DNA of 64,000 nt, taken from assembly GCF_003918875.1 (NCBI RefSeq), contig NW_025766956.1, forward strand, positions 434,001-498,000, written 5' to 3'. The notes under the pieces are model-generated. The model did not search any database. It saw nothing but the letters and a program-made list of their open reading frames with translations, and was not told where the DNA came from. The position numbers and the translations under genes were made by a program. The first letter of the stretch is position 1; each line of letters starts with the position of its first letter. Shown here one piece after another: positions 1 to 64,000 of the stretch. The stretch comes from Haliotis rubra. Lineage: Eukaryota.

Positions 1-77
1 ACATTAGGTAAGAGGACTGTATTGTTACCACATGAGATTTAGAACAGTGAATACGTTAGGTGACAATGTTATGTAAG

Positions 78-199
78 CCAGGATCTAGATTTTCGAAGCT
101 CTCTTAGCGCTAAGATAGTCGTAAGTGCCATACATTAACATTAACTTGCGACTATCTTATAGCGCTAAGAGAGCTTCGAAAATCTACTGTAGGCCCTGG
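78..199. mobile_element. Short palindromic MITE (hairpin)
   Basis: tagattttcgaagctctcttagcgctaagatagtcg-aagt pairs with actt-cgactatctta..gcgctaagagagcttcgaaaatcta; ccagg/cctgg ends. Confidence 0.75.
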
Positions 200-1301
200 T
201 TTGCCCAGGACGGTGTAAGTTACAAAGGTCACTGTGTTCGTTGCCAGGGTGTCTGTAATAAACAACTTGATATGCATATGACCTCAAATGAATCCCGAAA
301 TATAATTTCCATGGTATTCCGATCCATGAATTAATGAAAAAATCCAATGTCTCATTGTGATTGCATGCCCGTGAGATTTCTCCGTGAATCCACGAAATTG
401 AAACTGACATTTTGACAGGCACTAATTCCAGCCGAGAGTCTTACCGTATGGTTATCTGGGAGGGACATATCACGGAACTGCATTGTAAAGCTCTGTGGAA
501 AGCATGGTAGTGTCATAGAATCATATTCGAGGGCTGTAAGGAGCACTTTGAGCGCCACATCAGAATCGTAGCTGCATGGGAAACTTAAAGCTCATATCAC
601 AGGGTCGCATTGTAGAGTTGGGTGAGAGACTTGGAGGATTAAATAAAGGCATCTCACTGTGGAGCTCTGGGGGAAACTTAAATGGGCATATCCGACACTA
701 TATGAGAGACGCCATATTTTGACCTACATAACAGTCTTATACAGTCTCACTGCACACTAGTGTAATCTGAGCTGATCGGCTGTTGTAAATATACAACGCC
801 ACATGATAATCCGATTATCTTCCGAAACGGATTCTATTGGATAAAACACACATTCAAAAAGCTAAGGTTTCCAATCTGGCAATTTAGACACGATAAGACT
901 GTAAACGAGGGAATTATGTGTGTGGAGAAAATTATAGACAAATGACTGAACACGGTCTAAATGTAAAATAATGCAATCAAAACCCTGATATGTTGATCCA
1001 ATAACTAACTATAATGTTTTAAATGTCACTATGTCAACACCTTGCATAGTACTGGCTGGAAATTGGTTTTGGAAAATGGCAGCCGAGGCGGTCGTTACTC
1101 AAAATCGGGTTCAAACCTCTTGGGTATCATCATTGATAAGGTCAAGCATGGTCGAAATGTAAATGTACAAGCAAAGGTCAACAGTCAAAGTATCTAGAAA
1201 TAGGGAACAATTCACATCTATGTAGAAGCCCACTTTTGACTACATAGATGTCATGACAAATCGACAAAAGTTCTCAGAACAAAATCTTTCATAGTGATGG
1301 A

Positions 1302-1465
1302 GGGACTGTGGGGTAGCCTAGTGGTTAAAGCGTTCGATCGTCACGCTGAAGACCCGGGTTCGATTCCCCACATGGGTACAATGTGTGAAACCTATTTCTG
1401 GTGTCCCCCGCCGTGATATTGCTGGAATATTGCTAAAAGCGGCGTAAAACCATACTCACTCACCC
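1302..1465 (+). mobile_element. tRNA-derived SINE (family 1), full length
   Basis: A-box tagcctagtggtt, B-box ggttcgattcc, conserved body, (actc)n tail; several copies in the window. Confidence 0.9.
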
Positions 1466-2627
1466 ATAGTGATCGAACTGCAAAGGTCAAATTAAAGTCG
1501 CAATGATTTTGCATAAAGGAAAGGAAAAGAACAGAACGGAAATTGTGAGCCTGACGGGTAACGCCTCGTACCAAATTCCATTACACCTGACACCCCCTAA
1601 AGCGGCCACCTTGACCCAGATTAAGATACTTGATGACAACCTAATGTCTTGAGGAACAGACTGCCGGGTTGTGCATTCGGTTCAATTGGAATCTGTTATC
1701 TTGGAGAATATTGCTCTTAACAGAGACTGGAGTACTGGAGTACGTTTGTAGTTTGGCTCCGGAGGTTTCAGCCACCCTCGTATATTGCATACGTATAATA
1801 CGTCCTTATAACCTCTGTTACACACCATCAGAATAACAGAAAGTTACATCATCTGATCTAGATGACAGCAAACCTTAACGTAGTAAAGAAAATACTTCAT
1901 GAAAAGTACAAACGCTTACATAGTTGATCTGGTTTTATAGTTAGCCAAAGTAGCAGTTGACATTTTAAAATCGCTTTTTCAAAGTATATTTCGGTTTAAT
2001 AATAAATCCAAGACAAATAAACTGGGCATTTCAAGACCACAACCCCTTCTCAGAATTCATAAAATTTCAATACATCTGATATTTAATTTCACTTCTCATG
2101 TCATAACCTTACCGTTATCTGAGTCGTTAAGAGAACTTCTCTCTTCTCGCTTCCGGCGTCTACACCTGTACGTGATTAACCAGGATTAGCCAGGCCGTTT
2201 TCTGAAGACAACAATCTATTTTGACCTTTACAGAGAAAAATGTATTGATATTGATGCTCAGCTGTGTGCGTAAAAGTCCTCATACATATTCTAGCTTTAC
2301 TATATACAGAATCAAAAGGATTAATAAAAAAATTGAAGATTATACATTAGCTTTTAGCATTGCACCATATAGATAAGCCCTGTCGCCATTGTTATGCTCA
2401 TCTCATCTTTTCGAAGGCAAAACGTCTACCATTCCCCGATGTGAGTGAGAGATTATGGCTACTACGTGTAATCCCTTTACAAGAAAATGAAGCCCATATC
2501 TTTCCCATTTGTAATTTTTATGAAAATCTCAAGAACGTATTCTACTTAAATAGTATTGTAAAAACCAATCGGAAGCAAAGTATATAGCTTTAACAAATGT
2601 TCATAACAGTCAATGGTTATGATTACA

Positions 2628-2722
2628 CAATGCCATTTAGAAAGTGTATAAAGTGGTCAAATGTAACATATGTTATATTTGGGGTTACACGTTCTCAGTA
2701 AAGTACAGATTCTAGTACTTTC
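2628..2722 (-). repeat. Fragment of a second dispersed SINE-like repeat (also about 25030-25085, 28620-28870, 35348-35600, 42170-42230)
   Basis: Shared aagtggtcaaatgtaacatatgttatatttggggttacac.ttctcagtaaagtacagattctagta; copies near 28745 and 35450 carry tRNA-like A/B-box heads. Confidence 0.65.
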
Positions 2723-3166
2723 TAGTCAATGTTTAGCTGAGTTTGTTTACACTGCTTTTAGAAAGCGCAGACCATATAATAGATATATCATGTCCACCAC
2801 ACAAGAACAAAGGATGGGGTTGGGGTGTGTACTTGCTTGTGTATTGATCAACAGCTTGATGAAGCTCATTTCGACGCAGTCATTTGTCAGTACATATTGA
2901 GATTTCTATAGAAATCAATGGACGCTGTGTCCCTTCGATTTCACTGCGGGTCAGAGCCACCCCTGGCGTCGGATCTACGCCCTCACTTCAGTTCTGTGTT
3001 GTCAACAGCAATTTACATTTCCAGTCATGCAGTTGACATCGGAGAGAACGTTCCTGATATGAGTGCAAAGTGATTACTTATTGAGACATGTGTTCGGTGA
3101 TAGCGTGTATACTAGTATATAAATCCTGTGCAACAAAAAATGTCATTTTAAGAGAAGAACGCTGTT

Positions 3167-3343
3167 NNNNNNNNNNNNNNNNNNNNNNNNNNNNNNNNNN
3201 NNNNNNNNNNNNNNNNNNNNNNNNNNNNNNNNNNNNNNNNNNNNNNNNNNNNNNNNNNNNNNNNNNNNNNNNNNNNNNNNNNNNNNNNNNNNNNNNNNNN
3301 NNNNNNNNNNNNNNNNNNNNNNNNNNNNNNNNNNNNNNNNNNN
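3167..3343. other. Assembly gap (N run)
   Basis: Run of n. Confidence 1.
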
Positions 3344-4346
3344 GATGTTTCTTCATTTCCCCAATGATTTATGCAACCAGTTTAGTGCCTTCCATCAGAG
3401 AACTGACCTAGCTGTCTTATTAGTGAGAGAGGAAATAGGCCACTGAAGCCTTGGTGTTCAATACGGAAGTGTGACATGGACAAGGATTATGAATCTACTG
3501 TGGCCTTCGCCGATCCATTAGTAACCTGTAAAGAAGACACACTGGCCCTTCACTCTTGTCTTTTTTTGGTCTGACTTTCAGTGAGCACTGTAGGAAAAAG
3601 CTCTACATCAAAGCTACCCCACTTCGGCAAGATAACAAGAATCACCAAGCGACAGACTAGACGGTCCTCCTGACATTTCAAGAGTCTGGTGTAGAACCAC
3701 AGACATCACTTCAGTCGGAATAAGTGAATAGGAATATGCCGGATTGTTCTCCGTGGCAATTTTACAACACTTCTCTGGGTCTCTATTAATGAATATTATC
3801 AATCGTATTTAATAACACTATAAGACAAACATGTGAAATATATGCTAATAATCACAGCTGATGCGGCGTTGCGGGGACGTCTGTACCGGCATCGTATCAC
3901 AGGTCGTGTGGATTTTACGCGTAAATCATGCTACACAATCCGCTGTTGTGCTTGTCACAAATTCCATTGACCCGCCTACGCCCTTATACAGTAGACTTCT
4001 TTACTAACTGATTGTATGGATAAAATGTCAAATGGAGTCCTATTTTAATCTTACTGGCTGACATTTAAAAACGATGGCAATTTAGTAGCGTCTGCTCGAA
4101 CGAAGGAGTCAGAAGACATGTTTTGGAAGTGTTGGTAAAGAGCTGTAGACAATTCATTCCATTAACACAGACATACTTGGGATATTCATTGAAGTTTAGA
4201 CGACAACCGGTAACTATGATGAGGTGAGAATCATGCCGTCACAAGACACACTTCTGACAACACCATAGTGGAAGAACAAGTGCCACAGTTAGGGACGTAT
4301 ACTGTTACATGTTCTCACACATTGAATTTCATTTCATACACTTAAA

Positions 4347-4510
4347 GGGGCGGTGGGTTAGAATAGTGGTTAAAGCGTCCGCTCGTCACGCCGAAGAACC
4401 GGTTCGATTGCCCATATGGGTATAATGTGCGAAGCCCATTTCTGGTGTCCCCCGCTGTGATATTGCAGGAATATTGCTAAAAGCAGCGTAAAACTAAAAC
4501 TCACTCACTC
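4347..4510 (+). mobile_element. SINE family 1 with TSD tcatacacttaaa
   Basis: Same consensus; 13-bp direct repeats on both flanks. Confidence 0.9.
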
Positions 4511-4675
4511 ATACACTTAAACAACATATTTATGCGACACATTATACCCACTTGTATCCAAACCATGCATTTCATTTTCACGTTTTTATCTATAACAAAC
4601 TTGATTTAGCTTTGACTATCGTACAAAAAAGAACAGACGGGTAACAGACACAATATTCCGACTATACAGTTAGGA

Positions 4676-4836
4676 GATAAACATCATGTGTTGGCCAATT
4701 TCCGGGTGTTATTGAGTATTTGAAGCACAGGAATTCATTTGGAACCGACGGCGTCAGCCGGAGGTTTCAAATGGAATATTCCCGTGCTTCAAATACCCAA
4801 TAACACCCGGAAATTGACCAACACATGATGTTTATC
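4676..4836. repeat. About 160-bp imperfect palindrome, probably the end of a non-autonomous DNA element
   Basis: gataaacatcatgtgttggccaatttccgggtgttattgagtatttgaagcac pairs with gtgcttcaaatacccaataacacccggaaattgaccaacacatgatgtttatc; GC-rich central loop. Confidence 0.8.
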
Positions 4837-5189
4837 GACATTGTAAACACAAAAGTAAACCAAACGGTCCACACACGTTTTTGTGTCTGCACTCATTGAC
4901 ATAGAGTACGGGTACAGCAGTGCAATATCATCAGCCGGCCGTTTCGGCTGTCATCCATGGTAGCATCTGGAACTGCTCATTTGTGACGTCATTTGGACTT
5001 TACGTCTCAATATGATTTGAATGACGTCATCTCAGCTGACGACGTAACAATACAATGGTGTGAGCGATGTTTGTATGTATTAATACGCAGCGAATTTCCG
5101 GGAATCGAATACCATTTGATCACGTTTTTCAACCAATCAGATTAAAGAACACAGTGACTTTTGGTTTACAATGTATCATGACGTTGCCG

Positions 5190-8100
5190 TGTATCTTGAC
5201 TCCAGATATATACATGATGTATCTTGACTCCAGATATATACATGATGTATCTTGACTCCAGATATATACATGATGTATCTTGACTCCAGATATATACATG
5301 ATGTATCTTGACTCCAGATATATACATGATGTATCTTGACTCCAGATATATACATGATGTATCTTGACTCCAGATATATACATGATGTATCTTGACTCCA
5401 GATATATATACATGATGTATCTTGACTCCAGATATATACATGATGTATCTTGACTCCAGATATATACATGATGTATCTTGACTCCAGATATATACATGAT
5501 GTATCTTGACTCCAGATATATACATGATGTATCTTGACTCCAGATATATACATGATGTATCTTGACTCCAGATATATACATGATGTATCTTGACTCCAGA
5601 TATATACATGATGTATCTTGACTCCAGATATATACATGATGTATATCTTGACTCATGATATATACATGATGTATCTTGACTCAGATATATACATGATGTA
5701 TCTTGACTCCAGATATATACATGATGTATCTTGACTCAGATATATCATGATGTATCTTGACTCAGATATATACATGATGTATCTTGACTCCAGATATATA
5801 CATGATGTATCTTGACTCCAGATATATACATGATGTATCTTGACTCCAGATATATACATGATGTATCTTGACTCCAGATATATACATGATGTATCTTGAC
5901 TCCAGATATATACATGATGTATCTTGACTCCAGATATGTACATGATGTATCTTGACTCCAGATATATACATGATGTATCTTGACTCCAGATATATACATG
6001 ATGTATCTTGACTCAGATATATACATGATGTATCTTGACTCCAGATATATACATGATGTATCTTGACTCCAGATATATACATGATGTATCTTGACTCCAG
6101 ATATATATATACTTGATGATGTATCTTGACTCCAGATATATACATGATGTATCTTGACTCCAGATATATACATGATGTATCTTGACTCCAGATATATACA
6201 TGATGTATCTTGACTCCAGATATATACATGATGTATCTTGACTCCAGATATATACATGATGTATCTTGACTCCAGATATATACATGATGTATCTTGACTC
6301 CAGATATATACATGATGTATCTTGACTCCAGATATATACATGATGTATCTTGACTCCAGATATATACATGATGTATCTTGACTCCAGATATATACATGAT
6401 GTATCTTGACTCCAGATATATACATGATGTATCTTGACTCCAGATATATACATGATGTATGTATCTTGAGATATATACATGATGTATCTTGATCCAGATA
6501 TATACATGATGTATCTTGACTCCAGATATATATACATGATGTATCTTGACTCCAGATATATACATGATGTATCTTGACTCCAGATATATACATGATGTAT
6601 CTTGACTCAGATATATACATGATGTATCCAGATATATGCATGATGTATCTTGACCAGATATATACATGATGTATCTTGATATATACTGATGTATCTTGAC
6701 TCCAGATATATACATGATGTATCTTGACTCAGATATATACATGATGTATCTTGACTCCAGATATACATGATGTATCTTGACTCCAGATATATACATGATG
6801 TATCTTGACTCCAGATATATACATGATGTATCTTGACTCCAGATATATACATGATGTATCTTGACTCCAGATATATACATGATGTATCTTGACTCCAGAT
6901 ATATACATGATGTATCTTGACTCCAGATATATACATGATGTATCTTGACCCCAGATATATACATGATGTATCTTGACTCCAGATATATACATGATGTATC
7001 TTGACTCCAGTATCATGATGTATCTTGACTCCAGATATATACATGATGTATCTTGACTCAGATATATACATGATGTATCTTGACTCCAGATATATACATG
7101 ATGTATCTTGATCTTGAGATATATACATGATGTATCTTGACTCCAGATATATACATGATGTATCTTGACTCAGATATATACATGTATCTTGACTCCAGAT
7201 ATATATGATGATGTATCTTGATGTATCTTGACCAGATATATACATGATGTATCTTGATCAGATATATACATGATGTATCTTGACTCCAGATATATACATG
7301 ATGTATCTTGACTCCAGATATATATATCTTGACATGATGTATCTTGACTCCAGATATATACATGATGTATCTTGACTCCAGATATATACATGATGTATCT
7401 TGACTCCAGATATATACATGATGTATCTTGACTCAGATATATACATGATGTATCTTGACTGATGTATACATGATGTATCTTGACCAGATATATACATGAT
7501 GTATCTTGACAGATATATACATGATGTATCTTGAGATATATACATGATGTATCTTGACTCAGATATATACATGATGTATCTTGACTCCAGATATATACAT
7601 GATGTATCTTGACTCCAGATATATACATGATGTATCTTGACTCCAGATATATACATGATGTATCTTGACTCCAGATATATACATGATGTATCTTGACTCC
7701 AGATATATACATGATGTATCTTGACTCCAGATATATACATGATGTATCTTGACTCCAGATATATACATGATGTATCTTGACTCCAGATATACATGATGTA
7801 TCTTGACTCCAGATATATACATGATGTATCTTGACTGATATATACATGATGTATCTTGACTCCAGATATATACATGATGTATCTTGACTCAGATATACAT
7901 GATGTATCAGATATATACATGATGTATCTTGACTCCAGATATATACATGATGTATCTTGACTCCAGATATATACATGATATCTTGATGATGTATCTTGAC
8001 CCCAGATATATACATGATGTATCTTGACTCCAGATATATACATGATGTATCTTGACTCCAGATATATACATGATGTATCTTGACTCCAGATATATACATG

Positions 8101-9012
8101 ATGTATCTTGACTCCAGATATATACATGATGTATCTTGACTCCAGATATATACATGATGTATCTTGACTCCAGATATATACATGATGTATCTTGACTCCA
8201 GATATATACATGATGTATCTTGACTCCAGATATATACATGATGTATCTTGACTCCAGATATATACATGATGTATCTTGACTCCAGATATATACATGATGT
8301 ATCTTGACTCCAGATATATACATGATGTATCTTGACTCCAGATATATACATGATGTATCTTGACTCCAGATATATACATGATGTATCTTGACTCAGAGAT
8401 ATATACATGATGTATCTTGACTCCAGATATATACATGATGTATCTTGACTCCAGATATATACATGATGTATCTTGACTCAGATATATACATGATGTATCT
8501 TGACTCCAGATATATACATGATGTATCTTGACTCCAGATATATACATGATGTATCTTGACTCCAGATATATACATGATATCTTGATCAGATATATACATT
8601 GATCTTGACTCCAGATATATACATGATGTATCTTGACTCCAGATATATACATGATGTATCTTGACTCTTGACTCCAGATATATACATGAGATATATACAT
8701 GATGTATCTTGACTCCAGATATATACATGATGTATCTTGACTCCAGATATATACATGATGTATCTTGACTCCAGATATATACATGATGTATCTTGACTCC
8801 CAGATATATACATGATGTATCTTGACTCCAGATATATACATGATGTATCTTGACTCCAGATATATACATGATGTATCTTGACTCCAGATATATACATGAT
8901 GTATCTTGACTCCAGATATATACATGATGTATCTTGACTCCAGATATATACATGATGTATCTTGACTCCAGATATATACATGATGTATCTTGACTCCAGA
9001 TATATACATGAT
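5190..9012. repeat. 28-bp tandem satellite (GTATCTTGACTCCAGATATATACATGAT)n, about 3.8 kb
   Basis: Read directly; roughly 135 highly homogeneous units. Confidence 0.98.
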
Positions 9013-9581
9013 GACGGAGCTTGGAATCTCGATACACTAGAAATGCATGATGTGTATTTTCGGATAATGTACCAAACCTTTTTTGACCCAGTACGCATGC
9101 ACGTCAAAACCTTTATGTAGACATGTTTTCTTGAATACGTTCGTGAGCTTTAGCAGTTTCCAAAGGCAGGATTCCGTGTGAAATCGAAAGAGTAAACTGA
9201 CCATCACTCTGCGCGGTAGTAGTGCTTATCAGCACTCATCTTGATGTTGAGAACTGACGTTAGGAACATTTTAATTTAACAGCTTTCAACACTCCGCACA
9301 CAGTTTGGTCGATTAATGGCTTTTGTGAGACGGTCCTAAACTCACCGTTTATGTTTCCGCAGTTGCAATGTCATCTTGGGTTCCGGCTAGAACTTTCTTC
9401 ACGTTTGGGAGCGGATGGAAATCTGACGGAGACAGATGAGGAGAAAAGGAGGGTCCTGAATAGGATGTATTGTAGTCACCGTAATGACTGATTACTGCCG
9501 CGGCACATTGTCGTGATGGAAAGCACGCCTTTTCTCAGACAAGATCATCCCGTGCTTGGCGCGTTACCTTTTATCAGATTT

Positions 9582-9753
9582 GAGTGAGTGGGTGATGTTA
9601 AGTTTAACGCCACTTTTAGCAATATTAGCAATATTCCAGCAATATCACGGCGGTGGACACCAGAAATGGGCTTCATACATTGTACCCATGTGGGGAATCG
9701 AACCCGTCGGCGTGACGAGCGAACGCATTAACCACTAGGCTACCCCACGTCCC
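9582..9753 (-). mobile_element. SINE family 1 with TSD tatcagat(t/c)tgag
   Basis: Reverse-complement copy with a small internal duplication and a deletion. Confidence 0.9.
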
Positions 9754-9823
9754 TATCAGATCTGAGAAGCAGCAACGAGGTGATGTTTTTTCATCGCCAA
9801 AGACACTCTAATACTGGAATATA

Positions 9824-10778
9824 GGGGAGACCGGGGTCAATTGTAACACTTTTTACTTAACGTCTTGTAATTCGATACTAGTCGACCGCTCACAAAGTTA
9901 ATCGGTACTAACTAGTACATTGGCATCTTGGTTTTAAACATCGGTGTCATTTAAAGTTCACTATCATGTCGTTACAAAGTTATTACGCATCAAATGCAAT
10001 GACTGCAAGTGTTACAACTGACCCCTAGCACGGGGCAATTGTAACAGGCGGATGGGGCAATTGTAACAAAGAAGGTTCAAATGTAACAATCTGTTTATTT
10101 TCCAAATAAAATCAAAATAAAATGTGGAAAGATGTTATCTTGATCCATTGAGGTGGAAATGGATTAACATTAAACCTTTATCACCATCGACATTTAAAAT
10201 GTTTTTGGTTTAAAATTCTTGTATTGGTATGCCCAAAATATAATACAAAGACTGCCACCAAAATGTGTCACCCGAGGGCTGAAACTATCAACATTACACT
10301 GAACACGTTCTACTATGATAAAACTAGTACAGAACTAACATAAAACCTTCATCATAATTTGCTTCATTATCCTAACACAAGGGAAAATTACATTGGGCAA
10401 TTGTAACATAGTGTTACAACTGCCCCCGATGGTAGTAGCCATGTTTCATGCCACGTCACACGGTAACAACTTTGGGCTTCTCAAATATTTCTACTTCAAA
10501 ATATGTCGTAATACCTCAATTTTACACTTGTTAATTAGTTTCATACCAAGCAACATTTTTCTGCATTAAGAACCTTTTATTACGTTTTGTGAAAAATTTA
10601 CTTTCCCTTGTGAAAAACGATTCTTCGTTAACTGTATCTCGCCATGAGCGAGCAGCTGAAAAACGCCTGGAGTAGGAAAGTAAAGGGAAATAACTCTACT
10701 CACCTACCCTATGCTTGAGCGAAAACTTTTAGAGTAATTGCCCTTGTTACAATTGCCCCGTGTGACCCCGGTCTCCCC
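9824..10778. mobile_element. Non-autonomous TA-flanked DNA transposon (Tc1/mariner-pogo-type MITE)
   Basis: TIRs ggggagaccggggtca / tgaccccggtctcccc, TA on both sides, multiple internal ggggcaattgtaaca repeats. Confidence 0.85.
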
Positions 10779-12013
10779 TACCCTGTGCTGGTAAATGCCC
10801 CATAAACACCTAACATGGCCCGGATCAGTTATCACCATATCGGGGATTCTTAAGAACATTTCTGTTGTTCTGTCATCACAAGTCTTCCAGGAGTGGCATC
10901 GTATCAAGGTTCTCCCTGCGACACTTAAACCTTCTCACGGTGGCACAGGGAGGACATCATTACCTGCTGATGTATTCATATCTTCATAGAAAGTCCTATT
11001 TCTGCACATTCTTGATTACTGCAAGTACCTCCAGTTTGTCCTTTTCCCAAAGATCGCAGATCCCTTCTTTTTGCAGGCTTGTCACAGCGAAACAATTTAC
11101 TCAAGTGACTCAGGTTTATGTGGATATACCTCTATGATATCATGTAATGTCCACGACCAAATTAACACTTCCTTCTTATGTCGAACATTATCTAAACCTG
11201 ACAGATATAAAGCGGTGGGGTTAACGTCAAAGAAGGGCAAGTGGGTGAGTCTGGATTGGGATTAACACTCAGCGTGTCAGCTGATATAGGAATGCCAGAA
11301 GTGATGCATAACGTTTACCACTGTGGTGAAACCCACAAGCGTATGGTGCTGACAGACATTATTACATCATGAACCAGCGATCACAGGTTTCGTGGGTGCT
11401 CAAGGGACGCAACTCTGCTTAGTGAATTGCGCCGTTCTTGATAACGCTGTCTCCCATGTCTCGGAGAAGAGGTAGAAGATGTACAAACGCCTTCCTTCTT
11501 CAGACAAACGCTTCGGATGTTAGTGATGACTGATGTTCAGAGGACTTACTGGGAATGATGGAATCTATGACGGTTGGCTGTTCATCAAACAATTGAAACA
11601 TTGCATGACGCCACCTGGGTGAAGCGACCACGTTGAGTCACTCTCAGTTAACCATATCTGTCGATCACAGTTGTTCTTGTATTTACAACAACTGTGGTTT
11701 GAAAGGTTGGTTAGTGCTACACTAAAATAACCACAGAGCGGTATGTTACATGGTTGTGTTTCTTATGTGGTTATCGATTTGCTGAACAAACTATCGATCC
11801 GTGCTTTGTGATCACGGTACACCAGTCATCAACAATATAATATTCACATGAGTGTGATCAGTTCTTGCATCTTCTCATTTTTATTGATCCATGGAAGCAT
11901 ACGACCTAGAAAAAGGTCCTGTACAGAACCCAGCTCAGATTAATCAGGCCTCCCGTGTGGCTCCACAAGACCTTTATCTTCTATACCAGAACAACATTGT
12001 GGCTGTTATAATA

Positions 12014-13337
12014 TAGTTCGGTTCATAAATATTGAGAATTTTTCATGTCAGTTTGAACTCCTAGGTTTTTTCATGAGCTCCACTGATGATGAAATTCTGC
12101 TATCAGTCCAAGGGAGGCAACTCTTCTTGTCTTTCTAGACATGTCAGATTAGAGTTACCTCCCCTTAAATTTAAGCAGAAGACATTTTCCAAAACAATGT
12201 CCAAAATGGCTGCTGAAGAGAAAAGAAGGTTGATTTTAGATTTGTACAATGGAGGTATCACCGTATCACTGATGTCCATACACTGTCAGAAAGAGCAGAC
12301 ACTCCTCTATCAACTGTGTACAGGGTTAAGAAGAATATTCAGAGTGGAGCTGGAATTGAGCACAAGAAAGGAGCAGGGAGTCCCAGAAAATTGGAAATTG
12401 GAGATCGGGTCAGACTTGGCATTTTGGCTTTAACTAAGAAAAGAGCAAGTATATCCAACATCAGGTATGAGATGCTAAATAGTGGCTCACCTAATGTTCC
12501 TAAATCCACTTTTAGACGAAATTTAATTGATCTTGGATGGGAGAAAAAGAGGGGAGTGCTGACTCCAGACATGAAAGACAAACATAAGGAAAACCGTGTT
12601 TTGTGGTGTCAGGACCATGAAAACTTTGACTGGAGCAACACAATTTTCACTGATGAAAGTTCAGTCTGGGTGTATCCTAATAATGTAAAATTATGTTAAG
12701 ATGTGGACAAAATCTGATTCAGCACCGGCGTACCACAGGCCGAAATACAGTCCCAAGTTTCATGTGTTGGGTGGAGTGTCGTTACTGGGAACAACTCCTT
12801 TGTGCGTGTTTGAGGGAAATTTGACTAGTGAACGGTACACAGACATTCTTGAGAACTTTCTTCTTCCAAATGCAGGAGTCTCTTATATGAATGATTGGAT
12901 TTTGCAACAGGACAATGGCCCAAAACACACGGCAAAGCACTCTAAACAGTGGTTCCAAGAGTAAAACGTGACATTGCTCCCATTTCCCAGCTACAGTCCG
13001 GATCTGAATCCCATTGAGAACATTTGGGGGATGATGAAGGAGAATGTCAACCAAAAGGGACTCACCAAACTTGAAGACATGAAGAGACATGAAGAGAGAG
13101 GTAGTGCGATATTGGGACAGTATCCCTCATGAAACTCTAACCTCTCTGATAGGGAGTATGCCTACCCGCATTAAACTGTGCATGGAAAGTAACGGGGATC
13201 TGATAAAATATTAATTTCATACCTGCAGACATCTACAGGGTATGTACAAGTATTGAAAACTGAGTAATTTCAGATTTCACTCATTTTTTGCATTTTAGTA
13301 ACATTCATGGGATTCTCAATGATTATGAACCGAATTG
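12014..13337 (+). mobile_element. Full-length decayed Tc1-family transposon
   Basis: About 26-bp imperfect TIRs (a.ttcggttcataa..attgagaat), TA flanks, internal transposase. Confidence 0.92.
12197..13213 (+). pseudogene. Tc1 DD34E transposase pseudogene
   Basis: HTH region (G.PRKL), IFTDES, LQQDNGPKH, SPDLNPIEN; 34 residues between the second D and E; frameshifts near 12280, 12700 and 13085; TAA at 12962. Confidence 0.93.
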
Positions 13338-13790
13338 TATATGGTGAAACTAAAATGTCCTCAGGATATATACACAAGGAATAATGACCTGGTTCAGTGT
13401 GCGTGTACCTTTCAGTTCTATCATAGAGTAAAACACCATGCAAGATGTATAAATAAAATCTGTCATTATCCACAAGTGTCCTGAACCTCTAACTATCTAA
13501 GCTCAACACGTTATTTTCAAATGCCTCATAGCTCAGGGATGACGTTTCCCTACACATTTGTCATGTGACTGGTGATGTGAAATGGGTTTTTGTCAGAGAT
13601 TGCGAAACTTCCAGTAAATATCTTTTTGAGAAGTCTCACGTTTGAAATACTTTCTGTGAATACAACGAATATATACTACCCATCAAAAGTTTAGACTCAC
13701 TAGTGTAAATGTAGCCATTCACTTCAGTCAGGTGTTCTAAACTAGATTTTGCAAAATATTCCTTACCATTTAAAGGTACTGTTTACACAT

Positions 13791-13887
13791 CAGTCTAAGT
13801 AAACTTAGGCTCAGTATTATTCGTTACACTGCTATACTGACTATAGCAGTGTTACCAATAATACTGAGCCTAAGTTTACTTAGACTG
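13791..13887. mobile_element. 97-bp fold-back element with 10-bp TSD gtttacacat
   Basis: Near-perfect hairpin cagtctaagtaaacttaggctcagtattatt...aataatactgagcctaagtttacttagactg; identical direct repeats at 13781-13790 and 13888-13897. Confidence 0.88.
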
Positions 13888-14918
13888 GTTTACACATGAA
13901 CTGATGTATTGTAAATCAAATTCATTAGTTTGAAAAGATCATTGTCATGAGTTCAATAAATGATGAAACTCAGTGAAAATTGGCAAATTCTTAACAAACC
14001 TTTACACCAAAACGCAGCTGTTCAAATGCACGATATTTGCACATGCTTTTCAGCAATTTGATGCATGATCCTCTTGCAATTCATCTGTATAGGTTCTGCA
14101 GTTGGTACCCACAAGTTAGTGGAGAAATTTATCTCCGATGTAACCACATATACGTAACGTATAGTGAATGCTTTAAGTGAGTCTAAACTTCTTATGGGTA
14201 GTATAGTAAGGATTATGGTTGAACTTTGAGATAAGGATTTCGTGGGTACATATGCTGGATCCAGCAATGAATACAACCCAGAAGAACTTAAAGGACACCC
14301 ATAACTGGAACTCCGTGTGTTTCAATGGTCACCAGTCAGGATAGATTAACTTTGGATGTATGAAAACAATTCGTTTGTTTAATTTCTTTTGAGTACAACT
14401 TTGAGTCTTTGAAAAGATTTTAAGAACTTGCCTTGTATGTGGCATTACTTGATGCCTTACCTATACCAGGTTCTTTGATAAAACACATAATGTAGTGATG
14501 CTTACATATCTTGGTTATGTTATTCGAGGCCTTGTCAGTGGGAAAACAAATGGACGTATAATGTAGGGCAGACGCGACTTTGGATGACAGCTGGATGAGA
14601 CATAACTGCTTTATTCCAGTTTTGTTTCCCCATTTTCGTCAGTCTACCGATGACAGCATAGAGCACTGGCTTAACCTCCGCTGGAAAACGTTCAACACTT
14701 TCATTTTCTCTTATGGGCAGTTTTTTGGGTGCATATAATTAACGGACGGTTGTTACTTTCAACAACAGAAACATCATCAACATGTTGGGACCAGTATGAT
14801 GAGTCTTGGCAGCCTAAAGCAGTGGATTCTGCATCATGAGCAGTGTTAACGTTCTGCAACACGTTTTAACATGGCTAGAATGGTGTTGGTATAGGAAAAT
14901 CAAACTGTTGTTGGTTAA

Positions 14919-15082
14919 TGAGTGAGTGAGTTTAGTTTTACGCCGCTTTTAACAATATACCAGCAATATCACGGCGGGGACACCAGAAATGGGCTTCAAG
15001 CATTGTACCCATGTGGGGAATCGAACCCGGTTCTTCGGCGTGACGAGCGAACGCTTTAACCACTAGGCTGCCCCACCGCCCC
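14919..15082 (-). mobile_element. SINE family 1 with TSD tgttggttaatg
   Basis: Reverse-complement copy with flanking direct repeats. Confidence 0.9.
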
Positions 15083-16544
15083 TGTTGGTTAATGCAGCTT
15101 AAATTATTGTTGGTGGCTGAAACATATTTGGTCTTACAATGAAACTCGCATTTAAAACAGTAGTTCGCTTGTTTGCAAATTTCAAACTGAAGAACAAGCG
15201 GTCATTGTCTGATTTGGAGTCGCTATTCGCTATTCGATAGCATTAGTGTTTGTAGTCTTATCGCGTCGTCTGGTTTCTTTCAGTGACACAGAGTAGAGTT
15301 TTGATCTTGCTCTGTGCAGTCCCAACGGTCCCAATTGCTGCTTCAACGTCTTGGGGATGCTGGAAACAAATTCAATACATTGGCGTTGGGAGTTCGTTGG
15401 TTAGCGCAGGGAGACTATATAAGGTTGTAGAGTATCCCTGGTTAGCGCGACTTTCATTTTAACACGAGTGGAATCCAATGATCTTCTCTGGACATTCAGT
15501 AAGATTGCATTTAAGGCTGTTCGATAGATTGTATATTTGCTCTAATATCCTAACTTCCGGTCCTTGAAACATTAAAGCGGATGCCGGATCTATACTGGAT
15601 CACTCGTGTCGATAATTCCCATGTGTCTCTCCAACATAAATCAATTGGCAAAGGCCTCAGATGGGGCTTATAGTCGGACACGGACAGGTCTTCAGTATGT
15701 TTTGTGCCGTATGTTTTAGCTTTAAAGTAGGGTGTGATTTTAAGATAACTATCGTAATAGGCACTTTCTTTATAACACATGATGAATATGGGTCGAGTTC
15801 ATGATATCCAGAATGATAACAATCTAAACCATGTTGCAGCAAGTTATATAATCATTAAGTTATATAATGAATAATTGACGGTTAGTTATATGTAATCAAA
15901 TGATACATTGCTTTAAATAAGCATCTCAGTTCATATGACCCAGTGTCCACGAGGCAGATGCACTATAGCATGATGTCATCATATTATCAGCGCTACTTCC
16001 GTTTGAGGAATTATATCATTGGCAGACCAATTTATAAAGTTCCTCATTCTAACACTTAATGAATGACCTACTTATACATAGTCATTGTTGTAGTTTCAAT
16101 CAAAGCACTTCTCATGTCCTGACCTACACTGAAAATGAGCACAAGACCACCTTCAACTTTTAAACAAAGCTGTAATCAATATACTGAACCGCTGAACCGG
16201 GCATATTACTGGTGTATAGTTCAGAATAAGGCATAATGATGACCCTTCCCTCATGAGATGGAGCGTTCATCTACAAACATGACACTGTGCTTGACTCTTA
16301 CATCAATCGGCACAACATGACGACCGTCTCTTTTACTGTAACAGGAAGAACAGATAACAATAAACGTGCTTGGCTCGTGTATTAATCAGTACAAGAAGAG
16401 CAATGGCTGGAATGTGGTGTTTCATTCAGTACAACACACATGATGACTCTGTTCCATTGACAGGAAGAGTATCCATCTCTAAAAATACTCGTAGAATAAT
16501 AGTAAGCACACACATACACAAGAAGAAGATTGACTTGTATATCA

Positions 16545-17195
16545 TATAGTTCAACACTGTGTTGGAGTTGTATATCATTTTGTAAAGCAGTGCATGATTT
16601 GTGTATCACTCTTACAACACTGTGCTTGACTTGAATACCACTCTGTACAACACTGTGCTTGATCTGTGCATAAGTCATGTGCCTGACTTGTGTTAGGACA
16701 CTGTGCTTGACCTGTGTATAATTCTGTACAACACTGAGCTTGACATGTGTATAATTCTTTACAATACTGTCCTTGCCTTGTATACCACTCTGTATAACAC
16801 TGTGCTTGACCTGTGTATAATTCTGTACAACACTGTGCTTGACTGGTATACCACTCTGTACAAGACTGTGCTTGACCTGTGTAAAATTCTGTACCACTGA
16901 GCTTGACCTGTGTATAATTCTTTACAATACTGTGTTAGGACTTGTATACCACTCTGAACAACACTGTGCTTGACCTGTGTATAATTCTGTACAACACTGT
17001 GCTTGACCTGTGTATAATTCTGTACAACACTGTGCTGACCTGTGTATCATTCTGTGCAACACTGTATGTACTTGACTTATGTACCATTATGCACAACACC
17101 GTGCTTGACTTGTGTACCATTATGTATAACACTGTGTTTGAATTGCATAATGGAACAGGCGGGACATCCTTCTACAGACGGTACTACACTGTGCT
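16545..17195. repeat. 33-bp minisatellite (acaacactgtgcttgacctgtgtataattctgt)
   Basis: Read directly; degenerate. Confidence 0.9.
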
Positions 17196-18693
17196 TACCT
17201 GTAGTGTATTATTCAATGCAAACAGAAACAACGATGACACTGCTCCTGTAACAGGTTGAGTGTTTACAGAAACACAACCAGAGATAAGGTTGGTACTTTT
17301 GTTTATTATTTCAGGATTTCTTTTTTTATAACTGCTGTCCACACTTTTCAGTCATGTTATGTGTGACAGATATATACACCAACACACACATTAGACTATA
17401 ACAGGTAGCAGAGGGAGTTAGTGTTGGTGGCCTTATAGAAGGAACACAGTTTTTGTTCAGGCTAAACTAGACCAAGAAGTCTTCATTCATACAACAACAA
17501 CACATTCTCTCCATATTACATTCCTTCTCCAGTGACTCATATAATAAACTGTCAGGGCTTTATCAAATACATTACATTAAATTCATTCACGTTAAATTGA
17601 TTAATAATTTCAAACAAAGACATCTACTTCTTTTCCATAATAATTTTACGTGTATTTCATTGGTATACTTTGTGAAAATACCATTTTCATCCTGAGGAAT
17701 ATCAAACACATTTTCCAGCTGATAGACATGTTTTCCTATGTTTGTATATTTCACTCTGAGAGCAATGTCAATTGGAGATAGTTTACAGTAATAGTTTAAC
17801 AAAGCTTATCTTCATAAAACTGAATTGAAACGTCTATTATTAACTGTTACAGTAATAAGTATAATTAGATTAGAATAATACAGATTGTAAAATTTTAAAT
17901 GAGTTACTTAGGTGTGTATGTATTATTATGGTGGAACTTGTAAATGAAATAATATTTGACTTCAGATTAAAACTTATTGCAGTGTGATCAGTTGTAAACT
18001 GATGAGCTTAAGTTAACACATTTTTTGCTTCTCTAAACATTGATGCCCACCTGACATGGCCACTGTCTGACCAAGAATCAGAAGTAATATTTGATACCAT
18101 TCTCAGAGACCATGGATTGGTTGTTACAATTTCAAAATGATATATGAAAGTCATTACTAGCGATTTGGAACATAATTGTGTTCAAAAGAACATCAAATGC
18201 GCACAATAGGAACAATAACAGTGTCATTTTTAAGACTAGATTTTTACCGTACAACATCAACAATGCCACTGTTTGAATAGGCCAAATGATCCCTGCCTAT
18301 GACTGGTGTCCCATATGTGCTATGTACTCCTACAGCAGATACACAAACAGATTTGGCAGTATGATAAGATGCTCAGTGGAGGTAAAAAATGCTCAGTTGT
18401 GAAAAGGATCAAAGAATGCATTAAAAATCAACCTGATTCTGGTAAATGAATAAAGCTTAAGCTGATTCTGTGTCACCTATGCAGAATTAAACATGATGAA
18501 TAAGTAGAACGTCTAATTAATATTCTTCAGTTTAACTCTTCTGGGGTAGGGATGATAAAAGGAAATTTCACATGTGGATGTGTTAAGAGGGTATACACAG
18601 CATAAACACATACATACATAGGCATACACAACATTCATCCATCCTTACATGTGTCTGTATACGCAACTTATATCAATCCATGTGTATGTATAT

Positions 18694-18847
18694 CAGGGAT
18701 GGCAACAGGAAAATCTATTTTCAGCAGAAAACTTAATATTGTGTCATCGAGTTGAGGGTTTCTCAATGGATTTAGACGATTCACAATTGAACAACTTGAA
18801 ATAAAATCTGTGGAAATCCGCGGATCAGTGGAAAATTGCCATCCCTG
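18694..18847. mobile_element. Small hAT-like MITE
   Basis: TIR cagggatggcaa / ttgccatccctg; flanking gtatat duplication (only 6 bp match). Confidence 0.65.
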
Positions 18848-18849
18848 GT

Positions 18850-19700
18850 ATATACAACATCCATCAACACTCGTCGATATACAAATCCATCAATACGTTG
18901 TTATACACAATCCATGTACACATCCATGTTGGTATACACAACATCCATTGACCCATATGTTGGTATACACATCTGTCTATCCATAGGTTGTCATATATAC
19001 AACATCCATCTATCCATATTTTGGTATACACAACATCCATTGCTCCATAGTTTGTTATAACAACATCCATCTATCCATAGGTTCGTATACACAACATCCT
19101 TCCATCTATATGTTGGTATACACAACATACACACATATGTATGTAGATATACTCAACATACACATACTCAACATACACATGCATTTGTGCACAACATACA
19201 CACATATGTATGTAGATATACTCAACATACACACATATACATGCATTTATACACAACATACACACATTTGTATGTTGATATACTCAACATACACACATAC
19301 ACATGCATTTATACACAACATACACACATTTGTATGTAGATATACTCAACATACACACATACACATGCATTTATACACAACATACACACATTTGTATGTA
19401 GATATACTCAACATACACACATCCACATACTCAACATACACATGCATTTATACACAACATACACACATATGTATGTTGATATACTCAACATACACATGCA
19501 TTTATACACAACATACACACATTTGTATGTAGATATACATAACATACACACATACATTTATACACAACATACACACATATGTATGTTGATATACTCAACA
19601 TACACACATACACATGCATTTATACACAACATACACACATTTGTATGTAGATATACATAACATACAGACACATGCACGTATACATAACATACACATATAG
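18850..19700. repeat. AC-rich compound minisatellite (about 30- and 60-bp units)
   Basis: Repeated atacacaacatacacacat...gatatactcaacatacac...catgcattt. Confidence 0.9.
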
Positions 19701-22283
19701 GCATACAGGTATACTCAAGGTTAACCCATTCATCGTCTGGATAGATCAAAAGTCTACAATTTAGTGAAACTGGACAAAATGACACTAACATCTTTTCAGT
19801 TTCTGGTGCTGTGAGGCAAAGCAATGATACAATAATTAACCTTCAATGGGCCACACAGAAAAATATTTAACACAAAGTTGGTAAACGTTTGGTAGAAAAC
19901 ACTCAACAAGAATATATGAGGTCAAGATAAGCATTATGTTTCTGGTCCTTGCATGGATCATTTTCACACTCACATCCACACATGTGAATTTTCAACCAAG
20001 GGCAGGTAACTCTAACCTGCTTTGCCACCCCATGATGCCTCTTATGGCTGAGTGTAGACATTATAAGGCCTTTTGGGATACTGAGTGCTGTTTTGACATT
20101 GACATTGAACCTTTATGAATTGCAAGAAAAGGCATTTTGCAAACATTGACATCAACATTCTGTTGTCAGATTATGAAGTGCCATTCAATTAAGCTTGATA
20201 AAATAATGCTCCATCATAATGTCATTATAGACTAAACCAAAAGACCAGAAACAGAATACCTTTTCTTGAGGTTTAGGCTCAAATTTGAGTCCACCTGTGA
20301 TTGAAGCTACATTGGCAATGGGCAATGAAAGACTACAAGAATCAACAACTCAGACTGAAGAAACAGTCACTTTGGACATATAAAATAACATATTGCAAAT
20401 ATTCTCAGCTCAGTGTAAACTGGTTCAAAAGTCTTTTTGCCAAAAGCTTAAAACTTAGATATACTCTATGAGAGTTAAATTTCACAGCTTGTTTTGTAGG
20501 AAACACACAAAAACCAACAATGTTCATGTCAGCATTGACTGATTTCCTGCAATGAATAAGAAAATGTTAGAGAAGTATCATCAAATATACCTGTTTATTT
20601 GTTTATAACTTCATAACTTTAGTATTTTGCTTTGGCTAAAAAATACAAGAACCTTGGATCCTGGCATGGTTGAAGGTGAATTGCGATGCCACAGAAAAAT
20701 GGACCACCTTTAACCTCAGTTATAAATTACATCACATTTAAAAAAAGAAAATCATGGTTGACTGTCCTAGCTCTGATGTGGTTTAAAACCAAGTGAATTC
20801 AGGGGCAGGACAAAAACTACATTTATACAACTTCCCATTAAAGTTTTGACAAAAAGCATTGACAATAGGAATAATTAATATGAACTTGACAATTAAACAG
20901 TGGAGATGATCATCAGGTAACAAGATATTGGTGACAATGATGTTGATGATGATGACAATGAGAACAGAAAAATGATTTTGATTGCATTCATAGGCCAATA
21001 AAATAACATAACAGAGTGCACATAGAAATTCACTTTCTGAGATTATAACTGTAATTATCCAAATTTAGGATCAGAAAATATAAATAGGACAAACACACTG
21101 ATAGGAATAACATAAGTAGAATGTAGGAAGGTTTGTGCTACAGAAATGATGTCGGCACAATCAGAAATGCGCTACCTGTCCCCAATGCCCTTTTACATGA
21201 TCATAGCCAAGATGATCGTACTGATAACAGAGACTTATGACTGTTTGTAGTGTTAAGATTGTTTGTAGTGTTAAGATTGTTTGGTGAAACCCACTAGTAC
21301 AAGTATAGGGCTGACTAACCTAGAAACAGAACCATGGAACATCTGGACTTGAACCTGTGATGCTAGGTTTCTAGCATGTCTGAGGGAGGCAACTCTGCAC
21401 AGTGAATTGTGGTCCAGCAAATAGGCTTTCCGTCCTTACATGATAGCAATGAATGAGGATGATAACTTGAATATATATATATATGACTAGGAAAACTATT
21501 TGACACATTTAATGAACAATGAAACTTACAATTTTGAATATTGTCAAAACAGAAATGTGCTGAAGAACACTTTCGACCACAATGACACATCAAGTACAAT
21601 TCCAGCAAATTATGTTTTCCCACCAAACTAACTTTTCACAAATCACATTTTGCTGTTTTTCTACCGGTTAACTTGAAACAGAATATTAAATGTTTACATT
21701 GGTCTGTATAAAGAGCACCTGTTTTGTTTGACAAAGAGTATACATAGAGATCTACTGCAACTATTTGTCACTATTACTGTATATTGCAGTATTTTACAGT
21801 CAGGCCTTTTTGAGATGTGTATCCTCTAGGATCAGTACTCTGCAACTAATTGTAAGTTGTCCTAATACTACCTGGTACCCACCACACAACTGAAACTGTA
21901 GCCATGCCTACTGTTGAGTTAATCCACTAATCGTCTCAGTGAGGTATTGACATAACAGTTTCCAGATTAATTTGATCCTGTTTATGATGTCCAACCCAAA
22001 AAAAAATTTGCATATATATACATGTAACTGCCACAAAAAAAAATGTACCACCAAAGGACCACCTTTATTTGTGTCTCAGTAAATATACCATCTGCTACTT
22101 GCAGCAAATATTTTGTATTTCAAACCTAGTATTCATGCATGTGTTGGGTAGGGACACTTAGACCTGTGAGACAAACAGGGAAGGGTAGTAACTCTGTAGC
22201 GTGAGGCCCTGCTGATGTTTAGTCCAGCAGTACTGTAGCCAAAGACAGGATGCAGCGGTGACATGTACAGGTAATGTGGTTTC

Positions 22284-22480
22284 ATGATGGTGATGATGAT
22301 AATGATGATGATGGTGATGATGATAATGAAGATGACCATGACAATGATGAAAATGATACAGATAATACCATCCTCATATTAAGAGCATGTGACCATTAAA
22401 ATGTACAATGAGAGAAAACAGGTTATTGATGATGATGATGGTGATGATGAAAATGATGATGATGATGGCGATTATGATGA
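22284..22480. repeat. (ATG)n microsatellite tracts
   Basis: Read directly. Confidence 0.9.
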
Positions 22481-22882
22481 CTAAAGGGGTTACTATCATC
22501 ATATTGATAACAACAATCAAATAAAATAAAAACTGATGTCCTTGAGTTTGCAGCACAGAAAGTGAGCAAAGAAGCTGTTCTGTCCAACTGATGGTAAGAT
22601 TGATCGCACAGGTGCTCACTGCACCGATGATAAACAGGATCCAACAAAACTTCTTAATCTTGTGAAGAAGAAGATTAAAATAACCTGGGGAAACGCTCTT
22701 GGTATTATTTCATTCTCCCATGGCACACCAGACCCTTGACGCTACAGGTTTGTCGATGTGATCTACTGGTAGGCTACCTGACAGGTCTACTTTCTAGGTT
22801 AGACCCTCTCTGTTCTCCGGGGGTCTGATATACTGTATAAAATTCTGTATCACTAAAACACTGTTGTGTCCACCAGGGACTT

Positions 22883-23031
22883 TCAGCTATTGTACAGCTG
22901 GAGATCTAGCTTCACTATTACCTCCCCTGAATTAACTTCATACAGAGGGAGCTTCTTTGTGATCGGCCCTTTCCGACTCATACTGCTATAGTACACCTCT
23001 TTCACCTGTATCTCTGTCCGTCCTAGGAAGT
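22883..23031 (-). CDS. ITSN1: Intersectin last coding exon (DFLGRTEIQV...KGPITKKLPLYEVNSGEVIVKLDLQLYNS*)
   Basis: ccttcag| acceptor; TGA at 22885-22883; C-terminus resembles ITSN1-L. Confidence 0.95.
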
Positions 23032-23729
23032 CTGAAGGGAAAGCAAAAACATAATCAGATGTACGAAAATAGTTTCATCAACATGTATACAAGGGGATAT
23101 CAAACTGATGTTTCACCATTACTTCATGCAGAGTAAGACCTTGGATGACTTTGAAGCATAGAAGTTCATACTGTATCCCCAGGGTTTGTCAGTAATTTGC
23201 AAATATATGGCATATAGTACACTGTCACATTTATTACCAGTAACAGGCACAGATTTACCTCATATCATTTATATGGCCAAAATGTGTTGAAAGATAATTA
23301 TTTTTCAGGTTTCAAATATGAGCTCTCAAAATGCTGGCCCATTCTCCTCCATGGAGTGCAGGCATTTATGAACATTCAGTCATAATTATAGAACAATAAC
23401 TTTAAAAGTTAGACATGTTAATAAGAAAGAATTACGTTCATAGACCAGGGAGAGCCACAGCTTGTGTTTTGTATGTTGGTCGGAACACATGAAGCGAGAT
23501 GATCATACTGGCATGATAGGTAAATCATTAGGAAAAGTGAGATAAACATAGTGAAAATCAATGGCTTTCAATCCCAGAGTGTATGCTCTCTGAAAAACAC
23601 ACACACAAAATCATTCACGAATTCATAAATCCAATTTTCATTAATTTAAATCCAACCTGGTGGTCATCTCAAAAAGACAAGTTGGCAATAGTGAGCATTT
23701 GGCCACGGTAACATGTCTGGATGTCCTAC

Positions 23730-23903
23730 CATTTGGGGAGAAGATGTCCCGGTCGTACACAGTGAGGCAGAGGACATCCTCCTCCAGATCCTTGATGATG
23801 AATTGCATTGAGTGGTTCCACTTTGGGTTGAGCGTGCCCTGGATGACCTTGGTTCGGTGCTCCTGGCTCCCCATGCTCACCTCGCAGTACGGGTCACTCT
23901 TAC
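23730..23903 (-). CDS. ITSN1: Intersectin exon: C2 core ([30 protein letters not shown]...[12 protein letters not shown])
   Basis: 174 nt, phase 1 to 1; C2 consensus SDPY, TLNP.WN, VYDRD. Confidence 0.96.
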
Positions 23904-25232
23904 CTGCACGGAAGGTGGTCACATGGTCATACAAGGTTACATGTGGCACCAGCTGGGTGTGGAGGATATTACTGAATGGGATTGTACACCATAAGACAGA
24001 CGGTCAAGGGGTATAGGAGATGAGTTGTAAATGCTGTCCATTTAGCTAGTGACAAAAGTAACATATTTATCTTGAGGTTCACAAGTTACAAGGACAAGCC
24101 ATGATAAGCGTCTTCTGAGTTGTATATTTATCTGTGATACTGAAAATATGACCTCAAAAGTGAGTGAAATAAATGCTTGAAACTTTTTGTTCCACAAACC
24201 TTATCTCTCATGGTTCACAGAATATATGGTGAATTTACCAAGAACAATGACATTTTAATGTTACTACATATTTCTGTCTACAACTAAAGAATGGTGCATA
24301 GATGTACATGAGAAAATGGAATGCAAGGCCTGGCACCAACAGGGTATCAGGTGTGCTATATAGAAACACTCTACACATCAGGTCACGTGTAGTACGTAGG
24401 TGAAGGTCACACAGCACTGCAAGGCCTGCTATTAACAGTGTATCAGGTATACCACCTGGAAACACACTACACACCAGGTCACACTCAGTACTAAGGTGAA
24501 GGTCACCAGCCACTGCAAGGCAGGCAGCCTACAGTGTGTCAGGTAGAACTCCCTCACTTTCAGTACAACACACAGCAGGCCACAGCAAGGTCATGCATTT
24601 TGTGTTCCTAAACTTTGAAGTCAGAAAGAATAACTATCTATCTCTGTTATTAAACTGTAAGATCATAATTCCATAGTTTATTTTGGTGGGTTTTGTTTAG
24701 TTCCATGCTTGAAATCAGACCCAAAAAATCCTAAAATATGTCATAATCCCACATCGGACACAAAGGAAACAACATTCCACAAAAATATCTACCTCCAAAA
24801 TGAATCCAATGCAATGCGTAAGCTACAAGCATGTAAGTCAGTGGTTTAATGTATCTCTAAACAGTATTTAGTTACATCACAGAAAGTCAGCTTGATGTGG
24901 GAGGAAAGCCTGGGCTGATGTTTTCACTTTGATTTTGGTAAGATCTGTAAACATGGGAATGGTTGCGGCATAGCCAAAAAAAATATTCTAAATGAACCTG
25001 AAATTGAAAGGATAACATATTCCTTCCATGTAACATATGTTATATTTGGGATTACACTTTCTTAGTAAAGCACAAAATCTAGTTCCTTCCATGTTCCCTA
25101 AGAATGGTTGCTGTGACAAAACAAATGTGTCTAATCTGGCATTAGGGTGCCATATTTGTTAAGGACATATCAACCTGTGACCCGGCTATAGTGGAGCTTG
25201 GATGTAATCAGTCTTTGCTGAAATGGTCCTAC

Positions 25233-25310
25233 CATTATTGTCGCTGGCTCGGAGGTTAACAGCTTCCTGTATGACGACGAGCAGCCTGCCAACCCCAGGG
25301 GACTTGCGCA
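25233..25310 (-). CDS. ITSN1: C2 strand-1 exon, variant B (MRKSPGVGRLLVVIQEAVNLRASDNN)
   Basis: catcag| acceptor, ATG|gtagg donor; 78 nt, phase 1 to 1. Confidence 0.88.
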
Positions 25311-25609
25311 CTGATGTACAGATGACAGACAGGTCATGCAATGTTATACAAGGGAGGAGGAGGCAGGCAGACACACCTGGCAGGGAGGGGTCGTCACATC
25401 ACCTGGCACTACACATCAGTAACCACTGTCAGGTCTGACCTCAGACATGGGGTATAGATTATGACAATGATGTGGGAATAATTTGTTCTGTGGCAAAATG
25501 TCTTAGAGTCCATTAGAGACTTTATTGTGATTTAACAATCCCCCAAACTTAAATCTTAAAGTCTCTGTAAAATGCATATTAATGATCTCAACCAGGAACT
25601 TTGAAAGAA

Positions 25610-26062
25610 CATGAGCCAGGAGCTGAAAATTGACATATTGGTACCACTCAGAGGGACCAAAAGTTTTAGTGTTTTTTATATTCCTTTATGTCTCTATATA
25701 ACAATTTTGACTCTTACAAAATCAGGAAAAGCAATGATTTAAAGGTACCAAATATCACAACTTGATATTAATGAAATCTTTTTAATCATGTCACCACTAT
25801 TTTTAAACCACCCCCACCCCTTTCATTTCCAACTGATTTGCTGAACTTTACTCACGATTAAAGCTTGGAATTGACCTTTTTTTTAAAAATTTGGGTTTAT
25901 TGGCGGCCTTTTTGGATTTAGCCTCGTCCTGAGTCTGAGCTACCAAACCGACATGGCCATCATACATTTTTATGTCTAGAGACCATACCAAGTTCAAAAT
26001 ATAAAACATAAAAGTGTTTGGTCCCTCTGATTGGTACCGAAAAATTGTCTGGCTCATGGCCT
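25610..26062. mobile_element. Degenerate inverted-repeat DNA element (possibly Kolobok-like)
   Basis: catgagccag...ttggtacca.tcagagggaccaaa pairs with tttggtccctctgattggtaccga...ctggctcatg(gcct). Confidence 0.55.
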
Positions 26063-27118
26063 AAATTTGAATTGTGTCAAATAACCTTAGATAAAGAATA
26101 TAATATTTTTCATATAATATTTGCCACTGATGTATAGGTAAAGGTGATGTGACAACACCATATATGGCTGCTGGGTGGTAGTGCCCTCTGGAGGTGTGAT
26201 GTGAACCAAGAAGAGACCTGTAACCTAGCTACCATGCTGATATTCCTCTATTTGTCATGGTTTCATGCCTTGAGTTGCCTGAGACTAACAGGGAGGACTA
26301 TACACAGGTTGTATCACAGCTTAAGTGTGGAATTTTTGGTACCAGGAAATTGAAACACATACACCTCACCCCACCCCCAGGATACATTCAGCAACTGAAT
26401 TTAGCTATTAGTTACAACAGAGCAGCCGATCAGATAGCCATTTTTCAGCCCAAGCAATCACAAACTACCAAATTTAATTGTGTAATTATTTAACAATAAT
26501 GATTTTCATTCTGGGGCAATAACCTGTTGTTTCAGTTGAACAGTATTGTTCTCTCCTGAGTCATTGGCTGTGTCTTTGAAATGAATGGTGCCAGTGGGGC
26601 TGACTCTATAAATTGGTCTAAGGCTGGGGTACAAGACATCAAATTCTTCATATGAATGCCTCATGGGCAAGTGACGTTAAAGTTGGAAATGCTACGGCAT
26701 TGAAGTGATGACAGAGAGAGGAGCATCATCGTGAAAAATACATCATACAAAAAAAAAAATATGGTATTAGTACAACCCAATGAACAAACTGTTCCTTAAG
26801 CTTGTATGTACATGTAAGCATGTAGTAGCCAGATTTCATGCAATCCTCATACCAGGTCGCAGCAAGAACATTTCAAGTGAAACACAGACCAGCCTAACTC
26901 ATAAGAACATGCTATCTATATAATAATGACTGAGTCCAAAACTTTCATTCACAGCTTCATCAGAAGGTTATTTGTCCATTGGGGTTGGAACTAAATCTGA
27001 TGTGCTTCTGCTAAAACTGAAACTGAAAGGAACTGCTAGCCATGCAACAGCTGTCGGATACGAAGACGAGGATGCCATGCCATCACTGAAATGAAACACA
27101 TCCATGCTGCAGCCTTAC

Positions 27119-27202
27119 CACCGTCGCTCGTGGACTTGAGGCCAACGCCCTCCAGGATGATGACAAGCAGCCGTCCAACCGGGCGGGAGCGAAGTTGAGC
27201 TA
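27119..27202 (-). CDS. ITSN1: C2 strand-1 exon, variant A ((IA/T)QLRSRPVGRLLVIILEGVGLKSTSDG); probably mutually exclusive with variant B
   Basis: aatag|tag| tandem acceptor (84 or 81 nt), GTG|gtaagg donor; phase 1 to 1; paralogous to exon B; absent from the ORF track. Confidence 0.8.
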
Positions 27203-28081
27203 CTATTGTCATAGAGAGTGTTCAGATTGGCAGACAAAGAATCAAGCCATATGATGAAGTTATTGGAGCCTCTTAAAAGTCATTGTTTGTATCACAAACA
27301 TGCTTCATAGCAGTATTAGAGAATATAATGATGAACAGTGTTACCATAGTTACACAATATTTGTTAAGATATTAAACTGCATATATATGTATATGTATAA
27401 TTCAATACTCAGTGAGACCAATCATTTCACATGAAACACATAAAGAAAATATATGCCAAAATATGGTTGAGAGAAAGGCCATATTGAGTGGGTGTTAGTA
27501 TCATACTGAATAAGTACAAAAAGTTTGAACTAAACTTTGAAATATGACATGGGAGTTTATTAACAATATCAACATTCACTTATTTCCCCATCTAAACTTG
27601 TCACACAAAATTCTCAACCTCTGGCTGATTCTCAATCGGTAATATGAACTACTGATGCTAATGGGATGAGGTGAAATGTGAATAAATGTCACTTTCAAGA
27701 TTATTGCACATTTTCGTGGCTGCTTGGACTAGTTGGACAGTTTTATATTGCGAGCCCACTGAGATACCATGGTACAGTTTAAACATGGATACCTCACTCA
27801 GACACAGTATACCGATTCCCCTTATTGTCTTGTGTCAGCGAGGGTAACAAAAGCACCATTTAATCTTTTCATGTGTGACACAGATGGGCATTTAACCATC
27901 CACCTTCCCCCCTCGAACAGGTGCTCTATCCACAAGACCATGGAGGCAGTTAATGCTAATGGCTCATGGTCATTGGCAATTACCCGCAAGACAGTGACAG
28001 TCTGTGCATACTTAAAACATAACTGATGTATCCCTACACTGACTTCTCCATGTACACTGAGTGGACAAGGTGTCGACTTAC

Positions 28082-28164
28082 TTGAGTGCTGACGCTCCTT
28101 CTTCTTTTTTTCTGTATCTAGATACTGTCTTGATGCTCCTTCAATCTCACGGATCCATAGATCC
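28082..28164 (-). CDS. ITSN1: Intersectin exon: PH C-terminal helix (DLWIREIEGASRQYLDTEKKKKERQHS)
   Basis: 83 nt, phase 2 to 1. Confidence 0.93.
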
Positions 28165-28368
28165 CTGAAAGATTCACACATAATCATCAATAAGAGAAAA
28201 GTATTTAATGGGATCAGGCATCAACAGTGTGTAGTCATTACACACATTCATCTGTGTAGGATTTACAGTTGAGAGTTATCTCCCTTAGCTGAACACAAAT
28301 GGATTAGTCATGTACAGAGGTGAGAGGGGCCTCAAGCATGACATAAAAAAACATAGAGAACATCTTAC

Positions 28369-28493
28369 TTTTCTGTTTCAGTGACTGCTTTGAGATTGAG
28401 AACTCTGTCGAAGTCATATCTGATCTGGAACTGACAGGGGTCACTGTCCGTGTCATTGGACTTGATGAGGATTGCCTCGTTCAACACAATAGG
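28369..28493 (-). CDS. ITSN1: Intersectin exon: PH (PIVLNEAILIK...DRVLNLKAVTETE)
   Basis: 125 nt, phase 0 to 2. Confidence 0.92.
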
Positions 28494-29163
28494 CTGGGGG
28501 AGAAAGGAACACAATTTCATGTGAGCAATTTCATCAGTTGATACATCAAACATGAATATGATAATGCTACTGTGAGTGTTCTTTGAATGTGATATTTCAA
28601 GCCTTTAAACCATAACCAGACAATGCCTTTTTGAAAGTGGTCAAATGTATCTGTGCCAATTTACACTTATCAAGTGGGGTGGGTTCACAAAGTATCTGGT
28701 TTAGACTACCAGTTGTCAGACTTTAATGTTTGTGGAAGCTGCAGGGGCTAAGTGGGTTAGATCAGTGACTTTGTGAGATGAGAGCATGGCTCGAATCCTA
28801 GAGTTGACTCTACCCCTAGTAATTACTGTACTTTACTGAGAAGGTGTAATCCTCTATACTACATATAAGCCTTTAACCAGTTACAATTTAAATGGATAGG
28901 TCACTCTGACAGAATCCATTTCTCAAAAAACTGTGGAGGAAAATGTTTTGAGTTGGAAACGTATCGAAAATGTGGGATGACTGATTCAAAACTGATGTTG
29001 GTCCAGTTGATTTACCAGGTATGTATTCCGTACTCATGACATCACCTGACATCGAACTCAGTCATTAGCAGCAGACATCAGTCTGCAGAGTTATGCTATC
29101 TTCTACACAACTAACAACAAAACTTGACGTGTGTACAACTGTGACCTATGGTGTATTACGTAC

Positions 29164-29307
29164 CGTTTTGTACATTTTAAAGTTGAGTGTAGACTTGGGA
29201 TCACAGATGTAGCGGAGTGAGGAGTTGCTGCCCAGCGGCCGGGACGGCAGTGTGAGCAGCAGGAAGTCGTTGAAGAGGAAACACAACAGTTCCTTGTTAC
29301 TTTTAGT
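29164..29307 (-). CDS. ITSN1: Intersectin exon: PH ([19 protein letters not shown]...FKMYKT)
   Basis: 144 nt, phase 0 to 0. Confidence 0.95.
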
Positions 29308-29637
29308 CTGAGGAGGAAGAAAAGAGCTTATTAATATTCTATTTGTCTTAACCACTAGGCTACACCGCCCCTTTAAAAACAAGGTAAATGTGTTTAATTA
29401 TATTGAGTATTTCCCTGAAGATGAACATTAGATTAGCAAGAGCGTTCTCAGTCCCACAATGAAACAGGGTAAGGGATGTCTTTACAATAGATTGCATGGT
29501 GTTTTCAACTTCACAAAGCTCTTCTCTAAACCCACAGTCTGAATGTAGGACAGTTGAAGGAAAACAGGCCAAAAGCAGACTTTGCCATATGAAAGAATTC
29601 TAATCAATATTTGTAATTTGATTTTCCAAGAACTTAC

Positions 29638-29709
29638 TTTGTAAAGGACACCAGAGTGTAGAAGTCTTCTTCTTCCTAGGCAGTTAGTAACTCCATTAAA
29701 TATTATTCT
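29638..29709 (-). CDS. ITSN1: Intersectin exon: PH start (RIIFNGVTNCLGRRRLLHSGVLYK)
   Basis: 72 nt, phase 0 to 0; FN..TNCLG.R..LHSG.LYK. Confidence 0.95.
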
Positions 29710-30281
29710 CTGAAAGAAAACAGAAGATCTTTGACACAGAATCCCTGATAGGGGATAATTCAAAATCCTGACACATAATTCACGTTCTGACCTTTTCTCC
29801 CACACCGGCTCCACACATTGGACAAGTACACACCATTAGAACCCATCACTGGAGTAGGGGGAGCTGTCATTCCCTTATTTACTACTCAAATTTTGATAGG
29901 TGTAGAGATACCAACAATGAGTTTGAACAGGGATTTTGGTAGGCCAATGTATTTGATGGTCCTTGGGACTTTTGAATGAAGATGATAAATGTGGGGGTTC
30001 TAAGTATTAATATGGTGGGTCCAAGGTGACCACTGGACCAACAACAAATATACTACAAACTGTGTGATGCCTTATGTTTAATAAATTCCAGTATGCCCAT
30101 GTTTAATAAATTCCAGTACCCCCATCAAATGTTGCACAGTAGATATTCATGTTCATTTTAAAGAAACCTAACACAGATAAAAATGATATGATGGATAGTG
30201 TTAGCAATGTGATTAACCAACACTGTAAACCTGGAATCACAATTTGATGTCTATATAAATATGTGGAACAAGTATAAAAGA

Positions 30282-30452
30282 GTGAGTGAGTGAGTGAGTA
30301 TGGTTTTACGCCGCTTTTTAGCAATATTCCAGCAATATCACGGCGGGGGACACCAGAAATGGGCTTCACACATTGTACCCATGTGGGGAATCGAACCCGG
30401 GTCTTCGGCGTGACGAGCTAACGCTTTAACCACTAGGCCACCCCACCGCCCC
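30282..30452 (-). mobile_element. SINE family 1, near consensus, TSD acaagtataaaaga
   Basis: Reverse-complement copy with a perfect 14-bp TSD; intronic. Confidence 0.92.
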
Positions 30453-30643
30453 ACAAGTATAAAAGATCCACTGGGGACTTGTTTTAGGCATGCCATCATA
30501 TCCAACAGGGAGGATCCATGCTCATGATGTTTATCACTGAAGTGTCTAGTCCAGGAGTGATATTTGACAAAATACTATCATATAGTTTGAATATTGCTAA
30601 GTGCAGTGTTAAACAACAAACAAACAAAAATGTCCCCACTCAC

Positions 30644-30811
30644 CTCAGACAGACCATCACACTGGACATGATTCTGTAACCATTCCAACCTCTCAGAGTT
30701 TTCCTTCTCCCGAACCCCTTCATTGACCTGACTGCACAACTCCTCTGCCTTGGCGAGAGCATCCACTAGATTCTGGTGGTCAGGGTGCTCAGGAGGGGTG
30801 TATTTTAAGAT
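30644..30811 (-). CDS. ITSN1: Intersectin exon: DH end ([12 protein letters not shown]...[30 protein letters not shown])
   Basis: 168 nt, phase 0 to 0. Confidence 0.96.
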
Positions 30812-31391
30812 CTGTATGAATACAAACATATATTTCATAACTTACATGGTTATGACCTAAGGTAAAACTATGATGGACTACTTTGTTCTGCTTCAGTCAA
30901 ATTCACCAACATCTGTGTCAAAACTGTACAAACAATAAATGCTGTTTTGTCTTATTTAGTTTTCATTACCATTGTTGCCTTGATAACCCACAGACATGGC
31001 GGAGGCTTTATGGCAGAGGGTTACACTTGGTATGGGTAGGAAGCACAGGGCTTCATTACATCACATAACCATTGCATTATGTATTAATTTACCAACAAGA
31101 ATAGACAAAATATTCATAGATTCAATGCTGTAATGGTGTCATTTAGGGTGAGTAAGAAACAGAATACTGCACTCCTGCCCATCAGATACCATATATCTTA
31201 CAACTCGATTTAAAACTTGTCACTTTTGCTTGTTACCTTTTAAAACAACTTGTAACTTTAATTTTGCTTTCAGATACATTATGAAACAAGTTGTATGGTA
31301 TTATTCACCAGACACTCTATTTGGCCTGATCAGTCAACACCTTAACCACCAGGTAACCCAAACTATTAAAATCTATGGTAGGTGCACTTAC

Positions 31392-31490
31392 CTCCTTGAT
31401 CATGAGGGGGTATTTGGTTATTCTCTGCATAGGCTTTAACAGGAAGCTACTGAGAGGCATGTTCTTTGTCCTGGGATCATGTAGACACCT
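31392..31490 (-). CDS. ITSN1: Intersectin exon: DH CR3 ([33 protein letters not shown])
   Basis: 99 nt, phase 0 to 0. Confidence 0.96.
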
Positions 31491-31951
31491 CTGAAGACAA
31501 AAGTGAAGGAAAGTCAGATATTGAGTACTACAGCTAACCTTCCCAACAGGAATCAATGAGACAAATCATAGTAGCACCACAATAATCATAGGCACATATT
31601 CAAGCATGGCAATTAGGTTCATTTGTAGGATAGGACCCAGATTTGTGTTTGACACAAGACTTAAGATGAGAAACACTGTAATGATGCAGATTTTGCATGG
31701 CAACTTTAAACCATTTGGTGAAACTCAGGAGCATAGGCTTTGTGCTGACAAACATTGAAACAAATTCAAGGCATACTAGTACACAGACCCTCAACCCCTG
31801 AGTTTCTGCCATACCAGTGAAAGCAATTCTGCTTTCCAATACTCTTAGAAGTGTTTTATGTAAATATTACTCTGCTCAGCATTGCCCCCAGTACCATAAT
31901 GTATTGTATGCATCACATGTCAAGATATGGAGATGTGTCTCCTGATGTCAC

Positions 31952-32059
31952 CTTGTGAGTCTCCACAAATTCAGGGCTCTGTTCCGTCTTCCTCTGTATG
32001 AGAGCGGCTGCAGACAGCTGGCAGCTGCAGAATCGGACGTAGACGGTCATGTGGGGAAG
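31952..32059 (-). CDS. ITSN1: Intersectin exon: DH (LPHMTVYVRFCSCQLSAAALIQRKTEQSPEFVETHK)
   Basis: 108 nt, phase 0 to 0. Confidence 0.95.
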
Positions 32060-32486
32060 CTGAAACACACACAGCATCACAGCTCATGCCATGTTGATTT
32101 ACCCAGTGCCTTACATGTAATGGCAAAATGAGGTACCAGGGTAATGGTCAATTGAAATTAACAATGTGTTGTGAAACATGACTTGAACAATTTGGGAAGG
32201 AAAGTCTTAGATGATTGTTATGAAATTTTCAAATTTATCATGACCTCAAGTGAATTTCACTTTGCTTTCCTCAGAATTAAAAGTGAAATTAGTTCGTTGT
32301 TTTTTTTCTCTGAGCTTATAGTGAATTTACCAGGATTTATTTCTCACTGATGATTGTGAACTTACTGTATTTTCCTCCAACCTTACAGTGGATTTAACAT
32401 AATTGTTGTTATTGCCTGTAGTAAAACATTTTTATAATGTACCATTGATTTACACAGTTGTATGGATTAGCACCTTTAAAACTTAC

Positions 32487-32562
32487 ATTTTCACACAGGA
32501 TATCCCCTATCATTGAGATGGGTTTGCCTTTCCCTGACATCTTCTTCCGAACCTTCAAACCA
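32487..32562 (-). CDS. ITSN1: Intersectin exon: DH (GLKVRKKMSGKGKPISMIGDILCEN)
   Basis: 76 nt, phase 2 to 0; VRKKMSG...MIGDIL diagnostic. Confidence 0.95.
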
Positions 32563-33290
32563 CTGCAACAACATATTGCACATCATCAAACGATGAAGCA
32601 AATCAGATCAATTAATTCATGAAGTCTATTTGTCTATATTCCTAAGGCATTCTCTTCAATATTTCTCACCAGTCAATCTCTCAGGCTTTGCTGCAGTTTG
32701 AAACACAACTATTAAGTGACGTCCTCAGTCCTACAGAAAAAGGTGATACAAACATGGCTTTGTAGTTCACCCGATTTATTAAGTTACTGTTTTGTTTTAC
32801 TTCAGTCTGATTTTTGTAAAATATCTAAGGTTTGCTTTTCAGTATCCTGAAATCATAAAAAGGTATGAGGTTACCACTAGACTGATCTGTATAGGAGGTT
32901 TCACCAAAAATTATACAAAGGTTTTCAAATATGATCAGGAAATCTCGAGATGGTATGTGGATCAAACATTAAAATAAGGGAATTCAGAATCTATGAAGAT
33001 ATTGTTAAGAAAAGACATGACTGCATTTTACAAAAATAAAAATAATTTTTGGGGGGCAAACTTCACTCATAAAGTAAGAATACAAGCGATGGAAGTAGAT
33101 TGAGCAGAGTCTGAAACCACCTTGCCACCTTTCATCATACATACATTGCTATCACACCCTACATCATGTTTGTAGCTGGGGACTTACTTCAGTAGCTTCA
33201 TATTACATAAAGTAAGAATACAAGAGATGGAAGTAGGTGGTACAGAGGCTGCTATCACACCCTACATCATGTTTGTAGCTGGGGACTTAC

Positions 33291-33397
33291 TTCAGTAGCT
33301 TCATATTACAGACTATCAGTTCACTCCAGTTGACGAAGACGTTGTGTAGCTCCTCCTCTGTCAGAACCTTGGCGTTCCGCAGTGGCTGGATGAAAGC
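33291..33397 (-). CDS. ITSN1: Intersectin exon: DH (AFIQPLRNAKVLTEEELHNVFVNWSELIVCNMKLL)
   Basis: 107 nt, phase 0 to 2; FVNW.ELI.CN.KLL. Confidence 0.95.
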
Positions 33398-33680
33398 CTG
33401 CAGCAAATAAATAAATTGAAAGTGATTCCATACCATTTAATTGGCTGGCTGAGTTTAAAATATAGACAGCCCTTGAGTTATGTTCCCAAAACAAAATGTA
33501 TTGAAAAGTCTTTCAGTTAAGCTCTGACAACATGACATTGAATTGATCGTATTGTTAGAGTCTGGATCCAAACATGACAGACAGAATGGAAAGAAAGAAG
33601 GTGGTGGAGAACAATACTGTCCGACATAGCTTGCACACAAAAGACTTTCCAGACTGGAGTGTCTGTGATTTCATACTAAC

Positions 33681-33766
33681 CTCGGACACGATGGACATGT
33701 CCGCCATGTACGACTCCTCTGTGCTGATCAGCTCATTGATGTAGTTCTGTCGGTGCTTGTCCTCAG
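33681..33766 (-). CDS. ITSN1: Intersectin exon: DH start (EDKHRQNYINELISTEESYMADMSIVSE)
   Basis: ttttgtttcag| acceptor, GAG|gttag donor; 86 nt, phase 1 to 0; DH CR1 motif. Confidence 0.95.
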
Positions 33767-33794
33767 CTGAAACAAAACAATCAGAATCAGGAGC

Positions 33795-34672
33795 AGATAG
33801 ATATAGCTGTAACAGAGCAGTCAATGATAGAAGCTGTCAGATATAGCTCTAACAGTCAATGATTGTAGCTGTCAGATATAGCCATAACAGAACAGTCAAC
33901 TTTAGTAGCTGTCACGTATAGCCACAACAGAACAGTCAATGATAGTAGCTGTCAGATATAGCTGTAACAGAGCAGTCAATGATAGCAGCTGTCAGATATA
34001 GCTATACCAGAACAGTCAATGATAGTAGCTGTCAGATATAGCTATACCAGAACAGTCAATAATAGTAGCTGTCATACATAGCTATACCAGAACAGTCAAT
34101 AATAGTAGCTGTCATACATAGCTAAACCAGAACAGTCAATAATAGTAGCTGTCATACATAGCTATACCAGAACAGTCAATGATAGTAGCTGTCAGATATA
34201 GCTATACCAGAACGGTCAATGATAGTAGCTGTCAGATATAGCTATACCAGAACAGTCAATAATAGTAGCTGTCAAACATACCTATACCAGAAGTCAATGG
34301 TAGTAGCTATCAGATATAGCTATACCAGAACAGTCAATAAAAGTAGCTGTCATACATAGCTATACCAGAACAGTCAATGATAGTAGCTGTCAGAGATAGC
34401 TATAACAGAACAGTCGATGATAGTAGCTGTCAGATATAGCTATACCAGAACAGTCAATAATAGTAGCTGTCAGATATAGCTACCGGTATACCAGAACAGT
34501 CAATGATAGTAGCTGTCAGATATAGCTACCGGTATACCAGAACAGTCAATGATAGTAGCTGTCAGATATAGCTACCGGTATACCAGAACAGTCAATGATA
34601 GTAGCTGTCAGATAAAGCTACCGGTATACCAGAACAGTCAATAATAGTAGCTGTCATAGATAAAACAGTCAA
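33795..34672. repeat. 40-bp minisatellite (gaacagtcaatgatagtagctgtcagatatagctatacca)
   Basis: About 21 units; the last four carry a 6-bp insertion. Confidence 0.95.
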
Positions 34673-36214
34673 TACATTCAATCTCAGCTGTTAGTTGAAA
34701 CAGAAAGTTCACAGCCAGGAGCTGTTATCACAAGGACTATGTGTGGTATTATGCATCCTATATAGGTTATACATGAGTTTGAGGCCAGTGGTATGAAAGA
34801 TAAACAGGGATGCATAATCCACATATACCCCTGGAGATACTTCCACTAAGAATTTATGTAGACAACATATTTAATAAGAAACTGAAAACACCTGTTCTCT
34901 TGAGCTGAGGTTAACTTATCCTCTGCTTTGTTACTTTCATTGACTTGTAAGCAACATGAAGCGTTTTACTACATTGCAGGGTAAAATCTGAAATCTGTAT
35001 GCATCCCGTTTCCTCTATGGCAGGGTGTTAAAGACTTCTTCTCAAAAACTTATTTTCTTCTCAGGCGGGCTACATAGTATTTTATCAGGTGAACCAATCA
35101 ACATTCTGACATGAGAGGTAAGATAACTCACTGTAACATAACCTTCAATTTCAGCCATTATATGTAAAGGCACAGCAAGCAGCTGACAGATATGGCTGTC
35201 ATTGATCAGTGTGTCAGAAGCTGTTGGATACAGCCATAACATTCAGCTATTAGATATAACACAACATTCACTGCAAAGAGATGTTGGACAACAAAATATT
35301 CAATGTCTAGACCTGAATCTCAGAGGACTGTTTTGTTCTTAAATACACAATGGCATTTTGAAAGTGGTCAAATGTAACAAATGTTATATTTGGTTTTACA
35401 CTTTCTCAGTAAAGTACAGATTCTAGTATGTTTTGGGTTGAGTCCCATATGGGATTCAAACCCACACTCTCAGAGTAGGGCACCTAATTGCCAGTACAGT
35501 GTGGGTTCAAATCCTGGAAGAAACTGAACCCCCAATGTACTAGAATCTGTACTTTACTGAGAAAGCTGCCCTCAAACATAACATATGTCATATTTTGTTC
35601 TTATATGGCTCCATGTAATACTCATTTACACACCAGTAATATTTTGTGCCCATTAACAGAGTTGTTTTCCCTGATTGAAATCATGTTACAGTGACCGAAT
35701 TCCGTAGATACATCAACTGTTCCTTAAACTGTTCTTGAGCGTGACGTTAAACCCCATTTCACCTCATTACCACACCAATATGCTGGGTGACATCGCTCGG
35801 CCCATGCTCTATTGAAGGGGAGCGTAACAGAGCGTAACAGTTGTTTGTAGGTTTATACTGACACTCTCCATCCTCCACACTGATCTTTACTGGGTCAAAG
35901 TTATATTGCAGGAAAGTATAATTGAGTGAAACAAACCAATTGTTTGCAAGCTGTCAGTCCCTACCAACGGCTAATGAGCTGAGACCACAGAATTATCTTC
36001 ACTTGGAAAATACTATATTGAAGCGAGTATTTTCAGGAGAAACCATCAATTGCTTGTTGGGTATGCTAGACTCTCCACCCAATGAGTTAGGCTCACAGAA
36101 TGATTTTATGTTATTCCCATACCAAAACATCTGACTTAAATAGTCCTAATGCGTTTCTCCATCTGCAAAGCATTTGTATGACGGCGGTCTGTAAACATGA
36201 CTGTTGAGGTTGCA

Positions 36215-36920
36215 TCAGCCTACCATCTATATCTGTACTAGTATTTGTTGATGTTTATACTTTGGCAAATGTACAGGGCACATCCTGTATTCTGAAGCAC
36301 TCAAAAAATCTTTCAAGCATTTCCTGTCTAATAATTGGGTAAAATATCTTCTGATATTTATTAATTTAACGATATGTGTAAATCATGTCATGAATACTTG
36401 TAGCTTCAGCCTGCCATCTGTGTCTATACTAGTATTCATCGATGTTTATACTTAGGAAAATGTACAGAGGACATCCTGTACACTGAATCAAAATATCTTT
36501 CAAGCATTTCATGTCATATAATTGGGTATAATATCTTCTGATATTTATTGAGTTAATGATACGTGGAAATCATGTCATGAATAGCTTCAGCCTGTCATCT
36601 GTATCTATACTAGCATTCATTTATGTTTATACTCTAGAAAATGTACGAGGCATATCCTGTATTCTGAACCACTCAAAAAATCTTTCATGTCATATAATTA
36701 GGTATAATATCTTCTGGTATTTATTAAGTTAACAATATGCGTAAATATTGTCTTGAATAGCTTCTTCCTGTCTTCTGTACTGGTACTAATGTTTTCATTA
36801 AGTGAGTGAGTGAGTTCAGTTTTACGCGGCACTCAGCAATATTCCAGCTATATGGTGGAGTGTTTTCATTGATGCTTATATTTGGAAAATTTGGAAAATG
36901 TATGCAAAACATCCTATGCA
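36215..36920. repeat. About 180-190-bp degenerate tandem repeat (3-4 copies)
   Basis: Recurring cagcct..catct.t.tctatactag...aaatgtacag...catcctgta...aatatcttctg.tatttatt. Confidence 0.75.
36800..36860 (-). mobile_element. 5'-truncated SINE tail (related subfamily), TSD tgttttcatt
   Basis: (gagt)n + ttttacgcggcactcagcaatattccagc. Confidence 0.65.
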
Positions 36921-37825
36921 CTGTATTACATGAAGTGGAAATAAATATATAAATTTAAAAAAATTATTGTTGAGGGTTCCTTGTCGTACACCTCATGTTA
37001 AAAGTTGGAGAATTAGGTGGTCACCAGATTCCAGCAGTGCAAGTACAAGACCTAGAGAACCCTATGACTTCAGTGGAGTGTTGATTGTTGTAACTCTACA
37101 AATGCTTTGTGGATCAATGGGGTTACTGCTGGTATACTGCTCGTAAGTGCTGCTGATGGTTCAAGCCTAATCACCTTCATCGTATGACATTTCCTACTTT
37201 ACTATTCTGATTACCATTTGTAAGTATCGTTTAACTAGCAAGCCTAGTGCTTGCTAAACACTTGAATAGCTGACGAAGCACTTTATACATATAAGTCTTG
37301 AATGTGAAATAGTGCTGAGTATCAGTTTGCATATCATCATTTATTATCTATGGTTTGAGATTTCTTTAACAAATCAATTGGTGTTTCTATTCAGCACTAA
37401 TGTTTTGTTTACCTTGCTGAAATTTTGTGATAGAGAAATTATTGTGATCTGAATTTAAAAATCTTGTTCATCAATAAATCAAGGATTAGTATATTGATGT
37501 GAAAAGTGAATACTTATACAATCATTCTTGCAATGAATCAGTAATGGTCATTGCAGTGGCATCACGAGTTTCCGTCCTTTTCATCAAAATATGTTACCAA
37601 ATTAAATCTGCCACGAAGTGGGAGGGGGATATAGGTTTCAGCTTCGTCCATCCGAGATGATGGGGTCAGATTTTCTCCAAAACCGTTATAGATAGGGTAA
37701 CCAAATGAGCTATATGTTTTCAGTGTTGTGGTGGAGTTAAAAAAATAGGAACCATATAGGAACAGAACACTGTGATGGGGGATATTGATGACCATGTCTT
37801 CTTGTTTGATTTAAATTACACATGT

Positions 37826-37826
<1 letters not shown>

Positions 37827-37879
<53 letters not shown>
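37827..37879. repeat. (CTA)n microsatellite
   Basis: Read directly. Confidence 0.97.
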
Positions 37880-38829
37880 GGTGTAAGTAATCATAGGTGA
37901 TGGAGGAACACGATGTCTATCTATAAAACTGTCATGTACTGATGATGTGTCTAACCAGAATCGCAGTGTTTCTTGTTTTGCAAGATATTTCTGTGCCGTT
38001 GTATTTCCATCTTATTGTACATGGTCCACAGATGCCCTTGTCACCCTGGTTTTTTTTTTTTCAAAAGCATACATTTAGATGCATATGTATGTTGTCAAAT
38101 TAATGTGATTATCATGCATATCATGCACCATAATATATTCACACCCTTGGCATCCATGTCCACGGGGTTACAGTAATAACACAGACACTCCAGCTTTGCA
38201 TAATGATTGTTTATTCTGATAATCCCTATGAACATGTCATCATCTGTCAGCGGTACTGAGTATTATCATGCAGTATGTGGGGCAGGCTGGCTACAGTGTG
38301 GTACACACATCCACATACACATATGATGGGAAGAGGATGGGAGCAGAGGACAGAGGGCATGGAAGGAGGGACATAGGAGAAGGAAAACATCTCGCAACAG
38401 AGGATATGGGCCAAAACGTAGGAAATGGGACATATTGTGATATAGAGAGAGCCTGGGACATATGGCAGAGGACATGGGAGACAAAATTTCAAAGTCAAAG
38501 GATGATTGAATAGATGACATGGGACAAAAGATGAGGGATAACAAAAAAAAGGGCATGGGACAGTAGACGTAAGATAAGTGACACAGGGATAACACATAGG
38601 ACGGGACAAAAATCATTGGATGTAGGACATGTCCCACAGCATGGGACAGAGAACAGGGACACTAGACACTAGACATAGACAAGGACACTAGATATTAACA
38701 TGGGACAAGGCGGGACATACAGGTACATTAAACATGGGACACGGTCACTACAAACAGGACATGTGACAGTGGGTTTCTACACACGATATGTGGACATTAG
38801 AGCTCTTCATAGACTGGATTATTGAGACT

Positions 38830-39298
38830 GGATATTGTAGACAGAAAACAGGTGAGGCTGGACACTGTAGACAGAGGACAGGTGAAACAGGACATTGTAG
38901 ATAGAGGACAGGTGAGGCTGGACACTAGACAGAGGACAGGTGAAACTGGACATTGTAGATAGAGGACAGGTGAGACTGGACACTGTAGACAGAGGACAGG
39001 TGAAACAGGACATTGTAGATAGAGGACAGGTGAGGCTGGAGATTGCAAACAGAGGACAGGTGAGGCTGGACACTGTAGACAGAGGACAGGTGAGGCTGGA
39101 GATTGCAAACAGAGGACAGGTGAGGCTGGACACTATATATAGAGGACATGTGAAACAGGACATTGTAGATAGAGGACAGGTGAGGCTGGACACTGTATAC
39201 AGAGGACAGGTGAGACAGGACATTGTAGATAGAGGACAGGTGAGACAGGACACTATAGACAGAGGACAGGTGAAACAGGACACTGTAGACAGAGGACT
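38830..39298. repeat. 30-bp minisatellite (gacagaggacaggtgaggctggacactgta)
   Basis: Read directly. Confidence 0.93.
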
Positions 39299-42200
39299 AG
39301 GGAGGAAGGACATGTACCCCAGTAACTGCAAGGGAACATCAAGACAATGCCATAACTGATGAAAGCCATGCTTGACAGTTCGCGCTGATAACAACATGGA
39401 TGCTACAGCAGCTGTTGGCTAAACACATGTGGACTAACAGTGATAAAACTGACACTATCAGTATGGTAGGAAGGCAGGGATCACTGGGTCTAACAGGACA
39501 CACACAGTCAATCAGTTAAAATATCCCTATTCTGTCATACAATAGACAAGAGGATAAAATCAAACTCAATACTATTGTCCAAACATTCGGAACTTAACAG
39601 GTTCATCAATATGACTTTCATTCAATCAATGATGAAGAAACAAAATGTAAGCTATAGAATACAAAAAAGTTTGCTATCAAATATTTTATTTCTTATTGTG
39701 ATACGTGAACTTTGAATAAACAATAACCCTATCAAGACACCTTGGTTTGGTAGTACAATAAGTTCATGTAACATAACAACTACACAGAGAATATATTTCA
39801 GATGCGGCTCAACTTGATCACTTGAACAATGAATAACTTAGGACATCAACTATATAATTTGACTTTTGTAAAGTCTGAATTCCATATCTAAAATGGTAGT
39901 GTAAGGACATATACACAGGATTTGATATTTGACTTTTGAACTGTTTTCATAAAAGCAGCATGTGAAGTCGCTTACATTCAGAGTTTAAATAGGTTGTGTA
40001 TTTCCGCCAGGTCCTTCCTGGTCACTAAACTTAGCATTTGATTGATGGCTGACAGTTTCAGCGACAGAACCTCAGTGGTATGACTTTAATAAATCAAATG
40101 ATTAATTACCAGCCTGATTACAGTATATTCTGATATATATTCTGATGTATAAGAGTAAAAGGCAGAAGTTTTGTGTTTCTACCATAAGCATACTTACATC
40201 ACAAAATCAGGTGCTATAGATGCATCCTTGCTAATTATCTTACAAACATGCACTTGCATCATATTCTTCTCATACCATGGAATAATCAGGTCAATATGCA
40301 CACAGTTATTCACATTTTTTAAGTAACTATTTGTTCTCAACATCAAATATTATTAAAACATAATCAATGGAAACTGAGAGGATCCAGGCATAGCATGACT
40401 ATTTTAACCCTACAATAAGGCCTATAAGGTGTGGAAAGGTGGCACAAATTCTTATTCATCTCCTCTCAATTGTAACTCCATGTAAATCATTGCAGGATGT
40501 TATACTTATAATAAGGGGTATTATACACATAGTAAGGGTTATGATTATAAGCACCGACAGTTTGTATTTCAGAGAACGTGGAATGGAAAAAGAAAAGAAA
40601 TGTGTATGATAAGTAGAATAGAATGGCCATGGTATAACATGCCGAGTTCCTGCCTATAGTTGATCAGGAGGAAGCAGTGGGCCCAAGGAGGAAATAGACA
40701 CTACAGCAGCAGGCGGAATGTCAAGAATGGAGTGGCGTTCCAGCAGCTGAGATTAAACATTGTAATGTTGGTTTGGCTCAATTCAACTACTAAATATATG
40801 TTTGGGAGGAGACACAATACCAGTGTTTAATCTTAGGGATGAAAATCAAGGGGCCCTATTCATAACCTTTATGTTAAAATTATAGGGTTTAGGATTGCTT
40901 GGAATCAGTTACTAAACAAATGTCAAGTACCCTAGGACACGATAGCTGTAACTTTGAACATTGAATACACTTAATAATGATTCATGTCTGAATTAATAAT
41001 TGTCATATTCATCCTGTTCATAAATTAAAGATAATATTAGCAGTGATTTGGCCATTCAACATACATCCTGTCCATTGTAAATACATCTTGGTCAGCATAA
41101 TTCCTATCAAAATTGGCAAAAGAGATTGCATCAGTAGAGCTGGTGAGTGTGACCCAAGTGTGCCTGATGATGGAGAGAAAATGAAAACTGTTGCATAGAG
41201 GGACCTACCCATGTTGGTTGCGAGAGCAGCCTGGTCCTACACACACTAGTGGCTGACTGACAGTCTCTGTGAAGGCTGCTACTGCTGTACTTTGGAAGTA
41301 ACTACTTGAGCTCCCGCTATAATCTGACCCATATCAGTGTCATAAGGACATTGTAAATAGTCATAAATACAGCTCCTTTCACACAGCCTGTATGCCTCCC
41401 AATAAACCGTTCAATATCTTACACAATTGTTGGTAACAGATAACCTTTTATACTTCAATTATAAAGAGGAAAATCTGAAATAGTTATTCAAGAGGAAATA
41501 AACTTTTTATTCAATATGTTATCTGGATTTACTTCCAGACGTCCTTTGAAACAAGCAATGTTAGCTTGTTAACGATTAATGAACTTTATTTGTGAAATAG
41601 AAGTAACATATCTGGATATATGACAACAGAGGTGACTGATTAAGAAGAAGGGAATCACAACACTGTTATTGAATGTGTTTTATACCACAATAATTTAACT
41701 TGCTGTAAAATGTCTGAAACACATTTCAAAATGCCCAGCAGAAACTATTAAATTTAAACATACAACTCTAGAACCATTAAATAACACAAATATGACATAT
41801 AGAATCTCAAATGGTGTCCTTTAAGATGAAAAAACTTGATTCACTCCATGGTTTCATATAGTATTGCAGACATCTGAGCCGGAGCTGTAGACGGCAAAGG
41901 TTCAATAATTGCTCCATAATTGCCTCATTATACTAACAGCCTAATCATCACAGAATGTGGACTGAAAATATGTTGGAAACTGCAAGGCTTACAACATTGT
42001 GTATACTCATGTGTGCTGCATCTGTATATCCTCTGTCGTAAAGAACACATTTTATACCCACTGTTCACTATAGATTTGTCTGCTTCAGGAGAAAAATTGC
42101 TAATTGTTAGTTGTCTATTTTTCTTGGACTGGTGGTAGCATACTGCCTACAGCATGCCTTCAGTCTTTCATATACTAGAGTGTAGGGTAAAGAAACCTGT

Positions 42201-45129
42201 CTCCTTAGTAACATAACCCCAAACATATTTTAATGAAGTAATATGTACCAAAGTTTTGTAATAAACATGATAAACATGTTGCAATCATTTATCAAAAATA
42301 CATTTACTTAAGAGTTTCCAATAATACTATCGTGAATGCCCTTGATAAATGTACTCTTATACTGATTTTGATTCTATACTCAAGAAAAACAAAATGTCAA
42401 TATAAATTTAAAAGAAAGAATTTAAAAAAAAAAAAATTCTCATGTGAAAATAATAATCAAGTTGTTCCATGTGAACATTGATTAACGACAACCTACTAGC
42501 CCCACCTACCATTGAACAAGAGCCAGTTCCCAGCCATCACATACAGGACATCTACAGATAGTGAGCCTATCTACACATACACAGTGAAGACTTTCTCACT
42601 GATTTCTAAACATCATCCAGTCAACCAAGCATTACATTTTGATTGCAGTCCCCTCTATATACAGCCTGTACTACTGGACCTTGAAACAGCCTACAGCTCT
42701 AGGGCTTCACTGTAGCCTCTCTGATCATGTGGGACCTCACTATTACAACTCTCAGCTGATGTAGGATGTAGGATGTTACTATCACCTCACTGCTGAATCA
42801 CTGTATATTCATCATAAAATCTCATGCACTAGACTTTAAAATATGTATAAATAACATGCATTTATCTGGAGTAGTCAAGCTTATGTACAATATTTCTCAA
42901 ATTGTGAGAATTGTAGAAATGGGTTTTAAAACTGAAAAATACAACTTGATCATAATATCTATCAATGTATCTGCAACAAAATGTCACATAGATGTTTTAA
43001 ACAAAAATACAACCATCTTAACAAAGTGCAACACGTAACAACTTTATTGTCCAACAAAACAATCTCATGAATCAAATATATGTCGAGACACAATAATAAC
43101 ATAATACACAATCTATATATACCTAACTCCCTACAAGAACTTTAATCATCTGTAAGTGGTAAGTACTGATGTGATTAACTATCAAAACATCACTTAGATT
43201 TTGATCTAGCTATGTAAAATACATGTGTAAATGAACTATGTGTAAAAGGTAAAAGTTAGCCAGGTATCATGGAAACAATGTGTTGCCTTGCCAAGGTGAA
43301 AAACGCAATATGAAACTAGACATTGTTATTTCTGCAGTACATGATTAAATGCATGAACATGACTAGCCTACCCGTACTACATACTGGATCGAATAACATC
43401 ATTAATTCAAGCATTCCATTTCTTTTAAAAAATGTTCATTACATATCAGCAACAACTATAACATATAATGTTGGGAATTGGTGGAAATCCCACAATTGAT
43501 GATTGCTTCATTACCAACGAACAATCATCGAAAAAAATTGGTTACAATCATTTTTCAGATTTTCCTATTCAGGTTGTTATTGTAGATATGTATAACATGA
43601 TGCAACTTGCTACTTTAAAGTGATGACTAATATATCATTAAAATAAACATCCCGGAGTCTTCAAAAAATATTCTGTCATGACTTTTCAGTTAGTGAAGTG
43701 AGTTTTCTAAGAATTAAACAAGTTTTCAGGCCCTGACAACTTCGAAGATATGTTCCATCATCAAGTGTTTCAAAGACTAACACAGCAGTTCCAAAATCGT
43801 TTTTGTTCGATTATGAGAAAATGTGATCGATTGCTTGGTCGTTTGGTCACTTCGACCAATCTTCATTATTTCAATTAATCAGAACACCACTATAATATAC
43901 TACTCAAAAGAAGATACACACAATATTTCATATGACTATAGTTTACCATATGATAAAACTGGATGTAGGTCTACTTTTTTAGCAGTACTGATAAAATGCA
44001 ATTATTGCTGAAGCATTCATATCAGTGCCATTTGTGAAATGAGTTAGTTGGCAAGGATGGATCATAACCTCAAAGTTGATATTATTTAAATATTTTAGTC
44101 AGGAAAATTTAGCAACACTAAAGCATTGATGAACATGTGTTCAGACATCTAAATATGAATACAATTACCTCCCCTAATGAATTTGATAAAGTGTTTTAAT
44201 CCAGTAGTTTGATCTTCCTTGTAAACGATCTTCCAGACTGTGATAATTTGTGACCAGATAAACGTTAAGTCAAACAAGACTTGCACCCCCTTCTCTCACT
44301 ACCACACAGTTGTCTACCCTGAAAAGTGTTCCTCTAAAATGCATTACAGGTAGACAATGACAAATCTATATTAGTTTGTGCTCAACAAAATCAGTCATCT
44401 TCCTTTATGTTTTTTCATTATCTCTATCATCCCTCACTACAGTGATAAAATAAATTTGAATAAGCACAATTATTTATATTATTTTGATGAAAGGTTTACT
44501 TTTAACAATTCTTAAAACAGGTATTATGGGAATTTTCCACTATCAAACATACCCAGAAAACTATTTATGTGTAAACATTGTGCTTATCAGTGGCACAATT
44601 CCTGAGTTGTCTCGGTTATGGACACTTATAAATCTATTCCGATTTTCAATGGGTACTGCAAAAATCTTGGGTTGTGCCAGTTTAGTGTGGAAATAAGGAG
44701 TGATTCACGAGATATTGTGGAACAAATCCTATGATTACTAAGATACTGGTGCAGATAGAAACTGATGGAGTATTCTACAAGAGACCTTACAACTACTGCA
44801 CGATACCAGAACATATACGTATCTAAACCTACATGATCACATCATGTCTTGCATCAGGACTGTTCAACACAGAAATGGCAGATATTAGTTATTTCATACA
44901 CAAAAAGTGAACTAAATAGTTCCTGAATACTTTTAACCAACCAAAAGCTAACAGTTTATTTCACAACATTTACAGTAAACAAATAAAACAATGGAAGTTG
45001 ACTCAAAACAAGTGTAAATATTGGAAAACATAAAGATAAACCCACTTGAAATTGCATATGTAGTGTGGCGGCCATGTTTCCATTCCGTACACCAAAAGGG
45101 GCAAGAATATCTACCAGTCTTTCACATAC

Positions 45130-45347
45130 AAGGAACAGAGGCAGTTGTTATTGGTTCAACTATATACCAGGAACAGAGGCATTGTTCTAGCCAATGTCAC
45201 TGCTCTATATGATATACAAGAGACAGAGGCAGGAGCATCTACCTGTTGTTATTGGTTCAACTATATACCAGGAACAGAGGCATTGTTCTACCTGACGTCA
45301 CTGCTCTATATGATATACCAGAGACAGAGGCAGAAGCATCTACCTGT
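45130..45347. repeat. About 100-bp tandem duplication
   Basis: gttattggttcaactatataccaggaacagaggcattgttcta occurs twice. Confidence 0.8.
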
Positions 45348-47958
45348 CACCATACAATATTCTATCTACAAGCATGGAATTACCAGACAAGGCAAAGACA
45401 CATATGTCAGTAAATCACACTTCACGAGACCAGACCTAATCAGTGAGTGCCTCTCTATGTGGACCAACTTCTTGTCATATATCACAGAGTACCTCTGATA
45501 ACTACACTAACATGACCATACAACAACTCCCATAAACTACACTAATATATGACATATCAAGACCTATTCAAGGAAACTTTTAGAAAGTCTTAGAAAGGGT
45601 TGAGGCATGTACACAGTAGTCCTGAAGGAAAATTTGATGTGTGATGAATAATATGACAATCAGGGAATAACCCTAAACATTTCATAGCTGAAGTACAGGT
45701 GTTAAAAGTTATTGAAGTAATGTATGCAAGAAGGTCACCAATTATCACATTTTACAATTTGTAGCCAAAAAATACATACTGTGATGAGAAAAGCTAAACA
45801 TCAAAGATGGGATTCATCTTCATTAATTACACTACAATGAATTCCATGCACTTATGTGAGCAAACTTAGTTCAGTTACAAATGTCTTACTAATCTACATT
45901 GTTCTTGTACCCAACTAATCATACTATAAAATGTTACTAACCACTTCTGCTTGAATGACAACAGTATTTTCTGAACTAGAAGTCCCAGCTTCAATGTGTG
46001 CACTGTTACTACACTCAGCTCTACGTGCTCCATCATCCTGTGCTCAGTCTACTGCAAGCTGTGACTACTGGTTCACAAGGCACAGTCCAATCTCTGCACA
46101 GAATTGCTCTTCAGACTCTATCCATCTATATTTCATCAGAACTTGGACCGACCATTTAATACTCTTGCAGGGATTTATCAAGGATTCTAAATTAAGTGCC
46201 CTTGTCAAGAAAATTGTGAAATACAGATATTGTTCAAAATTGTGATTTAAGAATAATAATAATGATTTTCTTAAATTCAGATGCATTTCAACATTACATT
46301 TACTAGAGAAAACCGCATTAAAGCCTCTTCATCTCTATAGCGCTGGTTATCAAGTGTAAGTCACCTAAAACAACCAACATGCCTTGCAGCAAATGGCATC
46401 ATTTCTAGATGAACCCTGCCAGACTTAGGGCTGAATTTAGATAGTGAACTATTCTACATAGATTTCTGCCTTGAGACTGATTTTATTTAAGAAAGAATAC
46501 TTTTAGGTCACTGTTTGAAGACATACAATTTTTGTCCATAGATGAAGCCAGTGACATTCTATTCTGTACATTCAGCACATCCAGCAAACAACTGCATATA
46601 TCAAAACCTGAGACAAGATGTGTTTTTTCACAGTATTTTCTGGAACAAATAAATACTAAATATTTTAAAATAGCCAGGCCTCCCCAAGAATATGGAATGG
46701 TCGGTGCCATAGAAAGCTACATGCTACTACTCACAAGCTATTAAACTATCTCAGTATTGTCATCATGTTGCATACCAGAAGTGGAACTCCCCTTGTTCAG
46801 ACGCCAAAGGCGAGGGATCCGTAACACACACAAGAGAAACAGACACTCCCCCACTAATCAAAAGCAATCTACATTGTGCTGACGGTATGGTTTATGTGAG
46901 CCAGAATCTCTTGTGTTTGCTAAATGGCCCATGTCTTGTCACACTTCAGATTAATTGCTGAGGAAAATTATTCGTTTTCCGTGCACCAGGAACATGTAGA
47001 AATGTTTCCACAGCACATTCAATGTAATCAGGCTGGTCAACAGAGAGCACTGGTAACCATGGTTACCTGCTGTCATATAAATATTTACTATTACACTACA
47101 ACATTTAGGATTCAGGCTAATTAAAAAACACGTAGGGAAATACATACATATTGCGCATATCAAGATGGGCAATACACCTAAATTGTGTACTGTATAAAAT
47201 GTAGGGAAATACATGGAGATTGTATTGTGTTTTGTGAAGGTCATACCATATACAAGCAGGATCACTGAGCCATTTGTCTATTCTATGCTGATATGCACAA
47301 AAACCCGTGAGTATTAAATCAGTAAAAAAACACAGAACTAAGATGAAGCATAATTAAAACCTATACACAATCTTGTTCATATTATGGTTTTTGGTGAGAA
47401 CTATCTTGTCTTCATACAGACAAATCTCATTGGTTTTACACTGAAAATTTCAATAATATACAAACTAGTTACCATGGTCACAGTATTGGAGATCGATCAC
47501 AAACAGTTTGACATCTATACTTGATTTCATCTCACATGTACTCAATGACCATTTTGATCCTAGAAACTGGTTTCAGATGAAATACACATTCACAGTTTGG
47601 AACTCACACATACTCTAGACAAAATAGTAAGACAATATGATTGAACTGAGATTATGTCTATAGAACAATCACCACTATGTATCTACAAGCTGTGATCTTG
47701 ACGCCATTGTATCACCAGTGCTCAGCTAAGCAATAAGCACCATTATAAAATGCCATTCACAGACTAATTATTATGAATACAAACACCCTACATCCGTATA
47801 CACAGATTATAGCATGGCTACATATATACATACAGAAGAACATTTTGATTGACATATGATGACATTATCAACCTCCACTTGACGAGACAAACACAGAGGT
47901 GACCAGGATGCTGTCTAGGATGATTCAGGAGCTATCAGGTAAAAGTTATCATTTTGAA

Positions 47959-48311
47959 TAGGGATGCAACGATTAGGTTCGATTCATCGAAAATCAAATT
48001 TGACACCTTAGATTCGATTTTCAATAATCATTATCACTATTTCGATTCGATATTTGAGTGCTGTTCAGTGTTTAAACATCATATTTTATTTATTTGGAAA
48101 AGGTTACATCATTTACTTTCATGTTTTACTAGTCAAATCTTGGAAAAAGTTTTCAGTGTGATATGTTTTCTTTAATAAACTCTGAGAGTTAAATGAAATC
48201 AGATGTTTTAACATGTATGAAGAATTGAATTGGAAATGAAATGATCGAATTGAGGGTCCAATATTGAAAATCAAATCGAATCGAGGTCTGGGTAAAATCG
48301 TTGCAGCCCTA
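47959..48311. mobile_element. hAT-type MITE
   Basis: TIR tagggatgcaacgatt / aatcgttgcagcccta; 8-bp TSD attttgaa/attctgaa; subterminal tcga(tt) repeats. Confidence 0.85.
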
Positions 48312-49599
48312 ATTCTGAAACAATAAACTTCTGTCATGTATATAAGTAATCCTACAAATTTCAGTAATGCCTACCAGCAATATAGATGAGACAACCATTA
48401 AACATGATAATACTCGTGCCAATTTAGTAATGTCAAGTCGATCTCTGATAGTCATGGTTAGATATTATGTTCATTTTCACAAGTTAGAAAAACATTTCGA
48501 CCTAATGATAAAAGTGGTAGTCTCATGGAAATATTACTAGTTATTTTACATGTGTAAACCTAGCAGCTTTCGAACAATGGTCACATCCTTGATCATCTGT
48601 GTACATCTGGCCTGTGGCCATTAAGGGCAATAAAGTGATCGCTGATGAAGCACAGTCAAATGATTGCTCTTTAAGTACAGCGGGGAATTTGGTAATATGC
48701 TTGTGAGGATGAAGCTACAGTAGAGGAGATGAACTCTTAAAATCATGGCACACCCAAAGCGGTCAAAATATATAACAAGGAAGGAAAGGAGTAGAAAGAA
48801 AGGTAAAATGTTTAATTTTAACTACCAAGTTTTGCCAAGAAGTGATTGTTTGAGCCAGTACTAGTGCTGTGTGGAGACCCCACTCCTGCGTTGCCGGTGG
48901 CGACGACTGAGCTGCATCTGTCACCTGCATATTACCAATCACAATGCGTAGAAAGTGATGTGACACCATATTTGCATATTTGGTTCATCATGCCACGAGC
49001 TATATGTGAGTAAGTCTTGGTGTTAATTGTAACATAGGTACTACCCCGGCAGCATGCACACTGGTGTAGTAAGCTTCATCAAGAGCAACAACATCATGGC
49101 AACAACTGATGTCTACGTTTCGCACTACAGTCCATTCATTGCATACTATAGGAATTCCAAAGTGCCCATTTCAAACATGTTGCAAAGTCATTAATTGGTG
49201 TACAATCAGCAAGTTTTTAAACTGTGTTTCCTTTAAATAAGCATGGGCATCAAAACATGCAGTTGTGTGATGTTTCACACTGGAGGGGAGACAATTTAAG
49301 CATGAATTTTGTGCAGGGGATAAACCATGGAGGGGCATGCTCAACTACACTGTCATTTGATGAGAAACTGAATGATTTGTAAGATTAATATATTCAAGTT
49401 TATACAGATACATAATTTGTTTATCAATACGGCTATCAGCATGCCATGCACTTGTTAGAGTTAGACTGTAAAACTACCAGGTAAGAAAACACTGTGACAA
49501 AAGTTGACGATTAAGTACACTGCAGATAATATTGCCACAAATGATTCTCTACCTGATATATATTATCCTAATTAACACCAAAGCTAAACTACTTCACAT

Positions 49600-49898
49600 A
49601 GGACCAGATTTTAGTTTCAAAATGAAATTAAAAATGAAAAAAATAACTGAATGATAAAATGGTCCACATTTGAAGACACTATGCAGTTTTCTGCAGGTTT
49701 GTATGCAAATATGGTAGCACCCTGGTGTTGGTGGGCATATCCACGCGTCACACAGGATAGGTGGGTGGGTGGGTGTGGATGGGAGGGGCCAGGTAGGGGT
49801 GTGTCAGGGTGTAGTGGGAGCATCTGTGACTGGCCAGGGGGATGTACTGGCTCAAACAATCTCTTCTCACTCGGCAGCACCAACAACGATGTCATATC
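49600..49898 (-). other. ITSN1: Candidate start of the short-isoform terminal exon (stop formed as T|GA); 3' extent unknown, lower coordinate arbitrary
   Basis: Good acceptor ctgcctgttcttatctacag|GATATG; joining to the phase-1 T of SH3E gives TGA. Confidence 0.5.
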
Positions 49899-50728
49899 CT
49901 GTAGATAAGAACAGGCAGCAGATTAAATAGAGTCACTCTCACAACTGACAGGACTTAAACATTGAGCATGAAAGTCTGGCAGATTCACTAGTTTACGATC
50001 TTAATGATCAAAGGAAGAAATTCGGTTTAGGGGGGTTTAAGTAACTGATGTTGAATATTACAATGGTTTCATACATTGTAATTCTGTTCTAAATTAACCT
50101 GGAATCAGTCAAAACTGGATTCTAACAAACGTTGTCTGTACTAGGGTACAATAACAATCATGAATTGACTACAATATATACAACTTATTTCAATGATATT
50201 TTCCCATTTCTTTTCTTCATGTCCTTCTGCAATCTCAATAATCTGGACTAAATATGGATCCAAAGAAGACAGGTATGGAAAGATTCGAAATTACATCCCA
50301 TTCATCAGCATCACATATATGGCAGTAGAGACTGCAGCCAAAACTGCCTCACTGCCTCATTTGAGGTTAATTTTGAGCAGAATATTGTTGTTCCAGATAA
50401 GTCAGGTGTCCAGTTTTGAAAGATTTCACATTTTGCACTATTCATCACCATCACAACAGTAACTGCAAATGAAGCAAGACATGTACTACATGTATTAACA
50501 TCCAAGGCATGTGGTCCCATCTTGTGAAGGTGGGACTCGCAAACAGCGAGTGAATATCTTTCAAGATAGCAATCAGCACTATTCCAGCTATGTCACTGCA
50601 ACCTGTAAACAATCAGGGACAGTCAAACTTGTGTTTGACAGAAAGAGCAACACTAAATGCTGTCTGGGTACAAATACACATTATCAGCAACATCACGCAA
50701 AAAACTTTTACTGCTAGCTGTTACTTAC

Positions 50729-50926
50729 ATGATGCTGTGCTGTGTGGGGTGACGTAGTTTGCAGGGAACACGCCTGTCTTGCCATCAAGCTCTCCTTGCC
50801 ACCAGTCAGGGTTGTCTTTGTTCAACACTGTAATCACATCCTCCTTCTGGAATGTAAGCTCATCAGCATTCTGAGCAGCATAAGCGTAGAGAGCTATCAC
50901 CTGCTCTGCTGCTGCAACAGAACCAA
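50729..50926 (-). CDS. ITSN1: Intersectin exon: SH3E ([27 protein letters not shown]...[15 protein letters not shown])
   Basis: Complete SH3; donor T|gtaagt in phase 1; acceptor ambiguous (50926, 50911, 50908 and 50905 are all in frame). Confidence 0.93.
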
Positions 50927-51127
50927 CTGGAGGGGTTAATATTGCTTCATACATTTGACAGTACATCATGGATTCAAGCTGTATGGAAAACTAAGTCCTT
51001 CACTTGATCTAGATTAAATTTACAGTTATTTCCTGAAGTTTTATTAAAGTGAAAGTTTGTCATTTCCAAATTCACATCTTTCCTGTCCTCAAAACAGGGC
51101 AGTCTCCTCATGTTAAAGGAATGCATA

Positions 51128-52238
51128 CTGTAATTGTAGTTATTTTCGCGTGGGATTAATTTTCGCGCTTTTAGCGCAAAAAGATTGTGCGCCAATAATC
51201 ATACCAAGCGAAATATTCATGGTGAAGTCATGACAAATACTCAAGTAGGAACAACATGCAATTTGTTTATTCTCTCAGATAACAACATCAAAGCAATTAT
51301 TCCCGGTCCATGTTTACAAATTACGAGATCAAACAATGTCAAGAAGTCCACAGATGTTCGCCTACCGGTAATTCCTCAACACAATGTACTTATTTCACAG
51401 CAATCACTTACATACTGCGTCTACTCACGTCTCGAAATGAAGTGTAGTTGACAGTAAATGGATACGTATACATATTTTGTTTCGCCAAAAGTCATAATTA
51501 GTGTAGCTGGACGATCACATGTTGACAACAAACGACTTTTGTAGTGGAAATAGCGAGATCGCGCGAAACCTCATCAGTGACAGGTTAAATTGTTCCATGC
51601 ATAAAAACTATCCGGCTAAAAGCCATAACCTTAGTTATGATTATAAATATTTTACATTTATAGAGCACAACCTGCAATGAAAATGACACAAAACTAGAAC
51701 ATATTTCTCTTTAAAAAACAATAGTTTGGGATACTATCTTTTTAAGATCACTGCATCTCGGAATATTATCGGGTACGTTTTAACTAAATCACCCGTAGGG
51801 GAACGTGTGCACTGCAGCTGACTGCTATTTCCGGCGCTGTATACGAGACAATTACACACAGTAATCTTAATACCTGCATATAAGGCAATGCCTAACAAAA
51901 ACAAACTAGAACTGAATAGGTTAATAGTCTTTTCTAGCAATGTTTAATTGCAAATTTGACGTCTTTGGTCTTCTTTTGTATGTTCGATCACGCGAAGCGA
52001 TGTCAGCCACAAATCACAATGTTGACACAAGTATAATCCCGCCTCTTTCTGATTGTTTTAGTAAACACGATTCAATTATGGCAGCTAGCTTTGATCATTC
52101 ATGTCTATCGGTTGTGAAAACGTTGTGATGGATACCATCACTCAGGTGTTTGAAATGGGCGAAAAAACAACTGCGCGTACAGGCCTTTTGTGAACTTTCC
52201 GCGAAAATTGCACCCCGCAAAAATATATACGATTACAG
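51128..52238. mobile_element. Non-autonomous TA-flanked DNA transposon (about 1.1 kb)
   Basis: TIR ctgtaat.gta..tatttt.gcg.gg...aattttcgcg at both ends; TA flanks; CpG-rich relative to the intron. Confidence 0.8.
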
Positions 52239-52299
52239 TAGTTATTTGTAGTTCCATCAGATTATTCATCCTGGGGGTTACCCAGTAATGAACACACAC

Positions 52300-52393
52300 C
52301 TGTAGCAGGAACAGCTGCAGGCGCTGGTTGTGATGACTGGCTCGATGTAGACTGAGGGGTCTCTGACCGACTTCCACCTCCTGTTGTAGATTG
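52300..52393 (-). CDS. ITSN1: Intersectin exon: SH3D-SH3E linker (QSTTGGGSRSETPQ...AAVPAT)
   Basis: ttccag| acceptor, CAG|gtgtgt donor; 94 nt, phase 0 to 1, required to join the flanking exons. Confidence 0.82.
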
Positions 52394-53246
52394 CTGGAAT
52401 AGTCACAATACAAGTTTCAGCAAATCCTTATTACCAGATATAAACTCTAATTGTTCACTGATTTAATTGCAGAGGAGATAATTCTGAGAGGACAGCTACT
52501 GTTGTTTATTATATAATGTCAGCTACATCTTACAGTGTCCTCCCACTACGCAGACAGGCAGTTCGCAGACGCCTTAAAACAACAACTTTTATGGTTCAAT
52601 GAACAGATCAACTACAACCTGTTACCTACACATTATAATGGAATAGTCTAAATCAAAACACAACAAAATACTGAAGCTATATTATTTATTTTGAAAGATG
52701 GCCGAAAAGACATTAATTTGAATTTTGATTACTGCAATATAAACACAGTTGATATTTATAAACATCTGGACATAACCTTCTCGTCTAACAGGAGTTGGCG
52801 GCATCATATTGAAAACATTGTCATACACTGTTACAATCTTTAGAAAGTATTGGTAAAATTAGAACACTGATTGGTATTATCTTACATGGCAATGCAGGTA
52901 TCTCAATTACTGAAAATCAGTCGTTTCTCAGTTAACTTCTGTTGTACATATCCTAATATTGGGAGAGTGTTTCGTAGTTGTGCCCAATCCTTTTCTTGAA
53001 TGCATGAAATATGTTTCAATCAAAAAACACCATCAAACCTCTCAGTGACAAACCTGTTTTTATATAGTAATTGACAGTAAACACAATTTGAGAACAACAA
53101 AGTTCTGTTCTCGGTAACGAACCTGTTTGTGGCTCACCCAACTCTACTCAACAGACTGTGGACTGTTCCATTATACCAGTAGGTGTTACCCTAATTAACC
53201 TTCTAGTTCAGTGCCTGTCAATCGACTGTCTGTCAACCCATCTTAC

Positions 53247-53375
53247 CACTGAAAGTTGAGGTGTTGGAGTGACAGACATTGGCTGCCTGTCTGGTGTAGA
53301 TCTTGCACTGGAGGAACCCAAAAGCTTCACATAGTTAGCAGGGAACCAGCCTATCTTCTTCTTCTGACCTCTGGC
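53247..53375 (-). CDS. ITSN1: Intersectin exon: SH3D C-part ([20 protein letters not shown]...)
   Basis: 129 nt, phase 0 to 0; [16 protein letters not shown] diagnostic. Confidence 0.95.
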
Positions 53376-53507
53376 CTGTGAATACAAGTACACATTAAAC
53401 TAGGTACATATCTTTCAGTCACACTCAGCATACATGTTACGTCTTTGTCACACCCACAAACGTACATTACATTCCTTACATCTTAGTCACACACATATGC
53501 ACACGTT

Positions 53508-54450
53508 ACTACTGAGGTGACCTCCCTTCTACAGTGGCACTACTGTGGTCACCTCCCAACTACTAAGGCAACCTTTCTTCTACTGTGGCAACCTCCCTTC
53601 TACTGTGGCAACCTTAAAACTACTGAGGTAACTTCTCTTCTACTGTGGCATCCTCCAATATACTGAGGTGACCTCCCTTCTACAGTGGCACTACTGTGGC
53701 AACCTCCCAACTACTAAGGCAACCTTTCTTCTACTGTGGCAACCTCCCAACTACTGTTGCAACCTTCCTTCTACTGTGGCAACCTTAAAACTACTGAGGT
53801 GACCTCCCTTCAACTGTGGCAACCTCCCAACTACTGAGGTGACCTCCCTCTTCTACTGTGGCAACCTCAAAACTACTGAGGTGACCTCCCTTCTACTGTG
53901 GCAACCTCCCAACAACTGAGGTGACCTCCCTTCTACTGTGGCAACCTCAAAACTACTGCGGTGACCTCCCTTCTACTGTGGCATCCTCCCAACTACTGAG
54001 GTGACCTCCCTTCTACTGTGGCAACCTCCCAACTACTGAGGTGACCTCCATTCTACTGTGGCAACTTCCCAACTACAGAGGTGACCTCCCTTCTACTGCA
54101 GCAAACTCTAAAACTACTGAGGTGACCTCCCTTCTACTGTGGCAACCTCCCAACTACAACGGTGACCTCCTTTCTACTGTGGCAACCTCCCAACTACTGA
54201 GGTCACCTCCCTTCTACTGTGGCATCCTTCCAACTACTGAGGTAACCTCTCTTCTACTGTGGCAACCTCCCAACTACTGAGGTCGCCTCCCTTCTACTGT
54301 GGCGACCTCCCAACTACTGAGGTGACCTCCTTTCTACTGTGGCAACCTCAAAACTACTGTGGCGACCTCCCTTCTACTGTGGCGACCTTCCAACTACTGA
54401 GGTGACCTCCCAACTACTGTGTCAACCTCTCTACTACTGTGGTGACATGT
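53508..54450. repeat. 40-bp (2x20) minisatellite (ctactgaggtgacctcccttctactgtggcaacctcccaa) in the SH3D intron
   Basis: Read directly. Confidence 0.93.
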
Positions 54451-54510
54451 CTAATTCAGTGGCAACATCCCTCAAGGATGGCCTATTCACGACTGAAGTA
54501 GTCATCCTAC

Positions 54511-54632
54511 CTGTAACTCTCCTTCCCACCAGCCACGTGGACTCTTCTGCCGCACCTGGATCATATTGCCAGTCTCCAGGGACAGCTGGCCGTTGCCAGT
54601 AGCCAAGTAGGGTGCTATCACAATTGCAATCT
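54511..54632 (-). CDS. ITSN1: Intersectin exon: SH3D N-part ([41 protein letters not shown])
   Basis: 122 nt, phase 1 to 0; GWWEGELQ as in ITSN SH3D. Confidence 0.95.
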
Positions 54633-54881
54633 CTGGAAAAAAAATTGTCAATAACTAAGATGCTTTCCTGAGTTGTAGAGAATTATCTTTGCCAATTCCC
54701 AGTTGTTCAAGAATTAGATATCAGAGACATAGTCTCTCTTAAGTTAACACTATATCAGTATGTCTCTTCATCACGTAAAGCCTATGGGATATTACATGCT
54801 ATTTGAAGAGATATGGCAATATTTGGTAAGAGGGATATTGGACCAGGAGATGTGGAGGAAGAGGTGGAAGAAGATGTTTAC

Positions 54882-54909
54882 CTGGTTTCTTGGCAATTTT
54901 CTGTCCTGG
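54882..54909 (-). CDS. ITSN1: Intersectin 28-nt small exon (PGQKIAKKP)
   Basis: ttttcag| acceptor, CAG|gtaaac donor; phase 0 to 1; KKP|E junction as before vertebrate SH3D. Confidence 0.85.
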
Positions 54910-55219
54910 CTGAAAACCCAAGAAGAAGTAACTTTATAATTGTAGATATTTGTTCAAGTAAAATCTTAAAAACATAAATGTTGAGAAACACAAGTGTTCA
55001 TGCTGAAGGGATTATTGATTAATACAGAAATATAAATCTGAATCTATATATGATGCTAGAAAATAAATCAGAGTATTGGCCTTAACCATAAGCCTTCAGA
55101 CAAATGAAGAATCATCGTAAAATGGATAAATATACATATGATTGGTATGGTTTATATGATTACATAGCATATAAGATATATATTGTGGACGTGTAAGTGG
55201 AAATGAATGTATGAAGTAC

Positions 55220-56140
55220 CGGAGGAGGACGTGGAGGTTTGTTTGATTGATTCATCAATGTTGTTTTCCCATCCTCTGTGTCAGTGATAGTGATAGTAGG
55301 TGTTGGAGACTTTGGCCCTGTGTTGGCACCAGTCTGTGCAACATCCTCGTACACATCATCACAATATTCTTCAGGTCCACTAAATGACACAGTTTCCAAG
55401 ATGTCAGGGTCTGTCAGTTCTACTGGTATGGGAGGCAGGCTGTCAGCTTCCATGCTTGCTAAGTCAAAGGAGGGTGTTTCTTGTATATTCAACATGTCGC
55501 CAAATGGATCAGGAGCATCTTGGCTAGATATGTTCATTGCAGGAGAAACTGCTGGGGAAAGAGATGGGGACATGGGGTCTAAGTCAGCCAACAGGTCCAG
55601 GGAATTGCTGCTGCCACTTGGTCTCAGAGAGGTGTCTGTCGGGAGGAGACCACTTCCTGATCCTAGAGGGTCCAGAAGTGACGACAAGCCAGGCTCGCTA
55701 CTTATTGCAGGAGTTTCATCAGTTGCATCATCATGGCCAGCAGGAAGGTCTGATGTTGATCCACCTCCCCAGTCTAGGCCTGCAAATGGATCAGCTGTAC
55801 CAGATAATCCAGACTTCTCTTCAGGGCCACTTATTCCCCAATCCATGCCTGTTCCGAGACTTTGATCCTGTCCTTCTATGTTTGGAGTTGTGTTTGTGAA
55901 GCCAGCCTGCAAGTCCATTCCACTAAACAAATTATCTGACTGCATCATGCTTGTGCTTCCAGATTGGAAATCCAGCCCACTGAAGAGGCTATCTGACTGA
56001 GTGGTGCTTGTCTTTCCAGACTGGAGATCTAGCCCAGTGAAGAGACTGTCTGACTGTGTGGTGCTTGTCCCACCCCCTGTTGTGGGACAGGGTGGGTAGT
56101 CTGGTGGAAGAGGTGGAGGCGGAGTGTCATCCCAGTCGGG
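55220..56140 (-). CDS. ITSN1: Large (921 nt, 307 aa) symmetric, probably alternative exon between SH3C and SH3D; acidic, Pro/Ser-rich, low complexity
   Basis: Stop-free 333-aa ORF; gtacag|CCC acceptor and CCG|gtactt donor; phase 0 to 0 fits both neighbours; GC content raised relative to the introns. Confidence 0.72.
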
Positions 56141-57730
56141 CTGTACAACACCAACACACAAACATGCAACAGAAGAGACATACCAACAGAAGAATCATAA
56201 CACAACAACAAAATCTGAGACGGAAAAGTGCAAGAGGTGCAAGGAACCACTGTCTGAGATATTCCACGCCACCCATGTATGCTTACAATTCAGCCTATTG
56301 CCTTACTTCAGCTGACTGAAATCGGCATCATGGTAGACTAAGAGAGTTTAAAACGGGGGAGATTGCAAAGTTGGAGATATCTTTCACAGTTTTTGAGTTG
56401 GGTGTGTGCTGAGTTGACCCAATCCTGCCAATGGTATTTAAACTTACTCGGAATCACCCCTAAGAATGAAGTTCTAAATGTAATAGACAGCATTATTCCC
56501 CTCACTCAACCTGTAAGCTAAGGTTCAAGGCTGTTGAGGCATGGAAGGTACCGGCAAAAAGATACTTGAAACAACAAATATGTTGAAGAAAGTGCAGATA
56601 TCTAACAAATTCTGTGCAGCATGCAAAGGTTCACAACAGAAATGGCTTCAGGCAACGGAGGTGGAAGTGGACGTGACATTGTGTTGTGCACAATGGAATC
56701 AGGAGGAAATTGGAAGCGAAAGTGGTGTGACATGATGTGCTGGAATGAGGACATCTGAGGTGAAAGTGGTGTGACATGATACTCTTCACAATGGAATACA
56801 GAAGGCCTCTGAGAAGAAAGTGGAAGAGTGACGTCATGCACAACAGAGACTTCCAGGTGGGAGGTTGCGTGATTGGAGATGGCACAAAGTGAGGAAGTTT
56901 GATGGAAGGTTGTCCAGTTGTGTTATGGCAGGCTGCTTGATGGGAAGTACACGTCATCAAGTCACATGGTGGCAGGTCACATGATGGAGGCCATTACATT
57001 TCCATGCTCGGTGAATTTGGTAAGACTAAAGATATTTGTCAGGAATGGATTGATGGTGGGACTTGAGTGTCTTGCTTCAATTGTCAGGTATGATTCCACA
57101 TTGGAATCAGGGTAGTGTGTTGGAGAGGTAGCATGGTATGATGTGTAACTTAAGATGCAGTAATTTACAATTCATACCACATAACTTATAATACTTTACA
57201 ATAATGCTGATTCTTAAAGTTACATGTACAATAATAAACATTGATATGATACAGTTCATAATAACCAATGACACCAGCAATAGCTGTATCATTTGTCAAA
57301 ACCTTTTACTGAAGTCAAATAGAAGCTCATGTAATGAACTTAATTAAAAAGGCTGTTTCTCCTAGTATGTGGGTGTATACAATGTAACATATAAGAACAA
57401 CTAGGGAATGATTCTTGATTTAAGTTTTCAACAGTGTTTAACACATACTAATATACCAGCATATCAGAAAAACACAAGCAGTTTCCCAGAATGAACAAGT
57501 ATGAGATCTAACAGGCCAGTTATCAAAATTAGGTACAAATTGGGAATAAGCTGGCTGACGTCCAGGTGATGGTTGTTTGCTGATGCGGGAACAAATGTTG
57601 AGTTCTCTAGAAAAACACCCCCCCAGAGTGAGGTTGCCTGCCTAAGCATAGAGTACTGCTTCCTAAGTTGTTCTCTAGTCACTGGACTCTGAATACTATC
57701 ATGTCCTACAAGTAAGGGAGGTTTCCCTAC

Positions 57731-57900
57731 CTGTATGTCCATCTTCTTGACATAGTTCGCAGGGAAGACACCTGTCTTGTCACCAATACTTCCTGACCAC
57801 CAGTCGCCCTCCACAATGGTCACCAGGATCATGTCACCTTCGTTAAATATCAGGTCGGACTCCTGATCGGAGGTGTAACTGAACATGGCAACATAGTATT
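57731..57900 (-). CDS. ITSN1: Intersectin exon: SH3C (EYYVAMFSYTSDQESDLIFNEGDMILV...[14 protein letters not shown])
   Basis: 170 nt, phase 1 to 0; complete SH3 consensus. Confidence 0.95.
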
Positions 57901-58481
57901 CTGAAACACATATTATCAAATGATTACATAACACCTAATTCCATCACATAACACACATCGTAGTTGTTTGCACCTTAACCTTTGACTGAGTGATTATCTC
58001 CTTAACCTATATGATCTTTCACTGTATTATTCATTTCAGTTTACTATTTCAAACAGTATAGTCCTCCCATGTGAAAACCCACAATTTAAGGGGTCCTAAA
58101 TCTCATTAATTTTCGGTCATTTGATGTCCCTCTCTGTCAAGGCATGACAAACCCTCCTATGAAAGTCACTTCTGATAACTTACTGACCAGCCAGTGAGCA
58201 TGGACCTTAATGCTCTATTGGTGAAGCATCCTAAACAGCATATAATTCTAAGATCTAAGTACAACAACAACGAACAACAAACAATAAATCCTAATGCTGC
58301 TGTACATATCATCAAAATGAATGAAATCTGTACTGTATGATTTCCTAATGTAACATACATCACAAATGACCTTATGGAACTTGTGACCAGGCCCAGTACT
58401 GATCAATATGAAAATATCTGAAAGACTGCAGACTCTATTAAACTGCTGCAGCACAGTAGAGCGTTTCTATTTCACGCTTAC

Positions 58482-58564
58482 CTCCATCTTTTTTCTCAGG
58501 AGCTGGCGAAGACCGAGCGCTTCCATTTCTCTCCAATGTGCTGAATGGACTTGGTGTTGCTGAG
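58482..58564 (-). CDS. ITSN1: Intersectin exon: SH3B-SH3C linker (SATPSPFSTLERNGSARSSPAPEKKDG)
   Basis: ttttacag| acceptor, GAG|gtaag donor; 83 nt, phase 2 to 1, bridges the neighbouring exons in frame. Confidence 0.85.
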
Positions 58565-58752
58565 CTGTAAAATATACATTGAGATAAAGTATGGTACATG
58601 GCCTGTCACAAATATCTAGGTTACTATGGCAGATGATCATTAACGATTGTCCACAAGAGAGGTAACAACATTCACACTTGCAGTGTAATTAGGCATATGA
58701 TGGTACTATATAATGAAATACATTTCACAGTTATATAATTGTGGTAACTCAC

Positions 58753-58811
58753 CTATTTTTGGATGAGCCAACACTAACAAGCTTCACATATGCCTTAGGG
58801 AACCATCCACT
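58753..58811 (-). CDS. ITSN1: Intersectin exon: SH3B C-part (SGWFPKAYVKLVSVGSSKN)
   Basis: tttcag| acceptor, AG|gtgag donor; 59 nt, phase 0 to 2. Confidence 0.92.
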
Positions 58812-58984
58812 CTGAAAGACAATTCAATATAAGACTAATGTTCCAAGAAAACACACAGTAAATTATTTCAGAAATATTTTAGAAGTTGGAGAAGAAAATG
58901 ATACATAACATAACATGTTCCTATTTGTCTGTCATTACATAACATAAAGTTATTTTTCACAAACTTCAAGATCTTGGTCATCAC

Positions 58985-59131
58985 CTTTCCGTTGAGCTCC
59001 CCCAGCCACCACATGTCTTGTTGCTCCTTGACCGTGATGACATCATCTTTGTTGAATGTGAGGTGGTTGTCCTGTCTTGCCTTCCAGGGGTAGGTTGCCT
59101 TAGCCATCAAACCTTCTGGTGCCTCCTGTCC
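58985..59131 (-). CDS. ITSN1: Intersectin exon: SH3B N-part ([49 protein letters not shown])
   Basis: 147 nt, phase 0 to 0; closely resembles ITSN1 SH3B. Confidence 0.95.
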
Positions 59132-59284
59132 CTGTGTGACAAGCAATAACCATTACAACAGACACCATCTCATATTGCAGAAACACCAGAGGTTGTGTGT
59201 AAGTCATACTTTCACCCGGATATCACCTCTGGACATTGTCAATCCTGGAGCTACTAGACATGAAACCACAGGACATCAAGCCAC

Positions 59285-59410
59285 ATGTCCCTGTGGATGC
59301 AACTCCCCATGTCCCCATGGACGCAAACTCACCTTTCCCCATGGACGCAAACTCACCTGTCTCCATAGACACAAACTCACCTGTCCCCATGAACACAAAC
59401 CCACCTGTCC
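59285..59410. repeat. Short 24-bp tandem repeat (tgtccccatggacgcaaactcacc)
   Basis: 4-5 copies. Confidence 0.75.
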
Positions 59411-59568
59411 GTAACTGGTATGAAACCACATATCCCCACTATGTGTTAAGCCCATTTCTGGTGTCCCCGCCCGTGATAGACATGAACCCAACTGTCAGTC
59501 AAACTAGACAAATCCCATCCGTCCCCTCTTCATTTTAATGAACCTGTCGCCACTATACATGAACCCAC

Positions 59569-59698
59569 CTGTCCTGGTGTTGGTGATACAGCAGTGAATG
59601 GGGAGTCTGTGGATGTGGGCAGCAGGTTGGGGGCATCGACAGTCTCCTGGCTCATGTCTTCTACACAAGCTGATTCAGCAGTCTTCTCAGAGAATGCA
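59569..59698 (-). CDS. ITSN1: Intersectin exon: SH3A-SH3B linker (...SPFTAVSPTPGQ)
   Basis: caacag| acceptor, CAG|gtggg donor; 130 nt, phase 2 to 0; ends like the vertebrate SPSPVLGQ linker. Confidence 0.85.
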
Positions 59699-60070
59699 CT
59701 GTTGATAAATTACAGGTAACATATGAAATAACAGGATCATTGATTGTAATGTAAAATATGTTGAAATATTCCTGTGAATATCTTACAACAGTGACAAGCT
59801 ATCTTACAGTTACAAGATCATGTCTTGACAAGTGCTCCTGAGGAGCATCACGACACAATAAACCTGGACACAGACACCAGAGTGTCATCCAGTGGGTCAT
59901 CAATAGCATTTGATATTAAAGGGGGTCCAGTGGTACTTGACTCTAGGGACCGATACATACTAAACATATAAGCATGACTTGCTTGCTTTGTACACTTATT
60001 TAAGCATCATCAATAATGACTAGCCATAGGTTAAAGTGGCCATCCAATTGTTCAGTGAAGCAAATCATTA

Positions 60071-60238
60071 AGGGTGGAGGTGGGGTAGCCTAGAGGTTGA
60101 AGCATTTGCTCATCACGCCAAAGACCTGGGTTCGATTCCCCAAATGAGTACAATGTGTGAAGCCCATTTCTGGTGTCCCCTGCCGTGATACTTCTGGAAT
60201 ATTGCTAAAAGCGGCAAAAATCCCAACTCAGTCACTCA
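60071..60238 (+). mobile_element. SINE family 1, more diverged copy
   Basis: Same consensus with many CpG-type transitions. Confidence 0.88.
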
Positions 60239-60454
60239 TAAAGGTTTTGTACTATTTGCATGGGCAAGTTATACTATGTGCTTAATAGAAAAATGAAAGA
60301 AATGCAGGTGCAATTTCCTGAACAGATCTGTCTGTCCTGTCAGCCTGCAATAGCAATGTCTAGGAAACTGACAGAACAGGTACTATTCATTTCCTGTACA
60401 AGTAGAGCAGTATGGTATTCCAATAATATGTCTTGTAAGAACAATAGAACTTAC

Positions 60455-60606
60455 CTGAAATTATTTTTATCTATTGCACCGCCCAGACTAGATTGGTCAT
60501 CACATAGTTCCACATAGGCTTTGGGGAACCAGCCTGAATGTCCATCCTTCTCCCCCTTGTACCACTCCTCCATGCCCTCTACTGTGGCACCCTGGTCGTC
60601 GGGGAT
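60455..60606 (-). CDS. ITSN1: Intersectin exon: SH3A C-terminal half (IPDDQGATVEGMEEWYKGEKDGHSGWFPKAYVE...)
   Basis: tttcag|ATC acceptor, CAG|gtaag donor; 152 nt, phase 0 to 2; SH3 W..G....GWFP.AYV motif. Confidence 0.9.
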
Positions 60607-60684
60607 CTGAAACACAATGTCAGGGTGGTGAACTGACTGATTATACTTCACATGGTATACAGAAGACATACTCTACCATTCTTT

Positions 60685-63600
60685 GGGTACTGTGGGTGAA
60701 CTGTCTCACACATGGGGTATGTGTGCCGAACTGTCTGTCTCATACAGAGGGTACAGGTGGTGAATTGTGTGTCTCATACATGGGGTACAGGGGATGACTG
60801 TCTGTCTCATACATGGGGTATGTGTGCCGAACTGTCTGTCTCACACATAGGGTACTGGGGGTGAACTGTCTGCCACACAGGGGGTACAGAGGGTGAACTG
60901 TCTTTCTCATACATGGGGTACAGGGGGTGAACTGACTGCCTCATACATGGGGTACTGGGGTGAACTGTCTGTCTCATAAATGGGGTACTGGGGGTGAACT
61001 GTCTCTCTCATACATGGGGTACAGCGGGTGAACAGTCTGCCTCATACATGGGGTACTGGGGTGAACTGTCTGTCTCAAAAATGGGGTACTGGGGGTGAAC
61101 TGTCTGTCTCATACATGGGGTACTGGGGGTGAACTGTCTGTTTCACACATGAGGTACTGGGAGTAAACTAACTGCCTCATACATGGGGTACTGGCGTGAA
61201 CAGTCTGCCTCATACATGGGGTACTGGGGTGAACTGTCTGTCTCATACATGGGGTACTGGGGGTGAACTGTCTGTCTCATAAATGGGGTACTGGGGGCGA
61301 ACTGACCGTCTCATACATGGGGTACTGGGGTGAACTGTCTGTTTCACACATGGGGTACTGGGAGTGAACTGACTGTCTCATACATGGGGTACAAATGGGG
61401 GTGAACTGTCTGTCCTCATAACATGGGGTACTGGGTGAACTGGGGTGAACTGGTGAACTGTCTCATACATGGGGTATTGGGGTGAACTGTCTGTTTCACA
61501 CATGGGGTACAGGGGGTGAACTGTCTGCATTACACATGGGGTACTGGGGGCGAACTGACCGTCTCATACATGGGGTACTGGGGTGAACTGTCTGTTTCAC
61601 ATGGGGTGTACCTGTCCCATACTGATGGGAGGATGGGGTACTGGGGAGTGAACTGACTGTCTCATACATGGGGTACTGGGGTGAACTGTCTGCCTCATAC
61701 ATGGGGTACTGGGGGTGAACTGTCTGCCTCATACATGGGGTACTGGGGGTGAACTGTCTGTCTCATACATGGGGTACTGGGGGTGAACTGACTGCCTCAT
61801 ACATGGGGTACTGGGGTGAACTGACTGTCTCATACATGGGGTACTGGGGTGAACTGTCTGTTTCACACATGGGGTACTGGGAGTGAACTGTCTGTCTCAT
61901 ACATGGGGTACTGGGGTGAACTGTCTGTCTCATACAACTGTCTGTACTCACTGTCTGTTCCCATACATGGGGTACTGGGGGGTGAACTGTCTGTCTCATA
62001 CATGGGGTACTGGGGGTGAACTGTCTGTCTCATACATGGGGTACTGGGGTGAACTGTCTGTCTCATACATGGGGTACTGGGGGTGAACTGTCTGTCTCAT
62101 ACATGGGGTACTGGGGTGAACTGTCTGCCTCATACATGGGGTACTGGGGTGAACTGTCTGTCTCATACATGGGGTACTGGGGGTGAACTGTCTGCCTCAT
62201 ACATGGGGTACTGGGGTGAACTGTCTGCCTCATACATGGGGTACTGGGGTGAACTGTCTGTCTCATACATGGGGTACTGGGGTGAACTGTCTGTCTCATA
62301 CATGGGGTACTGGGGTGAACTGTCTGTCTCATACATGGGGTACTGGGGTGAACTGTCTGCCTCATATGGGGTACTGGGGTGAACTGTCTGTCTCATACAT
62401 GGGGTACTGGGGTGAACTGTCTCTGCATGGGGTCATACATGGGGTACTAGGGTGAACTGTCTACTCATACATGGGGTACTGGGGGTGAACTGTCTGTCTC
62501 ATACATGGGGTACTGGGGTGAACTGTCTGTCTCATACATGGGGGTACTGGGGTGTGAACTGTCTGTTTCATACTGCCTCATACATGGGGTGTGAACTGTC
62601 CTGCCTCATACTGTGGGGTGAACTGTCTGTCTCATACATGGGGTACTGGGGTGAACTGACTGCCTCATACATGGGGTACTGGGGTGAACTGTCTGTCTCA
62701 TACATGGGGTACTGGGGTGAACTGTCTGTCTCATACATGGGGTACTGGGGGTGAACTGTCTGTCTCATACATGGGGTACTGGGGTGAACTGTCTGTCTCA
62801 TACATGGGGTACTGGGGTGAACTGTCTGTCTCATACATGGGGTACTGGGGTGAACTGTCTGTCTCATACATGGGGTACTGGGGGTGAACTGTCTGTCTCA
62901 TACATGGGGTACTGGGGTGAACTGTCTGTCTCATACATGGGGTACTGGGGTGAACTGTCTGTCTGTCTCATACATGGGGTACTGGGTGAACTGTCTGTCT
63001 CATACATGGGGTACTGGGGTGAACTGTCTGTCTCATACATGGGGTACTGGGGTGAACTGTCTGTCTCATACATGGGGTACTGGGGTGAACTGTCTGTCTC
63101 ATACATGGGGTACTGGGGTGAACTGTCTGTCTCATACATGGGGTACTGGGGGTGAACTGTCTGTCTCATACATGGGGTACTTGGGGGGAACTGAACATGG
63201 GGTCTGAACTGTCTGTCTCATACATGGGGTACTGAGGGAAACTGTCTGAACTGTCTGTCTGTCTCATACATGGGGTACTGGGGGTGAACTGTCTGCCTCA
63301 TACATGGGGTACTGGGGTGAACTGTCTGTCTCATACATGGGGTACTGGGGTGAACTGTCTGTCTCATACATGGGGTACTGGGGTGAACTGTCTGTTTCAT
63401 ACATGGGGTACTGGGGTGAACTGTCTGTCTCATACATGGGGTACTGGGGTGAACTGTCTGTCTCATACATGGGGTACTGGGGGTGAACTGTCTGTCTCAT
63501 ACATGGGGTACATGGGGGGAACTGTCTGTCTCATACATGGGGTACTGAACTGAACTGTCTGCCTCATACATGGGGTACTGGGGTGAACTGTCTGTCTCAT

Positions 63601-64000
63601 ACATGGGGTACTGGGGGGGTGAACTGTCCATACATGGGGTACTGGGGTGAACTGTCTGTCTCATACATGGGGTACTGGGGTGAACTGTCTCATACATGGG
63701 GTACTGGGGTGAACTGTCTGTCTCATACATGGGGTACTAAGGGGGTGAACTGTCTGTCTCATACATGGGGGTACTGGGGTGAACTGTCTGTTCTCATACA
63801 TGGGGTACTGGGTGAACTGTCTGTCTCATACATGGGGTACTGGGGTGAACTGTCTGTCTCATACATGGGGTACTGGGGTGAACTGTCTGTCTCATACATG
63901 GGGTACTGGGGTGAACTGTCTGTCTCATACATGGGGTACTGGGGTGAACTGTCTGTCTCATACATGGGGTACTGGGGGTGAACTGTCTGTCTCATACATG
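60685..64000. repeat. 33-bp G-tract satellite (tcatacatggggtactggggtgaactgtctgtc)n, runs off the window; intronic
   Basis: Read directly; degenerate at the exon-proximal edge, more homogeneous distally. Confidence 0.98.

What the first reader, a model, noticed from the sequence alone, without database searches (positions are those of the whole stretch)
25233..27202. Duplicated, probably mutually exclusive exons that may toggle the Ca2+-binding loop of the intersectin C2 domain
Seen: two paralogous phase-1/phase-1 exons 1.8 kb apart, both intact with GT-AG sites, encode the same C2 segment. A is RPVGRLLVIILEGVGLKSTSDG and B is PGVGRLLVVIQEAVNLRASDNN. With the shared downstream exons, B gives D-NNGKS-D in loop 1 plus D-R-D-IFSPN-D in loop 3. 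Established: that is the five-aspartate spacing of Ca2+-binding C2 domains such as synaptotagmin-1 C2A. Exon A gives S-DGGKS-D, so the first ligand position becomes Ser and the Asp shifts by one. The nucleotide sequences are well diverged while the VGRLLV core is kept, implying both copies are under selection. Inference: including both would duplicate a beta strand, so they are probably mutually exclusive and switch the Cdc42-GEF isoform between Ca2+-sensitive and weakly sensitive forms. I know of no such exon pair in vertebrate ITSN1/2.
Basis: partly seen in the sequence, partly recalled or inferred. Interest (0 to 1): 0.88.

Follow-up and report, generated by a model that had tools for sequence, protein, structure and literature searches.

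The report
Alternative C2-loop exon pair in abalone intersectin
The abalone intersectin gene carries two old, duplicated exons, used one at a time in the RNA data available, that give its C-terminal C2 domain either a complete or an incomplete set of calcium-binding aspartates; the same pair occurs in many invertebrates and I found no paper describing it.

Summary
On the minus strand of an abalone (Haliotis) intersectin long-form gene, exon A (27202-27119, 84 nt) and exon B (25310-25233, 78 nt) are paralogous phase-1/phase-1 GT-AG exons. Each encodes strand beta1 and most of Ca2+-binding loop 1 of the C2 domain.

RNA contigs show both spliced exactly as predicted. Two samples have upstream>B>downstream. 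A third has upstream>A and A>downstream. No A>B joint was seen, but that third sample also has a joint that skips both exons.

The pair is old. It occurs in three abalone lineages, all mollusc classes sampled, a brachiopod, nemerteans, an annelid, chelicerates and amphioxus. Vertebrate ITSN1 shows one non-Asp version.

In 20 downstream-type (B-like) sequences all five canonical Asp are invariant. Mollusc A-type exons lack the first one. Both forms fold as C2 in AlphaFold2.

Conserved GCAUG elements (three after A, one just before B) suggest Rbfox-type control.

Strict mutual exclusivity is not shown. Both exons are multiples of three, and RefSeq models in oysters, octopus, a nemertean and a horseshoe crab include both. 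The Ca2+ toggle remains an inference.

Automatic annotation already carries the isoforms, but I found no paper on them. This is a new member of a known kind; interest is moderate.

The parts
28082..28164 (-). Constitutive exon before the pair (end of the PH-C2 linker, ...DTEKKKKERQHS, ends in phase 1)
   Evidence: Sequence. RNA contig of run X2 covers 28164-28082 and joins to 25310. Matches Haliotis intersectin-1-like proteins.
27119..27202 (-). Exon A: upstream paralogue encoding beta1 and loop 1 with Ser at the first Asp-ligand position (STSDG); NAGNAG alternative acceptor at 27199
   Evidence: Spliced joints 28082>27202 and 27119>23903 in run X1. Present in H. rufescens, H. cracherodii and H. 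asinina proteins. 3-7 synonymous against 0-2 non-synonymous differences among three abalones.
26946..27118 (-). Conserved intronic block downstream of exon A with three GCAUG (27107-27103, 27080-27076, 27045-27041)
   Evidence: 76-96% three-way identity, as high as the exon, against about 55-70% further out. GCATG positions.
25311..25365 (-). Conserved 3' end of the A-B intron: pyrimidine tract, UAUAAC branch-like motif and UGCAUG (25340-25335) 24 nt before the exon B acceptor
   Evidence: 92-100% three-way identity. A GCAUG sits at the equivalent place in Pecten and Lingula.
25233..25310 (-). Exon B: downstream paralogue encoding beta1 and loop 1 with the canonical Asp (ASDNN)
   Evidence: Joints 28082>25310 and 25233>23903 in X2, and 25233>23903 in X4. 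H. asinina isoform X4 uses it. No synonymous change in three abalones.
23730..23903 (-). Shared C2 exon (GKSDPYCEV...DRDIFSPN): second loop-1 Asp and the first two loop-3 Asp
   Evidence: Best solved relative is human intersectin 2, 3jzy, E 1.8e-22. Covered in all RNA runs.
22883..23031 (-). Last coding exon (D FLGRTEIQV...LQLYNS, stop at 22885-22883): third loop-3 Asp and the rest of C2
   Evidence: Joint 23730>23031 in X1, X2 and X4.

Best explanation
This is a tandem pair of homologous alternative exons in the long (DH-PH-C2, Cdc42-GEF type) isoform of abalone intersectin. Each exon supplies the first beta strand and most of Ca2+-binding loop 1 of the C-terminal C2 domain. In the RNA data available, a transcript carries A or B, sometimes neither, and never both. 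With exon B the domain has all five canonical aspartates (D-x-N-G-K-S-D in loop 1, D-x-D-x5-D in loop 3). With exon A the first ligand position is Ser and the acidic residue is displaced by one. The two isoforms therefore most likely differ in Ca2+-dependent membrane binding of the GEF (inferred). Exon choice is most likely set by an Rbfox-type factor: three conserved GCAUG just downstream of A would promote A, and a conserved UGCAUG between the branch region and the acceptor of B would repress B (inferred from the known position rule). The upstream-type exon predates the split of molluscs, brachiopods, nemerteans and chelicerates. Amphioxus has a similar pair, possibly from an independent duplication. 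Vertebrate ITSN1 shows a single non-Asp version.
For: Anatomy and phases. Transcription: a 1027-nt contig in X2 joins 28164-28082 | 25310-25233 | 23903-23730 | 23031-; X4 joins B to 23903; X1 has 28082>27202 and 27119>23903. None of these joints is in the DNA-like run X5. Fold: AF2 gives a C2 sandwich for both forms (pLDDT 82 for B and 87 for A; beta1 = residues 15-25, which lie in the alternative exon). Foldseek's best match is the human ITSN2 C2 domain 3jzy, TM 0.84/0.94. Asp pattern: D31, D37, D84, D86 and D92 are invariant in 20 B-type sequences; position 31 is not conserved in the mixed A-type/non-Asp set. Age: two or three copies in the genomes of three Haliotis, Pecten, Lingula, Paralvinella and Branchiostoma. 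Upstream exons of molluscs, brachiopod, nemertean and chelicerates group together with support 97/90. Selection and regulation: the flanking intron blocks are as conserved as the exons, all four GCAUG are invariant in three abalones, and exon B has no synonymous change. Position rule for (U)GCAUG: PMC2777236.
Against: A skip-both joint (28082>23903) has about the same depth as the A joints in X1. Both exons are 3n, so the reading frame does not enforce exclusivity. RefSeq models with A followed by B are common in oysters, octopus, Tubulanus and Tachypleus. The RNA evidence is three small runs kept as contigs, which show presence but not absence or proportions. No Ca2+ or lipid binding was measured. 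A-type exons often keep an acidic residue at -5 or -4, which might partly substitute. The Asp/non-Asp assignment is not universal: in Lingula the upstream exon has the Asp, both Tubulanus exons have it, and neither Tachypleus exon has it. No Rbfox dependence was tested, and the triple GCAUG after A is seen only in Haliotis.
Confidence: 0.7

Rival explanations
1. Exon A is really an optional cassette placed in front of a default exon B. A+B transcripts exist, and A then only lengthens the PH-C2 linker, with B providing the working beta1 and loop 1. On this view the pair is two independently regulated exons, not a one-or-the-other switch.
For: Both exons are multiples of three, and A|B joins in frame as G|TG = Val. 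A+B isoforms dominate the RefSeq sets of C. gigas, C. virginica, Octopus sinensis, Tubulanus and Tachypleus. A skip-both joint in X1 shows the two exons can be decided independently.
Against: No A>B joint in any of the three abalone RNA runs, while A>downstream and upstream>B joints are present. The listed isoform models of H. asinina, Gigantopelta, Babylonia, Argopecten and Branchiostoma contain only A-only or B-only forms. The A+B models come from automatic annotation and could not be checked against reads here.
Confidence: 0.2
2. The two exons are truly alternative, but the difference is not about Ca2+. The variants change lipid or protein-partner preference of the C2 top loops, or the PH-C2 linker, and both bind Ca2+ similarly or not at all.
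For: A-type exons usually keep an acidic residue one or two positions away (SDG, SDM, SES, TAD). The Asp assignment differs among phyla. The vertebrate ITSN1-L C2 domain is reported to act through protein partners such as tubulin and annexin A2 (PMC6547669).
Against: In B-type exons the first Asp is invariant over 20 sequences from several phyla, and no mollusc A-type exon has it. By established knowledge of synaptotagmin-1 and PKC-alpha C2 domains (recalled, not tested here), that Asp is a bidentate Ca2+ ligand.
Confidence: 0.3
3. One of the two copies is a decaying duplicate whose inclusion is splicing noise.
For: Depths of the A joints are low (4-6) and come from one sample.
Against: Both copies are intact in three abalone lineages that differ by about 20% in introns. 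Exon A changes are mostly synonymous. The flanking intron blocks are conserved. Both types persist across mollusc classes and beyond.
Confidence: 0.03

Closest known systems
Dysferlin C2A versus C2A variant 1 (alternative exon 1 / 1a; Fuson et al. 2014, Structure 22:104, as cited in bioRxiv 10.1101/2022.01.18.476802)
   Same: Alternative exons replace the N-terminal part of a C2 domain and give a Ca2+-dependent and a Ca2+-independent membrane binder. Both dysferlin forms (4ihb/7jof and 4iqh) are among the structural neighbours of the B-form model.
   Different: In dysferlin the exons are alternative first exons with separate promoters, not internal tandem duplicates. The Ca2+ difference there was measured, whereas here it is inferred.
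Fox-1/Rbfox-controlled mutually exclusive exons (C. elegans egl-15 5A/5B, FGFR2 IIIb/IIIc, alpha-actinin NM/SM; PMC2777236)
   Same: A pair of alternative exons with a (U)GCAUG in the upstream intron flank of the repressed exon, close to the branch region, or in the downstream flank of the enhanced exon. The elements are conserved across species.
   Different: No genetic or biochemical link to an Rbfox protein is shown here. A skip-both product exists.
Vertebrate intersectin-1L / intersectin-2L C2 domain (human ITSN2, PDB 3jzy)
   Same: Orthologous DH-PH-C2 architecture. The shared C2 exon is 70-77% identical, and the model's TM-score to 3jzy is 0.84/0.94.
   Different: Vertebrate ITSN1 sequences show one version of this exon (EGIELKPCRSH). 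They also have SNPY instead of SDPY, so two loop-1 ligand positions are not Asp. No alternative partner exon was seen in about 60 vertebrate isoform clusters.
Other splice-tuned C2 domains (Piccolo C2A insert; Aplysia synaptotagmin-1 C2B variant), recalled from memory and not checked here
   Same: Alternative splicing inside a C2 domain changes its Ca2+ or effector properties. One of these cases is in a mollusc.
   Different: Different genes and different parts of the domain.

Membership tests
Intersectin long isoform (DH-PH-C2) | DH, PH and C-terminal C2 domains following SH3 domains; orthology to ITSN | tested here: met
   DH, PH and C2 exons are readable on the minus strand from 33.8 to 22.9 kb. 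The C2 exon is 96% identical to H. rufescens intersectin-1-like, which carries Pfam EH, SH3, RhoGEF, PH and C2 domains.
Tandem-duplicated alternative exon cluster | Adjacent exons homologous to each other, of the same phase and similar length | tested here: met
   84 versus 78 nt, both phase 1/1, 44/78 nt and 11/25 aa identical, with shared core VGRLLV. Only two copies lie in the interval.
Mutually exclusive exons (strict sense) | Exactly one exon of the cluster in every mature transcript | tested here: inconclusive
   A-only and B-only joints are present and no A>B joint was found, but a skip-both joint 28082>23903 exists. A+B models exist in other phyla. The data are contigs from three small runs.
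Mutually exclusive exons (strict sense) | A mechanism that enforces exclusivity (frame shift with NMD, steric block by a short intron, or competing RNA pairing) | tested here: not met
   Both exons are 3n. The A-B intron is 1808 nt. RNAduplex between the conserved flanks is no better than shuffles, z from -1.4 to +1.1. Regulation by a trans-acting factor remains possible.
Canonical Ca2+-binding C2 domain | C2 beta-sandwich fold | tested here: met
   AF2 pLDDT 82 (B form) and 87 (A form), eight strands. Foldseek matches include ITSN2 C2 and Ca2+-bound CAR4, E-Syt, Munc13 and dysferlin C2 domains (B form only).
Canonical Ca2+-binding C2 domain | Five acidic ligands: D-x5-D in loop 1 and D-x-D-x5-D in loop 3 (synaptotagmin-1 C2A D172/178/230/232/238; established knowledge, recalled) | tested here: met
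   Met for the exon B form: D-NNGKS-D and D-R-D-IFSPN-D, with all five invariant in 20 B-type sequences. Not met for the exon A form, where the first position is Ser in abalone and the column is not conserved in the A-type/non-Asp set A2.
Canonical Ca2+-binding C2 domain | Measured Ca2+ binding or Ca2+-dependent lipid binding | not testable with these tools
   Needs recombinant protein.
Rbfox-regulated exon | Conserved (U)GCAUG in the proximal intron flanks | tested here: met
   Three GCAUG within 78 nt after A (about 0.08 expected from the window's density of 1.03 per kb) and a UGCAUG 24 nt before B. All are invariant in three abalones amid substitutions. A GCAUG 17-26 nt before the acceptor also occurs in Pecten and Lingula.
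Rbfox-regulated exon | Exon choice depends on an Rbfox protein | not testable with these tools
   Needs a knock-down or minigene assay.

The most novel reading that the evidence does not exclude
A splice switch more than 500 million years old, probably Rbfox-driven, lets one intersectin gene produce a Cdc42 GEF whose C2 domain either has or lacks a full Ca2+ site. That would couple or uncouple actin remodelling at exo- and endocytic sites from Ca2+ entry in a tissue-specific way. Vertebrates would have kept only the Ca2+-insensitive version, which would explain why no Ca2+ role has been pinned on the ITSN-L C2 domain.
Probability: 0.3. Interest if true: 0.75.

Novelty: new member of a known kind. 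Interest (0 to 1): 0.55.

Why it matters
What the C2 domain of long intersectin does, and whether Ca2+ acts on it, is still unclear. Reviews simply call it a Ca2+-binding domain (PMC3753573), yet vertebrate ITSN1 sequences, and the one ITSN2 structure matched, lack the second loop-1 Asp, and ITSN1 also lacks the first. Many invertebrates keep a natural pair of isoforms that differ almost only in loop 1, one with the complete Asp set. That offers a ready-made comparison for testing Ca2+ control of a Cdc42 GEF at synapses. It is also a clean example of very long-term retention of duplicated alternative exons together with their intronic control elements. In addition, reviews state that invertebrate intersectins have only the short architecture, which does not hold for molluscs, brachiopods, chelicerates or amphioxus.

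Tried and rejected
- **Competing RNA pairing.** I tested docking/selector-type pairing between the conserved flanks of A and B with RNAduplex against shuffles. No signal.
- **Frame or steric enforcement of exclusivity.** Rejected from exon lengths and the 1808-nt intron.
- **Window-wide GCATG enrichment.** None (119 found, 141 expected). Only the local, conserved cluster counts.
- **Literature.** Searches on intersectin with C2 and mutually exclusive, exon duplication, or Ca2+-binding and alternative splicing found nothing on this exon pair. One apparent hit was the word 'intersecting'.
- **Abalone transcript fragments.** A search for short fragments carrying A+B or neither exon among 77-245-aa proteins returned no Haliotis entries, only other taxa including a tick with A-only and A+B models.
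- **Genomic look-ups that failed.** H. asinina X4, Patella and two amphioxus isoforms were not on record. The Gigantopelta gene was too long to fetch.
- **Asterias.** Only one copy found, so the pair is not universal in deuterostomes.
- **Vertebrate genomic DNA.** I did not search it for a relic of the Asp-type exon.

Full report
**What is in the sequence.**
The gene runs on the minus strand. Open frames from about 33.8 kb down to 22.9 kb spell a DH domain, a PH domain and a C2 domain. The nearest proteins are 'intersectin-1-like' of Haliotis rufescens, H. cracherodii and H. asinina. The window is therefore an abalone intersectin long-form gene. Its introns are only about 77-83% identical to H. 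cracherodii and H. asinina, so it comes from a third lineage.

The exon before the pair is 28164-28082 and ends in phase 1. Exon A is 27202-27119 (84 nt; a second AG allows a start at 27199). Exon B is 25310-25233 (78 nt). Both have AG/GT borders and phase 1 at both ends. The next exon, 23903-23730, begins GKSDPYCEV and ends DRDIFSPN. The last exon, from 23031, adds the Asp that completes D-R-D-IFSPN-D. A and B share 44 of 78 nt and 11 of 25 residues, around the core VGRLLV. A low-stringency tblastn finds only these two copies in the interval. Every coordinate and peptide in the finding is correct.

**Are both exons used?**
I laid the contigs of three small RNA runs and one DNA-like run of the same organism on 22800-28300.
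- Run X2 has a 1027-nt contig joining 28164-28082 to 25310-25233, then 23903-23730, then 23031 onward. This is the B form.
- Run X4 joins B to 23903.
- Run X1 has no coverage of B. It has the joints 28082>27202 and 27119>23903 (the A form), and also a joint 28082>23903 that skips both exons, at about the same depth.
- No run shows an A>B joint.
- None of these joints occurs in the evenly covered run X5, so they are splicing products and not a processed copy in the genome.

Contigs show presence, not absence or proportions, and the samples' tissues are coded. The result is 'one at a time, in different samples, sometimes neither'. It is not proof of strict exclusivity.

**How old and how widespread is the pair?**
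Protein searches returned isoform models with the A-type or the B-type exon in H. asinina, Gigantopelta, Babylonia, Physella, Argopecten and Branchiostoma. They returned models with A only, B only and A followed by B in Crassostrea gigas, C. virginica, Octopus sinensis and Tubulanus. Tachypleus has A+B and B-only models. A tick has A-only and A+B models.

In fetched genomic loci I found:
- two copies in H. cracherodii, Pecten maximus and Branchiostoma floridae (in amphioxus 378 nt from start to start, about 290 nt of intron between them);
- three copies in Lingula and in Paralvinella;
- one copy in Asterias.

A tree of the 26-residue segments places the upstream exons of gastropods, bivalves, a cephalopod, a chiton, Lingula, Tubulanus, Tachypleus and Nymphon in one group. 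Its support is 97/90. With so few columns this is only indicative, but it fits the shared signatures: GRLLVI in upstream exons, and (V/M)R+xPxVGRLLVV in downstream exons. The upstream exon type therefore predates the split of these protostome phyla. The two amphioxus exons resemble each other most, which suggests a separate duplication or gene conversion. All of about 60 vertebrate ITSN1 clusters show a single version, EGIELKPCRSH followed by GKSNPY.

**The calcium-site reading.**
AlphaFold2 models were built from H. asinina isoforms, whose exon A is identical to the window's and whose exon B differs at two residues. Both give a confident C2 sandwich (pLDDT 82 for B, 87 for A). Strand beta1 is at residues 15-25 and loop 1 at about 26-36, so the alternative exon supplies beta1 and most of loop 1. 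The best structural match for the B form is the human ITSN2 C2 domain (3jzy, TM 0.84/0.94). It is followed by Ca2+-bound C2 domains of CAR4, E-Syt, Munc13 and dysferlin.

In an alignment of 20 B-type domains from molluscs, a nemertean, amphioxus and one unnamed sequence, all five canonical Asp positions are invariant (D31, D37, D84, D86, D92). In the 18-sequence set that combines mollusc A-type domains with other non-Asp versions, position 31 is not conserved. In mollusc A-type exons an acidic residue often sits one or two places later.

That the five-Asp spacing is the Ca2+ site of synaptotagmin-1 C2A and PKC-alpha C2 is established knowledge that I recalled rather than tested.

The contrast is not universal:
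- in Lingula the upstream exon carries the Asp;
- in Tubulanus both exons do;
- in Tachypleus neither does.

Whether Ca2+ affinity really differs was not, and could not be, measured here.

**Signs of regulated splicing.**
I aligned the window with H. cracherodii and H. asinina.
- The 170 nt of intron after exon A are 76-96% identical in all three, as conserved as the exon. The sequence further out is about 55-70% identical.
- The 50 nt before exon B are 92-100% identical.
- By contrast, the flanks of the constitutive exon 23903-23730 are poorly conserved between the window and H. cracherodii.
- Exon A shows 3-7 synonymous against 0-2 non-synonymous differences.
- Exon B shows no synonymous change at all, although the constitutive exon's rate predicts about 4-5 for its length. 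This points to constraint on the RNA itself.

Three GCAUG lie within 78 nt after exon A. About 0.08 are expected from the window's density of 1.03 per kb, and the motif is not enriched across the window as a whole. A UGCAUG lies 24 nt before the exon B acceptor, between a UAUAAC branch-like motif and the splice site. All four are invariant in the three abalones. A GCAUG sits 17-26 nt before the acceptor of the corresponding exons in Pecten and Lingula.

The published position rule for Fox-1/Rbfox proteins is that sites in the downstream flank enhance an exon and sites in the upstream flank repress it. C. elegans egl-15 exon 5B is the example for a mutually exclusive pair (PMC2777236). Dependence on Rbfox itself is untested.

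I found no competing RNA pairing between the flanks. The reading frame and the intron length cannot enforce exclusivity.

**Comparison with what is known.**
The closest functional precedent is dysferlin. Its alternative first exons give a Ca2+-dependent C2A and a Ca2+-independent C2Av1. Both structures are among the neighbours of my model, and the primary paper is cited. The closest regulatory precedents are the Fox-1-controlled exon pairs of egl-15, FGFR2 and alpha-actinin.

The intersectin exon pair is present in automatic RefSeq isoform sets of many species. My searches of the open literature found no description of it. A review states that invertebrate intersectins have only the short architecture (PMC3753573).

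**Verdict.**
- The exons are real, expressed, selected and ancient.
- 'Mutually exclusive' holds for the abalone data available, but nothing structural enforces it and a skip-both product exists.
- The Ca2+ toggle is a well-founded but untested inference.
- This is a new member of a known kind, of moderate interest.

Noticed in passing
window 28082 > 23903 (minus strand): A spliced joint in run X1 skips both A and B. It stays in frame (A|GT = Ser) and would give a C2 domain without beta1 and most of loop 1. Its depth is about equal to the A joints.
   Followed up: partly
window 27199-27204: NAGNAG acceptor at exon A (aatAGtAG). Abalone models and the X1 joint use 27202 (HS-IAQL). The Gigantopelta A isoform reads HS-TQL, as expected from the second AG.
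   Followed up: partly
window 25028-25070: A roughly 43-nt stretch in the B-to-downstream intron has enormous contig depth (about 250,000 in the DNA-like run, 950-2600 in the RNA runs), with many different flanks. It looks like the core of a very high-copy interspersed repeat.
   Followed up: no
window 25560-26111 and 27584-27951: Intron stretches with 10- to 40-fold raised depth in the DNA-like run: interspersed repeats inside the A-B intron and upstream of A.
   Followed up: no
window 30341-30574 and 14941-15201 (minus frames): Two copies of a repeat whose translation reads ...GGLVVKALARHAEDPGSIPHMGT.../...GSLVVKAFARHAEEPGSIPHMGT... One copy lies in a DH-domain intron and one lies beyond the gene's 3' end. 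Probably a mobile element.
   Followed up: no
window 38800-39420 and 18900-19750: Long tandem repeats. The first is a minisatellite giving CPLSTVSSLT-like open frames. The second is a repeat of about 62 nt that contributes a regular series of GCATG matches.
   Followed up: no
L002 33696-33770; L005 47503-47574 and 49556-49630: Lingula and Paralvinella each have a third paralogous copy of this exon. In each species one copy is not used in the gene model I retrieved (the first in Lingula, the third in Paralvinella).
   Followed up: partly
L006 37384-37845: Amphioxus has the same arrangement, a non-Asp exon (QPCNSN) followed by an Asp exon (QPSDIN), about 290 nt of intron apart. The two are 20/27 identical, which suggests an independent duplication or gene conversion.
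   Followed up: partly
window 23030, 22997, 23798, 28131 and others: All RNA and DNA runs differ from the window at the same sites, for example a synonymous GAC/GAT at the first codon of the last exon. These are strain or individual differences, not editing.
   Followed up: no
   Followed up: no

What the first reader, a model, noticed from the sequence alone, without database searches (positions are those of the whole stretch)
25335..27107. Reciprocal Rbfox-type (U)GCAUG arrangement around the two C2 exons
Seen on the sense (minus) strand: GCATG at 27107-27103 and 27080-27076 and TGCATG at 27046-27041 and 26842-26837, all downstream of exon A, plus TGCATG at 25340-25335, 25 nt upstream of exon B's acceptor. 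Established: Rbfox proteins bind (U)GCAUG and generally enhance exons from downstream and repress from upstream. Inference: one factor would turn A on and B off, predicting exon A in neurons or muscle and the five-Asp exon B elsewhere.
Basis: partly seen in the sequence, partly recalled or inferred. Interest (0 to 1): 0.7.

Follow-up and report, generated by a model that had tools for sequence, protein, structure and literature searches.

The report
Conserved Rbfox-type motifs flank intersectin exons
An abalone intersectin gene has two alternative exons for the first strand of its C2 domain, and the (U)GCAUG splicing-factor motifs between them have been kept at the same places in snails and an oyster, so a Rbfox-type switch is well supported at the DNA level, though the factor and the tissues are untested.

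Summary

- **Not chance.** Three GCATG in 80 nt and five in 300 nt downstream of exon A is the densest non-repeat cluster in the 64-kb window (P about 2e-5 to 5e-5).
- **The exons are real alternatives.** RNA contigs join the upstream exon to A or to B, never to both. One sample also skips both.
- **The motifs are conserved.** I fetched the orthologous locus from two other Haliotis species, Pomacea, Biomphalaria and the oyster Saccostrea.
  - Nine of eleven GCATG around A and B are identical in three abalones, against 13% of intronic 5-mers.
  - In all four independent lineages a TGCATG lies 11-30 nt upstream of exon B's acceptor. It is the only hexamer they share there. The same 60-nt region holds it at 4.4% of other exons in these genes.
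  - The A-B intron is 3-10-fold enriched for GCATG in each lineage.
- **Reading.** These are functional Rbfox-type intronic elements that favour exon A and repress exon B, as at C. elegans egl-15.
- **Not shown.** Rbfox binding, the direction of the switch and the tissue pattern.
A conserved GCATG 97 nt upstream of exon A, and motifs downstream of exon B in other species.

The scan has noted Rbfox-type motif clusters at two other loci of this genome. This is a new member of a known kind.

The parts
28083..28163 (-). Upstream constitutive exon (end of the PH domain) that splices to exon A, to exon B or directly to the downstream exon
   Evidence: Contig joints 28082|27202, 28082|25310 and 28077(+5)|23898. 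PH_13 Pfam hit on the ORF that covers it.
27299..27303 (-). GCAUG 97 nt upstream of exon A's acceptor. By position it would be predicted to repress exon A.
   Evidence: Kept in three Haliotis species. No counterpart within 300 nt upstream of exon A in Pomacea, Biomphalaria or Saccostrea.
27119..27202 (-). Exon A: 84 nt, phase 1. It encodes IAQLRSRPVGRLLVIILEGVGLKSTSDG(G), one version of the first strand and loop 1 of the C2 domain. The acceptor is weak and purine-rich; the donor is GUAAGG.
   Evidence: Joints 28082|27202 and 27119|23903 in run X1. The same peptide occurs in H. rufescens X4, H. cracherodii and H. asinina X1/X2.
26935..27118 (-). Conserved intronic island directly downstream of exon A. 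It is 84-92% identical in three abalones, as high as exon A itself, and contains three GCAUG.
   Evidence: Three-way identity profile. Alignment A1. No Rfam family and no unusual folding, z -0.27.
27103..27107 (-). aGCAUG, +12 from exon A's donor
   Evidence: Kept in three Haliotis species.
27076..27080 (-). gGCAUG, +39 from exon A's donor. The core is kept while the flanking bases change.
   Evidence: ATGGCATGG, ACAGCATGG and ACGGCATGG in the three species.
27041..27046 (-). UGCAUG, +73 from exon A's donor (its GCAUG core starts at +74)
   Evidence: Pomacea has UGCAUG at +35 and +136 and aGCAUG at +58.
   Evidence: The core is kept in three Haliotis species although the preceding base differs.
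26837..26842 (-). UGCAUG, +277 from exon A (its GCAUG core starts at +278). The core is kept inside diverged flanks.
   Evidence: ATTGCATGAAA, CTTGCATGGGT and ACTGCATGAAT.
26233..26237 (-). aGCAUG in the middle of the A-B intron, inside a second conserved block
   Evidence: It is kept in three Haliotis species. The neighbouring GCAUG at 26268-26264 is not kept.
25343..25348 (-). UAUAAC, a putative branch-point sequence 2 nt upstream of the UGCAUG (its candidate branch A lies 3 nt before the motif). This is an inference from sequence only.
   Evidence: Sequence read. It is identical in H. cracherodii and reads CAUAAC in H. asinina. Branch-point use was not tested.
25335..25340 (-). UGCAUG at -30..-25 from exon B's acceptor, in the branch-point and polypyrimidine region. 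Its position is conserved across molluscs.
   Evidence: Pomacea has it at -11, Biomphalaria at -30 and Saccostrea at -23. It is the only hexamer shared by the four lineages in the last 40-50 nt.
25233..25310 (-). Exon B: 78 nt, phase 1. It encodes (M)RKSPGVGRLLVVIQEAVNLRASDNN(G), the alternative first strand and loop 1, with the Asp that is invariant in mollusc B-type exons. The acceptor is pyrimidine-rich; the donor is GUAGGA.
   Evidence: Joints 28082|25310 and 25233|23903 in runs X2 and X3, and the second joint in X4. H. asinina X4 has the same form.
23730..23903 (-). Downstream constitutive exon (KSDPYCEV...), the core of the C2 domain
   Evidence: Contig pieces and joints. Pfam C2, 9.8e-18. 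Best solved-structure match is intersectin 2, 3jzy.
24592..24597 (-). UGCAUG 636 nt downstream of exon B, kept in three Haliotis species. It is the nearest kept motif on that side in the window species; an unconserved GCAUG at 24708-24704 lies closer.

Best explanation
The gene on the minus strand is the long (DH-PH-C2) form of an abalone intersectin. Two tandem, homologous, in-frame exons encode alternative versions of the first beta-strand and first loop of the C2 domain: exon A (84 nt) and exon B (78 nt).

The intron between them carries functional (U)GCAUG intronic splicing elements. The most likely binder is the mollusc Rbfox homologue.

Proposed mechanism (inferred, not shown):
- Exon B has the better polypyrimidine tract and is the default choice.
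- Where the factor is active, it binds the UGCAUG 25-30 nt upstream of exon B. That site abuts the putative branch point, and binding there hinders recognition of the 3' splice site.
- Binding to the GCAUG cluster at +12, +39 and +74 (and at +207 and +278) downstream of exon A strengthens exon A's definition.
- One occupied intron therefore shifts the choice from B to A.

Shown here: the exons, their alternative use, the motif cluster, and its conservation over the gastropod-bivalve divergence.

Inferred: the identity of the binding protein, the direction of the switch, and any neuron or muscle specificity.
For: Gene identity:
- RhoGEF, PH_13 and C2 Pfam hits lie in order on the minus strand.
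- The best solved-structure match of the C2 exon is intersectin 2.
- The nearest proteins are Haliotis intersectin-1-like.

Alternative use:
- RNA contigs of X2-X4 carry the exon B joints.
- X1 carries the exon A joints and a form that skips both exons.
- All joints fall at GT..AG sites.
- NCBI models list A-only and B-only isoforms in H. asinina, Gigantopelta, Babylonia, Littorina, Pomacea and Liolophura, and a skip form in Pomacea.

Local enrichment:
- 5 GCATG in the 300 nt downstream of exon A against 0.31 expected. It is the top-ranked pentamer there.
- Among 160 other exons of the five orthologous genes, none has 2 or more GCATG within 100 nt downstream.

Conservation within Haliotis:
- Introns are about 77% identical between the window species and H. 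cracherodii.
- 9 of 11 GCATG are identical in three species, against 13% of intronic 5-mers (P 5e-7).
- Three of them keep the core inside changed flanks.

Deep conservation:
- TGCATG lies 11-30 nt upstream of exon B in Haliotis, Pomacea, Biomphalaria and Saccostrea.
- It is the only hexamer shared by the four lineages in the last 40 or 50 nt. It is one of two shared within 200-300 nt downstream of exon A.
- Null rates are 1-3% per random 40-nt window and 7/160 for a wider window at other exons. The joint probability is therefore about 1e-5 or less, even leaving out the lineage where the motif was found.
- The A-B intron is enriched in every lineage: 8 against 1.9, 13 against 5.0, 5 against 1.0 and 3 against 0.3. 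The 300 nt upstream of exon A are not enriched.
- The sense strand is favoured: 8:1, 9:2, 10:1, 3:0 and 5:2.

Published rules:
- GCAUG downstream of an exon enhances it and GCAUG upstream represses it (PMC11874969).
- Rbfox3-like transcripts have been reported in a mollusc (PMC5736919).
Against: - No binding or perturbation data exist.
- A Haliotis-conserved GCATG lies 97 nt upstream of exon A. By the positional rule it would oppose exon A.
- In Saccostrea (+18), Pomacea (+145, +175) and Biomphalaria (+213, +242), GCATG also lie downstream of exon B. By the same rule they would favour exon B.
- In Saccostrea and Biomphalaria the only motif 'downstream of A' is at +184 and +172. The tight cluster next to exon A's donor is therefore found only in Haliotis and Pomacea.
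- In Pomacea sense and antisense counts are equal, 13:12.
- The whole 185-nt island downstream of exon A is conserved in abalones, not the motifs alone. Other elements probably act there too.
- The exon A and skip joints in X1 rest on short contig overlaps of 25-30 letters.
- The tissues of the four RNA samples are unknown.
Confidence: 0.65

Rival explanations
1. The conserved (U)GCAUG elements are functional, but they act through another factor or through RNA-RNA pairing. One version is a docking/selector-type structure between the island downstream of exon A and the exon B region that coordinates the two exons. On this reading the match to the Rbfox site is incidental or only partial.
For: - The whole 185-nt island downstream of exon A is conserved in abalones, not the motifs alone.
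- A 15-nt complementarity of 13/15 links 26988-26974 in that island to 25303-25289 in exon B (pair I8).
- A 34-nt imperfect inverted repeat links 26159-26126 to 25420-25387 (pair I2).
- A form skipping both exons, and gene models including both, show that exclusivity needs some coordination.
Against: - The only sequence shared by four lineages next to exon B is exactly the 6-nt Rbfox consensus, at varying distance and in unrelated flanks. That points to a short protein site and not to a helix.
- The island folds no better than shuffles, z -0.27.
- Duplex energies between the intron downstream of exon A and the exon B region are within the shuffle range in five of six loci.
- Ten inverted pairs of similar quality occur in the 4.2 kb, so I8 is not above chance. 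Its first pair is lost in H. cracherodii without compensation.
- There is no Rfam family.
Confidence: 0.15
2. The motifs are true Rbfox sites, but the outcome differs from 'A on, B off in neurons or muscle'. For example, Rbfox may mainly silence exon B and give the skipped form. Exon A may be governed by other elements of its island. Or upstream and downstream sites may balance, so that the factor tunes the ratio instead of switching it.
For: - The one universally conserved site is the site upstream of exon B.
- The sample that lacks exon B contigs (X1) shows both the exon A form and the form that skips both exons, at similar depth.
- Pomacea has an annotated skip isoform.
- Motifs downstream of exon B occur in three species, and one lies upstream of exon A in Haliotis.
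Against: - The dense, conserved cluster starting 12 nt downstream of exon A's donor in Haliotis, and the three motifs within 136 nt in Pomacea, sit where Rbfox enhancers are typically found (PMC11874969).
- Contigs cannot give isoform ratios, so X1 does not measure how common the skipped form is.
Confidence: 0.15
3. The arrangement is a chance cluster of a common pentamer in AT-rich introns and has no function.
For: GCATG is not enriched in the window as a whole: 119 against 141 expected. A single TGCATG within 40 nt of an acceptor occurs by chance in about 2% of windows.
Against: - Local cluster P is about 2e-5 to 5e-5.
- 9 of 11 motifs are kept against a 13% background.
- The position is conserved in four lineages that share no other hexamer there.
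- 0 of 160 other exons have a comparable downstream cluster, and 4.4% have an upstream TGCATG.
Confidence: 0.03

Closest known systems
[quoted passage not shown]
   Same: Both are a pair of mutually exclusive exons in which a UGCAUG in the intron just upstream of one exon is bound by Rbfox-family proteins. Binding represses that exon's acceptor, so the partner exon is chosen in one tissue (PMC3585155). Here a UGCAUG sits 11-30 nt upstream of exon B in four mollusc lineages.
   Different: - The gene differs: an FGF receptor there, the intersectin C2 domain here.
- The phylum differs.
- In egl-15 the repressed exon is the upstream member of the pair. Here it is the downstream member, so the same intron is also 'downstream of exon A' and carries an additional GCAUG cluster.
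- Binding, cofactors and tissue are untested here.
C. elegans unc-32 exons 7a/7b (ASD-1 and FOX-1 plus UNC-75)
   Same: A neuron-specific choice between two mutually exclusive exons depends on a conserved intronic UGCAUG and on Rbfox proteins. Conservation among related species pointed to the element (PMC3585155).
   Different: There the UGCAUG lies in the intron downstream of the second exon, and a CELF protein gives the tissue specificity. No CELF-type element was looked for here.
Vertebrate Rbfox 'RNA map' targets (GCAUG downstream activates, upstream represses)
   Same: The motif is the same, the distances are the same (within about 300 nt of the exon), there are clusters of several GCAUG, and the intronic islands are conserved (PMC11874969).
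   Different: Vertebrate intersectins have a single exon at this place in the proteins retrieved, so this event has no vertebrate counterpart. No CLIP or knock-out data exist for molluscs.
Known alternative splicing of vertebrate ITSN1 (short/long isoforms, neuronal microexon)
   Same: It is the same gene family, and its splicing is heavily regulated and neuron-linked (PMC6547669 and the list).
   Different: Those events lie elsewhere in the gene. Full-text searches found no description of alternative C2 first-strand exons or of their Rbfox control.

Membership tests
Rbfox-regulated alternative exon | (U)GCAUG in the flanking intron within a few hundred nt of the regulated exon, on the sense strand | tested here: met
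   - Five motifs lie within 300 nt downstream of exon A.
- One UGCAUG lies 25 nt upstream of exon B.
- The A-B intron holds 8 on the sense strand against 1 antisense.
Rbfox-regulated alternative exon | Motif frequency above local background | tested here: met
   - 5 against 0.31 expected, P 1.7e-5. The Markov simulation gives 5e-5.
- The A-B intron is enriched in all four lineages.
- 0 of 160 other exons have 2 or more GCATG within 100 nt downstream.
Rbfox-regulated alternative exon | Phylogenetic conservation of the motifs | tested here: met
   - 9 of 11 are kept in three Haliotis species against a 13% background.
- TGCATG upstream of exon B is present in Haliotis, Pomacea, Biomphalaria and Saccostrea. 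It is the only hexamer they share there.
Rbfox-regulated alternative exon | The exon is alternatively spliced | tested here: met
   Exon A, exon B and skip joints appear in RNA contigs. A-only, B-only and skip isoforms appear in NCBI models of other molluscs.
Rbfox-regulated alternative exon | Direct binding of an Rbfox protein to the sites (CLIP, EMSA) | not testable with these tools
   No binding data are available. Only the published specificity of the Rbfox RRM for (U)GCAUG can be cited (PMC11874969, PMC3585155).
Rbfox-regulated alternative exon | Splicing responds to Rbfox level or to mutation of the motifs | not testable with these tools
   This needs a minigene or a knock-down. One sample (X1) differs from three others in exon choice, but its tissue and its Rbfox level are unknown.
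Rbfox-regulated alternative exon | An Rbfox orthologue is present and expressed in the organism | not tested
   No Rbfox sequence obtained from a tool was available as a query. The literature reports RBFOX3-like transcripts in Octopus (PMC5736919) and calls the family conserved across metazoans (PMC3585155).
Mutually exclusive exon pair | Tandem homologous exons of similar length and the same phase, encoding the same structural segment | tested here: met
   - Exon A is 84 nt and exon B 78 nt, both phase 1 and both GRLLV-type first strands.
- Pairs in the same order occur in Pomacea, Biomphalaria and Saccostrea.
Mutually exclusive exon pair | Exactly one of the two is present in each mature mRNA | tested here: inconclusive
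   - No contig holds both.
- A form that skips both is seen in X1 and in Pomacea X4.
- Liolophura, oyster, Biomphalaria and other gene models contain both exons in frame. Some of those may be prediction artefacts.
- Both exon lengths are multiples of 3, so the reading frame does not enforce exclusivity.
egl-15-type acceptor repression | UGCAUG close to the branch point or 3' splice site of the repressed exon | tested here: met
   The motif ends 25, 11, 30 and 23 nt before the exon in the four lineages. In Haliotis it follows a UAUAAC.
egl-15-type acceptor repression | A cooperating tissue-specific cofactor site next to the UGCAUG (SUP-12-type GU-rich element) | not tested
   A GGUGUGU lies about 35 nt upstream of the motif in Haliotis. 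It was not examined in the other lineages.

The most novel reading that the evidence does not exclude
The A/B exon pair and the UGCAUG in front of exon B form an ancient, Rbfox-driven switch between two kinds of intersectin C2 domain: one with and one without the conserved loop-1 aspartate. It would have been kept since before gastropods and bivalves split. Because the exon pair also occurs in Lingula, nemerteans, an annelid, chelicerates and amphioxus, it may date to the bilaterian ancestor and have been lost in vertebrates. That would make it one of very few individual Rbfox-regulated splicing events conserved between phyla.
Probability: 0.3. Interest if true: 0.75.

Novelty: new member of a known kind. 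Interest (0 to 1): 0.55.

Why it matters
Individual regulated splicing events are rarely conserved across distant animal groups. Almost nothing is known about splicing regulation in molluscs.

Here a specific cis-element, identical to the Rbfox site, has held its place next to one of two alternative exons for roughly half a billion years of mollusc evolution. The time figure comes from general knowledge of the gastropod-bivalve split, not from a test here.

The result gives a concrete, easily tested case of the Rbfox positional code outside vertebrates, flies and worms. It also ties that code to a possible functional toggle of the intersectin C2 domain, the membrane- or Ca2+-binding end of a synaptic endocytosis scaffold. 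It further suggests how one intron lying between two alternative exons can serve both of them at once.

Tried and rejected
- **Exact look-up of the ORFs that run through exon A, exon B and neighbouring exons**. None is in the protein collection, so ORF-type calls could not be used to reach orthologous introns.
- **The look-up of encoding contigs misses.** Six proteins were not on record because only the longest isoform is kept. The Gigantopelta gene is too long, at 106 kb, for DNA to be returned. All 12 look-ups are now used, so Lingula, amphioxus, chiton and cephalopod loci could not be examined.
- **RNA-RNA pairing between the intron downstream of exon A and the exon B region**. Duplex energies are not clearly beyond mononucleotide shuffles: z is -1.0 to -2.6, and only H. 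asinina and Saccostrea are nominally below 5%. Whole-segment duplexes are a blunt measure, so this is not excluded.
- **A structured RNA or ncRNA in the conserved island.** There is no Rfam match above noise, and the folding z-score is -0.27.
- **Repeat origin of the cluster.** No direct repeat family lies downstream of exon A. The other GCATG cluster in the window is a 62-nt satellite.
- **Literature.** No paper describes alternative C2 exons of intersectin or their control by Rbfox.
- **Tissue test of the prediction.** The four RNA runs carry coded sample names and are kept only as contigs, so neither tissue nor isoform ratio could be read.
- **Rbfox gene in abalone.** It was not searched for, because no Rbfox sequence from a tool was available as a query and typing one from memory was ruled out.
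Full report
**1. What is at the coordinates**

The window's minus strand carries the 3' half of an intersectin gene.
- ORFs over successive exons hit Pfam RhoGEF, PH_13 and C2, in that order.
- The C2 core exon is most similar to human intersectin 2 among solved structures.
- An HMMER search with that exon, followed by a word search, gives Haliotis 'intersectin-1-like' proteins as nearest relatives: H. rufescens at 96% over the C2 exon, then H. cracherodii and H. asinina.
The window differs from all three named species at a few residues, so it is another Haliotis species.

**2. The two exons are real and are used alternatively**

Four small runs from one study were laid on 23300-28500. They are flagged only as probable RNA, but they contain spliced joints.
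- In X2 and X3, single contigs join 28083 to 25310 and 25233 to 23903. This is exon B, 78 nt. X4 shows the second joint.
- In X1, contigs join 28083 to 27202 and 27119 to 23903. This is exon A, 84 nt, using the upstream of two adjacent AGs.
- Another X1 contig joins 28083 directly to 23903, skipping both exons.
- All joints fall at GT..AG.
- The X1 joints rest on overlaps of 25-30 letters. They agree exactly with NCBI isoform models of relatives: A-only and B-only forms in H. asinina, Gigantopelta, Babylonia, Littorina, Pomacea and Liolophura, and a skip form in Pomacea.
- No contig contains both exons.
- Contigs cannot give ratios, and the sample names are coded. The data show regulated use that differs between samples, but not in which tissue.

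**3. Is the motif arrangement more than chance?**

- GCATG is not over-represented in the window overall.
- The 300 nt downstream of exon A hold five copies against 0.31 expected. GCATG is the most over-represented of all pentamers there (Poisson 1.7e-5). A first-order Markov simulation trained on the surrounding introns gives 5e-5.
- It is the only site in the window, on either strand, with three copies in 80 nt.
- The only other dense cluster is a 62-nt satellite. No repeat family explains the cluster next to exon A.
- Within the A-B intron the sense strand has eight GCATG and the antisense strand one.
- The lone TGCATG upstream of exon B would not be significant by itself.

**4.

Orthologous loci were obtained from NCBI assemblies through the longest annotated isoforms:
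- H. cracherodii (L001)
- H. asinina (L002)
- Pomacea canaliculata (L003)
- Saccostrea cucullata (L004)
- Biomphalaria glabrata (L005)

Each has an A-type exon followed by a B-type exon and then the KSDPYCEV exon, with the same phase.

Within Haliotis:
- Introns of the window and H. cracherodii are about 77% identical.
- The 185 nt downstream of exon A are 84-92% identical in all three species, as high as the exon itself.
- The 60 nt upstream of exon B are nearly invariant.
- Nine of eleven GCATG around the two exons are identical in all three species, against 13% of intronic 5-mers (P 5e-7).
- At three sites the core is kept while the neighbouring bases differ.

Across lineages whose introns no longer align:
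- A TGCATG ends 25 nt (Haliotis), 11 nt (Pomacea), 30 nt (Biomphalaria) and 23 nt (Saccostrea) before exon B.
- An unbiased k-mer comparison shows that TGCATG is the only hexamer common to the four lineages in the last 40 or 50 nt before exon B.
- TGCATG is one of only two hexamers common to the 200-300 nt after exon A. The other is a low-complexity AGTTTT.
- The chance of a TGCATG in a random 40-nt window of these loci is 1-3%.
- At 160 other exons of the same five genes, a more generous window of -60 to +15 holds one in 4.4%.
- The joint probability for the three lineages other than the one where the motif was found is therefore of the order of 1e-5 to 1e-4.
- The A-B intron is enriched for GCATG in each lineage: 8 against 1.9, 13 against 5.0, 5 against 1.0 and 3 against 0.3. 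The 300 nt upstream of exon A contain none outside Haliotis.
- None of the 160 other exons has two or more GCATG within 100 nt downstream.

**5. Interpretation**

- A six-base element kept in place in otherwise unalignable introns, at variable distance, points to a short protein-binding site.
- (U)GCAUG is the well-established recognition sequence of Rbfox proteins. Downstream sites usually enhance an exon and upstream sites repress it (PMC11874969).
- The closest proven precedent is C. elegans egl-15. There ASD-1 and FOX-1 repress one exon of a mutually exclusive pair through a UGCAUG in its upstream intron. unc-32 exons 7a and 7b are a second case (PMC3585155).
- In the present gene the intron between the exons is at once 'downstream of A' and 'upstream of B'. 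Every site in it pushes the same way: towards A and away from B.
- The splice sites fit a default-B model. This is my reading, not a scored test. Exon A has a purine-rich acceptor region but a good GUAAGG donor. Exon B has a long pyrimidine tract.
- In Haliotis the UGCAUG follows a UAUAAC that could be the branch point. Occlusion of branch-point recognition is therefore a plausible route, but an inference only.
- The binding protein, the direction of the switch and the tissue are all inferred.
- Rbfox3-like transcripts have been reported in Octopus (PMC5736919). I did not locate the abalone gene.

**6. Points against a clean 'reciprocal' picture**

- A GCATG 97 nt upstream of exon A is conserved among abalones.
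- Saccostrea, Pomacea and Biomphalaria have GCATG within 18-242 nt downstream of exon B.
- The tight cluster beside exon A's donor is shared by Haliotis and Pomacea. In Saccostrea and Biomphalaria it is replaced by a single site at +184 and +172.
- In abalones the whole island is conserved, so further elements are likely.
- Exclusivity is not absolute. Both exon lengths are multiples of three, a skip form exists, and several gene models contain both exons.

**7. Rivals**

- A structural (docking/selector) explanation was examined. Two inverted-repeat candidates exist. However, such pairs are as common as expected, one loses a pair without compensation, the island does not fold unusually, duplex energies are not clearly beyond shuffles, and Rfam finds nothing.
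- Pure chance is contradicted by sections 3 and 4.
- A different outcome of true Rbfox sites, such as mainly exon B silencing with skipping, cannot be excluded. X1 shows both the exon A form and the skip form.

**8. Context noticed on the way**

- The A/B exon pair is far older than abalones. A-type and B-type first-strand exons occur as alternative isoforms, or fused in gene models, in gastropods, bivalves, a chiton, Octopus, nemerteans, Lingula, an annelid and chelicerates. Amphioxus has two variants.
- The vertebrate proteins retrieved have one exon there.
- In molluscs the B-type exon keeps an invariant Asp (ASDxNG) before KSDPY, and the A-type exon does not.

**9. Novelty and verdict**

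- Full-text searches found no description of these exons or of their Rbfox control.
- Control of mutually exclusive exons by Rbfox is a known kind of system. This is a new, unusually deeply conserved member.
- The scan has also noted Rbfox-type motif clusters at two other loci of this genome. I did not examine them.
The N run at 3167-3343 was left untouched.

Noticed in passing
window 19117-19695: A 62-nt-period satellite (about 9 copies) lies in an intron, and each unit carries TGCATG on the minus strand. It is the window's only other dense GCATG cluster and is a repeat artefact, not a regulatory cluster.
   Followed up: partly
window 25606-26105 (arms 25640-25682 and 25996-26038): A stretch of about 500 nt in the A-B intron is absent from H. 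cracherodii and H. asinina. It contains 43-nt inverted arms 313 nt apart. It looks like a MITE-type insertion specific to the window species.
   Followed up: partly
window 25026-25085 and 27650-27823: Summed contig depth in the RNA runs is very high (hundreds to thousands), with many loose ends. These are dispersed, expressed repeat elements inside the introns, not part of the gene's mRNA.
   Followed up: no
window 26974-26988 and 25289-25303: A 15-nt complementarity (13/15) links the conserved island downstream of exon A to the 5' part of exon B (codons P-G-V-G). It is interesting as a possible exon B masking helix. However, the number of such pairs is not above chance, and one pair is lost in H. 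cracherodii.
   Followed up: partly
window 25233-27202; proteins P0043-P0290: The A-type/B-type exon pair of the intersectin C2 domain is present across molluscs and in Lingula, nemerteans, an annelid, chelicerates and amphioxus. The vertebrate proteins retrieved have one exon. Mollusc B-type exons keep an invariant Asp (ASDxNG). In Lingula the Asp-bearing exon is the first of the two.
   Followed up: partly
window 24589-24597: TGCATGACC lies 636 nt downstream of exon B. It is the same 9-mer as the one just upstream of exon B and is kept in three Haliotis species. It sits next to a region that is a 75-nt-spaced tandem array in H. cracherodii (L001 58926-59612).
   Followed up: no
L001 26140 and 52945; L002 8727 and 31418; L003 14883; L004 10035; L005 17030: A few other intersectin exons have a TGCATG within about 60 nt upstream of their start. 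Whether any of these are orthologous, and so mark further regulated exons such as the SH3A microexon, was not checked.
   Followed up: no
window 25370-25378: A GGUGUGU element lies about 35 nt upstream of the UGCAUG before exon B, and reads GGGUGUGC in H. cracherodii. It recalls the GU-rich SUP-12 site next to the egl-15 UGCAUG. It was not examined in other lineages.
   Followed up: no

What the first reader, a model, noticed from the sequence alone, without database searches (positions are those of the whole stretch)
55220..56140. Giant 921-nt cassette exon carrying tandem tepsin-like (AP-4 ear) motifs and other coat-binding motifs
Seen: a 307-aa phase-0/0 exon between SH3C and SH3D, where vertebrate ITSN1 has only a short linker. 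It has three 20-aa repeats with cores SLFTGLDL, SLFSGLDF and NLFSGMDL, two DPF (ADPFAGLDW, PDPFGD), LDLLADL, an acidic DDVYEDV, and Pro-rich ends (PPPPLPPDY, KPPRPPP). A TGCATG lies 23 nt upstream of the acceptor (56168-56163). Established: [GS]LFxG[ML]x[LV] is the tepsin motif that binds the AP-4 beta4 ear; DPF binds the AP-2 alpha appendage; DLL-type motifs bind clathrin; acidic-YxxV fits LIR or YxxPhi; PxxP binds SH3. Inference: an optional multivalent disordered module that could link intersectin to AP-4 or other coats, or autoinhibit its own SH3 domains. I am not aware of such a module being described for intersectin.
Basis: partly seen in the sequence, partly recalled or inferred. Interest (0 to 1): 0.78.

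Follow-up and report, generated by a model that had tools for sequence, protein, structure and literature searches.

The report
Optional disordered motif-rich exon in abalone intersectin
An abalone intersectin gene carries a real, optionally spliced 921-base exon that inserts a 307-residue floppy, acidic stretch full of short docking motifs between two SH3 domains. The proposed partner, the AP-4 beta4 ear, seems not to exist in molluscs.

Summary
Window 56140..55220 (minus strand) is an open 307-codon, phase 0/0 exon with AG/GT splice sites, lying between the SH3C and SH3D exons of a long-form intersectin gene in an abalone (Haliotis).

Same-species RNA contigs join 57731 to 54909, so the exon is skipped in those samples. 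RNA contigs of a related species cover only the exon, but none crosses a junction.

Against a more distant relative (genomic contig L001) the reading frame is intact, all three indels are in frame, and dN/dS is 0.29 (0.15 over the Pro-rich start and repeats). Motif residues are 94% identical against 73% for the rest.

The repeats are 19 aa (57 nt), not 20. The motif recurs four times as FxG[LM]D[LFW].

The AP-4 reading fails on a defining point. Abalone AP-4 beta4 ends right after its trunk. All named mollusc beta4 proteins found (465-559 aa) lack the ear, and no beta4 ear turned up in the genome.

Best reading: a lineage-restricted, optional, disordered docking module for endocytic machinery. 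The receptor of the tepsin-like repeats is unknown. Another follow-up in this scan had already reported alternative exons in the same gene.

The parts
55220..56140 (-). Optional 921-nt, 307-codon, phase 0/0 exon of intersectin. It encodes an acidic (48 D+E against 7 K+R), Ser/Pro/Thr/Gly-rich region predicted to be disordered.
   Evidence: dN/dS against L001 is 0.29, and all indels are in frame. It is skipped in same-species RNA contigs and covered by RNA contigs of a related species.
56141..56176 (-). 3' end of the upstream intron: acceptor AG plus a 36-nt block identical in the related species. The block includes TGCATG (56168-56163), an Rbfox-type element.
   Evidence: The background rate of GCATG is about 0.93 per kb per strand, so a single site is only suggestive.
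55213..55219 (-). Weak 5' splice site (CCG|GTACTTC) after the exon.
   Evidence: It is conserved as GTACTTT in L001. The neighbouring constitutive exons have CAG|GTAGGG and CAG|GTAAAC.
57731..57902 (-). Upstream constitutive exon encoding SH3C. It ends ...KKMDIQ.
   Evidence: Pfam SH3. The boundaries are fixed by RNA contigs and by the sequence.
54882..54909 (-). Downstream 28-nt mini exon (PGQKIAKKP plus one base). It is the canonical short SH3C-SH3D linker.
   Evidence: RNA contigs join 57731->54909 and 54882->54632. Sequence.
54510..54632 (-). First SH3D exon (EIAIVIAPY...WWEGELQ).
   Evidence: Pfam SH3_1. RNA contigs.
56090..56122 (-). Pro-rich start PPPPLPPDYPP (residues 7-17): PxxP and PPxY (PPDY) motifs.
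   Evidence: Identical in L001.
55898..56068 (-). Three tandem 19-aa (57-nt) repeats, residues 25-81, with cores SLFTGLDL, SLFSGLDF and NLFSGMDL. They are tepsin-like and also fit the LIR-like pattern D-S-L-F-x-G-L.
   Evidence: TRF period 57; regex and shuffles. In L001 the cores are SLFSGLDL, SLFSGLDF and NLFGGMDL. dN/dS is 0.146 over codons 1-80.
55769..55792 (-). DPFAGLDW (residues 117-124): a DPF motif fused to a fourth FxG[LM]D[LFW] copy. A related GMDW lies at 55838-55849.
   Evidence: Identical in L001. Only synonymous changes among the differences listed for the related species' RNA contigs.
55577..55600 (-). LDLLADLD (residues 181-188): a DLL-type clathrin-binding motif.
   Evidence: L001 has LDLLAELD.
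55493..55510 (-). DPFGDM (residues 211-216): the second DPF. FGDM also fits the gamma-ear/GAE pattern psi-G-[PDE]-[psi/L/M].
   Evidence: L001 has DPFGDI. The related species' RNA contigs have M->T.
55340..55360 (-). DDVYEDV (residues 261-267): an acidic Y-x-x-V that fits a LIR or a YxxPhi signal.
   Evidence: L001 has NDVYEDV.
55283..55300 (-).
   Evidence: Found in 647 of 200,000 shuffles. Identical in L001. The one listed change in the related species is synonymous.
55220..55240 (-). Pro-rich end KPPRPPP (residues 301-307).
   Evidence: Identical in L001.

Best explanation
This is a genuine protein-coding exon of the abalone intersectin gene that the cell can include or skip.

Skipped form: SH3C and SH3D are joined by the usual short linker, ...KKMDIQ-PGQKIAKKPE....

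Included form: a 307-residue, strongly acidic, disordered stretch is inserted. It carries a dense set of conserved short linear motifs:
- four FxG[LM]D[LFW] copies, three of them in tandem 19-aa repeats;
- two DPF;
- one DLL;
- one FGDM;
- an acidic YEDV;
- a PPxY;
- a PxIxIT;
- Pro-rich ends.

Inferred mechanism: the insert acts as an optional multivalent docking arm. DPF would add low-affinity, avidity-driven contacts to AP-2 appendages and DLL to clathrin, and PxIxIT possibly to calcineurin. Splicing would therefore retune how intersectin scaffolds endocytic sites.

The receptor of the tepsin-like repeats is unknown. In this animal it cannot be the AP-4 beta4 ear, because beta4 has no ear.

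Shown: the exon, its frame, the skipping junction, purifying selection, motif conservation, predicted disorder, and the missing beta4 ear. Inferred: every binding partner, and inclusion in this species' own mRNA.
For: - Open frame, splice sites and phase.
- Gene identity: SH3 domains, intersectin DH exon, SH3E.
- Skipping junctions 57731->54909 and 54882->54632 in two same-species RNA runs.
- In the related species, one run is shown to be RNA by a splice at 57902. Contigs from two runs of two studies cover 55228-56124 and nothing in the flanking introns. They carry an in-frame 9-nt insertion.
- Against L001: 81% amino-acid identity, 85% nucleotide identity in the exon against 74-75% in the introns. 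dS 0.38, dN 0.11, omega 0.29. Three indels, all in frame.
- Motif residues are 94% identical against 73% for the rest, p 3.5e-5.
- Motif counts exceed shuffles.
- No Pfam domain. Mean pLDDT 45 with no secondary structure over residues 1-249.
- No paralogue in the genome, so the exon is not a repeat or transposon.
- Precedent for intersectin linkers binding AP-2 appendages: the SH3A-B linker (PMC3645719).
- Precedent for splicing that adds a PxIxIT to an endocytic protein: dynamin 1xB (PMC10542163).
Against: - No contig or read crosses either inclusion junction (57731->56140 or 55220->54909).
- Inclusion is not shown in the window's own species. Its RNA runs hold almost none of the exon's words.
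- The lack of intron coverage in the related species could partly reflect divergence near the 85% likeness cut-off.
- Only three species, all apparently close to Haliotis, carry detectable copies. A HMMER scan of 1.84 billion representatives gave one hit.
- No binding was tested.
- DPF, DLL, PPxY and LIR-like strings are short and individually common in disordered, acidic, Pro-rich sequence. For example, PPxY appears in 4.7% of shuffles.
- Some motifs in the conservation test were chosen after I had seen the alignment.
Confidence: 0.6

Rival explanations
1. One reading: the tandem [GS]LFxG[ML]x[LV] motifs dock on the AP-4 beta4 ear, as tepsin's motif does, and so couple intersectin to AP-4 coats.
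For: One repeat fits the strict tepsin motif and two fit LFxG[ML]x[LV]. The motif's role in tepsin-beta4 binding is stated in PMC13335578. AP-4 itself exists in abalone: a beta4 trunk and a fourth mu-adaptin that best matches AP-4 mu-1.
Against: The abalone beta4 reading frame ends in a stop right after the trunk. Ten named mollusc beta4 proteins, from gastropods and bivalves, are 465-559 aa without PF09066. Echinoderm, fish and sponge beta4 are 738-754 aa with it. PF09066 is found in this genome only in the beta1/2 gene. Ear queries from a brittle star and a sponge find nothing.
Confidence: 0.05
2. The repeats and/or DDVYEDV are LC3-interacting regions, so the insert ties intersectin to ATG8-family proteins on autophagic or ATG9 membranes.
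For: S-D-S-L-F-x-G-L and D-D-V-Y-E-D-V both fit [DEST][DEST]x[WFY]xx[LIV]. In human tepsin, the stretch holding the beta4 motif is itself reported as an LC3B-binding site using the same Met and Val (PMC13335578). GABARAP, GABARAPL2-like and two LC3-like genes are present in the genome.
Against: The LIR pattern is short and matches by chance in acidic, Ser-rich sequence. Gly at the second inner position is unusual for a LIR (my own knowledge). No binding evidence of any kind.
Confidence: 0.12
3. The insert mainly acts within the molecule. Its Pro-rich ends (PPPPLPPDY, KPPRPPP) would occupy intersectin's own SH3 domains. Alternatively, the 307-residue acidic spacer simply changes the reach and geometry between SH3A-C and SH3D-E.
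For: Both ends are Pro-rich and identical in L001. They sit directly next to SH3C and SH3D. Autoinhibitory linkers are documented elsewhere in intersectin (SH3E-DH linker, PMC3645719).
Against: This does not explain the strongest constraint, which lies on the FxG[LM]D[LFW], DPF and PxIxIT cores in the interior. Neither Pro-rich end is a clean class I or II SH3 ligand by inspection.
Confidence: 0.15
4. It is not a functional exon: an open frame kept by chance, or splicing noise, in a long intron.
For: The only junctions seen skip it. No annotated protein containing it was returned by either protein search.
Against: A 344-codon stop-free stretch in 38-45% GC DNA. omega is 0.29 with dS 0.38. Three in-frame indels against L001 and one more in the related species' RNA. 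Both splice sites are conserved. RNA contigs are confined to the exon.
Confidence: 0.05

Closest known systems
Tepsin C-terminal tail (AP-4 accessory protein; LFxG[M/L]x[L/V] beta4-appendage motif)
   Same: The motif sequence class is the same and lies in a disordered tail. In tepsin the same stretch is also reported to touch LC3B (PMC13335578).
   Different: The host protein differs (intersectin, not an ENTH/VHS protein). There are four tandem or near-tandem copies instead of one. There is no epsilon-ear motif S[AV]F[SA]FLN. The organism's beta4 lacks the ear that receives the motif. No sequence homology to tepsin was shown.
Vertebrate intersectin 1 SH3A-SH3B linker, which binds the AP-2 alpha and beta appendages (Pechstein et al., as reviewed in PMC3645719)
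   Same: An inter-SH3 linker of intersectin used as an appendage-binding peptide region.
   Different: A different linker (SH3C-SH3D). It is optional through splicing, about 20 times longer than the canonical linker, and has a different motif set. No large SH3C-SH3D insert appears in the review's list of intersectin splice variants.
Disordered motif arrays of endocytic accessory proteins (Eps15, epsin, AP180/CALM: DPF/DPW, DLL/DLF, FxDxF repeats)
   Same: Acidic, Ser/Pro/Gly-rich, unstructured sequence. Repeated short hydrophobic-acidic motifs, including DPF and DLL. Expected low-affinity multivalent binding.
   Different: The dominant repeat FxG[LM]D[LFW] is not a catalogued AP-2 or clathrin motif. 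There is no NPF, FxDxF, WxxF or canonical clathrin box.
Dynamin 1xB splice variant (alternative C-terminus that creates a PxIxIT calcineurin site; PMC10542163, PMC5524891)
   Same: Alternative splicing gives an endocytic protein a PxIxIT docking site.
   Different: There it is a 7-residue alternative tail. Here it is one motif among many in a 307-residue internal insert. Calcineurin binding is untested here.

Membership tests
Intersectin (ITSN) gene | Five SH3 domains followed by DH-PH-C2 on one strand | tested here: met
   SH3 exons at 60451-60669, 58868-59146, 57731-57902, 54510-54632 and 50721-50969. The DH exon best matches Intersectin-1, E 4.8e-25. The SH3E exon matches ITSN1/2 SH3E-DH chains.
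Cassette (optional, frame-preserving) coding exon | Canonical splice sites and a length divisible by three in phase 0/0 | tested here: met
   AG|CCC ... CCG|GT, 921 nt.
Cassette (optional, frame-preserving) coding exon | Skipping junction seen in RNA | tested here: met
   57731->54909 in runs X16 and X17, same species.
Cassette (optional, frame-preserving) coding exon | Inclusion junctions seen in RNA | tested here: inconclusive
   RNA contigs of a related species cover 55228-56124 only. None spans 57731->56140 or 55220->54909.
Cassette (optional, frame-preserving) coding exon | Protein-level purifying selection | tested here: met
   omega 0.29, in-frame indels only, exon 85% against introns about 75% identical.
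Tepsin-type AP-4 beta4-ear ligand | Sequence [GS]LFxG[ML]x[LV] in a disordered region | tested here: met
   One strict match, two core matches, four loose matches. Predicted disorder.
Tepsin-type AP-4 beta4-ear ligand | The receptor (beta4 appendage domain) exists in the same organism | tested here: not met
   The beta4 reading frame ends after the trunk. Mollusc beta4 proteins lack PF09066. No beta4 ear was found in the genome.
Tepsin-type AP-4 beta4-ear ligand | Physical binding to AP-4 | not testable with these tools
   Needs pull-down or ITC with abalone proteins.
AP-2 appendage DP[FW] ligand | DP[FW] in a disordered region, conserved | tested here: met
   Two DPF, both identical in L001. 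Two or more appear in 1.2% of shuffles.
AP-2 appendage DP[FW] ligand | Binding to the alpha or beta2 appendage | not testable with these tools
   No abalone ear sequence could be obtained in one piece. Needs biochemistry.
Calcineurin PxIxIT docking site | P-x-I-x-I-T in an accessible region, conserved | tested here: met
   PTITIT at 55300-55283. Found in 0.3% of shuffles. Identical in L001. Only a synonymous change in the related species.
Calcineurin PxIxIT docking site | Binding to calcineurin A | not tested
   Not attempted.
LC3-interacting region (LIR) | [DEST][DEST]x[WFY]xx[LIV] pattern | tested here: met
   DSLFTGL, DSLFSGL and DDVYEDV. The pattern alone is weak evidence.
LC3-interacting region (LIR) | Docking on the ATG8 LIR docking site | not testable with these tools
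   Needs binding assays with abalone GABARAP/LC3.

The most novel reading that the evidence does not exclude
The tepsin-class motif FxG[LM]x[LFVW] has a receptor other than the AP-4 beta4 ear. Abalone intersectin uses an optional exon to present four copies of it to that receptor, in an animal lineage whose beta4 has lost its ear. Identifying the partner (an ATG8 protein, the beta1/2 or another appendage, or something new) would reveal a second use of this motif class. It would also reveal a splice-controlled link between intersectin and a non-endocytic pathway.
Probability: 0.2. Interest if true: 0.65.

Novelty: new variant of a known kind. Interest (0 to 1): 0.42.

Why it matters
Intersectin is a central endocytic scaffold. 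Its known splice variants alter SH3, EH or DH domains, or the short/long C-terminus. A 307-residue optional motif array between SH3C and SH3D has not been described in the papers I could search.

The exon shows how a lineage can bolt a whole set of docking motifs onto a conserved scaffold through a single exon, and it gives a compact test object for motif-receptor mapping.

The side result is of separate interest for AP-4 biology. Mollusc AP-4 beta4 appears to lack the appendage that tepsin needs in vertebrates. That raises the question of what tepsin-type motifs do in such animals.

The practical reach is limited, because the exon is so far seen only in abalone-like genomes.

Tried and rejected
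- **Distant relatives of the insert.** A HMMER scan of 1.84 billion representatives and a word-indexed search returned only P0001, a gene call on a genomic Logan contig (L001) that reads into the intron. An ESM Atlas look-up gave nothing usable.
- **Full-length intersectins of other molluscs.** I could not fetch them. The protein search only returns proteins 0.55-1.75 times the query length, and the gene has no long exon besides this one. Conservation beyond the abalone group is therefore untested, not absent.
- **Own-genome paralogue of the exon.** None found.
- **AP-4 epsilon appendage family PF14807 in the genome.** No match, and the control rang nowhere, so this is uninformative.
- **A weak PF09066 hit on contig C2177.** By inspection it does not look like an ear.
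- **Tepsin gene via ENTH.** ENTH hits fell on three genes. One is a CALM/AP180-type ANTH domain by its sequence; I did not identify the other two. No tepsin candidate was recognised.
- **Complex prediction.** I tested the three repeats against a full-length GABARAP. An insect protein, 95-97% identical to the abalone middle exon, stood in because the abalone gene is split into exons. The result was no verdict (score 0.00, controls not run). This counts neither for nor against binding.
- **The original tepsin-motif papers (PMC4805503, PMC4692204).** Not held in the library. The motif definition is cited from PMC13335578 instead.

Full report
**1. What is in the sequence**

On the minus strand, window 56140..55220 reads as 307 codons without a stop. 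The stop-free stretch is 344 codons.
- The exon is preceded by ...tgttgtacAG and followed by GTacttc.
- The upstream exon (57902..57731) is an SH3 domain ending ...KKMDIQ on a complete codon.
- The downstream 28-nt exon (54909..54882) reads PGQKIAKKP plus one base, and runs into the next SH3 exon (54632..54510).
- So the exon is phase 0/0, and skipping it keeps the frame.

The gene is intersectin.
- Five SH3-coding exon groups lie on one strand, followed by DH, PH and C2 exons.
- The DH exon best matches Intersectin-1 in the PDB (E 4.8e-25).
- The last SH3 exon matches the SH3E-DH chains of intersectin 1 and 2.

The animal is an abalone.
- The AP-4 beta4 gene of this genome is 93% and 90% identical to the Haliotis asinina and H. 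rufescens proteins.

**2. The motifs**

There are three corrections or additions.
- The tandem unit is 57 nt, i.e. 19 aa, not 20.
- Only the first repeat fits the strict [GS]LFxG[ML]x[LV]. The shared pattern is FxG[LM]D[LFW], with four copies: SLFTGLDL, SLFSGLDF, NLFSGMDL and DPFAGLDW. GMDW is a fifth partial copy.
- The exon also holds a PPxY (PPDY) and an exact PxIxIT (PTITIT).

Shuffles that keep the composition:

| Pattern | Shuffles reaching the observed count (of 200,000) |
|---|---|
| Strict tepsin motif, at least one | 53 |
| FxG[LM]D[LFW], two or more, after collapsing the tandem repeats to one copy | 0 |
| PxIxIT | 647 |
| PPxY | 9,435 |
| Two or more DP[FW] | 2,442 |

The peptide is very acidic (48 D+E against 7 K+R) and rich in S, P, T and G. 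It has no Pfam family. A single-sequence AlphaFold model gives mean pLDDT 45, with no secondary structure over residues 1-249.

**3. Is it a real exon, and is it optional?**

RNA evidence:
- Two runs of the window's own species carry contigs that join 57731 to 54909 and 54882 to 54632. The exon is skipped there, and the neighbouring exon borders are confirmed to the base.
- Two runs of a related species come from two studies. One is shown to be RNA by a splice at 57902. Their contigs are 90-95% identical to the window. They lie only inside the exon (55228-56124) and on the SH3C exon, not in the introns. They carry an in-frame 9-nt insertion.
- No contig crosses an inclusion junction. Inclusion is not shown in the window's own species.
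- The intron-free coverage could be helped by divergence near the 85% likeness cut-off.

Evolutionary evidence fills much of that gap. A genomic contig of a more distant relative (L001, found through P0001) shows:
- the whole frame and both splice sites are kept;
- 36 nt before the acceptor, including the TGCATG, are identical;
- the exon is 85% identical against 74-75% for the flanking introns;
- dS is 0.38, dN is 0.11 and omega is 0.29; omega is 0.146 over the Pro-rich start plus repeats;
- all three indels are multiples of three.

Motif residues are 76/81 identical, against 172/236 for the rest (p 3.5e-5). One caveat is that some motifs were chosen after I had seen the alignment.

Among the differences listed for the related species' RNA contigs, changes inside motif cores are mostly synonymous. 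The exon has no paralogue in the genome.

I rate it about 90% likely to be a functional coding exon, and about 80% likely to be alternatively used.

**4. The AP-4 hypothesis**

PMC13335578 confirms that LFxG[M/L]x[L/V] is tepsin's motif for the AP-4 beta4 appendage. It also reports that the same stretch touches LC3B.

I then asked whether the receptor exists in this animal.
- The abalone beta4 gene is a single 506-codon exon (G000:C2080:589520-590980). Its best PDB match is AP-4 beta-1 at E 3.7e-108, against 6.6e-59 for AP-2 beta.
- A fourth mu-adaptin best matches AP-4 mu-1. So AP-4 is present.
- But the beta4 frame ends in a stop right after the trunk.
- The named mollusc beta4 proteins in the database are 465-559 aa, with no beta-appendage domain. 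They come from two Haliotis, Gigantopelta, Littorina, Babylonia, Nucella, Ylistrum, Potamilus, Sinanodonta and Solemya.
- In the five mollusc proteins aligned with the abalone exon, the sequence stops at nearly the same alignment column. Brittle-star, fish and sponge beta4 are 738-754 aa and carry PF09066.
- In the abalone genome PF09066 is found only in the beta1/2 gene.
- Beta4 ear queries from brittle star and sponge find nothing.

A defining requirement, a receptor in the same organism, is therefore not met. I put the AP-4 beta4 reading at about 5%.

**5. What it most likely does**

The composition, the predicted disorder and the set of conserved short motifs look like the tails of Eps15, epsin and AP180. 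These work by many weak contacts with AP-2 appendages and clathrin.

There are two relevant precedents.
- Vertebrate intersectin already uses another inter-SH3 linker (SH3A-B) to bind the AP-2 appendages (PMC3645719).
- Splicing that adds a PxIxIT to an endocytic protein is known from dynamin 1xB (PMC10542163).

My best reading (0.6) is an optional multivalent docking arm that changes what intersectin gathers at endocytic sites. The receptor of the FxG[LM]D[LFW] repeats is open.

Rivals:
- ATG8 binding through LIR-like cores (0.12);
- intramolecular SH3 occupation, or a pure spacer effect (0.15);
- the AP-4 ear (0.05);
- a non-functional open frame (0.05).

The conserved TGCATG 22 nt upstream of the acceptor fits Rbfox-type control. 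A single site is weak evidence, since the background is about 0.93 per kb per strand.

**6. Novelty**

A review of intersectin splice variants lists none of this kind. Searches for intersectin together with tepsin, or with mollusc terms, found nothing relevant.

The principle is well known: a scaffold with a disordered motif array whose motif content is tuned by splicing. I therefore class it as a new variant of a known kind.

It is so far restricted to abalone-like genomes. I could not test other molluscs, because full-length intersectins could not be fetched with the length-limited protein search.

**7. Limits**
- Run identities and tissues are coded, so nothing can be said about where the exon is used.
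- The complex-prediction job gave no verdict and is recorded only under what was tried.

Noticed in passing
G000:C2080:589520-590980 (minus strand; locus L028:5470-6990): Mollusc AP-4 beta4 appears to lack the hinge and ear. The abalone gene is one 506-codon exon ending in a stop right after the trunk. Ten named gastropod and bivalve beta4 proteins are 465-559 aa without PF09066, while echinoderm, fish and sponge beta4 are 738-754 aa with it. I did not search the literature for this.
   Followed up: partly
window 55283-55300 (minus strand): An exact calcineurin-type PxIxIT (PTITIT) inside the exon. A PPxY (PPDY) lies within 56090-56122.
   Followed up: partly
window 56324-56354: A 31-nt stretch of the intron upstream of the exon occurs inside RNA contigs of both same-species runs. 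On both sides it is flanked by sequence that does not lie on the laid stretch (54450-57960). It is probably another transcript sharing a short repeat.
   Followed up: no
window 60701-64000 and 5190-9013: Two very large intronic or flanking minisatellites. One has a 33-nt unit with about 98 copies and runs off the window end. The other has a 28-nt unit with over 130 copies. Smaller arrays lie at 53539-54446 (20/40 nt), 33799-34656 (40 nt) and 38823-39297 (30 nt).
   Followed up: no
G000:C2164:409539-409784: The last exon of a fourth mu-adaptin. Its best PDB match is AP-4 mu-1, only slightly better than AP-1 mu-1. Mu1, mu2 and mu3 sit on other contigs (C1336, C890, C2428).
   Followed up: partly
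window 58441-58605 (minus strand): The loose ends of the RNA contigs at 57902 read into an exon ending ...SSPAPEKKDG. This fixes the exon upstream of SH3C in both species.
   Followed up: no
window 3167-3343: A run of 177 N (assembly gap or masked). Left untouched.
   Followed up: no
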